From: Chara braunii
Lineage: Eukaryota; Plantae; Charophyceae
Length of the DNA: 64,000 nucleotides
Assembly (NCBI GenBank): GCA_003427395.1
Contig: BFEA01000004.1
Span: 2,709,322 to 2,773,321 of the forward strand
Direction of reading: 5' to 3'
Position numbers and translations under genes: made by a program. The notes below the pieces were generated by a model, which was not told the origin of the DNA, searched no databases, and saw only the letters and a program-made list of their open reading frames with translations. Numbering within the stretch: the first letter of the stretch is position 1; each line of letters starts with the position of its first letter. Positions 1 to 64,000 of this stretch are shown one piece after another.

Positions 1-249
1 CACGTGCACCAAGACCAGCCACCCATCCGTGGCTTTTCGCCAGGGGATGGCTACAGGAAGGACTTGTCACGGGTCTTGCCCGAAACGACGGTGTCCTTTC
101 CTCCGCTGGCAAGAATATGAAAACAAATCCGAAAAAAAAATAAAAATGTAAATATAAACACGACATAAATTTGAATAAACTATCAAAAAATCTCCCTCTC
201 TCTCTCTCTCTCTACCCCGTGCGCATCATCCGCCTCGCGCTGCAACCGC

Positions 250-284
<35 letters not shown>

Positions 285-785
285 CCCCGTGCGCATTAGC
301 CGCCTCGTGCTGCTCGCTTTGTGCACGGTTTCCAACTGCGCCCGACCGCCATCCGCCATCCGCCAACTGCCTGCCCCGTTGGGCCTCTGCACCGTTTCGC
401 TGCTGCCCGCTCCCTGCCTGCCCCGCGTTGCACCGTTTCGCTGCCGCCCGCTCCCTGCCGGCCCCGTTCGGCCTCCGCACTGGTTCGCCTGCTCGGTACC
501 TCTGTGCACAGGCCCTGGGCCCATTTTTTACTTTCCCAACACTGGCAGCGTGTCTTGCATGGGACGATCACGCGAGATTCGCCTGCCCGGTACCTCTGTG
601 CACGGGCCCTGGGCCCATTTTTTACTTTCCCAACACTGGCAGTGTGTCTTGCATGGGACGATCACGCGAGACCCGCTATTTCCTTTAGAGTATTCGAGAT
701 ATACAATGTGCACCAACGCGCCCGGTACGTTGGTGCACGTGCCCCGTACGTGGGTGCACGTTGTATTCGTATACAACGTACGTTT
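1..785. mobile_element. Probable TIR element with GTGCAC subterminal motifs, left end outside the window; contains several tandem duplications
   Basis: CACGTGCACCAA (1-12) is inverted at 730-741; 94-bp tandem duplication 484-671; shorter duplications and (CT)n at 193-460; hairpins at 708-738 and 758-780. Confidence 0.45.
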
Positions 786-1003
786 TTTTGAAGGAGTGAG
801 GTTGCCTGTCGCACGCTTGGGGCTGCCCGTGGCCCTTGCCCTAGACTGCTCGTGGCCGTTAGCCGGGTGTATCCCTGAGCTACTAAAGCCCCGGGCTTAC
901 ACAACCTCCCCACGATGTGGGCCTTATGTCCAAGTATGTGTGGTCTTCATGTCCAGGACACATCCACGGGGAGCGTGCCTGCTTGTGTCAAAAGTGAAGC
1001 GGA

Positions 1004-1094
1004 GTCCTTCGGGAAGGATACGGAGAAGATTAGCAAGGCCCCTGCGCAAGGATGACACGCATAAATCGAGAAATGGTCCAAAAAAAAAAAAAAA
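1004..1094 (+). pseudogene. U6: Retroposed U6 snRNA copy 1 (internal deletion, poly(A) tail, TSD)
   Basis: GATACGGAGAAGATTAGCAAGGCCCCTGCGCAAGGATGACACGCATAAATCGAGAAATGGTCC matches plant U6; A15 tail at 1080-1094; flanking direct repeat AGTGAAGCGGAG (993-1004) / AGTGAATCGGAG (1096-1107). Confidence 0.93.
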
Positions 1095-1127
1095 GAGTGA
1101 ATCGGAGAAACTGGACTCAACTACCCC

Positions 1128-1164
1128 GGATGCTGGACTTGAACCCGGAACCTCGCGCATGCAA
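1128..1164 (-). pseudogene. tRNA-Ala(TGC)-like 3-prime half (tRNA pseudogene or SINE-head fragment)
   Basis: Minus strand TTGCATGCGCGAGGTTCCGGGTTCAAGTCCAGCATCC: TGC anticodon loop, variable loop, B-box and acceptor 3-prime strand; no recognisable D-arm. Confidence 0.6.
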
Positions 1165-1694
1165 TTTGCATAATTCGCCCAACGCGCTGGCACGTTGGCA
1201 GCTCGCATACCCTATCGCACGAGGCCGGACGACGCTGCAGAGGAGCAAGACAAGATCACCTTGTACCGCGATGCAGGGGGGCGAAACGAAACGAAGCGGA
1301 AAAGAGAACTTCTATGCGATAAGACGTACAGCAGTTGTTTCCCGGGGTTGCGTCCGCCACCGAAAAGGATTACGCTCTTCGTGAAAGCAGTGGCGAATAC
1401 AGCACGGCGGAAGGGAGATTGGGAAGCATGCGCGCGCTGTGGTGGAATGCGGGTCGGGTTTGAACGGAGGCGAGAGAAGGCACTTCTGAAAGTGAAGTGT
1501 CGCGAGGTAGGGTGGCGGCGATTGCCGTTGATTGTCCGGCGTCAGGCGCATGATTAGTCGGTTGGTGAGAAGCGGGATCGGAAAGGAGGGGCAAAGTAAG
1601 TAAGTTTTTTCGAGGGGTCAGTATCAACCATTGGCTGCTCGGAAAGGAGGAAGGAGAGAGGAGCTCGCGAGGCAGAGCTGGGGCAAGGAAGAAG

Positions 1695-2582
1695 ATGTCG
1701 CGCGTGTACGTGGGAAATTTAGACCAGCGAGTAACGGAAAGAGAGCTTGAAGACGAGTTTCGAAGTTTCGGTGTGCTGAGGAGTGTGTGGGTGGCTCGAA
1801 AACCCCCTGGATTTGCATTTATAGAGTTCGATGACCCGCGAGATGCGGATGATGCGATACGGGCGCTGGATAACAAAAACGGATGGAGAGTAGAGCTATC
1901 CAGGAGCTCGGGGGGGGGAGGGGGGGGGCCAAGAGGAAGGGGGGGTGATGACATGAGATGTTACGAGTGCGGGGAACCGGGGCATTTTGCGAGGGAGTGC
2001 AGGCTGCGGATCGGAGGAGATGGCAGAGGAGGAATAGGAGGGGGAGGAGGGGGTCGAGGCCGTAGTCGGAGTCCGAAATATCGACGTAGTCCGAGCTATG
2101 GAGGGGCTGGAAGAAGACGGCGGTCTCGAAGTCCCAGCTACGGTCGATACGGAGGTGGTCCGCCTCTTGGCGGCGGCGCCGCCGCCATGGGTGCCCCCCC
2201 TGCAGCTTTTGGTGGAGGGGTCGGATTTAGGGGTAGAAGTCCGATTTTCGAGAGACGAAAACCGAGTAGAAGTCCAAGCTTTGGGAGGAGGCGACACAGC
2301 AGAAGTGCCAGTCTCGTAAGGAGTCGAAGCAGGAGCCGCAGTCCTCCTATGCGAGTAGATGTTCCTCGAGAGGACTTCAATGGAAATGGCTTTGATAGGG
2401 ATCGCAGTCCTCCTCGACGCGGTCTGAGTCCAGTAAGGAGAAGGAGCCTCTCCCCTCCACCACCTCGTCGGAATCGCAGCTTCAGTCGTTCTCCGCCCAT
2501 ACGCAGAGATAGACGCGTGTCACCATTGCTGAACGGCAGTCCTGTCCGTGATCGTCGTCGCAGCCGTAGTCGCAGTCCCTGA
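1695..2582 (+). CDS. RSZ: RSZ-subfamily serine/arginine-rich splicing factor (RRM + CCHC zinc knuckle + RS domain), RSZ21/RSZ22-like; CDS uninterrupted
   Basis: MSRVYVGNLD (RNP2), ARKPPGFAFIEFDDPRDADDA (RNP1), KNGWRVELS, zinc knuckle CYECGEPGHFARECR and a long RS/SP tail; 295 aa ATG to TGA. Confidence 0.96.
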   Translation: MSRVYVGNLDQRVTERELEDEFRSFGVLRSVWVARKPPGFAFIEFDDPRDADDAIRALDNKNGWRVELSRSSGGGGGGPRGRGGDDMRCYECGEPGHFARECRLRIGGDGRGGIGGGGGGRGRSRSPKYRRSPSYGGAGRRRRSRSPSYGRYGGGPPLGGGAAAMGAPPAAFGGGVGFRGRSPIFERRKPSRSPSFGRRRHSRSASLVRSRSRSRSPPMRVDVPREDFNGNGFDRDRSPPRRGLSPVRRRSLSPPPPRRNRSFSRSPPIRRDRRVSPLLNGSPVRDRRRSRSRSP

Positions 2583-5179
2583 CTGCTGAGGCTGTCGCCT
2601 CTTCCTCTTGTCTAAGTGGGTTGCCAGCTAACTATCTCTGTCTCTCCTCCCTGCCTCCCGCCCTCTCTCTCTCTCTCTCCCTCCCTCTCTCTTTCTTTTT
2701 CCCCCCCCCGCGCGATCTGTTTCTCTCCAGCCTTTCTCTTTTCTCGCATTCGATTCTCGCGACTCGGTCGTTTTTCGCCCCATCTCTTATCTGCCGTTCT
2801 CTGAGCGTGTAAGTGACTTGGAAGGTCGTGAGGACGACTGTGACTTTGCTCGGAGGTTTCCCTCTGCAACCCCCCTGTCCATCTCTTCGTCTCTCTGTCC
2901 TCCTCCCTTTCTGCCTCCTTTCTACAGTTAACCAGTGTAATAATTACTAGCAATCAGGTTGTTCATGTTGCATCTGGATGAGACGCAAGAGGCATGGACT
3001 AGACGTGAACGGTGACTTCGTTGCACGTACGTCGTCTATCCGGCAATATTGCGTGGCGGCTGGCCGTGAGAAGGTAGAGAGGCGGCTGGCCGGGAGGGAA
3101 AGAAAAGGACGAGTAGGGAGGGATGATCCAGAAGAAAAGGGCAAAGAATGGAGATAGAGGATGTTCCTCCGGCGGCGGCATTGATTAATGGTGTGATTGG
3201 GAGGAGGGGGAAGATGCGCATAAGTGGGCAGCGCTTATGTCTCGGGTCGACAGATACATGTGCGTTTGGAATGGAGCTGCGAAGCTGCGCGGCGTAGAAG
3301 GGGGAGAGAGGGAGCGGCGAATCTGCGACGTGAAGACTGCGGAATTCTGGTCGTTTAGCGAAGGGGGAACAAGATTGTAGCAGCGACGGAGAAAGGGTGA
3401 GGAAGGGTTGGGGGGATTTAGACTACACGGTCGAGGTTTTGGTCGAGTAGGGGTGTTGGTTTTGCTGTCATGGTGTCCACCGTCACGGCATTAAGGTGGG
3501 AACAGAGGCCAAGAAGTCGTTTGGATTAGAGACAGTGAAGAGCGGAGAATAGTCTAAAGCCAAGGTGGACGTTTTGGCCATTGAGAAGAGAAGGAGAGAA
3601 TTCAAAGATTAAGACATCGAGCTCCGGAGCGCAATCGTTGTTGTTTTTCAAGTAATGGCGTGATGGATGGATGGACATTTGTTCGCCTGAGGCGCAGCCC
3701 GTCGAATTATGTCGATTTACGGAATAGTTCTATCTAATGCTGGCTTTTTTTTTGTGGGATAGGGAATTGTGCATGGGACGATGGGGAAAGAAAACGGGAA
3801 GGGGTGGTTTGAGGACGAGGGAGGAGCGGAGATGCATTCATTCCTTCTCTGCACTATTCTCGGGGAATAGCACACATGTCATCATGTCAAGGATAGAGCG
3901 CCATCGGGTGTTAACCGCTACGGCCGCCTCACAGCAGGAAGATGCGAAGTCGCCTCCTCCCTCTGCTGGAGTGATAAGTTCCTTTACCGGGAGCCCTCCC
4001 CTATGCGCGTGTATCGTTTGACCTTTTTTCATTGTTTTTTTTTCTTTCTTCCTCCCCCTGCCCCCTTCTCCTCCCCCCCCCTTTTTTAACCCTCCCCTCT
4101 CCCTTTTTTTCCCGTTTCTCCCCTGCTGTTGTCCTTCCCCGTGCACCCCACCCGGCCCGCACATTACATCTTAGCTGGCCCTAGTTTTTCTTCACGTGTC
4201 TCCCTACGCTCTATTTGTCCTTGCATATGCCACGTCATATCTCCCTTAGTCCTTCCCATGTCCTATATCCTAATCGAGTTGATGCCCCTACTCGCGAGAG
4301 TCGCGCCGCCTTTCCTCGTCTGTCTCTTGTCCGACAATCCCTTGCCTTGCCCTCTCCGCTAGATATATATCCCGTGCCTTTGTCTCTGCAGTGGATATAT
4401 ATATATATATATATAATGTGACAACATATATACAAGTGTATGTATATCCCCTCCTTCCCTCGGCTGGGATGGACCCCTCGGTTGATCGGCACGCTTTGTT
4501 CTGTCCAATCAATATCTCATTCCTTCTTCAATGGTGTTATGTTTGGCGATCCCTTGCCGTTTGCCCCTAACGAAGGCGATACGACGATGTTGTTGTTTTT
4601 GTATGATTAATGAGCATTCCCCTGCCGCTACTGCTGCCGATGAAGATGGCTGTGAATGGTGGTGATGGTGATGATGACAATGATGATGGTAGTGATAGTG
4701 ACATAGAAAAAGTGCGTGAAATGGATCGTGGACCTTGGAAGGCGAGGGCGGTGCAACGCTGTTTCTTTTTCGGCTTTTTGTCTCATTCAATTTTGTGAGG
4801 ACAGATAGACTATGCAGCTGAGGCGTGCACTTTATTGGCCTCTGCATGTTGACCTGTCTGGTTTATACGTCTTTTTTTTTTTTTTTAAATGGCTTTTTCT
4901 TTTGGACCTTTGTTTCCGAAAAGCAATTTGTAGCACACCACTGTCGTGTTTTTACTCTTGTCAGTGCTGTTTCGCTCCAGTGCTTGTCGAAGTGTGAACT
5001 TAGGTCAATTCGCCGAAAGGTCTTGCGGACGGCCATTCTTGACGTTATGGCGGCCAGGAAGCGCGCATCGAGCTGGTCTGTGAATCTTCACCACGCGCTT
5101 CTCCTAAAAGGAGATTTCCGAAGTCTTGAACTGGTTTGCGTTTCTGTTGGACGGGAGCGGGGAGAGATATTGGGGAAGT

Positions 5180-5412
5180 GAAATGTTGACAATCTTTTTT
5201 TTTGTCCATTTACTGCTCCCTCTCTTTCCACTGAAGGGTTCTCTCGAATAATCTTTACGTTCCCCGCCTTTAACTTCTCTTGTCGCGGAGGAGGGAGTGG
5301 AAAAGTGAAATGGTGACAATCTTTTTCGTCCATGTACTCCTCCCTCGTTTGTTTCCACTGAAGGGTTGACCCCTCCCCCCGACCCTTACGTTCCCTGTCT
5401 TTAACGTTTCTC
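5180..5412. repeat. Diverged ~125-bp direct duplication
   Basis: GAAATG.TGACAATCTTTTT..GTCCAT.TACT..TTTCCACTGAAGGGTT occurs twice. Confidence 0.8.
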
Positions 5413-7729
5413 ACTTGTCGTTTGCCTGGTGTATTCCCTTCGTCTCCTTTAGCGTCTTGCTGTCCCCACTTCCTTTCGTTTCCGTCTCGCCTATTCCGAT
5501 ATTGCTATTTCACGCTGCTTATCGTTTGGGTCGTTCCATTTCTCTCATTTCCTCTGTTTCTTTCATCCAGCTTTGGCGCCTATTCTGTCTGTATTTGTCG
5601 CGTAATCTTTTTTTTTTTTGTTGCCAGTGACTTTCCCGGACGGTCTTTTCAGCTTTTGCTATTTCGTTCTTCTATCTATTTGTCTAGACCGTTTCTTTTT
5701 CCTTGCTCTGTCTCTGAGAGTCGCTCATTTTTTTTTTCTTTTTATTACACCGTGTATTTGTCTGGCTTTGCCCATCGTTGCTCGGTTTCAATCATGTCCG
5801 TCTGTCTGTGTCTGTCTCTCTCTCCCCCCGCCGGTTCATTTCTCGTGCCGCGTGTCATGTCTCGCTTCACTCTCCCTCCCTCTCCTCTCCGCTCTTACAC
5901 TCCCGGTCTTCCATCTTTCCGTAATTGCCCCCCCCCCCCCCCCCCTCCCTTTCCTGAGGTAGGTCTTAATGTTCCCTTTGTTCCTAGTTTCATCGCATTG
6001 CTCCTCTCCTGCTGCAGTGGTTGAATGTTGTGTTCTTCACTCGGAGATGGCACGTTTGAGGTAAATCTTCACCCCCTTCGAAAGCACGTCAGTGAATGTG
6101 GATGTGGTTACTCATTTGGAGAAACTGAAGTGTCGAAGTCCAGGAAATAAAAATGTGTGGTGTGGTTGCTCACTGGCAAACTGTTGTCGTTGTTATGGGC
6201 TTTTTTGAACTGCTTGGTTTTTGTGTGATGGATGGTTTTGGGAAGTTGAAACGTTGAGATTCTTACACTAGGTCGCTCGCTTCTCTTTGTTTGTGTGACA
6301 CCCTCCCACTGTATAACTCGAGAGAAAGAGAAATAACGTCGTCGTCCTCTGCTAATCGGCACGGCCCAGCTTCGTTGTTACTTCCCAGTCGTCTTCTTCT
6401 TCCTCGTCGTCGTCTTCTACATTTTCGACCGCTGGTCGTCTGCTCTTCGTTCGTCGTCTTCTTTGATGATGATGGTGATGGTTGTTAGTTTGGATATGGA
6501 AAGGGAAGGACCAGCAGCGATCTACACCACTTTCTTCACGGTCTGCGGCTCCTCTCTTCCCAGGAGCAGCTCTAAAGGGCTAACGTTGTCCCTTTTGCCC
6601 TGTATTCATCATCATCATTATCGTCATCATCAGTTGATTCGAATTATTTTGCGTGTCTCATCGATGCGATTTCGGAATGGGCTAAAGAGGTGCGCGCGAC
6701 GTCTGCCTGCGACCGACTTCGCGGGACCTCCTCCGTTTCGCACACACCTTGAAAACTCCAGACCGGTGCGTTTTTCGTTGATGTTGTCAGCGTTGGTTAT
6801 GTTCCTGGTCGAAATATCGGCTGAACTTGTCTGCATTTCCTCTACTTGGTTCAAGAAGGGTTGGGGGGGGGGGGGTTAGCAAGCGGCGGAGGGTGCGGAA
6901 GGGGCGCGGGGACAGAGGGGCCATAGAGGATGTAGGCGACGGTGGACGGGCGACAGAGTGGAAAATGAGGGGAGGTGGAGGGATGGGGAAAACATAAAGA
7001 GCACTGGGGTCAATGCCCGACGTGTTATCTTCGGTCTGAGGTTAGGTGGAGGGATTAGGAGGAGGGCAGAGCACGGGGACCAGAAGGAGCTGATGGGGGG
7101 AGGGAGAATCGCCTCTTCCTCGTGGCTGGGTTTTGCTTGTTTGCCTGCTTTCCGCCTGAGGAGGTGCGCACATCTATCTACCTTTTCGCGGCTGAGCATC
7201 GGTCGAGGTTACCACTTGCCCCAGCTGCTTGTGCTGTTCTCCGTCGTCTGATGCTCTGCTCGGCCGAAATAATCACCACCGCTTTTTTCTGCCTTCGTCG
7301 CGCTTCGTGGCCTGCTCGTCTCGTCCGTCTTCTTCTAATTATTCTTCATCTGTCGTCGTGGTTCGCACACGTATTCGTCTTTTGTTCCTCTTGTTATTGC
7401 CGTGAGCTTCTTCGACTTTATCACAGCCGGCCGAGATAACTGGTGTGATATTTGAATTAGGATTTCACGCACGTCGAATGCTATGTTCGGTCGCTGCGCG
7501 CCTGCGTCGAACAACGGCGCCATGTTGTCCGTGCCGTTCGCCCGCCCAAACTACAAAGAGGTCGTGGTCGCTCGTCTGCAAAGGGCGACGGGGTGTGGAT
7601 GGACGGGCCTACGTCGCTTCCTACGTCGCTTCGCTTTCCTGCGTAACACGGAACGTCGTTGCTCATCTGCTTCTAAAGCGAAAGACGGGAGGCGAGTTGA
7701 CAAAATGACTGGTCTAATCGATGTGTGAC

Positions 7730-7922
7730 AAATTGCGTCGCCCTATTTGAGCGACGGTGCTAATCTTCGTCTTCTGCTTGTAAAGTGAAACTCGCCCTAT
7801 TGGAGCGACGGTGCTAATCTTCGTCTTCTGCTTGTAAATTGAAAAAGACCAAAGAGTTTTTGATAAAATGATTGTGTTTTGATCGACGTGGGGAGAATTG
7901 CGTCGCCCTATTCGAGCGACGG
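7730..7922. repeat. Short direct repeats (2 full + 1 partial)
   Basis: TCGCCCTATT.GAGCGACGG(TGCTAATCTTCGTCTTCTGCTTGTAAA). Confidence 0.85.
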
Positions 7923-8869
7923 CTTGTCCGTCGTGCTTCTTATTCTGGACGGAAGAAGGAAACGATACCTTTTCTGCATGCAATGAATGATGTCCTCGGA
8001 CCAATTGGATGGATGGATTTTGTATCCTCTGGTCTTGGTTGGACAAGAGGGCACTGTGCGAAATGCTTTCTTGTTTTTGTCGATGGGATGATGCTCTGTT
8101 AGTTTTCCCCGCTTAACGTTCGTCGTGACTGATCGCGCACGACTTCTTCTCTCCATCCTCCTGAACGCTAAATCCCTTCTGCTCTGCTGGAGTCAGCTCT
8201 TCTCTCCTTTGTTACATCGTTTTGCGCAGATTACGCCCTTTCCGGACTAGATGCATGCATGATCGTGACGAGCGGTGTATTTTGAGTCATTGTCGTAGAC
8301 ATGGGTGACGTTGTTGCTCCTCTCCTCCGCTTCGCTAGTCATCCGTCCCGCGTTGTCGGTGTCGTGAGATGCCAGATCACTCGTGTGGGGTTTTGCTTTG
8401 CACGGCTATGACCACCGCGCGCCGTTATTGATCTCCTCGACGCTTTTCTTGTCGCAGATGTCAGTATGTTTCTCGCAGTTTTGGGATGTGTTCATTTCTT
8501 CTCTTGATACCGTCGCGGCTCTCCGTTGCTAATCGCCACGATTCTTTTCTTCCGCCGATGCCAAAGTGTTTCTCGTCTTTGTCTGATGGATTGCTTGCGT
8601 CCGTCGATATCTCGGAACAGAAGTTCTTTTAGATTAGTCCTTCGCACGTCCTCCTCTCTCCTAGGCAGTGAAAACAGACTTCGCCGGTTTGGGCGGGGTG
8701 ACAGTCCCGACTTAGTAGTCGTGAGTAGTCGCAGGTACCAACGCTGTTCAGTCGCCCTTTTGGGCACAGGGAGTAAATGCCCGCGCAGTTACTCATGTTG
8801 AGCGCGCCTAGATACCCCATGTTGAGCGCGCAGAGAGATCGAATGAATCGAAATTCTTGTATTTATATG

Positions 8870-9000
8870 TATTCATCTATGGCCGAAGGTAATATTTATT
8901 CATTTATGACCGAAGGTAATATTTATTCATCTATGACCCAAGGTAATGTTTATTCATCTATGACGGCAGGTAATATTTATTCACGTATGACCGAAGGTAA
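8870..9000 (+). repeat. 27-bp minisatellite, ~5 units
   Basis: TATTCATCTATGACCGAAGGTAATATT and variants in tandem. Confidence 0.92.
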
Positions 9001-12000
9001 AGAAAACGGCGGCAGCTCGTCCCCGGTAGACGCTGGGTGAGATGGTGAGAACGCAGAAGGAAAAGAATGCCTTAAGCTCCGGTTTGGACCCCGACTTTCC
9101 CCGACAGCAACCTACTGTTATCATGACTGTACACCGAACACAACCTACCCTTATCGTGACTGTATACAAGCCCTCTTAGGTACGTTGAGCTCATGATGAT
9201 GATGATAATGCCTTGTGTTCGGGAGTAAACGGTGGGGCTGTCGTAGCGAATTTTTCCTCCTTGTTGCCTCCGATACCTGATCTTGGTTCCTCCGTGTCGT
9301 CTCGATTGTTCAATGGTTGTCTTTTGCTGGTTTCGGATCCTTAGTTCGCCTTTTCGTAATGGGTGATCATTGTTCTTTCTCTTTATCGAGTGTTTTTGTT
9401 TTCGTTGAGACCGTCCTTTTAGGTCGGATGTTCAACGTGACCTACTCTTATCTCTTGTCTTGGCTGCTTGGTCTTATCCGCCGTTTCTTCTCTTTCTGCT
9501 CCGTGTAGGTGATACTCTTAGCGGGCTGCGTATGCTGTCCATTTCGCTCTACTGAAGAGACGCAGGTTATGCCTAGGTGTCTTATGCCAGCCGTACTTTT
9601 ATCGATATTTGTTTACCGAAGAGCGTTGTGCAAGGGGGGGGGGGGGGGGGGGGGGGGGGGGGAAGTAGGGGAGTGGGCTTCATTAGGTCGTAGAGCTATC
9701 ACTGTATCATATGCTGACCGCTCCCTGGCAGCTCCCTCTCTCTTCATTCGCCAACTATGCTGGTGGGCTCCGCTCCGTCTGTCATTTTCCACCTTGTAGT
9801 CGAAGGTAGATCGATCGGTGGACATGGGAACAAAATAAGTAATGTATAGTGTCCCAGGCTATTTGAAAAATAGCTATCTCCGTGCCTACGGCTCACCGGG
9901 TAGATCTCTTTAACTATATGCGTGTAGTATGTACTTACGATATATGTATATCTACTTATCCTGATGACTCGATGAAACTCCGACGAAATTGTCCGTCACA
10001 GCCCCTCGTTTGTTGTCCTCTTTTCTCCCTCTCTGCCTATGGCTCACGGGGCAGTTCTATATATATCGTATATGCTTGTATCTAGTTTCCTTCCATGCAT
10101 TGTATCAGGTGTTGTTGCCGATTCCGATAGAGGCTGTTGTGGACAGGATTGGTGATTGGGTTACTACTGTCCGTTCCTCCCTGGCTCACCTAATAACCCT
10201 TGTCCTCTGCAAGTACTCAGGAGTAATGTTAAATTGCACGTGCAAGGTGTTGAGGGACGTTCGAAAGACGGGCTTCACAGTTGTAGTTGGTTATAGTCTG
10301 TGTAATATGCATACGTAATCACAGTGGTGCGATTTTGTTTTGTGTCGTTTGTCTGTCCTGTACGCTACGGTGGTAAGATGTTTTATTTGTGATTGTGTAC
10401 CGTTGGGTGGGACATGACGGTCCCCCTTTTTGTCCGAAATTTTACGGCTCTCAGAGCTTCCTTCCTGCGCTTGTGTCAAGCGCTTAGGCCGAGCGATTGT
10501 GGCCTAGGCTACCAGGCCACCTGCACGGCCGTGCAAGGCCCTGGAAACCGCCTGGCCAGTCGCCTGCACTGGTACCCCCCGGGCATGTAGAAACTATGGA
10601 AATTTGGCTTCCACCCCCTCCTCTCTTTTCCGGTTGGGCTCTTCTGCGCCCACCGAAAGTAGCCCAAAACTGGGCTCTTTTCTCTTTTCCAGTGTTGCCC
10701 GTTGAGGGGGAAAGGAAGGGTGGTATATTTGGGGCTCGAAGGGTCTACAGGGTTGTAAAGTGGGGTGCATTAGTTTGATTTTTAATCTTTGTTATGATGT
10801 TCGATTCTGTAAGGAGTCCTGGGGTCCCTCTGTCCAAAGTTGTTCGCTGTGCATTTCTGCACAAAGTGTTTGTCCATAATTTTTCAATTAGAAAAAATAT
10901 ATATATATATTTTTATGTGCTTAGGACGCTCAGGGGTTCTGCTTGGCCGGGTGACTGGGCGTGTGTCTGAGCACAAAATTTGTGCCCGGTTCCGGTTCCA
11001 GAAGAAACAGCCTAGATTCTTGCGTGCATGCTTCTTCTTTCTCTTCTTCACGGAGGTCATGCCCACAGGCCATGCAATCCGTCGTAGGAGGTACTTGACT
11101 TCGGTTTCCACTGTATTTGTCTTGATTGTCTTAAACCGCTAGTACACGGCCCCGGCTTTGCTGAAAAGAAGCTCGTTGCCTATGCAGGTGCGTCGTCGAT
11201 ACATTGGCAAAGAATGTTCCAAGATAAGCTCAAGAAAATTGAATCTCGGAACATGCGATGATGCCAACAGCAGTGGCCGTCCTTGATGTATGTTTCTTGC
11301 CAGCAGTACACCGCCATTCGCACGCATGCATGCATGCACCCCAGACGAGAACGCACATAAAATATTATAAAACCTGACACAGCACAGACCGAGTATGCAC
11401 CACATGGCACCCCTTTGTTGATGATTAAGGTGGGGATTTTGGGAACGCACCACATGGCACCTCTGTGTTGCTCAGCAAGGTGGTGGGTTTGGCCATGTAA
11501 AGATACATTGGCCATATAAAGATACAAGTTCATATAACCGGAAAACGGCTACCTCAGGAAAGGTGCCTTAAGCTTTTTGAAAGAAAGAGAAAGAGCTGTA
11601 CATCATAAGCGTGCCTGACTGTCTCTAATTCTGGAAGGGGAAAAACACTAGTAAGTAAATACAGTAAATAAATACAGTAAATAAATTCTGGAAGAGCAAT
11701 AGCCAAGGTCACTCCCAGGTATGATGTGTACAGTCTGCTGCAGTCCTGGGTATCAAATGAAACTGAGGTGGGGGGTACATAAATGACAAAAACTCAGACC
11801 TCAAATGTGCACACCATGGACAGAGCAAGCTACAGCCCAATGCTATATCATTGCCAAATGCGTGTACTTGTGGTCTCTCTCCAGCAGTGGGGGAGTATGG
11901 AGAGGCAGCAGAATAATTCTGCAGACGCCCTGGGACCACACATCCTCGGTAAAGCACGAGTACATCCAGCTATCGGCAGTGGGGCATGCTTTTGGATAGG

Positions 12001-12621
12001 CTGGCTTGTGTGTTTGTAGGTTGTTTTGTAGTAGGGCGAATCTGTAAACGATGTCTTGTTTTGAAAATGCAGAACTGAGAGAGCTTTCAGGCTGTATGTG
12101 TTCTTGTGTCCGTTGGCCTCTTGTGTGTCTATTTTTTTCCGCTTGTACAATCCTGTGAGTGAGAAATGATTAATAATTGGGGAGCATTTTCTATATTAGC
12201 TGTCAAGAACAAATGTTATGTTCCTTCGATTCTGTTCTAACTTCTAATGGTATACTCACACTTATATATTTTTTTTGTTTTTCTTCCCAATGTGAAATGT
12301 ATACTATCCTAATGTCGTCCGGTGTCACTGAAGGTAGTCCTGAAATGGGTATGCCTTAGGTTTGTGTTCTCCATAACAGAGAGAAAGAAAGAGCACCAGT
12401 ACGGGTCCCCTTGTCACACAAGTTGTGGTTGTGTACAAAAGGGGGCATTCGCGAGGTCCCGAACTTGTGATGTACGGGACCGCAAGATGCCTGACTCTAT
12501 TTTTTTTGGTGCAATGAAAAATGGGATTTGCAATTTAAGTGTGCGTTCTCTTGATCTATCCGTTTCTGGTCTGTCGTCGAGTGTACTATTGTAGTCGGCT
12601 TTCATGCTGCATTCAAAGTAG

Positions 12622-12783
12622 TTAAACCACCAGTACCTCAGAGTGTTCCCCGTAAACGGGCGTGACTTTTGGGATGAAAGGGCCTGGGCCGGTAGGCCGA
12701 TTTCAGCCAAGTGGAAACAGTGCGATCGCCACTTTTGGCTGGCCATTAACGCGGAGCACTTTTAGGAGGTACTCGTGGTTTAA
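12622..12783. mobile_element. TTAA-bounded MITE with ~40-bp imperfect TIRs
   Basis: TTAAACCACCAGTACCTCAGAGTGTTCCCCGTAAACGG vs CCATTAACGCGGAGCACTTTTAGGAGGTACTCGTGGTTTAA. Confidence 0.7.
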
Positions 12784-13281
12784 TTTGGTTGTGAAATTGT
12801 CAGGGTATTCTCTCCTCTCCACTTGGGGCTCTGAGCGTCAACCCAATGGCAAGCATGAATTTCAGCTGTTCAGTTGGAAATTGCTCTGCTGAATAATGTC
12901 TCCAAATGATTATTCTTTCTTCAGTTGTCTGCAGTAGAAAACTGATTTTCTCCTCTTGTGGTGAGTTGTTTTGTTGCACACCTGTTTTCTTGTGTTCTCT
13001 GTTGGCTCTTTGGCTGGCTGCATGTCACAATTGGCTGTGTGCGTGTGTACTTTCTGAAACCATCTCATGTTATGGTGTGTGCAAGGGAATTCCTTTTGGC
13101 TTCTTGGCTGTGTATATGATCCCTCCCTTGCATGTGCGTTTGGAGGAGCTGTGTTTATTCCACACTGTGCGTGGGGTCGAGCTGGTCTTCGCCTGACTTT
13201 GCTTTTCTGGTCTGCAAGCCTTGTAATGATCTTGTGTACGACTATTAACATTGACGTGCTGCTCTACGTGTTAACAAGTTG

Positions 13282-13461
13282 TTAATCCACCAGTACTTGC
13301 CTCAGCTGTAGGCTGCGGAAAAAAGAAGAGTAGAAACGTTTCTAGTTGGATGAATTTGGGCCCTCCTGTAGTGGCCCGTATGTTTCCTAAAATCATGCCG
13401 TATGTTTCCTAAAATCATGGCGCGTTAACGGGGATGACCTGAGGAAGTACTTGTGGTTCAA
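13282..13461. mobile_element. Second member of the TTAA-bounded MITE family
   Basis: TTAATCCACCAGTACTTGCCTCAG ... CTGAGGAAGTACTTGTGGTTCAA; internal ~21-bp duplication CCGTATGTTTCCTAAAATCATG. Confidence 0.6.
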
Positions 13462-13757
13462 CATGGCTCTTCTCATATTACGTAGAAAATGTCCTTACTG
13501 AACTGCCCGCGCTTAGGCAACTCTGAGTCATTCGGCATATTTGATACCAGCGGTATTCGAACTCTGCATCATCAATAGTTGTGCTGGGTAGACGATTTGC
13601 GGATCAGTGGTAATTGATTTCCCACGATACAGGGACTTGTCGTTGAAACCGGCTCAGACATGGATCTTGAGCTGAACCTTCTTTTGGTTAGCCTATTACG
13701 TGCAACCTTTTTGTTGATTGTTTTGGAATGAACCTCCCTGTCTACCCCCTCCCCCCC

Positions 13758-13801
<44 letters not shown>

Positions 13802-14560
13802 CAGACATGTGCACATTTCGATATTGTGGCACTCAGTCTAGTCCGCATGCACATGTATCGTCATGTGTGGTGTGATGTCCGTTGGCTTCTGTGCTTGCAA
13901 CTTTGGAGGCTTTCATGCAGGACTGTGTATCTGTTAGTGGATCGAGCTCCTAGGTGTGGAACATGTGGATTGTGTGGCATACTTGAACCATCTGCCAAGT
14001 GTCCGGTAGATCTGGTTCAGGCTTTGTGGTCCTTGTGAACTCCCTGAAAGCGTTGTAGGTGCTTCACCCATTTCGTGGGATTGTGATGGGAGTGTGGGGT
14101 GATGATTACGATGTGATGAAACAGCTGGCACTGGCACATGAACATCCATCGTCGAGTTTTCCGTCTCAATATTCTGATATTGACTGGCTTCCAATCCGTC
14201 TTGCCAGATTTGTCAGGACAGAACTGGCAGATTTCATTGTTTGGTTTTCATTTCCTCTCTGTTTCTTTTAATGGCGCGGTGTTCTGGAAGACGGATAGAA
14301 GGCTCGGTTGTTTTTGAAGAGCCATACAGTGCCGCATAGTCATTGGGCATGTGGAAGCTGTCATGGCCTGAAATTCTTGTGCAGGTTGCACCTGGGAAAA
14401 GCGAATCTTGCTGAGCCGTCTTCCTCTATGTGCTGTGGGGGCAGTTTAGAAAAATGAAACTTCCTTCTCAAACACCGATTCCGATACACCGATCTTTTGG
14501 GTGTTGTCTGGAGGATGAGTGCCGCAGTCGGTCGGCTGTGCAGACCAGAGGACACTCAGA

Positions 14561-14883
14561 CACGTGAAAGCTGTGTACCCTAACAATGGGGAATGGACGG
14601 AATTAAATGCCGTTGTACCCGTTGAATAGCCCCTGGAGCCCCTGTTGAATCCCGTTTAATGGGAAAACAGGGGACTCCCGTTGAATCTGGAAAAACGGAC
14701 TGGGGGCGTTGGGCCTCGGACACATGTTCAAATGCGCTCAAGCACTAGGACTACAAAAAAAAAACTAAAAAAAACGCCATACCAGTCCTCAAAACCTACC
14801 TGGAAGCCGTTCAAACAACTACAAACCCCGAATCCTTCTTCCCCTGCTCGCCCCATCCTGCCGCCCGCCCCATCTTTGTGTGT

Positions 14884-14922
<39 letters not shown>

Positions 14923-15364
14923 GTGTGACTGTGTGTGTGTGTGTGTGTGTTTTTCCTATTTCCTGAGTTGTTTTTTACGTCTTTGATTTTTATTTTTTAA
15001 ATACATGAAAATGAGTGAATGAAATAGGAATCAAATGGTGGTGTACATCTTTGAAAGATCTACAACCCTATATTTTTTATTTGTTTTTCTGCTTTTTATT
15101 TAGCCCTGAAACAATCTCTATGAAACCAAAAGGAAAAAAACACTCGTTCGAGTCATTTCATCTTTTGCTGTTTTGTTTTTTCAGTTCTATATTTTTTTTT
15201 TTTAATACAGTCAGAGCTCAAAAAAAAAAAAAAAAAAAAGGGGTTGTAGNCCTCGAAAAAATCTACAACACCATATTTTTTATTTTATTTTTTGATTAGT
15301 TTTAGTTCATGAAAAAGACATTCGCGGACCCCGTTGTAACCTGTCTAACGGGCTGTTCAACGTG
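14561..15364. mobile_element. Non-autonomous TIR element with CCCGTT subterminal repeats and internal (GT)n
   Basis: Imperfect ends CACGTGAAAGC / GCTGTTCAACGTG; CCCGTTGAA motifs; AT-rich core with palindromic GTTGTAG..N..CTACAAC motif. Confidence 0.5.
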
Positions 15365-16239
15365 AATCAATGCAGAACCCTCGTGGAATCAATTTTCGGA
15401 CACAGTGTGAAAGTGTATACTTTCGAACGCGTCTGATTTGTTGTTGAGTTGATGAAGTCGGAAGCACAACAAAAAGTTTGGACTTTCTCACTGGAGAAAT
15501 TTCTTGAAACAAAAACGTCGAGAACGTATGGCATTGTTTCAATGAAGGAGGCTCGTTGCATCTGTTGACTCGAGTGTGTGCCGGGAAGAAGTTGGTGAGT
15601 GCAAATCTTTGTCTAGGTATCTTATATGGTCTCGAGGCAGACGAGCCTGATAAAAATTATCTTGGTTTCTTGTCCAGACCCTGCCACTCCTAGACGGAGT
15701 GCAGTGCCCAAGCGTGACCCTCCGACAACGTCTGGTCATTATAGTTGTTGTGGTATCTTGAAAAAGAAGTAAAAAAAAAATTGTAGTTGTAGTCGATGTG
15801 ACTGGCAGGCCTGACGGAATGCAGTGCGAAAGCTGGGCCCTCCGACAATGTTTGGTCATTATAGCTGTAGTCAATGTGACTGTCAAGCCGGGTACAAATA
15901 TGGGTGCCACATGTGTTCGGGGAATGGAGTAATCCCCCCCCAGAGAATTGTGTGTGGCGATTGCCTTTACAGTGGGCCAAGGGAACACTGCTGGAGACTG
16001 CAATCAGTTGGCCTGGGAAATGGTGAATGATAGGTGAGGGGTTTGCTGTCCCTAAGTTGGGAATGTGTAGTAAACATGCTTGTCACGACTTGAGCACAGA
16101 GTGAAGGTGGATAAGTAGCATTTGAGATGTGGGAGTTTTCATTGGGAAATCGAAACATGTCTGCTTTACTTCCTGTTCTTGGTCCGGTGGTCAACTCCCG
16201 TGGTTTTGTAAGCTCCTTATCTAACCAGTTTTGGAGAGT

Positions 16240-16835
16240 AGGGAAAACACTTAGTGTATAGCCGAGGAACATAGGGCAAACACTTCGTTTATGCTAGCTG
16301 AGGAACAGAGGAAAACACTGTTGCTGAGGAACATAGGGAAAACACTTAGTTTATTCTAGCTGAGGAACAGAGGAAATCACTTAGTAGCCGAGGAACATAG
16401 GGAAAACACTTAGTTTATACTAGCTGAACACTTAGTTTATACTAGCTGAGGAACAGAGGAAAGTACTTAGGAAAACAGGTAGTTTATAGCTACTTAAAGA
16501 AAACACGTAGTTTATAACTACTTAGTTTATAGCTGAGGAACAGAGGAAAACACTTAGTTTGTAGCTCAGGAACAGAGGACCAGTTTTTTAGATTAGGGAA
16601 TTCACACTTAGTTTATAGCCGAGGAGGAACACAGGGCAAATGAAACAGAGGACCACTCGTGGAGATTAGGGAAAACACTTAGTTTATAGCCGAGGAACAG
16701 TGCAAACGATAGTTCATAGCTGAGGAACAGGGCAAACGATCCTTGGGGGAGTTAGTTTATAGCCAAGGGACAAGGCAAAAGATCCTTGAGAGAGTTAGTT
16801 TATAGCCGAGGAACAGGGCAAACGATCCTTGAGAG
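16240..16835. repeat. Degenerate ~33-37-bp minisatellite
   Basis: Recurrent GGAAAACACTTAGTTTATAGC(C/T)GAGGAACA with indels. Confidence 0.88.
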
Positions 16836-17652
16836 AGTAGGTAGACAGATGAGTGGTTCCTGAATAGGCCAGAGACAAAGTGACATGTAAGTACCCGCCC
16901 GCACTCGCACAGGCGAACATCTTGAGATGCCTTCTACTGTATAGGTCGGATAGCCTGCCTGTTCCGGGTCATCAGACCTTAGACCAGAGGAATCTGTCCA
17001 ATGTGGTACTTCAAGAGCTCGAGAAAAACTTGTCATGTGACTGAAGAGTGGTGCCAATATAGGGTCGTCGATATAGAGGGCAACCAACGTAGGTTGTGAA
17101 AGAAAAGGTGCGGTGCGAAGATTTGGGAGCGATCAGAGAGCAACCTTATGGAGAACATTGCGATCAGGTCATTCCTACTTCCCCGTGGTGAAGATGGCAG
17201 TGCTCGTGCATATGGTATGTGCTGTCAATAGGTGGACTTCTGGTAGTACACAGAAGGTGAAGGCAGTCTTTGGTAGTGTGCTCGTGCATATGGTATGTGC
17301 TGTTAAAGGGTCGCAAGGTGGACTGGGATTTGTCTAAACACTAGACAAATCCAACGGGTTGACGGTCTTGCAGTGAACACAACACCCTGTCTGGATGACC
17401 GAATCGGGAGCGGGAAGCTCGTAAGAGGGTGGTCTTTGGGAGATGACCGTGACCGTATTGACTTTACAGTCGCTGTACACGGGGTGTGAAGGCAGGGATG
17501 GCATTTTACCTGCCAGGGGATATCAAGGCACACTATGTCATTGATGATTTTTGAATATTCTGTGTTACAGAAATTTTGGGAAGTGATCGGTGATGTAGTG
17601 TAGGATCGGCTGTGTCAGAGAAAAATGTCAGAAGGAATTAACAGTTGCCCGC

Positions 17653-17758
17653 GAGGTTTTGCTTTCGGTTGTGACCTGGTCAGGCGGAACCTTCAGGCGT
17701 GGAAGGTTTCGCTTTCGGTTGTGACCTGGTCAGGCGGAACCTTCAAGCGTGGAAGGTT
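17653..17758. repeat. ~50-bp tandem duplication
   Basis: GCTTTCGGTTGTGACCTGGTCAGGCGGAACCTTCA.GCGTGGAAGGTT occurs twice. Confidence 0.9.
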
Positions 17759-18267
17759 GGGGTTGGTGTGAAGTCAGGTTCGACACATCAGTCTCTGCTA
17801 GACTGATGGGTTTCCAGCAAGGCACCTAGAGGTTGTTGGTTGACAACACTCGCACAAAGCAGGCAATCTGATATTCACACTCTTTTCTTTTCCTCTTTTT
17901 TTTTTTTTTTTTTTTTTCTCTCTCTTTCATTTCCCCCTTTTCATTTTGAAGTGTGTTGTAATAGGTAACAGGATGCGAGGTAGTGTATGAGAATTAAGGG
18001 TGATATGTGAAGTGAGGTCCTGGCCTTTGTCTGCGCTATAAACTCTTCACAGCACACTGGTAGATACATGGGCTCCTTTCTTTTTTTTTCCCTAAATACA
18101 GGAGCTCCTTTCGCCAGTGGCCGTTAGCAAGGAGCACAGTACACTGGTTGAAGTGGGTGCACACTCGGGCACGAGTTTACATATGTCTGCTGGCTTCTCA
18201 CAAATGCACCATATGTGCAGTATCAATGTGTATGAATTTACTGATATCTCTGGTTGACGATATATGT

Positions 18268-18431
18268 AAACAGTTTGTCGCAGCCCCTTGTTTGTTGTCC
18301 TCTTCTCCGTCTCTGTCTATGGTTTACTTGGCAGCTATGTTTGACGATACGTAGTGAAATAGAGCTACCTTGTAAACCGTAGGCAGAGAAAAAGAAGATG
18401 ATAACAAACGAGGGGATGTCACAGACTGTTT
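18268..18431. repeat. Imperfect ~70-bp-stem hairpin; arm sequence recurs at 9960-10060 and 18515-18560
   Basis: AAACAGTTTGTCGCAGCCCCTTGTTTGTTGTC...CTATGGTTTAC vs GTAAACCGTAG...ATAACAAACGAGGGGATGTCACAGACTGTTT. Confidence 0.8.
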
Positions 18432-20689
18432 CATCGGAGTTTCACAGTCCCATCAGGAGGCTCGTCAAGTGGAACTGCCTCGTAAAGTGGAACGGAAGAA
18501 GAAAATGAATTCAGGGCTGCGACCGATTGTGTCATCGGAGTTCACCAACTCACATCAGGAGGTTGAACCGTCTACACCTAAAGGGACAACCCACCTTTTC
18601 TGTGTTTTCTCTTTTGCTGGTGCTCACAGAGCCTGCCCCTTGCTACCTCGACATTCTTTCCTTAGTGGGCGGGTCTTGCTGCTTCCCTGTCTATGGGAGC
18701 ACTCTTTGCTCACCTTTAATCGGACAGTAGTTGTCACCTCAAGAGGTTAGAGGGACGCTGCTTTAAAACGTGAATGGTCCTCCTCTTCTGAGGACTCAAT
18801 GAAACGTTTGAAGGGGGAGAGAGAGGACGATCGAAGGGGGAAGAGACACCAATGCTGTTTTGGTCGAGCTGAGAGAGAGAGAGGAAGAGGAGCGCCAACG
18901 TCCTGGGAGTGAGCGGGGGGGGGGAGAGAGAGAGAGCGAGAGAGAGCCTGGAAGGGTTGGCTTTATTTGAGGGGGAGGGAATGAGAGGGGTTACAGGTGG
19001 GGATAGGGGTCTGGTCTTTCGGGGGAGGTTAGTGCCGGTTTGGCAAGCATACGCGATTTACAGGAGGTCTGAAATAGCGAAGCAAGGGGGTGGAAGAGTG
19101 AGTAAACAAGAAGGAACAAGGAGCAACGGTCGTCGATTTTGAAATACTGTATTTTCAAAATATATCACGGAAGATTAGATTGACTAGGTGGGGGGAAGGG
19201 TAATAGGGAACCTTTTCATGTGCTGCAATTTGTGCAACCTTTATTTCTAGGGAAGCCATTGGCGACGGGCAAAGCATTTCATGATCAAGGGTTGGTGCAA
19301 GAAAGTTAGAGGATGTTTAGCTTGTGTCTCGAACAACAAAGTAGAAATTTGACGAAGCGAGGGAGGAGCGATTTGGAGTTTATGGAACTGTGACATATTC
19401 CTAACCAGCGGGAGGCAAGTCCTGCGACAGGATTGGACGAGGTTCAAGACTTGTTGGACAAGTTGGAGGTGTGGGAGTGAAGCAGGAGGGTGAGTGTGGG
19501 GACGGGATTTGCAAGGATAGGAGTATGGATGGGAGGCAAGTGCAGCTTGGCTGGGTGGGAGATACCAGAGCTATAGTGTAAAGGTGTTGGACACATATGC
19601 GCCATGTGGAGATTTAGATGACGAGAACATAGGTGGAGGGTCAGGAGAACATTGCATGAACAATGATAGCTGCCACTGTCGAGCGCATAGGCTCCCGTCT
19701 TTTTTGCAAAGCGTAAGAGCCCCTCCGAGCTACTTACCCACATGCAAAAACTTTTATATGCAATTGAAGAGGTAGGCCAGCAGAGGATCAAACTTTGCGA
19801 TATACGTACGCTCGGTTAAACGCTGAAGTGAACCGAACGCTGTGCATTCCCTAGGGCGTTGATCTCTTAGGTACGAAACGAACGTCGATCTATTGAGATG
19901 GTCTCAACCAAACGTAGAATCCACAAAATAAGCATAGTCGCGTCACAACTCTCTGAAAACTAAACAGATAAAATCAATACACCTTATATCAAATCACGCA
20001 AGTTTAGTCCAGGCCTGGTCGGGAAGAACACCAAACCGAAGACGACGCATGCTGATCGATTTGTCAGTTGATGAAATGATCTGCCAAGTTATTTTTCCCA
20101 GCCTATATAAGTGAAGAGGTTTTTATTTTGCCATTTTCGAGGCGTAAACTCTCTATTGACGAAACAATTTAATGAAAGGACAACCTTGTACTTTAATGTA
20201 CGGGTGGGTCCATCAACAAACCTGCTAAACCTTGTCATGAATGACTTCTGTATGTAAATTTCACTGCTACCATGCAGATCAACAAGTGTTGAGTTCCTGA
20301 TCGAAGTTTGAACTCTGGAATTGACAACACCTCCACAACATATGCAGTTGCTTAGAGGAAAATTTCAGTGTACGAATAAAAACTTTGTTGGTTGCTTTGT
20401 CCTCTAGGCAATAATTACTAGTTTTGTTCCTTGAAAGATGAAGTATTCACCTTCATCATCATAATACTCTAAACAAAATCGGAGTTGTTAGCAGTGTAAA
20501 AAAAAAAAAGTTACGTTCATTATGTACTCCTTGCGAGGTGAAACATCTTATGTCTCCATCTTTGTATTCTAACTGTCGCACCTAAGGTGGCCATCCACAA
20601 GAGCACTAAATCAACCTTCGCATCGTTCAGGATTCGGCGAGTGTCGGCCGACTTTGTGTCGTCACGCTGTACTCAGGCTGTTTTAGGTG

Positions 20690-21360
20690 ACCATAAAACC
20701 GAAAGGCTGTGACACATGATTTTGTTGGCTTTTGTAATAAATAAATTAATTAAATAAAGCAAATTCATTTTTGTTGTGTGCGTTTCGCTTGGAGCGAGAC
20801 CGTTTCATTGCTGCCTTCGCCGATCCTTGGTTTTGAGAATCTCTTATTTTATTTTTGTCAATTTACTAATTTTGAGAATTGCGACAACATCAGAGAACAT
20901 AATCATCAAACAATGTCCAAGCAAGGAATCATGACTGACTAACTCAAGTCAAAAGGTAAGATGAATAAGGGAAAAAACTCATAATAATCTCAGAAAGTAC
21001 AAATGAAAGGGCATGACCAACACTCGTTAGGAGTCCTCACTCATCCCTCAAGGTCACATACTCAACCTCTGATTTGGCTGTGCGTTTCCTGTGTCTTTAA
21101 CCATGTTTGTGTACTTCTTGAGATTGTGGCCTTTGAATATAGACCCACTTGCTTACAAGCTCTGAATCCTTTTACCCGAGGCCCATGATACGGAAGTCAA
21201 CCATAGCACAAAACTCCTTCCATAAAGTACGAAGATATGGCTGGGAGAAAATCCCACGCCCGAGATGTCGGAACTTGGATGGCTCATTCACTGCCTCGTA
21301 GTAATCTTCGCTGAAGAAATATACCTCTTAGCTAAATTAACCAGACTGCTCCAACAAGAT
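20690..21360 (-). repeat. Dispersed ~700-bp repeat with decayed ORF, copy A
   Basis: Minus strand translates EPSKFRHLGRGIFSQPYLRTLWKEFCAMVDFRIMGLG; the downstream tail also aligns with copies B and C. Confidence 0.8.
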
Positions 21361-21542
21361 CCGCCTATGAGAGGAAAGGTGACTGGAGGCCTAGGGTAGT
21401 CCGTGTAAAGCTTGGGTCCAAAGCTACGAATCTACTTGGTACCACTCTTGTTAAACTCTCTCTCTTTCTCCTCAAAGTATGAGGTAGTCGATATCTTGAT
21501 CGAGGTAAAACGTTCATGAGTAGAGTTAGTGAGCCGTGTAAT

Positions 21543-21575
21543 GGAGTGGTCATTTTATTATTAATGATTGTAACT
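21543..21575 (+). pseudogene. cob: Mitochondrial cob micro-fragment
   Basis: Translates GVVILLLMIVT, matching plant mt cytochrome b (W)CLGVVILLLMIVTAF; only 33 bp, supported by proximity to rps19. Confidence 0.65.
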
Positions 21576-21611
21576 TAGCACACTGAATAGTAAAATGCCA
21601 AATAGAACTGA
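21573..21611 (-). pseudogene. Possible mitochondrial atp4 (orf25) N-terminal micro-fragment
   Basis: Translates SVLFGILLFSVLS, resembling the atp4 N-terminus (xFAILIFSVLSSK); very short. Confidence 0.4.
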
Positions 21612-21729
21612 GCTACTAGAGACCTTTCTATTGTCGTATTTTTTTGATAGTCTTTTGAAAATCTATCATATTTTGTTGAAAAACATCTTGTCTTTTTACT
21701 TGAGTAGTCTTATGCATGGTAAGTACTAT

Positions 21730-21831
21730 AGGCAAAATACAAGATCTACGTGACCAAATTTTCCAACTCTGGCGAGCCACACGCGAATGCTTTTTCAACA
21801 GACAAGCATCTACAAATGGACCTTTCCATAA
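21730..21831 (-). pseudogene. rps19: Mitochondrial rps19 fragment (NUMT piece)
   Basis: Translates LWKGPFVDACLLKKHSRVARQSWKIWSRRSCILP, the N-terminal signature of early-land-plant mitochondrial S19; similarity stops abruptly at both ends. Confidence 0.88.
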
Positions 21832-23209
21832 TTCTTCCCGCAGAGTCTCAGGTCATAGATAGCGCCGCATGCGAAATTGGTGAGAACAACAAAGAATAAC
21901 AGACCCTCTTGCCCGAAACCAACAACAGTGACATATTAATATCGGATAGCATCGCGGGCGACAATCTTGTCGAGTCTTGTCAAAAGTACGTCCTTGATCG
22001 GGATTGTCTGAATTGCATTCATGTGTAGAGGTGGATACCGAAACCGATCTATGTGTTTTTTATGAGGACAACGTCTGACTTATGTTGCAATGACTAAATG
22101 TTGTTCAATTTTTACTGAAATTGAATGTTGCTGAGATAAAAAGAGACTGATTGTTGCCGAGATAACAACATTGAACGCCGATTTAGATTGAATGGTGCTG
22201 AGATAACAAATCACTCAACACTGACTGAGACTGAATGCTGCTGAAAGAATTGCAGATTACAGAGTGGTGTCTTGCTGACTAAGATATTGGTTTAGGTTTC
22301 GAGAGAAGAGTCTGAACGTCTCTTGTGCTCACTGGAGCCGCGCCCTGGCTTGCTCCACCGATTCTTGCCATGATCCGGTACTTTGCAACTTGTCATTCTG
22401 ATCACGAAAGTAAAACACATACTCGATGAAATTTTCTTCCTTACCCCTCAGATTGCATTCTCTCTCAAAACCATTTCCTGATGCTCCGTATGCAGAATGA
22501 CCTCGTCCTCCCAGTTTTCATGCTTCTCCAAAACGAATCCGCATTTTATCAGTAGGATTTCATTTTCCTTCATGATTTTCTTCACTTTCCAAGGCTTAGA
22601 CCATGAATAGGATAGTGTACAGATGACTTTGGTAGGGCTACGCTCATGTAGGGATGAATACTGAGGTAGGTGTGAGGTTCCTTGCTGGGAGCGCTATCTA
22701 AATTTTGCTGGCTCGAATATCGAAATAATGATAACACCCCGAGAGGAATTTCTTCAGGCAACTCGATGCAGCCAAGTTTATGAGTCACATGACGTTAACC
22801 AATGAGAACATGATACCACTTTGAGAGCTTGAATGGAAATGAGCGCTCATTTTTCCGACCTAGATATTCACGGATAGTAACCCTCACTAGCTAAGTGTTG
22901 AACTCGAGGCTTGTTTTTTTTTCTTTTTTGTTTGGGATAAAAAACTTCAATCTATTCGTGGGGAGCATCACGTGTTGAGAACCGGGCTCAGCGTCCCGTT
23001 GAAGTACAACTGAGAATATGTAACACATTTGAAGTTCTGGGGCCATTCCCGACTTTGGCTAAGAAAAAAATCAGTCGATTACCAAACCTGCGAAAACCTA
23101 TGAGAAACAACTTCAAGAACAATTGCAGTTCTTTGAGAAAACTGCCTATGATTTACCCAACCACAGTCCAAACCTGAAAGCAAAAGATCCTAACTAAAAC
23201 CTCTTACTG

Positions 23210-24390
23210 TTTACACCTCCTTTTCAACAAGCGAAAAAACGTGAAGTCCAAGCGTTTAGTCCTCCTACAAAAATTCTTTTGATTTGCTACTCCCCTATGC
23301 AAGGTTACAGAGCAACACAAACTTTCCCAGTACCGACCAGCCTGGTTCGACTGACAAAGAGTGCCTTCCTCCCTCGACACTTTACACCTCCTTTTCAACA
23401 AGCGAACAAACGTGAAGTCCAAGCGTTTAGTCCTCCTACAAAAATTCTTCTGATCTGCTACTCCCCTATGCAAGGTTACAGAGCAACACAAACTTTCCCA
23501 GTACCGACCAGCCTGGTTCGACTGACAAAGAGTGCCTTCCTCCCTCGACACTCTTGATTAGCCACACACCCCTAAGTTACAAGGAACCCCCCCCGACATC
23601 AGTTACGTCGAACAACCTTCCTCCCTTGACATAACTCCACAGACCTCTTGCTCTCCAGGTTACAAAGCAAAAGCTCCAACATCGGTCTGCGTTGTCCCAA
23701 CTTTGTCCTTCTGACCTACTTACTTAGTCAAACGTCCCTTCCCATGTTGAAACCCCCTTGCTTCCTCCCATCTTCCAGTTCTAACCTTCTCCTTCCCCCC
23801 TCGGGCATACTATCCACAATCTCCCTAATCATAGGCAGATCTCTACATAGTCCCTCTGTGAGATACCGGGATCATTACCCGACTTCGACTAAGAAACCCC
23901 TTAGACAATTACCAGAAACAACCCTAAGACCATAAAGACAGAGGGTCAAAACTGAACCCGCCAACTATTCAATCCTCCCCCCCTTAACAGACGAATTGGC
24001 GGTCTATGCTTTCGGTCCTCGTACCAGAACGCACCTGGTCTCTTACCTCCTTTTGCCAGGGTGACAGGGCAACACAACCTTCCCCAGTACCGACCAACCT
24101 AGCTCTGGCTGACAGGAAATGCCTTCCTCTCTCGACATCTCCCTTAGCAGCAAGCCCCTGACAGATTACAGGGTGGATACCCTTGCGCTAGCTACGTCGG
24201 ACAATGTGGTTATGCCGTCCACCCTATGCAATCTCCATACGCCTCAAGCTCCCCCTAGGTCACAGAGTAGAAACTCCGACACATGTCTGTGTCGTCCCAA
24301 CACCGTCCTTCAAAACCTACTTACATGAACAAACAACCCCTCCCATGTTGCAAGATTCCTTACTACCTTCCATCCTCCAGTTCTAATCCC
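23210..24390 (-). mobile_element. Possible LTR-retrotransposon 3-prime remnant with 171-bp tandem duplication
   Basis: Near-identical 171-bp units at 23210-23380 and 23381-23551; diverged third copy from ~24070; minus-strand purine tract TTAAGGGGGGGAGGA followed by TG near 23970-23987. The repeat is certain, the LTR assignment is tentative. Confidence 0.4.
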
Positions 24391-24911
24391 CTCCCCGAAT
24401 TGACAACATAGTACTCGTTTTGAATCAAAATTTAGAAATGAATTTTAGCCAATCACGTTTTTAGTCAGCTGGGTGAGGTTCATCCCCCAAAGCCCCCCCC
24501 CTCCCTGTTGACCTTGCTCCGACTGGACTTACCACGCCTCAGCGTTGTCGTACCCTAATTCCATCCAGCTGGCTAACCCGCTCACCAACTAGATGCATTA
24601 CATCCATCCCACAAGACCTCTCCCACCCTGTTGCAAATTCCAACGTTAAGAACCTGATGTCATCACTCAAGAATTTCAACATGTTAGTCCTCAAAAGGAT
24701 CGCAAACAGACAATCAGACATTGAATCGAGACACATAGTGACTCAAATTTGAAAATAAAAATTACCTACCTAATGAATTTAAGCATTGACACAAATCAGA
24801 AAATGAAACGAGATTGAGTTAAGATTTGAAAATTACTTTTAAGAAATCAGAGTTGCCCAACCTATGATTTACGAGTCTCAGGCTAAGAGTATTGCCCATG
24901 AAGTAATTCAA

Positions 24912-25106
24912 CATTAAAGTGTGAAATTCGAAAGAAATAGGCAAATAAACTAGGTCAAAATTAGGCAACCAAACTAGGTCATAATTAATCTTGATTTTCA
25001 AACCTCAGCATTCAAATGTGAAATTCGAAAGAAATAGGCAAACAAAATAGGTCAAAATTAGGCAACCAAACTAGGTCAGAATTAATCTTGATTTTCAAAC
25101 CTCAGA
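24912..25106. repeat. 97-bp tandem duplication
   Basis: TGTGAAATTCGAAAGAAATAGGCAAA...TTTTCAAACCTCAG occurs twice. Confidence 0.9.
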
Positions 25107-27691
25107 ATCATAATTATCGGTTATATTTTCGTTACATATCTAGAATTTAAGGTTAGAAGGACTAATAGGTATTCAAATAGGCAGAACTATCTAGGAATCA
25201 CATTGTTAAGAATCTCATCAGGGTCGTCACAGAATTGTCACTATAAAACGTGAAGAGGAAGAACACAACTTACCCTCAATAATTCCTAAACGCACCTCCC
25301 CCCTCTCCAAACCTCACCTCCTCCTTCATTGGCTCTCAAGCAACTCGGTCGCCTGTAGTTGATAACTATTCAACCATCTCAAATGACCGAACGATGAAGA
25401 TAACAGGACCGCAACTACGATTACCATCACAACAATTCAAACCACGTCACGAGTTTAAACCGCTGAGCCGGCCAACTGCGCCTCATAGGTAGCCCAAAGA
25501 GATGAAGGGGTGTCATCGTCGCAGATGTCACCCGCATATAGAAGGCCTGTCTTCGACATCCTACTTCCGCATTCCTCCTCCCATTCCTTCTTGTAATACT
25601 CCCCCTCTAGCCCATGAAATTTGTCTGCCTCCCCTTACTCCCCCACGCAACATTCCTCCTCTCCAACGAGACCATGATCATATGAGACACATTGCCCCCG
25701 TGTTCTTCCTCCCAAGCAAACAAGCACGTGACAGAAACAACAAGTAGGAGAGCCTTCGCAACGCCCGGACACCACTAGCCTGCTTCTTCATGCCCCACGA
25801 TCCCTCTTCTGCCTCATCATCCACGTGTTGTCTTCTTGCCCGACACTTTCGTTCTCGCGTCGAAGTTGCCGTCACGGCGGCCCAACCGCTCTTCGTTTCC
25901 CACCCTCACCAAGGAGCCTGCCATCGTGTCAAAACGTCGGGCGACGAAGCGCTACCACGCTCCGCCGAATTGACGGGTGAATCTTTGAAAAAGTATCAAC
26001 GGGGGGAGCAAACGTTTGGAATCATGAAAAGACTGGTTGCTGATCTACATGTTACTGTCAAATGTGGAGAAAATTTGGATAGTGAATGATGCTCATTGAC
26101 TGTTTCACTTATGAACCTTCAAAGAAAGAAAGCATTGAATATCAACTTTCACTTGATGATTGTTCCTGCTTTTCTAATGGTTTCGGACGATGAGCCGATA
26201 CTATCGCAGTTTTGTCTGAACAATCGTGGAAATGTAAAACACGCTCAATGAACGTAGTCCTCCCCTTCTACATAAAGTAACCCACTGCAAGGCACTAGTG
26301 CACTGATCCACTTCGAAAAATCCCTTACGTTGAGAGACCGAGAACGTAAGAAAACTCTCCTCTGTTTAGAGGCTCAAAAGCCGCACGTAGTAGTCAACCA
26401 TTTATTGAGGCGTGCAACAACTGTTCACACCTAAGATGAGTGGCAACTAGGTGACGAGAGTCTTATCTGCGAGGAACCTTTTTTCCAGTTTCCGATAAGT
26501 ACTCGGCGGTAAAGCCTTCAACAAGCCAAAAAATGTTAGTTTCCCCCCCCAACCAGAGTTAGTTAATACAAAGGCCGCACTTTCCCTCTCAAACTAGCAA
26601 CTACCCCTTCTGGGAACTTGAGCAATCAATCTAAATTAGACCTGATGTTAGCACGGGTAGCCGTCTGTTTCTTAAATATGCATAGGGCACATTCGTTGGA
26701 GGGGCCTATTCAACTAGAGAAGGCCCTTTGCCTTTTAAATGATACAGATAAATGCACGCTCGAGCACCACGATTCCATTCAGGGAGTAAACTGCAGGACT
26801 GAGCCAGAGTATGAGTTGGGAACGCAGGGAAAAGGTAGTCTACTCGAGTAGAGCTTTAGTCACCATCGAGCAAGAACTTCGTCAACAAGTAAGCGACCTT
26901 CTTCAAAAAGGTTCGCTTCTTGCCCATTAAGCTTCGCGAGATGATTGCATGGATCAGGAAGGTTTCCCCTGAAGAACTCTCAGTTCTTAGCCTGGTCTCG
27001 TAGAGAATGAGGAGCGGTCGACAACTTTGTTTCGTTTAAAGGGGGTCGATTGACAAATATAATATGCCGACCCTCTCTGATCACCATGCCATGAAAGGTC
27101 TCCATCATCATCGTCTCGTTCCCTTTTGAGTTTAGAGGTAGCACACTGAGTGGGATGTGCGCGAAACAGAATACAATCAGGTAAGAATCTTGAACTGTGT
27201 TTTTCTGGCAGGTCATAAGCGGTTGCGAGGTCTTTTGTCCGATGAGCTTAATTGCAGGTTACCCCGCTTGAATCATTGAAGTCTTTCTCTACCAGGCTTC
27301 AGGTCTGTCGATTCGTAGTCAAAATATGTACATGGCAAAATCACAACAGCCCTGGATAGGAGTTGCTAGACAACATCTCATATGAGCACTTATTTTTTAA
27401 AACCCAGTTTCAGTTTACTTATTCCGTGGAGCAGAACATTGATACTTTATGATCTTGGGGGTTCAACTTTTGACCGTGCAGTCGAGCAAGTGACTCTTCG
27501 TGCTCTAGTCCCTTCACTCTAGTACCTCTCATTTCCGCAGTCAACTAATCCAGCTAACACGCTTTAACTTCCTCCAAGCATAGGGTTACAATCAGCGCCT
27601 GTTCAGAGGAGCCCTATGGCCATCCGCACATTTAGACCATTAAGCGAAGCGGAAGTTCTCTAGCATAGTGAAGCTTACAATAAGTGCACAA

Positions 27692-28012
27692 GAGGTTAAC
27701 GGGGCATCTGGTTTTCAGGCCTGAAATTTCTGAAATTAGGGTTTTTGGCTCAAATTTCATGTTTTTTTGGAATTTCAAGTTTTTGCTATATTTCTGAAAA
27801 TTTTGAAATTGGTCGAGTTTTTTTTTGGCCAAATTTCATGGAAATACACCTTTGGCTTGCTGTTTTATATGTTTTTAATTGCTTTTTTTAGGTTTTTTTT
27901 TTCTGTGATGGGGTTGTAAGAAGTGCACTCTATAGATTGGTGTGAAGTGTTGTTAAAATGACTGTCTAATTTTCTTATAAATGGGCCTGAAAAAAGGGTG
28001 CTCGGTTAACCT
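27692..28012. mobile_element. MITE with ~30-bp imperfect TIRs
   Basis: GAGGTTAACGGGGCATCTGGTTTTCAGGCC vs GGCCTGAAAAAAGGGTGCTCGGTTAACCT; right half homologous to 51920-52118. Confidence 0.65.
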
Positions 28013-31000
28013 GCTCTCTCCCACCCGCTAAGACTGGGGCCAGGATGGACCAAGTGCGAAAGTCATTAGCATCAACGCTGATTCTCACGGAAAGTGTACG
28101 CTTTGGACACGTAACAATTTAGGAGGGGGAGGTGACGCCCGCCTAAACGGAGAGGCGAGCAGTTCGTCGTCCCCCTCTCTTGGGCGTACGTATCTCGTAT
28201 GACTCCACCACAGTTACTCTGCGGCAGCATCAGCCTTGCTAAGTTGCCACGCTTGTCGCAAGTTGACCTCCAGGCTTTGCTCTTCTCTCACACCTTCTCA
28301 CTTCGCACGTGTAGTCTCGCCTTTTCGGCATCCCCTCCTCACTGATCCCGCGTCCCTTTAAATCTTCCACACACATAATGGCTAGCCCCCTTTCACGCTG
28401 GTCGTGCATGAACCATACGAGGTAAGCGCACCGAGCCCTTCTCTTGCCTGGTCTTCCGAGTGACCCCGGACCTCAAGGGAAGAGCTTGTTCTAACTGCTA
28501 CACACACCCACATATCATGCCAGATCCCATGTGAATTACTGGCGGCCTTGACCAGTCGGTGACATCAACAAGTAAGGAGGACATCCTGTTTTTTTCCTCG
28601 CATATGACTTCTCCCCTCTCCCGTTCTTGAGTGTGGCTGTCACGCGCGTCACTATCACTATCCCTCGCTTATTGGTTTTGAGACCACTTTCTACAGGCTT
28701 GATAGGCGGATGGTCCTGTCGCCACTGGTCCAGATCGTGCGAGGACAGAGTCCCACCCGTGCTGACCTCGCTCTCACCTCCCGAGTCTCAGTCCAGGTGA
28801 GCCTGCTCGCGCTCTATCATATAAGTAGAGGTCTCGGCCTCATGATATGCGACCGTCACTTGCACTTTTGTTGTGACACCGTCTCACCTGCACCTTCGCT
28901 TTGCCCTGTTTTTTGTCTCAGTGACCGCCGCCTACAACTTCTGATCACTTCTTATTTTCTAATCTTTCGCTTCTTCCACATTGATCTTCAACTTGGCCTC
29001 TGCTCCCCTGTAGTAGTTAAGAATGGTAGTGACCCATGGCCCCTCCCCAGACATCGTCCTCCAGCGCGTTAGGAGGTTCCGGTAGTCTGGCCTATAGCCA
29101 TGCAAGGCCATAGCTGTGTGCTCTCTGGACTAGTTGCCCACTCCACAGAATAACCCGAGCTTGGCCACAAGTGTACAAACACGAGAAGCACCTATCACTG
29201 GCTTGGTTCACTGCCCCTTCCCTTCAAACCTCCTGCGTTAGTGCAACGAAGTCCCCTGTGTGCACCTGCTGGCCAATAGTCGGTAGGGCGGTCGCTGCTC
29301 TGTTTTATGGAACCAGTAAGTGTTGCGTTCCCCGTGTTCTAAGCGGGGTGCTTGAAACCACCTTCAGGCCGGTAGGTTGGGCAAAGTTAAAATAAAACCA
29401 AAACAAGACAAAAAAAAAAAAGGAAGGGAAATGACACGTGACCGTTAAACCCAAATAGCTATTTGAGTGCACGCTATTCTCAATCAGTGCCTGTAATCTT
29501 TTCAGCTAAACCTGAAAAGACCGTTGTCCCGACGCGTTGTGGTCCCATAACTGGACCCTAGCCAACGCTTCGCTTTCTTCATAGAGCACTTACGGGCCAC
29601 CATTGATGGGTACCAGTGTTCGATGGCAAGGAAGAGGCTTATAACTTTCCATGGGAGGTAATAGGCCTCCTACCGAAGCGGTCGCGGGCTGCCCTTCTTT
29701 TGGGGTCATGATAGGAGCGAAAAGCGATGGGCCATACTAGTCCAGGTCGCCTGTTTAAAATTGAGCTTCAAGAATTTAAAAGTTCATTCCCTTACAAAGC
29801 GACAGAAAACGGGGAACAAATTTTTAAAATGCGACTTACAATAATAATTATATAATAATAATAATAATAGCAAGGGGGAAAAAAAAGAATAACATGATTT
29901 GTAGCACTGCTGCAGCCCAACGGACGAAAATGACGATTCAAGTTGAGACGCAAATTCAACATGAGACTTCCCTCGCTTTTATTTCTTTTCTTTCTCTTTT
30001 CTTACTTCCGCCTCACCTCGACAGTGACCGTAGTCCACGGTGCATGTCCCATAACTCGTCCAGAGAGGGTTCATCGCACAATAGGAAGGACTATGCTAGC
30101 CCTCTACGTCCGCATCCTTTGGCGAGCCTGGCGGCTACCACGATCTCAAATCGGTTGTGATCTGTTGTATAGCAGGTCGCCGAGCCTACGTGGACCAAAG
30201 GAAAGTCTAGAGGCGGTCGTGAACTGGGCAGGCCTGGTACATCATGAAAGACCAAAAATAGAACGTGTCTGGATCACAATTGAGTTCCCTAGACAGGCTA
30301 CTGTTACTCGGCATGGTACACAAGTGAGTGTCTGGCATGCGGCGTGATACGCGAGCAAGCGTCTGGTACGCAGCGGAGGGTTGGGGCACCGTGCCCTCCG
30401 ACAATGCGTCTAGCCCTCTAGGAAGTTGTTTGTAGACACTTCTTCCCCTCGCATGAGCCTGACGACCCGGATCTCAGAGGTTGGGCCGTCACCACCGAGT
30501 CGGCAAAGTACCACCCCCGACGAATCAGGTCCACCCCAAGTCGATAACAGGGCCGACTTTGAAAACATACGAACCCCCGTCTTGGATGCTTCATAGAGGT
30601 AGAGGACAATCAAACCCAACGTGGATTGCGCATCCCGTTGTCCCGCACCACCTGAGAATTAAAAAAAAAAAAAAAACATAAACTGACGAGGCCTTAGAAA
30701 AGGAGGTGGGCATTCGAGATAAAACTTTTGCCTTGGTTCTTTGGAGCCTCCCTTCTTCTGATTCCTCTAACTTGAATTTTTTCTTAGTTCAAATGCCATA
30801 TATTGAATGTAGTTCAGGAAGAGAAAAAAAAAACTCATCCAAACAGTTGCTTCCTCCTTTCCAAAACATGCATTTAATTTTTCACATACATGCACACACC
30901 ATAGTTATCACAAGTCCAAGGGAGAAAACAAAAAAAAACACATTTCCTCACAAACAGTCAGGATTGCACCTTTCTCCCATTACCATGATCATACATACAC

Positions 31001-32952
31001 CATAACTATCCTTTTTTTTTTTTTTTTCAGACGCCCAAAAACAAAAAATGAAGGGTCATACAAAGTGTGGGTGCAAATGAGGTGAAGGGAAAGAAAGAAC
31101 TTGAGTCCTCCACGGACCTTAAGTAGATGAAGTCTCAAACAATCTTTATAACTCTCTTTTTTGTGACCCAAAAAAATATCACCACCCTCCTCTAGCTATG
31201 ACTGCCAAACTCACCGTCTATGGCCGCCGAGTCCACACCAACGACCATCGGTTATCACTAACTTGTGTTGCAACCCCTATTGCAACAACAAACTTTCATC
31301 ACCAAGTCGCACGACAATCCACACCTCCTTGCAGCTATGGCCGCCGATGCCGCAAGTATCCGGCCAACAAGCTTATGGCTATGGCTGCTGCCGTCCAGCT
31401 ATGGTCGTGGAGTGCCTGACTACGGTCGAGGAGTGTCCATCTTTCACCACCTCTCTTACTCCCACTTACTTGCTCATCACTCACACCTCCACAATAGCCA
31501 CCTTCTTCACCACCTTCACACACCTCACAGAACATCAAAAATTTCGGCAACACTTCCCCCGTTCCACCTTGCATTCCACTATGGAGTTGGGCATCACCTT
31601 CCCCTCACGCCACCATGCAGACCACCTTCCATTCCAGCAACATCTCTCTCGCACCTGCAAATCACCATCTCCCTCTAGCAGCACATCCCTCTCACTTGCA
31701 TACCACCATCTCCCTCTCCTTCATTTCCAGACCACCATAGCATCCCTCATCACCTTCTTCTTCTTAGACGCCAGCAACCTCTCCCCTCAGCAGATGAATG
31801 ATTTTCTTCCTAGCAAATGAGCAGCATCACTGCCTCACAAGTTTGAGCCAACTTGGGAAGTAGGTTGCTTATATAGTTGAGGGAGGTGGTGGTGGCAGCC
31901 TGAGCCCTCAACCAAAAATTGGAACTCAGGCTGAGCCCTTGGCATGTACCAGGTCTACAAAGCTCAAAACACCAGATCCATCCATTAGGAAAAGGACTTG
32001 GCTTCTTTTCAGGCATTAGTGCACCCAGGGGTGGCTCTATCCAGCCCCTTCCTTGTTGATCTGTTATTGTTGAGGCCTAGCCTCAGCAATGCATTTCCCC
32101 CCTAGACCTAACCAGACTCAGAGCCAACTCCCTGGCCAGTTTGCTGCACAAAGTGCAGAAAACCTCCTGAGAACCTGGCCACGGCAGTGGCCAGGTACAC
32201 ACACACACACACAAGGGGAAAAAAAATAAAAATATAACTCCACCTTTTTTTTTTTTAACGAGTGTGAAAGCTTGTTGAAAGGAGCAGCCCCTCCCACGTT
32301 CCGTCATTACCCAGAGTCGAGCTAGAGTCAATCTCAACAGGGCCTTCTACCCCTTAGTGCGCCCGAACCTGGCTCGGTCCATGTGCCAAGTTCGGGCACC
32401 ACCTCAGGTTGCTGCAGCCCGTTCAAAACGAACGGGCGCAGGTACGAAAGTATGCAACGTAGAAGGGGCCAAAAAATATGGTGGTGTATATTTTCATGTC
32501 CTAGCGGTAGATTCATTCGATTTTGCTCATCGTACCAATGAGAGTAGACTGAGGCCAGTGGCAAGGTGGAGCAGCCCGTTCGTCAAAACGAACGGGTGTT
32601 CACTCACTTCGTGAAAACGAGGGGCACCAAAAGAAGAGAAAAAATAAAAAAAGAAAAGGAAAAAAATATAAACGAAACCTAAAAAAGGAAGAATCTAAAG
32701 AGACTTAAGGAAAAAGCAAAGAGAAAAAAAAAGAAAAAACACACTTACTTGCTATCCCGTGAAAACGGCCAACCACTTATCTTTTCAGGGCAGGTGCCCT
32801 GTCACTTCAACATCCGTCGTCTGTCCGTTTAAGTTTAGTAGTGTTTTTTTTTTTTTTTTTTTCCCTCAGCTATTGCTCATTGGCTTATGCCAACGGTCGC
32901 CTTCCATAGTCTGCAGAGATGCAAATCTGAGTTCGAGTCCTTATGGATTCGA

Positions 32953-33001
32953 ACAAGTTTGGATCTCTCCTCGATTTATGCGTGTCATCCAGGCGTAGGC
33001 C
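32953..33001 (-). pseudogene. U6: Degenerate 3-prime fragment of U6 snRNA (copy 3)
   Basis: Minus strand GGCCTACGCCTGGATGACACGCATAAATCGAGGAGAGATCCAAACTTGT; 21-nt exact U6 core (32970-32990) with degenerate U6-like flanks; no clear TSD. Confidence 0.7.
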
Positions 33002-34184
33002 TATACAGGTCCGCGTGCGAATCTCAGTCGCGACCTTGGACGATCGCACGATCGAGATTGGCTGCACCTGTGAACCTCTGCACGTCTGCAGCTGCTCCAA
33101 AATGGAGCTAGCCCAGAGGCGTGACATGTTGGCTTCGATCCCGGTGTCTGCCAGGGAAGAGTTCAGTGTTATAACCTACTGGGCTAGCTCCTATCACAAT
33201 AGTGATAGGAGCAACTCTTCTATAAGAAGAGCTTGCCCAGTCGCTAGGCTGCTCTCTTGTAGCCTAGCACACTCTAAGGCTAAGGCCTGCTGGCACAACC
33301 AATCCCCCCCTTTCTCTTTGTTGGGCATTGACCCCCTGACTAGGTGCCCTGCCTTTACCATCCTCCTGCCGGTCCAAGCTCCGCCTCGCCGAAATACAAA
33401 GGTCGTCCATGGCTACAAGGGGGCCGCATTTTCACGCGCGGAGGTCTTAATTAGCCTTTTAGGCTTTGAATCACGTGGTTTAGCAGTCGTGCGTCCTTAT
33501 TTTAGGTAAGATAGGTCTATAATTATTATATATATATTTTTTACGACCGTACATGCGTGCGGCCTTACCAAATATGGGGAGAGACTGGCCACGCTGCCGG
33601 TCCTTGTCACCACTTCCAGATGCAGCGACGACAGGTCTTAGGTTCAAAACGTTTTAGTCTCTCGGTCATAGGGCGGGTCTGAATAAACTTCCAGCAGATA
33701 ACCAATCTCATCAAGACATGAGCTCGGATTACCTTTTACTAAGTCGGACATAATCTGAGGCTTAAAAACACCAGGCAGATACCCTTGTCAGGGTTTCTGC
33801 CCCGACATTGTGAAGCAGAAGTGGGCTACCACGAGTGATACTAACACACAACCATTGAAGAGGTTAAGGAATCCGTAGACAAGATGTAGGGGTCCGTGTG
33901 GCAGCAAGAGCTCTCCCATCTATTTGTGCAATGATTCTCCGCGTGCGGTACGAAGAGTTGAGGCAACATTTGATCCGTATACTGCACGGTACCAATTCAA
34001 ACTTGGGGTCCATGTGCTGATGGAGTAGGCTGTCATAGTGCACAAGCTCAACGATACCCTCATGGATTGTAGGTTTTTGTAGTAAATCGTCGGATTCTGA
34101 GCCAACCATCAACTTCTTGGTTGTCGGGTGTGGTGGGGCATTCGATGATGTCTCTTCAGGCACACTCATTATGTGTGCACGGGT

Positions 34185-34256
<72 letters not shown>

Positions 34257-34493
34257 GAGAGAGCGAGAGGATCTTGCTCTACTAGTAGACAACACTTTAG
34301 ATGCAATGGGACGCTTTCTGGGCGAGATGCTTTGGACGAGTCCGGCATTTAGAATGTATCGGATCCACAAAGCCTCGAGATCTGTTCTGTAGTGGAATGA
34401 GGTCACACACACACACACAATCTAATTGATTGATTGTCTGATCGATTGAATGATTGATTGATTTTTTTTTTTACACCCCCTATACCCCGGTCC

Positions 34494-34853
34494 CTGCGTA
34501 GCACGGCAAACGTGTTCGCACCCCTTCATGTTCGGGCGAACGTGTTCGCACGTTCGTGCGAACAGCTAGCAAACATGTTCGGGCGAACATTTTATTTTTC
34601 GTAAAAAAATATAATTTATTTTTTCGGTTTTTGATTTTTAACTCATGAGTGGTTATAAATTTGAACATGACGCCAAGGCAAAAGTTGCTTGTATTATTAC
34701 TTTACATAACATATAAGTTTTTCAGATTTTTTTGAGGATTTTATTTTTTTATAAATATTTTTTATGTTCGCGTTCGGAGGGTTTTGGGCGCTTGTTCACG
34801 TTCGGGTGAACATGTTCGCGTTCGCCTCCGAACACGAACACGGTGCTACGTTG
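34494..34853. mobile_element. hAT-like MITE with TGTTCG subterminal repeats
   Basis: TIR CTGCGTAGCAC / GTGCTACGTTG; 8-bp TSD CCCGGTCC / CCCAGTTC (6/8); many TGTTCG/CGAACA motifs at both ends. Confidence 0.72.
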
Positions 34854-34913
34854 CCCAGTTCGACAAAAAAAAAAAACATTTGCCTTCTTTTATCCATGAA
34901 CGGTTTGGGGGTG

Positions 34914-35756
34914 TGGTCCGTGGCTCAGTGGTTAGAGCACAAGTTGTCAATGGGCATTCTGGTGTGAGGTTATGGGTTCAACACTCGACACTTCTCTTGA
35001 GAGACTCCGCAGAGCGTTTACATAACGTACGGTCTATTGCATACCCCCTTGGGCTAATGCGGATAACCTATTACAGACACTGCCAACACAGCACCCAAGG
35101 GATGTCCATGATATTGTATGTTGGGCCTTGATGTTGCATGGGTTGCTTGCCACTCTCGGTCTTCAAGTTGGTGGTTCTGGTGATCTCCCCAGTCTGCCAT
35201 ACTACACACAGGTACCGCTAGCGAGATCACGGGTTCGAGTCTGGCTCGGGAGTTTGGGGGGCTTCTTGTCCAGCTTGGCCTATCATCTCTTCGGAGAACG
35301 TTTACATAACGTACGGTCAGTTGCTTACCCCCTTGGGATGATTCGGGTAAGCTATTACAGACGCTGTTTGTGCACCACCCAGGGGATGTCCATGATGTTG
35401 TATGTTCAACTTGGTCCTTGCTACTGCGTGGGTTGCTTGTTGCTCTCGGTCTTGGTCGTTCTGCTAATCTCCCCAATCTCTCATACTACACATAGGTACC
35501 GCTAGCCAGATCACGGGTTCGAGTCTGGCCCTGGACTTTGGGGGTCTTCTTGTCCAACTTGGCCTGTCATCTCTTCGTATACCCTGCATGCCACTGCCTC
35601 CATACACTCTATAGACACAATACTATACATTGTCTATGGGCACCTACAACCATACAATAGTATATACAACTCATATAAGCATACAACAAGTCCAGGACGA
35701 CATCTACACATACACACACACAAACTAAATAAATAAATAAATAAATAAATAAACAA
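34914..35756 (+). mobile_element. tRNA-derived SINE-like element with internal 284-bp tandem duplication and (TAAA)n tail
   Basis: A-box TGGCTCAGTGG at 34921, B-box-like GGGTTCAACAC at 34974; duplicated units start at 35011 and 35295; (TAAA)n at ~35726-35753; second family copy at 36628. Confidence 0.7.
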
Positions 35757-36179
35757 ACATATATATATAGAGAGAGAGGCAGGTTGCGGGCAAGTGGAAA
35801 GACAAATCCCTATAGGACGAACCTAACTGATGATCGGAATCTGCGGATAGGTAGGAGACAGTCTACTACCGAGGATAGATCAAGCAAGCATGGGTGCCCT
35901 TGGGGGAAAAAAACTAGTTGTTGACCGGGTTCTGGGGGAGGGCTGTCTATATTTTGGCAACAGATTAAGGGCGCATAGGGTCGCCCCTCCACTGCGTCAA
36001 GGCAGGGTGCCTCCAGGGGGGCGATATAAACCAACATAAAAATATTACCTACTCTAGGGGGGTCTATCAAGGGTGTCTGCTCATGTCTTAGACTTTAGTG
36101 CAGGGTAGGGATATATGTCGGTTTGACTAGTCCGAGTTTGGCCTAGCCTTGGATAACTTAGGGGAAGGATGGTAGGATG

Positions 36180-36626
36180 TGTCCGTGGGCGTCAGCATGC
36201 CTTGCCGAGGTGCTTGTGCCACCTCATCAGGTAAGACTCTCTGGCTACTGGGGCCTGTAGAAAATTGTATGAGCCTGGCGTCCGAAGTTCGCGTACGGCA
36301 AGGTACTGCCCAACCTTGGTGCTTATCATTGCTATTCGGTCCAAGTTGCCCTCGATACTGGTAGGGTGATGGTCCTGAGTGTTGGCCACACTAAGGTACA
36401 ATAGAAGGGATAGCCCCCTACACTAAGGTAGGATAGTAGGGATGCCCTGTATCCCTACTATCCTACCTCAGTGTGACCAACACTCAGGACCATCACCCTA
36501 CCTGTATCGAGGGCAGCTTGGACTGAACCTTGCCATAACGGGAACGTCTACAGGACCCCGTAGTAAGAGTCTTACCCGAAAAGCTGGGACAAGCACCTAG
36601 GCAAGGCATGTTGGCGCCTACGGACA
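36180..36626. repeat. Long imperfect fold-back (inverted repeat)
   Basis: TGTCCGTGGGCGTCAGCATGCCTTGCC ... GGCAAGGCATGTTGGCGCCTACGGACA; centre GGTAGGATAGTAGGGAT/ATCCCTACTATCCTACC; a diverged arm copy lies at 36870-37065. Confidence 0.85.
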
Positions 36627-36627
36627 T

Positions 36628-36785
36628 GTGGCTCAATGGTTAGGACACAAGTTGTCAATGCGCATTGTGGTGTGAGGTTGCGGGTTGAAAACTTCGCGCC
36701 TCCGTGCAACAATACTTACAGTCGTTTACATAATGCATGGTCACTTGCTTACTCCCCTGGGTTGATGCATGGTACTATTACAGAT
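36628..36785 (+). mobile_element. Second, truncated copy of the same tRNA-derived SINE
   Basis: GTGGCTCAATGGTTAGGACACAAGTTGTCAATGCGCATTGTGGTGTGAGGTTGCGGGTTGAAAAC...CGTTTACATAA...CTATTACAGA aligns with 34920-35076. Confidence 0.7.
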
Positions 36786-37115
36786 GATGATGATATGTGT
36801 TTCGAGGATAAGTACCCTGCCTTAAAATCAGCTAGGATTGTGGTGGGCGGGGAGTGAGTTACTAGTTGGTTAACTTAGGGGCTAGTAGGAGATTGCTTGG
36901 GCCTGGCGTCCAAAGTTCTCGTGCGGTGAGGCTCGATCGGCTCCACTGCTACCTGGGCTGGGTCATGGATAGCCCTGGTGCTTGTCACCAATGTTCGGTC
37001 CATGTTGCCCTCCATTCTAGTAGGGTAACGGTCATGAGTTCTAGTCACACTAAGGCACAATAGTAGATGTAGGGGGTGCGCTAGTAGTACTTAAGTGAGG
37101 ATGGGATGAGAGGTA

Positions 37116-37995
37116 GCCTCGTTCCCTTGGGACAACCATGGCCGACCGCTCCAGGCGATCAATGTGTCTCTAGTAACTGGCCACTACAACACCCTGGGCT
37201 TGATTGACGTGAGGATGGGTTGGGAGGTGGCCCCACCCTGTCAAGATGACCTTTGCCTGCCCGCTGCCAGCAATCACCGTGGGTCTGGTCATTGGCCTGC
37301 ACAACACCCTGGGATTTACACATAAAAAACAAAAGGACCACCAGCTTCCCGTGACAATTATCCACCGTCCCCCCATTTTTTCGGTGATTTGAATGACTTA
37401 GTTGGATGATGGATGTCTGTCCAAACTTATTTTCGCAGGGGATGACGGGGTGCCGTTGGGGGGCTGCACTGATGGTGAATGGTGAAACCAGGCCTTAAGG
37501 AAAATTTGAAAACCCACCTTCCATTACCCCTCCTATCCCCCCATTTTTTGGCCTCCGCCCTTGGGATAACCATGGCTGACCGCTCCAGGCGGTCAATGTG
37601 TCCCTAGTAACTGGCCTCTACAACACCCTGGGTTTGATTGACGTGAGGATGGGTTGGGAGGTGGCCCCTCCCTGTCAAGATGACCTTTGCCTGCCCGCTG
37701 CCAGCAATCACCGTGGGTCGGGTCATTGGCCTACACAACACCCTGGGATTTACTCATTAAAAAAAAAAACCACCAGCTTCTCGTGACAATTATCCACCGT
37801 CCCCCCGTTTTTCCGGTCATTTGAATAACTTGGTTGGATGATGGATGTCCGTCCAAACTTATTTTCTCAGGGAATGACGGGGTGTTGTTGGGGGTTTGCA
37901 CTGATGGTAAATGGTGCAACTAGACCTTAATGGAAATTTGAAAACCCACCTTCCATTACCCCTCCTATCCCCCCATTTTTTGGCCTCCGCCCTTG
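37116..37995. repeat. ~434-bp tandem duplication, with a partial third unit at ~38040-38140
   Basis: CCCTTGGGA.AACCATGGC.GACCGCTCCAGGCG occurs at 37124 and 37558, with continuous alignment after each. Confidence 0.9.
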
Positions 37996-39119
37996 ACCGG
38001 CCGTTTGAATGACCCCTCGATGGTTGAGGTTCATCTGAACAGATTTTCACGGGGCATAACGGGGTACTGTTTGGGGGGATGCACTGATGAGGAATGGTGC
38101 AACATGACCCTGAGGGAAATTCGAAAACCCACCTTCTGGACAGTGAGGTGTGGTGGAGGGGGGCCTTCTGTTGGAAGGAGGACTTTCAGTTTTTCTCTGA
38201 CACCTTCGTACAGAACCCCAATTTGACAGTGTTGTGGTGATCCCCGAAAACAGGAAAAGCAAGTCCTACAGGGTGTGTCATCAGAGGTATATCCATCACA
38301 ATGCTTAGGGGCTTGCCACACCATTGTCAAATTAGTGTCAGGAAAAGTTCAATAGCCCTCGTTCCCACACCGTCCACGGCGAACTATTGAGGAGGTAGTT
38401 TTTTTTTTTAAGAATAAAAAGCAACTTTTCATTTCACAAACAACTTTTGACCGTGGTCAGGGAACCTCACAACCTCCCGGATTGCTGGGAACATTACCCA
38501 GGTTAACTTTTTTTTTTTTTTTGGGGGGGGGGGGAGGACACAAGCTCCAATCTTTATGGGACGCTCGGTCCAGTTTCCAACACATGCTGCTCCCCACGAA
38601 TAGATTGGAGCTTACCCTGCTTAGCTTACCAGGGTATTGAAGCAGCCCAAGGATACCCTACTGCAACAACCATAAATTACACTACTGCATGGGCGTGACA
38701 AAAGTTGGTCAATTTCTGTACTGGCAGTGAACTCGTCCCCACCACCAATACAGGGCTGCCCGCGGGGCCCTCTCCGCAACTTTTGGAGGCCAGAAATGTG
38801 GCAAAGGCCATTGATGAAATTATCAACAACAATCCAGCCCCAAAATTTGTGGTGGTGGGGACGAGCTCATTTCCTACAAGGTTAGGGCTGTGTACTGGGA
38901 CCAGAGACCCTGGTCTGTCCAGCACTTGTAAACGTTGCCAGAACATTGAACATTTTTTTATGGGATTAGACCTTCCCTATTCATAGAAGGATGATACATA
39001 TACCGACCATCTGATGCCATTCTACTGCGAAAGTGGAAGTACATTCATCCTCCTCAAACAACAACTTGTCCAAAATAGACTTTCCATTTATTACTCAGCC
39101 AGTGTTCTTTTGTTTTTGT

Positions 39120-40172
39120 CTGGGTAGCACGACGTACGTGTACTCGGGTTGCGTGTACACATGTACACGTCTTCTTGTACGCCACGCGTACACGCACTCC
39201 CATACATAGGAATACGTTAAAAAAAAAAAAATCATCGAAATAATATAAAAAATAAATATGTTATACAAAATCATATTTCAATTTTTTTTTGTCCGAGACT
39301 CATCTCAAAATTTTGTATCATGCTCGAGTTAAAAATCAAAGACTGAAAGAACAAATAAATTGAAATAATTAAAACAAAAAACAAGAAAAAAAAAAAAATG
39401 AACCAAAATTTTGTAACAAATATATGTTATTCACAAACATGATACAAACAACTTTTGTCTGGGACTCATCCCCGAATTCCCAACCAAACTTGACTAAGAA
39501 ATAAAAAACTAAGGAAAAACGGGGTACCCGGGCGTACAAAAAAAAAACAAAAACAAAAAGAATTGCCTTTCTGTGCTCTTCCAGAGGACCCCAAATCCGG
39601 GCTCTCATTTTTTTAGAGTTGGCTATCAAGAAGGGGGGGGGGGGGTTACAAATTTGTTTTAAAGGGGCGAAGGGGGGTTAGAGGGGGGTGTCTTAGTGTG
39701 ATTTTGTTATTTTCTTTTTTTTCTCCGATTCGGTGAGGAATTTTGGTGTGACCCTCAGCCAAAAGTTATTCGTATTGTAATTATACACAACATATTTTTT
39801 TTTCTGGATTTTTTTTTTTTTTTTTTGGGGGGGGGGGGGGGGGAGGCGCTGCCCGGAACCCTGTCTGGGTGTCATGCCTGGCCGAGCACCCGAGCGTGTA
39901 TCCGGGCACATGTTGGGTGCCCAGACGCCTAGAAAAACATCCTAAAAAAAAGGTAATATTATCATAATAATTGAAAAACTATTTAAAAATATATTTTAAA
40001 GTGTTCTTTAAGGTTTTTAATGTTTAAATTGAGCTTGGTTTGGAATTAGGGTATGAATCCAAGGTAAAAGTTGTTTGTCAACATACTTTATTATTTTGAG
40101 TTTGTAGGAGTACGCCAGAATACATATGAGTACGCACTGCGTACAGTGCGTACAGTGCAGGGTGCTACCCAA
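39120..40172. mobile_element. hAT-like non-autonomous element with CGTAC/GTAC subterminal repeats, probably containing nested pieces
   Basis: TIR TGGGTAGCAC / GTGCTACCCA; 8-bp TSD GTTTTTGT / ATTTTTGT (7/8); AT-rich core. Confidence 0.75.
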
Positions 40173-40772
40173 ATTTTTGTTTTGTTTTTATGACTTTTAC
40201 AAGTTGTTCACGAATGTGTCCATTTAGAATTAAACCAAATCAACCCTGCATTTTTTTTTTTTTTTTTTTAATCTCATTTTAACAGGTGAACTGTGTGTTT
40301 TGCAAGCGCCTTGGGCAGTTGAGGCAAATTCAACTACACTTGGATGAATGGTACACAATTCTCCAACTCTTCATACCTTGATAAAGCGATTGTAAAACAG
40401 AAAAACTCAACAGAATGGCCATGATTTTGAATAACCAGTGATGTAATTGTTTTTTCGCATATCTGAACCGACTTGCAGGGGTGCACAGACTTCTTGAAGT
40501 CCCTTCCACTTAATAAGAGGGATTCCTTTGCGTACTAGGGGCAGGGTGAAACCTCGTATGAAACATGCAAGGATTGTAAACTCGTCTGAGACAGGCTGGT
40601 AAGGATATGTATACTTGACTATATTGGTGGGCGGTTAATCCCCTCGAGTGAGGGCAATCAATGTTGCCTATCATCAACCAGTCTATAACTTGCTCCAATC
40701 TGAGGATTTCGTGTGAGTTGGACATTAAACCCGGTTTCTGGCAGATGCAGCTCCCCACCAATAGAGTGTACC

Positions 40773-40991
40773 CTAGGCTTTCAGAGTGACCCGAGACCGC
40801 TTGCCCGGTCAGGCTTAAAAAATGTTTGGTAAAGAATTTTGATGTCACCCGGAGACAAAAGTTATTCAATTTATTTTTTTGCTTAACATAGTTTTTTTTT
40901 TTTTTTTTTTTTTTTTTTGGGACCTTCCACGACTCTTCCACAGCGAGGCCGGTGAAACAAAGTCACTCGGGCGGCCCAACTGGTAGCCTAG
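40773..40991. mobile_element. hAT-like MITE
   Basis: TIR CTAGGCTTTCAG / CTGGTAGCCTAG; perfect 8-bp TSD AGTGTACC (40765-40772, 40992-40999). Confidence 0.8.
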
Positions 40992-43129
40992 AGTGTACCA
41001 TACTGGAAAGAAATGAGAATAAAATACGCATCCATAATAATCCTAAATTAAAATGATATAATAAATTTATAAAAAAATCTATCAGCAGAGGAAAAGTTTT
41101 TTCGTAATTAATGATCGTCAATACCATAATTTGTTAATATACGATGTAAATTAAGATGCTGAAAAAACACACACCAAACATATTTCATTCTTCTCATTCC
41201 CACTAACCAGCTGCCGAAAATATTTTAACTATTGAAGAGATGGAAGTTATTTCATCTACACGTGTACGTACACGAAAACGTGAGTTATACTAAATACTTA
41301 GTAAATTATAAACCTCTTCAAGTTTCGTATATCGTTTAGGTTTTCATGAATTAGCATTTCGAGGTGCTTTATATGGCATAAATAAGTCTAGTTGGTAGTA
41401 GTTCATATATGCATTTGTTATTTATTGTACATAAAAATGCGTATTTATTGTTGTTATTGAGCTATATTGAGCATGAAAATGCGTATATTGAGCTTGATTG
41501 TATAAGAAAATACGTATATGCATTTGTTATTTATTGTATATGCAAAGCATAATATAAGCAGACTCAAAAGGCAACCGAAGTTTACGTGCCTTGCAAAAAT
41601 CCTCACTGTTGTCATTTACTTGGTCTTGATTGCTCTCCAGGAGTTCGTGTATTATTTATAGCAATATATGAGATTGTCTGATCAAATGCTTGTCTATTAT
41701 GGTTATGTCAATAGCAGTGTTGCAGGACACTCAACTACAAAATATGTTAGTTTAAAGATAATAAGAAAATTATCCTTATCCTCTTTTAAACCATTACGTT
41801 GAATGAGTATTCGTCGCGTGTTCAGATGAGTACAAAGGGTGTTTTTCCCTTCATAAACAAGTTAAAACAACATAAAACTCAACTTTAACTGGCCAACTGT
41901 TAATGTCATCAACTTGGTTTTTATCTTCGATAAAAATAGGTTATGGGTGATAAATCTACGGGCTTGATTAATTTGTTTGAGTATAAGTGTTCTCTGATAT
42001 CTATGTATTGAGAGATGATGCATAATCTTCTTGCTCTTGATGTGAGTCTTATTCTATGATTAATTCCCAGTTCGTTGTACTTTGCATTCACCCTTAGGAT
42101 TTTTAACACGTCCCCCTCTTTATTTCGCATAAAAGAGTAGTAAAATTTTGTATTATTCTAATTTTATTTTACAAAGGTCAAGTGAGTATAATGGTACTAC
42201 TCGAACTGTCAAGAAACACCCGTTGAGTTATAGTTAACTTGTTTTCTGATTCCCGTAATGGTCAATTGAAAAGGAAGTGTTGTCCTCCGAACTAGTTGTT
42301 TTATAACCCCAAATGTCTTTATCTTGCTTGATGGGCAAAATTGGGATCTTATTAAGGAAGTTATCGTATCTCTTAGTTAATTTTAACTCACTTCTTGATG
42401 GGGATTGATAAGTATTTATTCCTATAGTCATCCGGGCGGTTCATCGAAGAGACGATCTTGAAAATCTCTGCAAAGTATGAATAATTTACCTGATCTAATC
42501 GAATATACCTATACTGAGTACCTCGCCGGGAAACAAAACCCTAAGGCTCCCTTATAGAGCTACAAAGTCACTTTGAGCGTCTCTTGAGTAAGAGGTCCTT
42601 AAAATTTTGCAGAATACATAAAGGAGAGTCAGTCTGACGTGCAACTACTGATAATGCAGTGTATTACTCGAGTGGCCACTACATAAAAGTGTTATGTGTA
42701 AATAAAGAGATTTCGTAATTGGCAGACTCTTTATGTCGTGAATTGGTGGGGGGGGGTATCGCCTTTTTTATACCTTGTGTTATATTCGAACTGAAAGACA
42801 GTGTCAAAACACGCTTGAGAGACTATGCGAGAATGCAACCCGACGAAAGTTACTGCAAGTAATTCCTCACGTAAAATTTTGATTGCATGGTATCTTGGTA
42901 ACGGTTACCGCAAGCATTTCCCTGCGCCATGTTTGGACTAGGGTTATTGTGAGCAATACAACAAACTATTTTTCCCAACGAGGATTGTGCGGTGTTTGAG
43001 AGAGGAAAATGCGACCGACAAACAATTGTTGAGAACTGCAGACATATAACCGTATAAACTGGCGGTAAAACCTTGTGAAAAAACTGAGGGTAATTGATTA
43101 CAATTGATACCAAAACATAACAACACCGC

Positions 43130-43895
43130 CTACTGGGGCAATTTGGTTGACTTGGTCAAAAGGTATGTCTCACCATCAGAGATTGACTATGAAGTTGTGA
43201 CTGAACCATCCAAGTTTCGATATCTTCGACGAAGAATTTTCTCCATGTCATATCCTGCTTCTCTGTTGGAGAAGTTTTGTGCTATGCTTGACTTTCAAAT
43301 CTTTGGCTTTGGATAAACCTATTTGGAACTCATGGACTTTAGGTGACTCTACATCTCTAGGTCATAATCTCAAGAAGTACATAGACGTTGCTCAAGGCAA
43401 AAGAGACGCACAATCAAATGAGAGATTGAAGATGAGAACCGAGAGGGAGAGGGAGGACTCTTGACGCTGACTATGTTTTTTCATCTCTACTTCTTGAGAT
43501 TATTAGGATTTCTCATCTTTCGTCATTCATCTAGTCTTTGTCTTGAGTCACGTCCGTCTTGATCTTGTTTCATTGACATTGTATGATGCTGTGCTCTGTG
43601 CTGATCTTGTAATAGTTCTCAAAATTCATAAAATTTGGCAATCATAATGTGCTGTATATTTTGTTTTAATTTATTATTTGCCTAATCACACTTGTTGTTC
43701 CGAATCACAATTAAAGATTCCCAAGGTTTGGGACCGGTGTAGACCACAATTGAAGGGTCTCGCTCGAAGTCGAACGCATGCAACAGGAATGGATTTGCAT
43801 TAGTTAGTCAATTATTTAGTACAAAAATTGAACAAAATCTTGCGTGACCACCTGTTGCCTTTCTGATTACCGGGATTGGTCTGATTGGAAAAGTG
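43130..43895 (+). repeat. Dispersed ~700-bp repeat with decayed ORF, copy B
   Basis: Aligns along its length with 49420-50110 and with the reverse complement of 20690-21360; peptide EPSKFRYLRRRIFS..FCAMLDFQIFGFG. Confidence 0.85.
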
Positions 43896-46800
43896 CGACA
43901 ATGGTAGTCAACTCAGGATAGTAGAGCGTAGAGGTGAAGTATCTAGGCCACAACTATTCACACGAGCGTGTATCAACTGCTATTGGTGCTAAGCTCCAAC
44001 CATTCCAAAAAGGGTGTGGCTATAGTGTGCCGAAAGGGACAAGAAGGCTATAAGCCTGAAAGCTGGAGGCTCTCCATACGCTGAGCCTTAAAGTTGGGAG
44101 AGGGCCCTTGGATCACGACGATCCTGAACTTTGACGGTGACGAAGCGAGATTGAAAATTAATGCCGAAGGGGGTAGAGAGGAAGACACAAAGAAGGATCA
44201 AAAGTTACATGCGGCAATTACAAAGGTAAGAAAAAAGGCGGAGAGAAGACTTCAGATAGACCATGTTACTGCACAAATTGAGATCACTATCGCCTACGAC
44301 GAGGTAGAGACCTCGACGGGGACTACTGAGAGAGAACGACGGGACCTGAATCGGGACTCCGAGGTTGAGTCTAAGGCCAATGATAACGAGACCACCCACC
44401 AGCCGAGCCAGTGGAGGATGGCTCTGAGGCGAGTTCACAACGACGGAGGAGCCGAGCCTGTGTAAACAGTTACGGGACTGCAGATCAAGAGTGAGGGGCA
44501 CGTGTGACTCCGACGAGAATGTTAGGCGATCTACACGAGGATAACTTAGATGACATTGCCAAAATTTTGGTTATGCAAAAATATTGAAGGCTGACTTTTG
44601 ATATGCGTATGCGATTTGCTGTGATAATTTTTAGTGAGTTATGTGCAAGGAGCTAGGATGAATAATGGATTTCACGTCTGGTTGAAACTGTCCTAGTCGA
44701 CCGGCGTATGGCTCGAGCTTAGAAGATCAACGCCATGAGCAACAAGCAACATTTGGGTTAGGATGGCATTTATCCATGCGAACCTATGCTACAACGAAGC
44801 GAGCAAACGCCCTGGGCCGACCTACCTCTGCAATCACATGTGAAAACTTTCACATGTGGGTCAATAGCTCGATAGGGATACGTTCCTAACCGTGGTGGTG
44901 ACAGCCCCTTAGGAAAGGTAAGTTGTTCCTCGCGGGAACCTATCTTGTTTTTGGGGACCGCGGGAAGTACGGTTGGCGCACCCGACTATAGAGGCGAAAG
45001 GACAACGTCACCGCGCCTGTCTTAGTGGTCCGCATGATTGTTTCGACGTTGTCCCCAGATTGTCTCTAATCTTGCTTTGTTTTTACTCTTGTGTGACATG
45101 GTCGGGAGGGTTCTCGCCTTTTGCGAAAAAAGGCGGGGGCCAATGTGCTCGACAACGTTATCTCCCTTGAGCGAGTTACTGTGTTACTAACACAGATGAA
45201 CTCTCTAGCACTGGGTGGTAGAGGTGCGTGTTCCCCAAAACATTGACGTCATTGACCTGTACGTTTAGTCTGTGTTGCCCGTGTCTGTCAACTCGTCTTC
45301 TGTTATGATAAGACGACGGAGAATAAGCCAACAGGGAACCAACGATGTACGGGTAGGGAGGAGATCAAACTTTTGTTCCTGAGACCAGCCCACGCCTATG
45401 AAGTAATTGAGACCGAAAGGCAGTATAGGATGTGAAAGACTAGCACCAGAGAGATTGTATAGGAGCAGAAGTGCCAAGGTATGACTTCATGAGAGGACGC
45501 GTGACTGCATCGAGCGCGAGGTTTAGGGCCAGAGGCGAGAGAGAGCGCAGTGGAGACTCGTAGCAAGAAAACATGTATGTTTTATGATTGGTGTCACTTG
45601 TTTTGGATAAGACTGACATTCACTATCGTAGTGCGTTTCGTTTCCACAATGATAATATGAGAATGAAATGTATGGAAAGTGGTATTGGTGATGCGTGAGA
45701 AATCACTAAATATAATTTGGGTGAGACCATCAAGAGATTTGTTAAAAAAGTGTGCCTATACCGCACATATGATGTCATTTATGCTCTTTCAACGTCGTCA
45801 GCGTCTACAGTCATCGTTTCAGTCATGGTAAGATAGGAGTGAGCAAGCAAAAAAGGCACAACCAGTAAAGGTTAAACGTTGAGACACATAATGCGTAATA
45901 GTCGTAAGAGCGGATCCTTGTAATATACATGAGTCAACAAAGTAAGATAAGAGTGAGACGTTCGTAAAAACTTGAAGTGTTTCTTACTATTGGCGTCAGC
46001 TACCCTCTCTCGTGACTGTGTTAATTGTCATTGCACAACCTTATTTTCTTGTGTAGGCGCACTGTTGTGCAAAGTTTTATCAACGTTAGGAGTGGATGAA
46101 GTCAGTCTTTCCGATAGATTTTCACCCTAAGCCTTCTTGCCGTTGACATTATTTGCACGACAAACTTCATGTTGTCGTTTGCAGATTAACAGTCATATTG
46201 TGGTTTATAGCGTATGATGGCCATCACCTCGAGTAGTGGGGTCTTTAGTGAGTAGCCTAAATGTTAATAAGGCGAGTTGTGAGAGAATGTAGAAATTATT
46301 ATTTTTATGTTCTGTGAGTTGATTCTTAATAAGCTACCTCTAATGATATTAGAAACAACTATATAACACAATCAGTGAAAGAGAGCGGTCATCCTGGTTG
46401 GACAAGTACAAAGTATTTGGGAGTTAACAACATTGTATCCATTTGTGCTCAACACATTAGGGGTTGAACTTACTTCCTTTTTCCTTTGCCTTCATCGGAT
46501 CAACACATTTTTTATCCTCTGTTCACGCAAACGACTTTCGTTAATCTTTATCATTTGTTTTCCAAGAAACCTTGCGGAGAGGTTTAGGCTTAAGAGAGTG
46601 GTTATTGGTGATAGGATGTGAGTGAATATGTTGCTCAATAGGGGAACGGAAAGCCTGAGTATGAAATCTTACTATCCCGATAAACACCTAAGAGAAATGA
46701 ACAGGGTCGTCGATTCTTTCCTGTCGTGTGAATTCTTATTGTTGAACTCTTGAAGTTCTTTGTTCGACAAAGTATTAACAAACGAGACTTTTAATCATGA

Positions 46801-48379
46801 CTAGGCTTATCAAGAGCTCACATAGGAATAAAATACTTGTCATTTATTAACTTCCTATTCAGATAAAGATTGTTTTCATTGCTCTGATTTGTGGTTGTGT
46901 CTAACTGACCGTAAGACCATTGAAAGAGAATGAACACATGCAATGAGTATTTGTAGCACTGAATCTGTTCAATGGTCAAATCAACCTAAGAGAAATCTTG
47001 AAGGTGGGGGGTTATACTATTTGTTCTTTGAAATGACTAACTCGTTGTTGACATGTAAAGCCATTATATTCTCAGACGATTATTCATCATTATCTCTGCT
47101 TCTCTTGTTTTGTGGACAAGTACACTTTATGGATTTCCGAGTGTGATGTGAACTGACTTGACTTTTTCTTTACGAACAAGGAAAAATAACAAAACCAAGG
47201 AGATCGAACGAGCTGTCTTTGAAAATCAAGTCAGTTTATCTCCTTGTCTTAACGGACGAGTAAGAGGCAATCTCCATTGCGAAAGATTGCTTCATACTAA
47301 TCAAATATTGATTAGATAGATATTAAAAGAGGAAGATAGTCTCTGTCTCCAAACGTTGATTCCAAGTTGACGCAAAAAGGAGCAGTGACAAGGATATCAC
47401 TCATATTTTAACTGCCATTTGTGCTGGTAGTCGGACTCATTTAATCTTTTCCCTTATATTCGACTTTGATTATTGTTAGCGATTAGTTTAGGTTGACAAT
47501 GGAATGTTAAATTTACTCACGAAGATTATGGTATTTTTTAGTAATTTATTCAGAACAGGTTGAGACCTTACCTTTGATCCTGAGGTTCGTGATAATTACA
47601 GGTTCGTCCTTCTAGCACCGAGGAATTTGATGATTGTCCCTCATATATCCTAAGATTACTAACGCACCCTATTAATTTTGTGACAAATCTTATTGATAAT
47701 TTTTAGAGATTTAGAAAATACTGATATACCATTTTTTCGTTGTGTGTGAACTTCGAGGCTACTTCTTGAAGTCAGAAAGTCTATTTGTTAGTCTTAGTTC
47801 TCTCGGTTCAGTGAAAACTGGAGAAAGTGAATATTAGACAATTACCATAACAAAGCAGCATCTTACGTGAGTACGTGGTAACTTTGAGGAGTGATGAACT
47901 TATAATACGACCCGACTGAGAGAGAAGAAATAAAACCACGTGTCTGGTGTTGCTTTCGCTAAGAGCATAAGTTTACGTTTTAGTGAATTTTGATCGATTG
48001 TGCCATGTGTATCACCCAAGCAGTACTTCGCGTATAGTCTAAGTATTATTACCCACTAGTAATTGTCCAAAGCACTACTTCGATATGATTTACTACTTAT
48101 TATCTCATTTACTATTGCAGATACTGATCAACATAGTATATTAGGTAAAAAATATTCTAGGTACTGCTATAAACAATATTTCGACTGAGAATATAGTAGG
48201 TTAACATAAATTTTTCCATAATTAAATAATCATTCTATAGTAAACTTACATTTTAAATTTTAAATTTTAAATTTTTATTCCATCTTTAAAAATGTCATTC
48301 CAATTTTAAAATTTTATATCCTACTTGAAAACTTTCATTTCAAGAATGGGGTATCCCTTCTTATTTGAATTGCATGATA

Positions 48380-48556
48380 GAGATGGAATGAAAAGCAAGA
48401 TGAGTTTATGAAATATTTTAATTGGATTGTCATTCTATGTAAGGGTTTTCAGTCATAAATAGGTTAATCCAATATAAGTTAGAAGATATTTGTTGTAGTA
48501 GAATGAAAATGTAATTAAGACATTTCATAAACTCGTCCAGATTTTCATTCCATCTT
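48380..48556. repeat. AT-rich inverted repeat (MITE-like core)
   Basis: AGATGGAATGAAAA..GAGTTTATGAAAT..CATTCTA vs TAGAATG..ATTTCATAAACTC..TTTTCATTCCATCT. Confidence 0.75.
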
Positions 48557-49419
48557 GAATAAATAGATGTAGTTGGAAAGGAAAACTCATATTTAGACGG
48601 AAACTTATCAAATAAAATTGAAAATTTTAGAATTTGACGAACATTAAAATGATAATTTATAAATATGAGGGATTTTTTTTTTATGGAATGTTTTTTCAAC
48701 TTTCATTTCTCGTGGGAATTTTTATGTTGGTTTTACCCCGCTTAAGACTTGAACTAATGACATGACTAAAACTTCCCTACACACTTTACTGTAAAGGTAA
48801 CACTTTACATTATCCCGCTCGGCATTAGAACAAAGATCGTTGTTACTATTGCTTTGCTATGAGCTCGAACGAATGAGATTGAGATTCACTATTCAATAAA
48901 ATCTTGGTGACTAGTTACCCCCTCATTCACACTTGTTTTTTGTTGAAGAGTGAATCATCAGAGAAAGATGAAGATCATGAAATACGATAAGATCTTAGTA
49001 ATAAAGTGCATAATCAGCAAAGACAAGTAAGAGATGAGAGACAAAAGTCGATCAAGACATTGAACTTCACAAAATGGTGATGAGAGAATGTGCAGTTCAA
49101 AAAATAGGGGAGAAAAGGTACATCGAATACGTATTTTATTTTCAGGATCATAATGGCAGACTGCATAGCACGGGCTCGTCATTAAAGACCGTTGAGTAGG
49201 CCAGGTCAAAGCGCATGTGGATGCATATAAACGCTCTAAATATTTTTCCTTCCACGACTTTTCAATGAGTAATTCAGCAAATAGCATCCAGTACTCCATA
49301 ATGTTTCCCGCTTTTCAACAATCAGCGGTTAGTTACTCTCCAATCCTTTCTCTGCGAGATCATCAGTGATCCACTATCAGACTCTCTTATTTTTCAATCA
49401 GACTCTATTATTTTTCAAT

Positions 49420-50110
49420 CATTATAGGGCAGTGGCAGAACCATCAAAGGTTTGACACCTTCGATGAGGGATCTTCTTCAAAACATATTTTTCTGCTTTG
49501 TGGGAGGAGTTTTGTGCTATGCTTGACTTCTGAATCTTTGGCCTTGGATGAACCAATTAAGAACTCGAGGGTTTTATGTGGCTCTATATTACTATACCAC
49601 AATCTTAGGAAATACATAGACGTGGCTCAAGGCACAAGAGATGTACAATCAAATGAGAGACTGAGGACGAGACCTGAAAGAGAGAGTGAGGACTTTTGAC
49701 GAGTGTTGACCATGTTTATTCACTTGTACCATTTTAGATTATTATGAGTTCTCATTTTCCTTTATCCATCTTATCTTTGCCTTGAGTCAGTTAGTCTTGA
49801 TTCACTTTCATTGACATCTGTTTGATGTTATGCTCTTTGTTGATTTTGCCACAATTCTCAACTCCTTAAAATTTAACAATCATGATGTACTTTAAATTTT
49901 ATTTTAATCCGAATCACAATTAAAGATTCCTAAGACCTAGGATCGGCATAGACCACAATTGAAGTGTCTCGCTCGAGGATGGACGCATGCAACAAGAAGG
50001 GATATTGCATTAATTAATTATATATTCATTGCAAAAATTCCTTAAAATCCAGCGTGACAGCTTATTGTCTTTTCCGATCGCCAATAGTGGTCTGATTGGA
50101 AAAAATGTGA
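49420..50110 (+). repeat. Dispersed ~700-bp repeat with decayed ORF, copy C
   Basis: Shares blocks such as TTTTGTGCTATGCTTGACTT and CCGAATCACAATTAAAGATTCC with copy B. Confidence 0.85.
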
Positions 50111-51184
50111 CTGCGTGCAACATGAAAGACCACCCCAATTAAACGGAACTATCGGTCATTCTGCCTCTCTTGATCCTTCATGAATCTCTTTCCTTTTTCG
50201 GTCTTGCTTATTTATACCATTTTGTTGCTCGCACCTCGTGCTGGCACCCCGCCGCTTTTCACGCTATAAATCCTCGCAACCCCTTCCTCCCTCTCTCTTT
50301 GATCTCGACTGCAATGTTGTGCTAGCTGTACGGGAAGACCACGGCGTTGAGTAGGCTCGACGGGCCCAAGTGACTGGTGGGGTGACGATGTATGGTGGAA
50401 TTAGTGCTAGACTTGGGGTGAGGCAATCGGAGGGGCGGAGAAGTGGTGGAGATCTAATACCGCTGCGGCACGACCTTGTGATGTTCGGATCGGTTAAGGA
50501 TCGTGCCTGAGGGAGGTCAGCCGGACAGGGATTGTGAATAGCGAAGGATTCACTTTTGTCTTCATTGCTACTTTGTCCAAGTACGATGTGTGCAATGTCA
50601 TGAGTGTGGATACTCAGACACATGCATGACGTTGGTTATGAGGGTCTATGAATGTTGACTGTCTCGCTGTCCAAGATAGATGGATGTATAGATGTGGACT
50701 GAGGTCATGTGTGTGTGGGGCGCCTACGGGCTTAACTCTGGGGAGCACGAGGGTGCCAAACGTCTGCCTGAATGCAGGAGTGTATTGAATTCCCTATCTT
50801 CCCCGACCCCTACCGATCCTGGCGCTACATGTCAGCGCGGGGATCGTCGCTGACCCTTCCCTCCCTCCCCTCTTGCTCGCAAGTGCCACGTGTCCATTGG
50901 TCTGGTGTTCCGTTCGGTTGACTGTCGACAACCAGAGACATTGGTCGCATGCGTCTTCACGCGTCGCCCGATATCTCTGTTACTCGGCCATTGTTATTTT
51001 GTCCTGGTAAGTGTATGACCAACGACATTGTGACTGTGAACTTGCATTTTGGTTTGGAAGGAGAGAGTGGGGGTGAGACCCATCGAGATCATAAGCGATT
51101 AACAGGGACCCCCTCTTCTTAACCCAAGTTAAACCCCTTAACCCTAAAAAGTGCATTGGAGATCGTTTTTTTTCTAGGTTACCA

Positions 51185-51518
51185 ATGGTCCGGAGACCGG
51201 ATGTCTCCCCCATACGTCCGGTACCCCCGTCGTTCGGATTTCCGGGTGACAGTTTTTCGACACTAAAAAATAAAAATAAAAAAAAATTACAGTGTTGCGC
51301 ATGCCCTAGAGACCCCCGCAAAAATTTTCAGATTTTCTGAGCATTTGGTGATAGGGTGGTATTTGGGGTAGAGGGGGGGGTACGAGGGGTTTTGGTGGGG
51401 ATAGGAGGGGTATCGGTGGGGATTAGAATCTTTGAAGATTTTTATTGTTTATTCTACTTGCCCAAATGAGCCAAAAATTTGGTGGCATACACCTTATGCA
51501 AGGTGAAAGCCACACAAT

Positions 51519-51579
<61 letters not shown>

Positions 51580-52118
51580 AAAGCTAAAAAAAAAAAAAAA
51601 AAAAAAGGGGTTGTAGACCTCGAAAAAATCTACAACACCATATTTTTTATTTTATNNNNNNNNNNNNNNNNNNNNNNNNNNNNNNNNNNNNNNNNNNNNN
51701 NNNNNNNNNNNNNNNNNNNNNNNNNNNNNNNNNNNNNNNNNNNNNNNNNNNNNNNACCTAGTTTTTTTTTTTTTTTTAACCTTTTTTTTTTTTTTCTTGC
51801 CTTGTTTTTTTTTTGGTCAAGGTCTGTGTGTGCCAAGTTTGGTGTTTGTTGGGGTCTTGGAGTCAACTGTTTTGGCTAGCCTTGAAAAATCCAGAAAATT
51901 TAAAAAACTGAAAATAGTGAATTTGCATGAAAACACACTTTTGCCTTGCTGTTTTATAGTTTTTTTAAGTTTTTTTTTAATTCTTGTTTTTTTGTAAGTA
52001 GTTAGTATGATCTTCACTCTATGAATTGGTGGCATGTTTGGTTAAAATGACCCTTGGGGTTTGTTATAAATGGTCCGAGAAGTGGTTTGAAAATTGAGGC
52101 CTTTGTTAACCGTCTCTC
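51185..52118. mobile_element. Non-autonomous DNA transposon-like repeat spanning the assembly gap
   Basis: Right part homologous to 27830-28015; AT-rich core shares the GTTGTAGACCTCGAAAAAATCTACAAC block with 15243-15270; left boundary uncertain. Confidence 0.5.
51656..51755. other. Assembly gap (100 N)
   Basis: Run of N. Confidence 1.
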
Positions 52119-53049
52119 ATTGAGATTTGTATGGAGTCGAGATTCACCTCGTTAAACGTGAGCGTGGGTAGCTGCCCATGCTCAACTCTTTCGTCGATCC
52201 GCCACAGTGACCTTCCGCCTTTCCCGATCGTAGACGAAGACAGTGTGTACTACGATGCGAACGTACGAAACCCGTTGTTGCGGACCGACCGGGTTCACTT
52301 CTACAACCCATCTAAGGTCGGTCATATAGGGGGGAGTGGGTTTGTTCTGATTGATCGGTTTTCCTTCCCTCCCCTGTTCTTGCCGTACTCTGATTTGACG
52401 GTGCTGTGTTGGTCAGCGGCCCACGTCACGTGGCGTCCCCAATTTAACTATCGATGGTGTCAGCAGGGGGACTCGTGCTCATGGCAGAGGCTGGTTCTGG
52501 GGTTCGAAGGTTCGCCCAGGTTCCCAGAGCTCTCTCGCAGTGTGGGCGCCCTCCCGGCGAGTTTCCAAACCTGGGTCCCCCCAAGCTCTTTTGAATGGGA
52601 CGACGTTGCACCTAGTCGACCTCGCGGAATTGATGAATCCGACTCGGAAGCCTAGATGCTCCATATCTTTGACTTTCTGCCATAGAGTTAGCGTGAACCT
52701 AGCGTGAGAGAAGCAGTAAATTCTGCTCTTCCCTTCCCCTTTTCCTTTTGTCTTTCGGGTTGTTAGTAGTCGGCCTAGTTGCGCGCCGCCCTCAGCCTCC
52801 TCGTCGAGAGTAAATTCTGAATTATACCTCACGTGTCGGTCCTGATTAACCCCTTGAATTCCCTAGTATCTCCATTCTGTCCTCTACACTGGCCTGAACT
52901 TTGGGATAACCTCGGAAGAAAGCGAGAATCCTCCGTTCCGTCCGGGTGATTTAACCTCTGCCCAAAAATCATCGGCCACACACCCAATTACTCTGTTCGG
53001 CGCCTGTTACTACGGGACGTCACGTGGGGTGTGAGGTTGCGCATCACAC

Positions 53050-53830
53050 ATCGTATATTCCCATAGTGCCATGGGGCGGGGGCCCTCCCATTCGCACTCG
53101 GCTGGATTGAAGGGGAGAGCGCTGATAGGGGTAGCAGATTCATAGACCCAGTGGTCCTTATTTTGGGCCTCCAAGCACCCTGACGCTGAGAAGCTAGCTT
53201 ATGGGGACATCTCGATCGCTCTCCTCTTGTCTGAGAAGGGTTGTGTGCCTGGGTCCCGGCAGCGCTGGTGCATAGGCCTGGAGCGTTGCATTAGTGAGGG
53301 ATAGGTTTTGGGCCTGGTACCCCAATATTAGTGTCGGGAGGTCCTGAAAGCTCACCACCCAGTCCCCTGGGGTGAGAAGCCGTCCTTTTCTAAGCGCGAG
53401 CCTCCTTGCTAGCAGGATTGTATCAATGATCACGTCTCTTTTGGACTCCAAGTCTTTGATGCCCAGCTGGGCCTTGAGCTCCGACAACGACTTCCAATCC
53501 CCCGTCTCTGGGTTCCACAGATCGCCAACCATGTAGCAGCCGCTTCGGACCCATGGGAGCCATGGGGAGTGTGTGGTGAGGTGGAGGATTTTCCCTGTAG
53601 GATCTCTGATTTGTGGGTTTCCGAAGAGAGGTTGCCTCAAGACCTCACGCCATCTGTGAGGGGTGGATTTGCAAATTATCCCTAGAAAATCGCATCTTTG
53701 TGAAAAAAAAGGGGAAAACTAGGGCGCAGTCAGTCACGGTTTCGCGAATTTTGCTCCAAGCTAGGGAAATCGTGAATGTGTCCAACCCATCCTTAGGGTT
53801 GGGTGGGGATGTGTTGTATTCGCCGTACTA
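53050..53830 (-). mobile_element. LINE (L1/Tx1-like) ORF2 C-terminal remnant
   Basis: EVLRQPLFGNPQIRDPTG...WVRSGCYMVGDLWNPETGDWKSLSEL resembles the post-RT region of L1/Tx1-type ORF2; disrupted, no RT core visible. Confidence 0.6.
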
Positions 53831-53897
53831 TTGGGAGGATGTCTGAAGTGGATTCAGAACTGAAAACGTGACTGCGTCTCAAAAGCTCTTGACGGCT

Positions 53898-53980
53898 GCC
53901 CTTCGGAACGATACACCGAAGATTAGCATGGCCCCTGCGCAAGGGTGACACACACAAATCGAGAAGTGGTCCAAATTCTT
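53898..53980 (+). pseudogene. U6: Retroposed U6 snRNA copy 2 (same internal deletion, degenerate TSD)
   Basis: GCCCTTCGG|AACGATACACCGAAGATTAGCATGGCCCCTGCGCAAGGGTGACACACACAAATCGAGAAGTGGTCCAAATTCTT; flanks CAAAAGCTCTTGACGGCT (53880-53897) / CAAAAGCTTTGTCGGGCT (53989-54006). Confidence 0.9.
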
Positions 53981-54676
53981 GGGGCCAACAAAAGCTTTGT
54001 CGGGCTACCGGTACTCCGTTGCTGCATGCAAACATGCGGTATTCATATTGGTGCATTATTGTTATGGCAGGCAGCAAGCATCGCTGTGACGATGACCTCG
54101 GCACGAGAGAGGGCCTCGCCACACCACTCTCGAAATGTGAAAAAGACAAATATGTGGCGGGTGCATCTGGCCACGTCGTAGCGTGAAGTTCATTCTCATT
54201 TTGCACGTTTTGAGAGTGGTGTGGCGATGGCCAGAGTCACGGATTGGTAGTCGGTCCATGTGGCTGCATGGTGGAGAGGGGTAATAACTTTCAAGTAACA
54301 CATCAAGTGGTCGAATCCTGTACAAATCCAACCCAGATGAATGTAAGCATGGTAAGGGCTCACCCTCTCAGTAAAAGGAAAAGGAAAAGAAGCCACCCAC
54401 GCATTGGGTGGCTTTCGAAAAAGGGCGAAGAGTACATGGCCACCCATTGGGTGGGGTCCGAAAAAGGACGATGCTTACATGGATTGGTGTTGTCGGTAGT
54501 GTAGTGGGCGGGCTGTTCAGTTTCCTTTCCGCCGGAAACGTCTGGTGCATTAGGCCACGAAGATCTGTGGACCCGATAAAAGTCCTAGCGGATGGATCGC
54601 TGATACTTTTGGCGCCTTCTTGTGTCCTTTTGTTGTTATTTTTTATTCTGAAACCATTTTAGAGGGATATGTCTTT

Positions 54677-55035
54677 GGCGACCGGCGGTAGTACGGGGTG
54701 GGTTTGAGAGCCTACGAGCCTACGTTCGTCCGGCGACGTTCTTGCCCCGAATACAACGTACGGTCATTCTAGCCGTATGTAGACTGAAACATACCCCAAA
54801 TACAGATATTATAATAATACTGCGCGTTGTATTCGGGGGCAAAAAAAAAGAGCGGGGACATCGGTGAGGAACAGTTTCGGCGACCGGGGGGGTAGTACGA
54901 GTTGGATTTGAGAGCCTACCGGTAGCAGGGGCATCAGTGTGGTGCAGTTTGGGCGACCGGGGCGGTAGTGAGGTGCAGTTTGGGCGCCCGGGGCGGTAGT
55001 GAGGTGCAGTTTGGGCGACCGGGGCGGTAGTACGA
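54677..55035. repeat. GC-rich ~31-bp tandem repeats and related duplication
   Basis: GGGCG(A/C)CCGGGGCGGTAGTGAGGTGCAGTTT about 3 times; GGCGACCGG..GGTAGTACG..TTTGAGAGCCTAC twice. Confidence 0.85.
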
Positions 55036-56000
55036 TCTGGTTGTGAGAGGCGCGGACATCGCCGAGAGGACAGCCAGGGTCCGCTGCCGTCGCGCGACAG
55101 GACAGCCAGGGCCCGGTGACCGAGCAGAAGGGGTAGGGGGTAGAGGTCAGGTACAACAGACAACTGGTGTAGGAAGGTTGCCGGAGCCGGCACGGATTAG
55201 CCTCTCCCCTCAGCCACAACTGCCCGGAGGTGAGAGGGCCGATGGACGAGAGGAGCAGGAAGAAGATAGGGCGGATAGGAGGCATGAAGTCCGTCCATAG
55301 CTGTTTTTCACCGATACGGGACCGGCCTGCACGGACAGTGACCCAAGTTAAGTTTTGCGAAGGCCGCGAAGAGCGCACGCGTGTTGATGTGTTAGGCGCG
55401 CACAAGTTGGGATTTGGGCCTGAGCATCGCCGGATGGTCTCGGGCGCGGTCGTCGGCCAGTCCGGGGAGGGCGATGGCTAGTAGGGTGAGCAAAGCACAT
55501 GGGGCTGGAGAAGGGATAGTAATGTGGTGGTGGATGAGCAATGGCGGGGCGGTGTGGTGTGAAAGGTGTTTTGGGGACCTGCTGGTAGACGAGTCGGGAG
55601 GACGTCAACATCAATTAGTCGTCTGGGGGGCTGGAGGTCGGAATGCGGAGAAGAGTGTGTGCACGCGCGCCTCTCTGTGCACGTGTCGGTATCTCTCTCT
55701 CCCCTGCCTGTTGTCTTGTTGAGGTATGCTGTCTTTCCCTCGTGGCTAGGGGATGTGCGCCCTCGCTTGGTGACCCTGCTTGACGTCCCTTCCTGGTACA
55801 CATCTTCGGTGAAGATGATGTCTTTGGAAAGAGAGAAGGCCATAACGAGGGACAGCTTGTGGAAGAAGGGGGGGGCAAACTCATGAGTGCTGCCGTTGTC
55901 CGGCGACGGATGCTGGGGTGAAGGTAACGGAGGCAAGTGTGGGGCTGCGCGGGGGGGGGGAGGCGGGCTATATCAGCTTGCCACCGCCAGTTTTGCGAGG

Positions 56001-59000
56001 ATGGCCGTGGTCGTGACTGTTCATGGCGGCGGCGGCGCCACGTCCGCCTCCATGAACGTCCCCGTCGGCTCACCCTCCACCAGCCTGCTCCGAGTAGGCC
56101 CGCAGCTACGCCTTCCAGCATTTGCTATGGTGGACCTGGCAGGCACGTCCTGCTCTTCTTCTCAGGCTTGGATAGGTAGGGGCTTCTGTCGCCGGCCCTC
56201 CTCCATTGGATCCTCGTCTTCTTCCTCTTCCTCTTCTACCTCTTCTTCTTCTTCTTCTTCTTCTTCTTCTTCTTCTTCTCCTTCTTCTTTTTCTTCTTCT
56301 GCTTCTTCGTTTATCCATTCATCGTCCTATTCCCCTCCTCCGCTTATTCATCGTCATCATCACCACCAACATCAGAATCATTTTCATCACAGTGCTGGTC
56401 GGAATAGCGTTTCCTCCTCGCAGCAAATCAAGTCTGCTATCGATGCGAGGGCAACGGCGGCAGCGCCAGAACACGTGGCAATTGCGTCCATCGTGGACCT
56501 GGGAGAATGCCACGCGGCAGATGATCTGCGGGTATCGGGCGGGAGCGATGTTGAAAGCGCTCGCGGTGGCGGAAATGCAGCCCGCGGAACGAGCGCAGCG
56601 ACTGGGACGGCGAAGCCGCACGTCGTGGTCACACGGCCACTGGAGCTGAATTTCGTCGCCAGAGTGGACAGCGGAAACGCAGCAGCTGTAGAAGGAGGTA
56701 AAACGAGGGATCGGGGCGGAAGTGCGAGTGGGAGGCAGATGGAAAATACGAAGAGGAAGATAGTTTCTTGTCGTGGGAAAGGCAATGGATCCACTGGTAT
56801 TGCGAGGCCGACAAGCGGAGGTGGAGGACCGGCGAGTGCCAGAGAAAATCCTGGCTTTGCTCCCGTCGACGCCTTACCTTCTTCGCCTCCATCTCCATCG
56901 CGCCTGTCCCGTGCGCGCCATTCTGCGACCGCTTCGGGCAATCATGAATTCGACAGTGACTGGCCGGTCGACCGGTTGGTTAACCCGGTCCCAGCAGCAC
57001 GGTTGTCGTCGTGTAGTGTTGTCCCTCTGCTTGGTCTGGAGATGAAGACGGAAGCTCAGGAGCCAGCTATGGCAGCGCCAAGGGTAGAAGCTCCAGCCTC
57101 TGCACCTTTTTCTACCGATCCCGGGGAGGAGCAAACGGGAGAAGCAGAGGAATCCCGGGGTCGCACTATCGGGATGGATACGACCGCGTCTGTGTCGGTC
57201 ATTGCCAATGGCAGCGTCGGAGGCTACTTGTCGAGGGGGACATCATCATCATCATCAACTTCAACGTCGACGTCGTCGATGGAGGAGAACGAAGAAGGTG
57301 GAAGTAACAATGAGAGAAGGAAAGGTGGAGGTCGGCGATGGACTGGCCCGAAGCGAATGAAGAAAAGGGAGCCTTTGCCACCGTGGTCGCCGGAGTACTG
57401 CCGAAGGAAGGAGGAGGAGATGTTGAAGTCGATTCTGGATATGAGTGCCGGTGGTGACGATGAAAATGGAGATGGAGGTGATTATGTGCGAAGACGGAAA
57501 CGTCACGTTGACAGCGTGCTGAACGCTTGGCTCGGCAAAATCACGCGTGTGGAGTTGATCAATGTCGCCAGGGAGCTTGGTCGATTACGTTGCGCTGATT
57601 ACTCTCTGGATATCTTCTCCTGGATGACGGCTCAGAAAGGACGTTTAAAACCAAACGCGCACGCGTATGTGTCCATGATCTCGCTCCTCGGTCGCTCGGC
57701 GATGGTGGAAAAGGCACAGCAATTGTTCGACGAGATGGAGGACAAGGGTGTCGAGAGGACAACGCACGCGTATAACGCTATGATCGGTGCGCTGATCGAA
57801 GGGGGGAGAGAGAAGGACGCATGGGCGCTGTTCCTAAGGATGCGCAGAGAAGCGAAGCAAGCGCAAGGCGACAGCAGGGGGGCAGGTATTCGCGCTGCTG
57901 TTGCCGATATGAATGCGGAATGCGATGCCGCAAACGAATCGGTTGCGTCCTACCTTAGCGCTAAAGCGGAGGGGAATGCTGGTAAGAGTGTCGGTACTGA
58001 TGTCGAGAGCAGCAGCAGTGATGAGCTTAACCGAGTGGAACCCGATGCCAAGCGGAGGGGATACAAATGCGCTCCTGACTGTGTCACGTATAACTCCATT
58101 CTGAAGTATTGTGCCAACATCAGGAGTCGTAGCGAAAGACGGGACCTTAAAAGTGCGGGTGGATCGACTCGAATCGGAAGCGGGAAGGGTCATTATAGTA
58201 AAGCGCGCGATGAGGACAGGGCTTATGGTGCGCTGTGGGCAATTGATCTTCTGCAGGGCATGATTGAGGACGGCGTGGAACCGAACCTCATCACATACAA
58301 CACCGTCATCAGCGCCTGCAGACATCATGGCCTTTATCAGAAAGCGATGGAGATCTTCCGCAAAATGGAGGAGAAGGGAATTCGCGCAGACGTGATCACT
58401 TACAATTGCCTGATTGATGTGTGCGCCAAGGCCAAGCTGTGTGACAAAGCGAGCGACTTGTTCAAGTCGATGAAATCGGCGGGAGTAGGGCCGAACCTGA
58501 TGACCTACACGGGGCTGATTGGCGCGTACGGAAGCGCGGGAAGGCCTGAGGACGCACAGCGTGTCTTCGATGAACTCGTACGGGTTGCTTCGTCTCCTTC
58601 TGCCTCTCCTCCTCCTCCTCCTCCTCCTCCTCCTCCTCCTCTCGCTGTTGGAGATATGGTGGAGTCTTCTCGTACTACTCCTCCCCTTCCGTCTCCTAGC
58701 GGTCGGGGCATGGCGGAATCTCGCGCTACGGTAGTTAAGCCTCCTGACGTTTTTACATGGACGATGATGGTGGATGCCTACGGGCGAGCGGGAATGGCAG
58801 AGAAAGCGGCGCACATGTTTGAAGAGATGCGCGCCAGTGGCATCCGGCCGAGCCTGCTGACATGGACCGCGTTGATGAGGGCACACGGACTCGTTGGGGA
58901 TTGTGATGAGGCTACGCGCGTGTTCAACGAGATGCAGCGGGCGGGAGAAACCGTTGACATCACCGGAATCAACGTTTTGCTTGACGTGTACGGTAAGAAC

Positions 59001-60383
59001 GGCCGCTGGAGGCAGGCTGCTGTGGTGTACAACGCCGTCTGGAGCAGGTCGCATGCCATGCGGACTGACAGCAGCTTTTCTAACGGGGACCTAAATCATC
59101 CAAACGGAACTTTGAGACGGACGGCTTCAGGTGCAACGTCTATTGCGGAGACCGGACACTTGTCTTCATCATCGGCTTTATCGACGTCGTCAGCGACGTG
59201 CGGAAGCACATCGGTGGTGCTCACGATGGGAATGAATCCGCCGCCGTCAGATTGCCGTGTGGAATCTGTGGATGGTGCTGCGGCATTGCCAATGGGAGAT
59301 GTAGTACGAAGGCAGGCGACCAGAAGAGCTGGAGAAGCGATGGCGATCGACAGAGAAGACGAGGTGACGACCAATGGCAATCACGAACGTCGTGGCCATG
59401 GACAAGTGTCTCAAGTAGTCTCTGTTCTCCCATCGCCAGTCTCGTCCGCCGACGACAGGGAACGTCCTTCTTCTTCTTCTTCTTCTTCCTCTCTCTCTTC
59501 CTCATCTCGTTCCACGTCACGCGATGGATCCCCGTCGGAGAGCCCGTTATCTCCTTGCCGCGGAAGTAGGCTGGTGGCCGGTGATGAATCTGAGGAAACG
59601 TGTTCTGCCAGACCGATCGCTCAGCCGCCGGCCTCCGAGCAATGCGGACCTGGCAGGAACGACGGTTTTCCCTCAGAGCAGGATGCCATGATTGCCGACC
59701 ATAGCCGCGGCCACGGCAGTCCTGTTGCAGCAGCTGCAGCTGCACGCAGCAGCAGCAGCAGTAGCAGTCTTTATAGCAGCTACTCGTCGGGACACTTGGC
59801 AGCAGATGAGGTGAAGCAGTCGGCTATGGCGGCTGAGGCATCAGCAACAGCGGCAGCAGTGCCCGAAGGAAAAGAAGAAGAAGAAGACGAAGAAGAAGAT
59901 AGGGATGTTAAAGATGCGTCCATAATGCATAGACGTCCGCAGTCTTCGGAACAGCAGCGGATTGGTAGCGAAGAGCACAGCTTGTGTTCCTCCAGGTTGA
60001 TCTCCCAGGTATCGCCAACCTCCTCGTCGTCTCTCACCACGTTGTCCTCCTCTGCTGCCACGGAATCACGCTGTCCGTCCGGGAATTCATTCGCACCAGA
60101 GGCTGGCGTTGCTAGACCCGCACTTTCCTCATGGAAAGTCAAGCCGCTGTTTGGTCGAGTGGCTGCGCGTCCGAATGTCGCAACTTTCAACACGATGATC
60201 AATACTTTTCATCGAGCCGGAAGATTAGAGGAAGCCCTGCACGTAGAGAAACAGATGGCGGTTTGTGGTTGCCAGCCCGACCATATCACATTGGCGTTGC
60301 TGGCGCGGACGCTAGATGACATGGGATTGCATCGCCGAGCAGATGAACTGAGGAAGAGTGTGAAGAAGGGCAGAAGGAGATGA
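56001..60383 (+). CDS. P-class pentatricopeptide repeat protein, probably organelle-targeted (N-terminal PPR region resembles EMB2654/pTAC2-type proteins; no SMR or DYW domain seen)
   Basis: ORF open from 55887, first in-frame ATG at 56001. Repeated PPR motifs (PNAHAYVSMISLLGR, PNLITYNTVISAC, ADVITYNCLIDVCAK, PNLMTYTGLIGAYG, PDVFTWTMMVDAYGRAG, PNVATFNTMINTFHRAG); Ser-rich N-terminus. Start codon uncertain. Confidence 0.92.
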   Translation: MAVVVTVHGGGGATSASMNVPVGSPSTSLLRVGPQLRLPAFAMVDLAGTSCSSSQAWIGRGFCRRPSSIGSSSSSSSSSTSSSSSSSSSSSSSPSSFSSSASSFIHSSSYSPPPLIHRHHHHQHQNHFHHSAGRNSVSSSQQIKSAIDARATAAAPEHVAIASIVDLGECHAADDLRVSGGSDVESARGGGNAARGTSAATGTAKPHVVVTRPLELNFVARVDSGNAAAVEGGKTRDRGGSASGRQMENTKRKIVSCRGKGNGSTGIARPTSGGGGPASARENPGFAPVDALPSSPPSPSRLSRARHSATASGNHEFDSDWPVDRLVNPVPAARLSSCSVVPLLGLEMKTEAQEPAMAAPRVEAPASAPFSTDPGEEQTGEAEESRGRTIGMDTTASVSVIANGSVGGYLSRGTSSSSSTSTSTSSMEENEEGGSNNERRKGGGRRWTGPKRMKKREPLPPWSPEYCRRKEEEMLKSILDMSAGGDDENGDGGDYVRRRKRHVDSVLNAWLGKITRVELINVARELGRLRCADYSLDIFSWMTAQKGRLKPNAHAYVSMISLLGRSAMVEKAQQLFDEMEDKGVERTTHAYNAMIGALIEGGREKDAWALFLRMRREAKQAQGDSRGAGIRAAVADMNAECDAANESVASYLSAKAEGNAGKSVGTDVESSSSDELNRVEPDAKRRGYKCAPDCVTYNSILKYCANIRSRSERRDLKSAGGSTRIGSGKGHYSKARDEDRAYGALWAIDLLQGMIEDGVEPNLITYNTVISACRHHGLYQKAMEIFRKMEEKGIRADVITYNCLIDVCAKAKLCDKASDLFKSMKSAGVGPNLMTYTGLIGAYGSAGRPEDAQRVFDELVRVASSPSASPPPPPPPPPPPLAVGDMVESSRTTPPLPSPSGRGMAESRATVVKPPDVFTWTMMVDAYGRAGMAEKAAHMFEEMRASGIRPSLLTWTALMRAHGLVGDCDEATRVFNEMQRAGETVDITGINVLLDVYGKNGRWRQAAVVYNAVWSRSHAMRTDSSFSNGDLNHPNGTLRRTASGATSIAETGHLSSSSALSTSSATCGSTSVVLTMGMNPPPSDCRVESVDGAAALPMGDVVRRQATRRAGEAMAIDREDEVTTNGNHERRGHGQVSQVVSVLPSPVSSADDRERPSSSSSSSSLSSSSRSTSRDGSPSESPLSPCRGSRLVAGDESEETCSARPIAQPPASEQCGPGRNDGFPSEQDAMIADHSRGHGSPVAAAAAARSSSSSSSLYSSYSSGHLAADEVKQSAMAAEASATAAAVPEGKEEEEDEEEDRDVKDASIMHRRPQSSEQQRIGSEEHSLCSSRLISQVSPTSSSSLTTLSSSAATESRCPSGNSFAPEAGVARPALSSWKVKPLFGRVAARPNVATFNTMINTFHRAGRLEEALHVEKQMAVCGCQPDHITLALLARTLDDMGLHRRADELRKSVKKGRRR

Positions 60384-60479
60384 CGAGGATCTGCATTGTG
60401 AGATTGGCAAAGCCCTTGCGAGGAGGGCAACAACGACGAGGATCAGCAGTAGCCGTATGCACCTGGTGCGCGCGCGCAA

Positions 60480-60502
60480 GAGAGAGAGAGACGGAGAGAC
60501 AG

Positions 60503-60581
<79 letters not shown>

Positions 60582-60582
60582 N

Positions 60583-60617
<35 letters not shown>
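60480..60617. repeat. (GA)n microsatellite just downstream of the PPR stop; other SSRs at 13759-13797, 14886-14950, 34186-34262, 61245-61295, 61739-61828
   Basis: Direct dinucleotide runs. Confidence 0.97.
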
Positions 60618-60620
<3 letters not shown>

Positions 60621-61241
60621 ATATCCCTGAGTCTTGACTCAACAGAGCTGTGTAGGAGCACTGCTGAACGGAAGTCTTAACCAAAATTTTCACGAACCTT
60701 AACGATCTATCATCTCCTTTTTAATCCTGCGGCTCGGACCGGCAGTGCTAGACGTCTCTGCAGCGAGGAAAAGGAATAGTCGGTTCGGACGATGCTTCGT
60801 GATAGCGATACCGACTTAGAGTCGTCAGTTAGGCTCTTAATCAATCGGTCGATTTGTTTGACTTGATTGGATTTTCAATTGATTATTTGAAAAGTGGACT
60901 CGGGCAAGTCTTCTGCTTTCGCTGCAGTATGGTGTTTCCAACGACTACGTAGGACTAATGGTCTGTCTCGGTATGGTTCTGTGTTCCGCTCTTCAAGTGG
61001 AAGCACTGATGCATTGATTGTCATGACAGCAGACGGATCATCTGGGCAGACTGTCCTCTAGTGGACTCATCTTGTCGATTGTCGATCTCTGGACCGTTAG
61101 GTTCTGTTGCCGTTAATGCAAAGCCCGTCCCTGGGTTCTGCAGTCGCCGTAAGGGTGTGTGATCATATGGTTCGAGTCCTGAACAGCTTCTGTGACTGTC
61201 AAGGAGAATTCTGGGTTGGTGGGTAGACCGGAGGCTGCCTG

Positions 61242-61297
<56 letters not shown>

Positions 61298-61735
61298 TTT
61301 AAGAGGTGCTACTATTGTACAGGATGTAATTAAAATTCTTGAAGTCTTCTTCTTAACCAGGCCTGCGTCCGTGCTATTCTTTGTCGTTAGTGAATTGCAC
61401 CTACTTCGAGTACGAAGCGAGCATACGATTATGTGTTGAGTTCGTTCTGTCTGTTGATCTTCCTTCAAGGACCGATTGCTCTTTTCCGCATGCTTCTGAA
61501 TAAGATTCGTTGAAATAAGTTTTTCCATTTCCCTTTCTAGACATGGATATCTTTCATAATAATTGCTTTCCCAACTTCGAATATGATGTCGACTCTCAGA
61601 CGCCATGGCAGACTTCAGGAGGATGTCTGTCAGGCGCTTTGTAAATGTGTTTTTTTTTAACTATATCACGTATACAGGGCCACAGACACACGCGCAGAAA
61701 TGATGTGATATACAGAGGCACGCTGCCACACAGAA

Positions 61736-61832
<97 letters not shown>

Positions 61833-62400
61833 AATGATTTTTTTGTCATTGTTGCCTCCGTGAAGTAAGACCTCACTACGTTGCTGGCAAAGGATTTTGG
61901 ATTTTGGCCTGGCATACCCAGGAGATGCACCTTCATCTCGACAGATAACTCAGAGTCTGCTTTGATGGAGAAGATGACGCTCTGGCTTGACTGCAGCAAA
62001 CTTAGGAGCAATGAGGTGGTTCTGCCAAGGGTAGACTGAAATTGCATTGTCAGAAGTGGACCAATTTATTGGTATAGTACTATACTTTGTTGGTCGCTAC
62101 CTGGCAGAGTAGTGCAGCCAGATAGAATTGAAGGAAACATATGATGATCGATTGAGAGTTCCCTTACATGAATGAAATTCAATCCTTTTTTTCTGTTTCA
62201 TAAACTTCAGTGAAGACAGATAGAATTGAAGGAAAGATGTGAATCAATTGAGAGTTCCCTTACATGAAATTCAATCCCTCTTTTCTGTTTCACATTAACT
62301 TTCTTTTCTTATTTGGGGGACAACTGTTTGACCCCTCCTCCAGTCCCTCTTTGTGGAGGAGTGGTCAAACAGTAGTCACCCAAATAAGAAAAGAAATGGA

Positions 62401-62760
62401 CTCTGTTTGGCTCCTGTTTGACTCCTGTTTGACTTCTGTTTGACTCCTGATTGACTCCTGATTGACTCCTGTTTGACTCCTGTTTGACTCCTGTTTGACT
62501 CCTGTTTGACTCCTGTTTGACTCCTGTTTGACTAGTGTTTGACTAGTGTTTGACTACTGTCTGACTAGTGTTTGACATTACTGTTTGACTACTGTTTGAC
62601 TACTGTTTGACTATACTGTTTGACTACTGTCTGACTAGTGTTTGACCTTACTGTTTGACTACTGTTTGACTACTGTTTGACTACTGTTTGACTACTGTTT
62701 GACTACTGTTTGACTACTGTTTGACTACTGTTTGACCTTACTGTTTGACTACTGTCTGAC
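62401..62760 (+). repeat. 11-bp satellite CT(C/A)CTGTTTGA, ~32 units
   Basis: CTCCTGTTTGA units change to CTAGTGTTTGA and then CTACTGTTTGA; adjacent 43-bp-arm hairpin at 62300-62396. Confidence 0.95.
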
Positions 62761-63764
62761 CACTCCTCCAGTCTATTCAAGATGAAATGGACTCGAGCAC
62801 ACATGAAATTCAATCCCTCTTTTCTGTTTGACCACTCCTCCAGAGGACAAGAAGAAGATCTATCTGTTCAAAGCAGCCTGTTTGTGGAGTCGTGCAATTA
62901 GAAGCATTTTAAAAATCATTGAAACATGTTGCAGGTTTCATCTCATCCCTGGCTGCTGCTGGCACAATTGCTGTTGCAATGTTAGAGCTCCTGCCACAGC
63001 TGTTGGAAGATGCACCCAGGGGAAAAAGAAAAACGATGCAGCCAGTTACACTCATGAAGCCCATGTGTCGGTTCAGACTCACGCGTGTAGACCTAATTTT
63101 CTTCAGCTTTGACTTGGTTCTATTTGAGTCTTTTTTTTATTTGTGGGTCCTTCTTTGAAGGAGGGGGCCGTTTAACATAACGAGCCCTCGTGACTATGAG
63201 GGGCTTAGCATGGGGGATTGCACAATGTGCAATAGATGCCCCAGGCCAGTGCTGTCACTGCTGTGGGTCTTACACTCTCGTGTTCAAGTTTCGCAGGCGG
63301 CCAGCGGCCTATTGCTTCCACGCATTTCTTGGCTATATGTTCAATCCAGGCCTGGAGGCCAGCTTGCCCTTTCAGGGAGGCTGGAGCTTTGGGGTATAGA
63401 TAAACTTCTGTTGGGACCTCCTGTCCTGGGGTTGTGGGGCGGGGAAATCGAAGAGGTGAAAACAAACAAGCCTCTGGCTGGTGAAGGGTTGTGGACCTGC
63501 AGTTTGATTATTATGGCCAACAACTTGAACCCTGCAGTTCTGATGCCAGCCGGGCGTAACAAAAGGTTTCCTGTCAGGCTTGTGTCTTCTTGCACAAGGA
63601 TGCGCAGGGGGTACTCACGCCAGGACTTTACTGGACGTACCTAACCATAGTTTGGCTACTTGGACTATCCTTAGGCTAGCTTGTGTTCCCCTCCCTTGGA
63701 CTTCCGGCACCTCAGAATAGTACATCGAGCACACGAATGGTGAACAAGTTCGGGACATGGCATG

Positions 63765-64000
63765 TGGTCCAGTCGGCCGTTTTGGCCTGGTGCCAGCATG
63801 ATACCCATTGCGGTCCAGTTGGCCAACCCTGCAGAATAGGACCTGCGGTCCAGTCGGCCGTTTTGGCCTGGTGCCGGCATGATGCCCATTGCGGTCCAGT
63901 CGGCCGTTTTCGCCTGGTGCCACCATACCCATTGCGGTCCAGTCGCCCAACCCTGCCGAATAGAACCCCAAGTCGGCAACCCATTGCGGTCCAGTTGGCC
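63765..64000. repeat. GC-rich tandem repeat running off the window end
   Basis: Recurrent CCCATTGCGGTCCAGT(C/T)GGCC with two alternating spacer types. Confidence 0.85.

Follow-up and report, generated by a model that had tools for sequence, protein, structure and literature searches.

Two U6 snRNA Retrocopies With a Common Internal Deletion in the Genome of the Streptophyte Alga Chara braunii

Introduction

A 64,000-nt stretch of the Chara braunii genome (assembly GCA_003427395.1, contig BFEA01000004.1, positions 2,709,322 to 2,773,321 of the forward strand; hereafter the window) contains two retrocopies of U6 snRNA that lack nearly the same internal segment close to their 5′ ends. How two insertions came to have such a deletion in common is the question addressed here. 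The way in which LINE enzymes acquire and copy cellular RNAs has classically been read from U6 retropseudogenes. To our knowledge, these pseudogenes have been studied almost only in mammals, and our literature search found no report on U6 retrocopies in Chara or other streptophytes.

The initial annotation of the window, made from the sequence alone, proposed two origins for the deletion, namely, a shortened U6 amplifying as a SINE or a reverse transcriptase (RT) that jumped repeatedly across the U6 5′ stem-loop. In this work, we found that the deleted pair is a real, modestly unusual variant of ordinary LINE-made U6 pseudogenes. Both copies are debris under either origin, and their value lies in the genome-wide pattern. 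If an RT hop recurs, its frequency and register ratio would record the behavior of a plant-lineage LINE enzyme on structured templates, and the gap would also be a footprint of the structure of the U6 5′ domain. If the copies trace to a source-gene lineage, they would add to the evidence that defective U6 variants feed the amplification of U6 in Chara.

Materials and Methods

The sample comprised 322,685 bp of Chara DNA: the window, its flanks (L001 and L002, which add 14.7 kb of new DNA), and 244 kb from ten other scaffolds (L003-L012) reached via ten LINE ORF2 relatives. U6 copies were counted by nhmmer with a full-length copy as the query and then with a profile of all copies. U6 positions are numbered according to the majority consensus of the ten copies. 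That one window holds both deleted copies means little, as this window was chosen for them from approximately 1000 annotated windows of the Chara genome.

Results and Discussion

Structure of the Two Insertions

The Rfam U6 covariance model (RF00026), a check proposed in the initial annotation, was run on the window and placed both copies above its gathering score of 44 (Table 1). The match of copy 1 spans 980-1087 and that of copy 2 spans 53901-53980. The model start at 980 is an artefact in which flank sequence was forced into the 5′ stem; the true start of copy 1 is 1004 because the target-site duplication ends there. As first described, each copy passes from the U6 5′ end, located directly after a target-site duplication, into AA(C/G)GATAC. 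In copy 1, positions 1004-1021 read GTCCTTCGGG joined to AAGGATAC, with the junction inside CGGGAA (1010-1015). In copy 2, positions 53898-53914 read GCCCTTCGG joined to AACGATAC, with the junction inside TTCGGAAC (53902-53909).

Table 1. Coordinates of U6-derived and LINE-derived features in the window.
Feature	Position	Strand	Evidence
5′ target-site duplication of copy 1, AAAAGTGAAGCGGA, possibly including G1004	990..1003	+	Local alignment with 1091-1107
U6 retrocopy 1, 5′-complete, 17 nt missing	1004..1079	+	Rfam U6, 63.3 bits; alignment to full-length Chara copies
A15 tail of copy 1	1080..1094	+	Sequence
3′ target-site duplication of copy 1, AAAAGAGTGAATCGGAG, overlapping the end of the A-run	1091..1107	+	Local alignment
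~90 nt of non-U6 sequence and A19, directly 3′ of the third U6 piece	32844..32952	-	Sequence
Third U6 piece, 5′-truncated, model positions 60-105 only	about 32953-33003	-	blastn, Rfam, nhmmer
Decayed L1-type LINE ORF2 fragment, post-RT region (between RT and zf-RVT)	53197..53718	-	Exhaustive HMMER
5′ target-site duplication of copy 2, CAAAAGCTCTTGACGGCT	53880..53897	+	Local alignment with 53989-54006
U6 retrocopy 2, 5′-complete, 18 nt missing	53898..53980	+	Rfam U6, 65.1 bits; alignments
8-9 unrelated nt, GGGGCCAA[C], between the U6 3′ end and the 3′ duplication of copy 2	53981..53988	+	Unique in the window
3′ target-site duplication of copy 2, CAAAAGCTTTGTCGGGCT	53989..54006	+	Local alignment

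Aligned to full-length Chara copies, copy 1 has three private substitutions and copy 2 has about seven, and the ACAGAGA box reads ACGGAGA and ACACCGA, respectively. The 3′ ends are also unlike. Copy 1 ends in GGTCC followed by the A15 tail that had been noted initially, of which the first three A may be derived from U6, and has no U-tract. Copy 2 retains the U-rich end TTCTT, followed by 8-9 unrelated nt, and has no poly(A) other than the AAAA of its duplication.

Both insertions carry the marks of target-primed reverse transcription (TPRT). Duplications abut both ends of each copy, the target is A-rich (TTTT/A) as judged from the AAAAG duplications in both, and copy 1 has a poly(A) tail. The initial annotation had stated that the duplications of the two copies differ yet both begin with AAAAG, and we found the same, with TC preceding them in each case. 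These duplications are imperfect: each pair has 15/16 matches with one gap, a score equaled by approximately 2% of random site pairs in the window (1.8% for copy 1 and 1.9% for copy 2).

Plant-type U6 genes have an upstream USE near -70 and a TATA near -30. We found neither in place upstream of copy 1 or copy 2 in the window sequence, and there is no TATA within 40 nt upstream of either. Near copy 1, a single USE-like sequence was found, in the wrong orientation; the whole window has seven such matches against 3.7 expected, which is at chance level. A functional U6 has an intact 5′ stem-loop and the ACAGAGA/AGC core; both copies have lost the 3′ strand of the 5′ stem. Copies 1 and 2 are separate LINE-style insertions and not genes, and both are non-functional debris, i.e., dead processed pseudogenes of U6.

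A sequence comparison of the 600-nt flanks of the two copies revealed nothing in common, and therefore the copies are not a segmental duplication, an objection that the initial annotation had raised against its own reading. A gene-conversion pair was likewise ruled out by the unrelated flanks and the differing duplications, and the six differences within the 5′ 25 nt argue against any recent conversion. In the alignment, no substitution is common to the two copies and only the deletion is shared. Given three versus about seven private changes, they differ in age. The view that these are two independent LINE-type retrocopies, each with its own duplications, thus holds.

The Missing 5′ Segment

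Relative to full-length Chara U6, copy 1 lacks 17 nt at a GGA microhomology, whereas 18 nt bounded by GG on either side are missing from copy 2. The gap in copy 1 can be written as positions 11-27, or as anything from 9-25 up to 12-28, because GGA is present at both 9-11 and 26-28. The canonical text of the missing segment in Chara is ACATCCGTTAAAATTGG, and the junction strings of the deleted form are CCTTCGGGAACGATAC and CCTTCGGAACGATAC. The initial annotation was right that this segment is absent and overstated its length, at 18-19 nt, because it measured the gap on angiosperm U6, in which the stem is one base pair longer; the full-length copies of the same genome give 17 and 18 nt.

In the fold of a full-length Chara copy, a single unpaired base separates a 5′ stem-loop (GUCC-UUCG-GGAC, positions 1-12) from a small hairpin at 14-28. 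This second hairpin is weak, with a z of about -1.6 for the 45-nt fold, which is not significant. According to the predicted structure, the gap would take out the 14-28 hairpin and, from the first stem, 2-3 nt of its 3′ strand. The deleted copies retain the UUCG loop of the 5′ stem-loop and its 5′ strand. The GGA/GGA pair is one among 35 direct repeats of at least 3 nt in U6. Regarding the jump proposed initially, an RT jump is plausible and is our slight favorite, but it was not a jump over the 5′ stem-loop, because the 5′ strand and loop of that structure remain and only its 3′ strand is lost. If the fold is correct, a better description would be a skip from the 3′ foot of the second hairpin to the G-run across the helix junction.

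Census of U6 Copies in the Sampled DNA

Our nhmmer census returned 12 hits that represent 10 U6 insertions in the 322,685 bp, or about one per 32 kb. The window has three, L004 and L012 have two each, and L005, L007, and L009 have one each. The high copy number expected from the initial annotation is borne out by this density. No U6 was found in the 14.7 kb of flanking DNA (L001/L002), and a permissive Rfam scan detected no further U6 in the window. Apparent U6 5′ ends at L006:2217 and L002:24092 were rejected as chance matches, as was an occurrence of AAAATTGGAAC at window position 31915.

The 5′ end is kept in 9/10 insertions. Outside the window, all seven 5′-complete copies, from the ten other scaffolds, have the canonical 5′ region and start with GTCCTTCGGGACATCC..AAAATTGGAAC; the region as a whole reads GTCCTTCGGGACATCC(G)TTAAAATTGGAAC, apart from scattered substitutions. 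The copy at L004:9016-9116 is an end-to-end match to Rfam U6 at 94 bits. These seven copies, including the full-length match, rule out a natively short Chara U6, the other objection that the initial annotation had foreseen. Duplications were recognized by eye in 6/7 of the outside copies; most start with A runs, and most of the copies have poly(A) tails. A third deleted copy is absent from the 322,685 bp, where the junction strings, with up to two substitutions allowed, have no match apart from copies 1 and 2. Deleted copies form a minority of Chara U6 copies; with 0/7 outside the window, their share is below roughly 35% at 95% confidence. The deletion junction joined to an intact ACAGAGAAG had no exact match in metagenome contigs, a result that is uninformative because the 3′ half of plant-type U6 is also absent from the genome/viral contigs.

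Indels of one nucleotide are infrequent among the other copies, and the junction G-run is free of them. An insertion of ~4 nt in CTGCG^CAAGG is common to 3/7 outside copies (L004:2500-2594, L007:17655-17751, and L012:22424-22521). It points to a variant U6 source lineage that gave rise to a large share of the copies in this sample. The forms observed on the three scaffolds are CTGC-CCTTCA-CAAGG, CTGTG-CATT-CAAGG, and CTGC-TCTTT-CAAG, all in the internal stem-loop region.

Several of these copies are rearranged in other ways. At the site directly after ACAGAGA in the catalytic core, three different rearrangements were seen: four extra nt in L005:17903-18046 (minus strand; GAGA) and in L012:22424-22521 (ATGA), and an 8-nt loss of ACAGAGAA in L004:2500-2594. 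In the L005 copy, ~32 nt (positions ~13-44) are also duplicated internally, with six differences between the two versions; this copy has an A17 tail and duplications of the AAAACGGAC type. At L004:2500-2638, a U6 retrocopy runs directly, through a CC overlap, into another partial U6 that starts at position ~54 and reaches the 3′ end, and the whole is bounded by one duplication pair, GAACCTC[A/C]GGCTGGAT. This arrangement resembles the product of template switching, in which the RT left one U6 RNA and resumed at the 3′ end of a different one. The L012:22424-22521 insertion consists of U6, then unrelated sequence, then poly(A).

The third U6 piece in the window, reported initially at 32953-33001, is real and extends to about 33003. 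With copies 1 and 2 as queries, blastn matched 21/21 positions at 32970-32990 on the minus strand; the Rfam U6 score is 15 bits (E 0.28 in a 301-nt search), and nhmmer gave an E of 5e-4. This piece is uninformative on the deletion because only U6 model positions 60-105 are covered. It has a chimeric layout (U6 3′ part, 90 nt, and A19) that copies 1 and 2 do not have. The ~90-nt tail is single-copy in 79 kb, and no target-site duplication was found around the chimera (32844-33003). An antisense tRNA-like T-arm, GGACTCGAAC, is present in the tail of this minus-strand feature (32844-33003).

Origin of the Deletion

The explanation that we slightly and tentatively favor is two hops of a LINE reverse transcriptase, in two registers, between the G-runs that lie where two adjacent hairpins have their feet; a single deleted source gene is a close rival. 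An L1-type LINE would have made each copy from normal Chara U6 snRNA by TPRT at TTTT/A-like sites. The RT would have copied U6 from its 3′ end up to GG(A) at 26-28, the 3′ foot of the predicted 14-28 hairpin. It would then have hopped to GGG(A) at 8-11 in the 3′ strand of the 5′ stem-loop, one nucleotide across the hairpin junction, and continued to the true U6 5′ end. A cDNA ending in TCC (from A28-G27-G26) could re-pair with G9-G10-A11, which would leave the 17-nt gap of copy 1; one base over, TCC could pair with G8-G9-G10 through a T:G wobble, which would leave the 18-nt gap of copy 2. With two registers, the one-G difference at the junction needs no further event. Under this scheme, the gap would date from the reverse transcription step rather than from a source gene, and the second hairpin would presumably exist in vivo.

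Several observations are consistent with such a hop. The insertions are independent products of TPRT, judging from their own AAAAG duplications, the A15 of copy 1, and the unrelated flanks, and the canonical Chara U6 from which they would have been copied has the full 5′ region in 7/7 other 5′-complete copies. The GGA/GGA repeats at 9 and 26 flank the gap, and the one-G difference, which the initial annotation had taken to slightly favor independent jumps, is what two pairing registers on GGG predict. The lack of any common substitution, the unlike 3′ ends, and the different ages of the copies fit as well, and in the predicted fold the donor and acceptor would sit at adjoining feet of hairpins 1-12 and 14-28. 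Insertions that resemble template switches are common in the same sample (L004:2500-2638, L005:17903-18046, the third piece in the window, and L012:22424-22521), and L1-type LINEs with APE, RT, and zf-RVT are annotated in the genome, with a fragment in the window. However, the same site in 2/2 copies demands a hotspot, and GGA/GGA is only one of the 35 direct repeats; the second hairpin is not significant, the acceptor sits within a stable UUCG hairpin, and none of the seven other copies has the gap. In the available portion of the survey of mammalian U6 pseudogenes, no class with such an internal deletion is described (PMC4476161). Moreover, indels in common mark some U6 lineages of Chara (the ~4-nt insertion in 3/7 copies), and therefore descent from one ancestor is a normal way to explain such an indel here. 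This leads to a second reading that is quite possible, in which the copies stem from a U6 source gene, or a small set of them, with an internal deletion, the 17-nt loss between the GGA repeats having arisen once in DNA. Such a gene would bear a promoter, and its defective transcript would be retroposed repeatedly by LINEs into copies that are themselves dead. Having no 5′ stem-loop, the transcript would probably be uncapped and prone to surveillance polyadenylation, which would make it a good LINE template; copy 1 is indeed trimmed at its 3′ end and polyadenylated, as an aberrant RNA would be. Shared ancestry is also the simplest account of the same site in both copies, the ~4-nt insertion in CTGCG^CAAGG of three outside copies provides a parallel lineage, and the differing ages suit a long-lived source. 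Against a source gene, the copies have no substitution in common besides the deletion, the one-G difference demands an extra indel exactly at the junction, for which a later homopolymer slip would have to be invoked, and neither a third member nor the source gene itself was seen in the 323 kb.

The remaining explanations are less probable. One is the self-propagating SINE of the initial annotation, in which a shortened U6 founded a U6-headed subfamily that is transcribed from its own copies, as one of several indel-defined lineages behind tens of thousands of U6 copies. We consider this unlikely. The U6 density is high (10 insertions in 323 kb), other U6 copies have subfamily-like shared indels, and the 7SL-derived SINEs that lack an internal part of 7SL RNA offer a precedent (PMC7245038). 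However, a SINE family would have many copies with shared diagnostic changes and a common 3′ tail. We found two members in 322,685 bp, a small sample, with no diagnostic substitution in common, 0/7 other copies of this form, and neither a common nor a LINE-derived tail (A15 in copy 1 versus TTCTT and 8-9 nt in copy 2). Plant-type U6 promoters are upstream USE/TATA elements, and neither copy has one in place; we know of no internal Pol III promoter for plant-type U6. Two independent deletions in DNA after insertion, by replication slippage at the microhomology, are still less probable. Private indels of at least 4 nt do occur in other copies, such as the ACAGAGAA loss in L004:2500-2594, but here the endpoints would have to coincide within 1 nt on 2-3 nt of homology among 35 or more repeats. 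That the functional Chara U6 is natively short, or that the two copies are one duplication/conversion pair, is scarcely credible: nothing except the two copies themselves speaks for it, and against it stand the 7/7 canonical copies, the unrelated flanks, the differing duplications, and the six differences in the 5′ 25 nt.

Comparison With Known Retrocopies and SINEs

SINEU are SINEs with U1/U2 heads, and retroviral reverse transcriptases are known to make direct-repeat and hairpin deletions. The Chara gap resembles the latter in its junction microhomology and in the removal of a predicted hairpin, at whose base the enzyme would pause. It differs from them in that the enzyme would be a LINE ORF2 protein acting on chromosomal DNA, with 2-3 nt of homology and a weak hairpin.

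Mammalian U6 processed pseudogenes made by L1 include U6/poly(A) and 3′-truncated classes (Doucet et al., 2015; PMC4476161). Like these, the Chara copies are 5′-complete, have duplications at a TTTT/A target, and lack a promoter, and copy 1, in which the poly(A) abuts a trimmed U6 3′ end, resembles the U6/poly(A) class. In contrast to these, the host is a streptophyte alga and the density in Chara is far higher; in addition, the Chara copies have a common 17/18-nt internal deletion near the 5′ end, whereas the available portion of the survey describes 3′ truncations and chimeras (PMC4476161).

Chimeric U6/LINE-1 retrocopies have been attributed to template switching or RtcB ligation (PMC4476161; PMC6789731), and a tripartite pseudogene of Magnaporthe is also a chimeric retrocopy (PMC2104539). 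The likeness to the proposed hop is that the RT leaves one template position and resumes elsewhere. In Chara, the third piece in the window and L012:22424 have the layout U6-other RNA-poly(A), and L004:2500-2638 has the layout U6-U6. For copies 1 and 2, the switch would differ in occurring within one U6 molecule over 17-18 nt, which yields a deletion and not a chimera. RtcB ligation is unsuitable for these two copies because ligation cannot explain an internal gap.

SINE heads are derived from tRNA, 5S, 7SL, and snRNA, and the 7SL-derived SINE1/Alu/B1 lack an internal 7SL part (PMC7245038). Like these small-RNA-headed SINEs and SINEU, the Chara pair is an internally shortened small-RNA sequence spread by LINE machinery, and the analogy drawn in the initial annotation appears reasonable. 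The known families differ in that their Pol III promoter is internal, their members are numerous and bear diagnostic changes, and their tails frequently match a LINE. The pair in Chara has no upstream USE/TATA promoter, no LINE-derived tail, no shared substitution, and no third copy in 323 kb, and the proposal of a shortened U6 amplifying as a SINE is not supported.

LINE Fragment and Other Features of the Window

The LINE ORF2 fragment lies 180 nt upstream of copy 2 in the opposite orientation and is not joined to it. Exhaustive HMMER found 58 relatives at E ≤ 0.001, with a best E of 6.6e-11. The longer relatives have RVT_1, Exo_endo_phos, and zf-RVT domains, and thus are L1-type LINE ORF2 proteins; many of them are Chara braunii GBG proteins. 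The C. braunii proteins include combinations of Exo_endo_phos with RVT_1 and of RVT_1 with zf-RVT, such that a suitable LINE is present in the genome. The fragment was missed by Pfam and by the word-index protein search (ORF 53194-53640, minus strand). A spurious ORF through the U6 antisense shared words with one candidate in the word-index search, and none scored.

Two intronless genes are present in the window. The gene at 1695-2582 (+), annotated in the assembly 600 bp downstream of copy 1 on the same strand, encodes a 295-aa SR-protein-like product with an RRM, a CCHC zinc knuckle, and an RS-rich tail, and may be a retrogene. The gene at 56001-60383 encodes a PPR protein; a PPR-domain search gave 114 hits, none from Chara. 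The N runs (assembly gaps) at window positions about 51650-51750 and at L006:2100-2200 lie beside very long T/A homopolymers, where the sequence is unreliable.

Other repeats were found in the window. A near-perfect hairpin at 36335-36527, with 78-nt arms that are 90% complementary and 37 nt apart, overlaps weak, below-threshold hits to a miRNA family (mir-5928); it probably represents an inverted repeat of the MITE-like kind. At 37124-37995, two units that are 91-94% identical form a tandem repeat whose period is about 432 bp. A dispersed repeat of roughly 330 bp occurs at 20976-21302 (inverted), 43186-43466, and 49428-49750.
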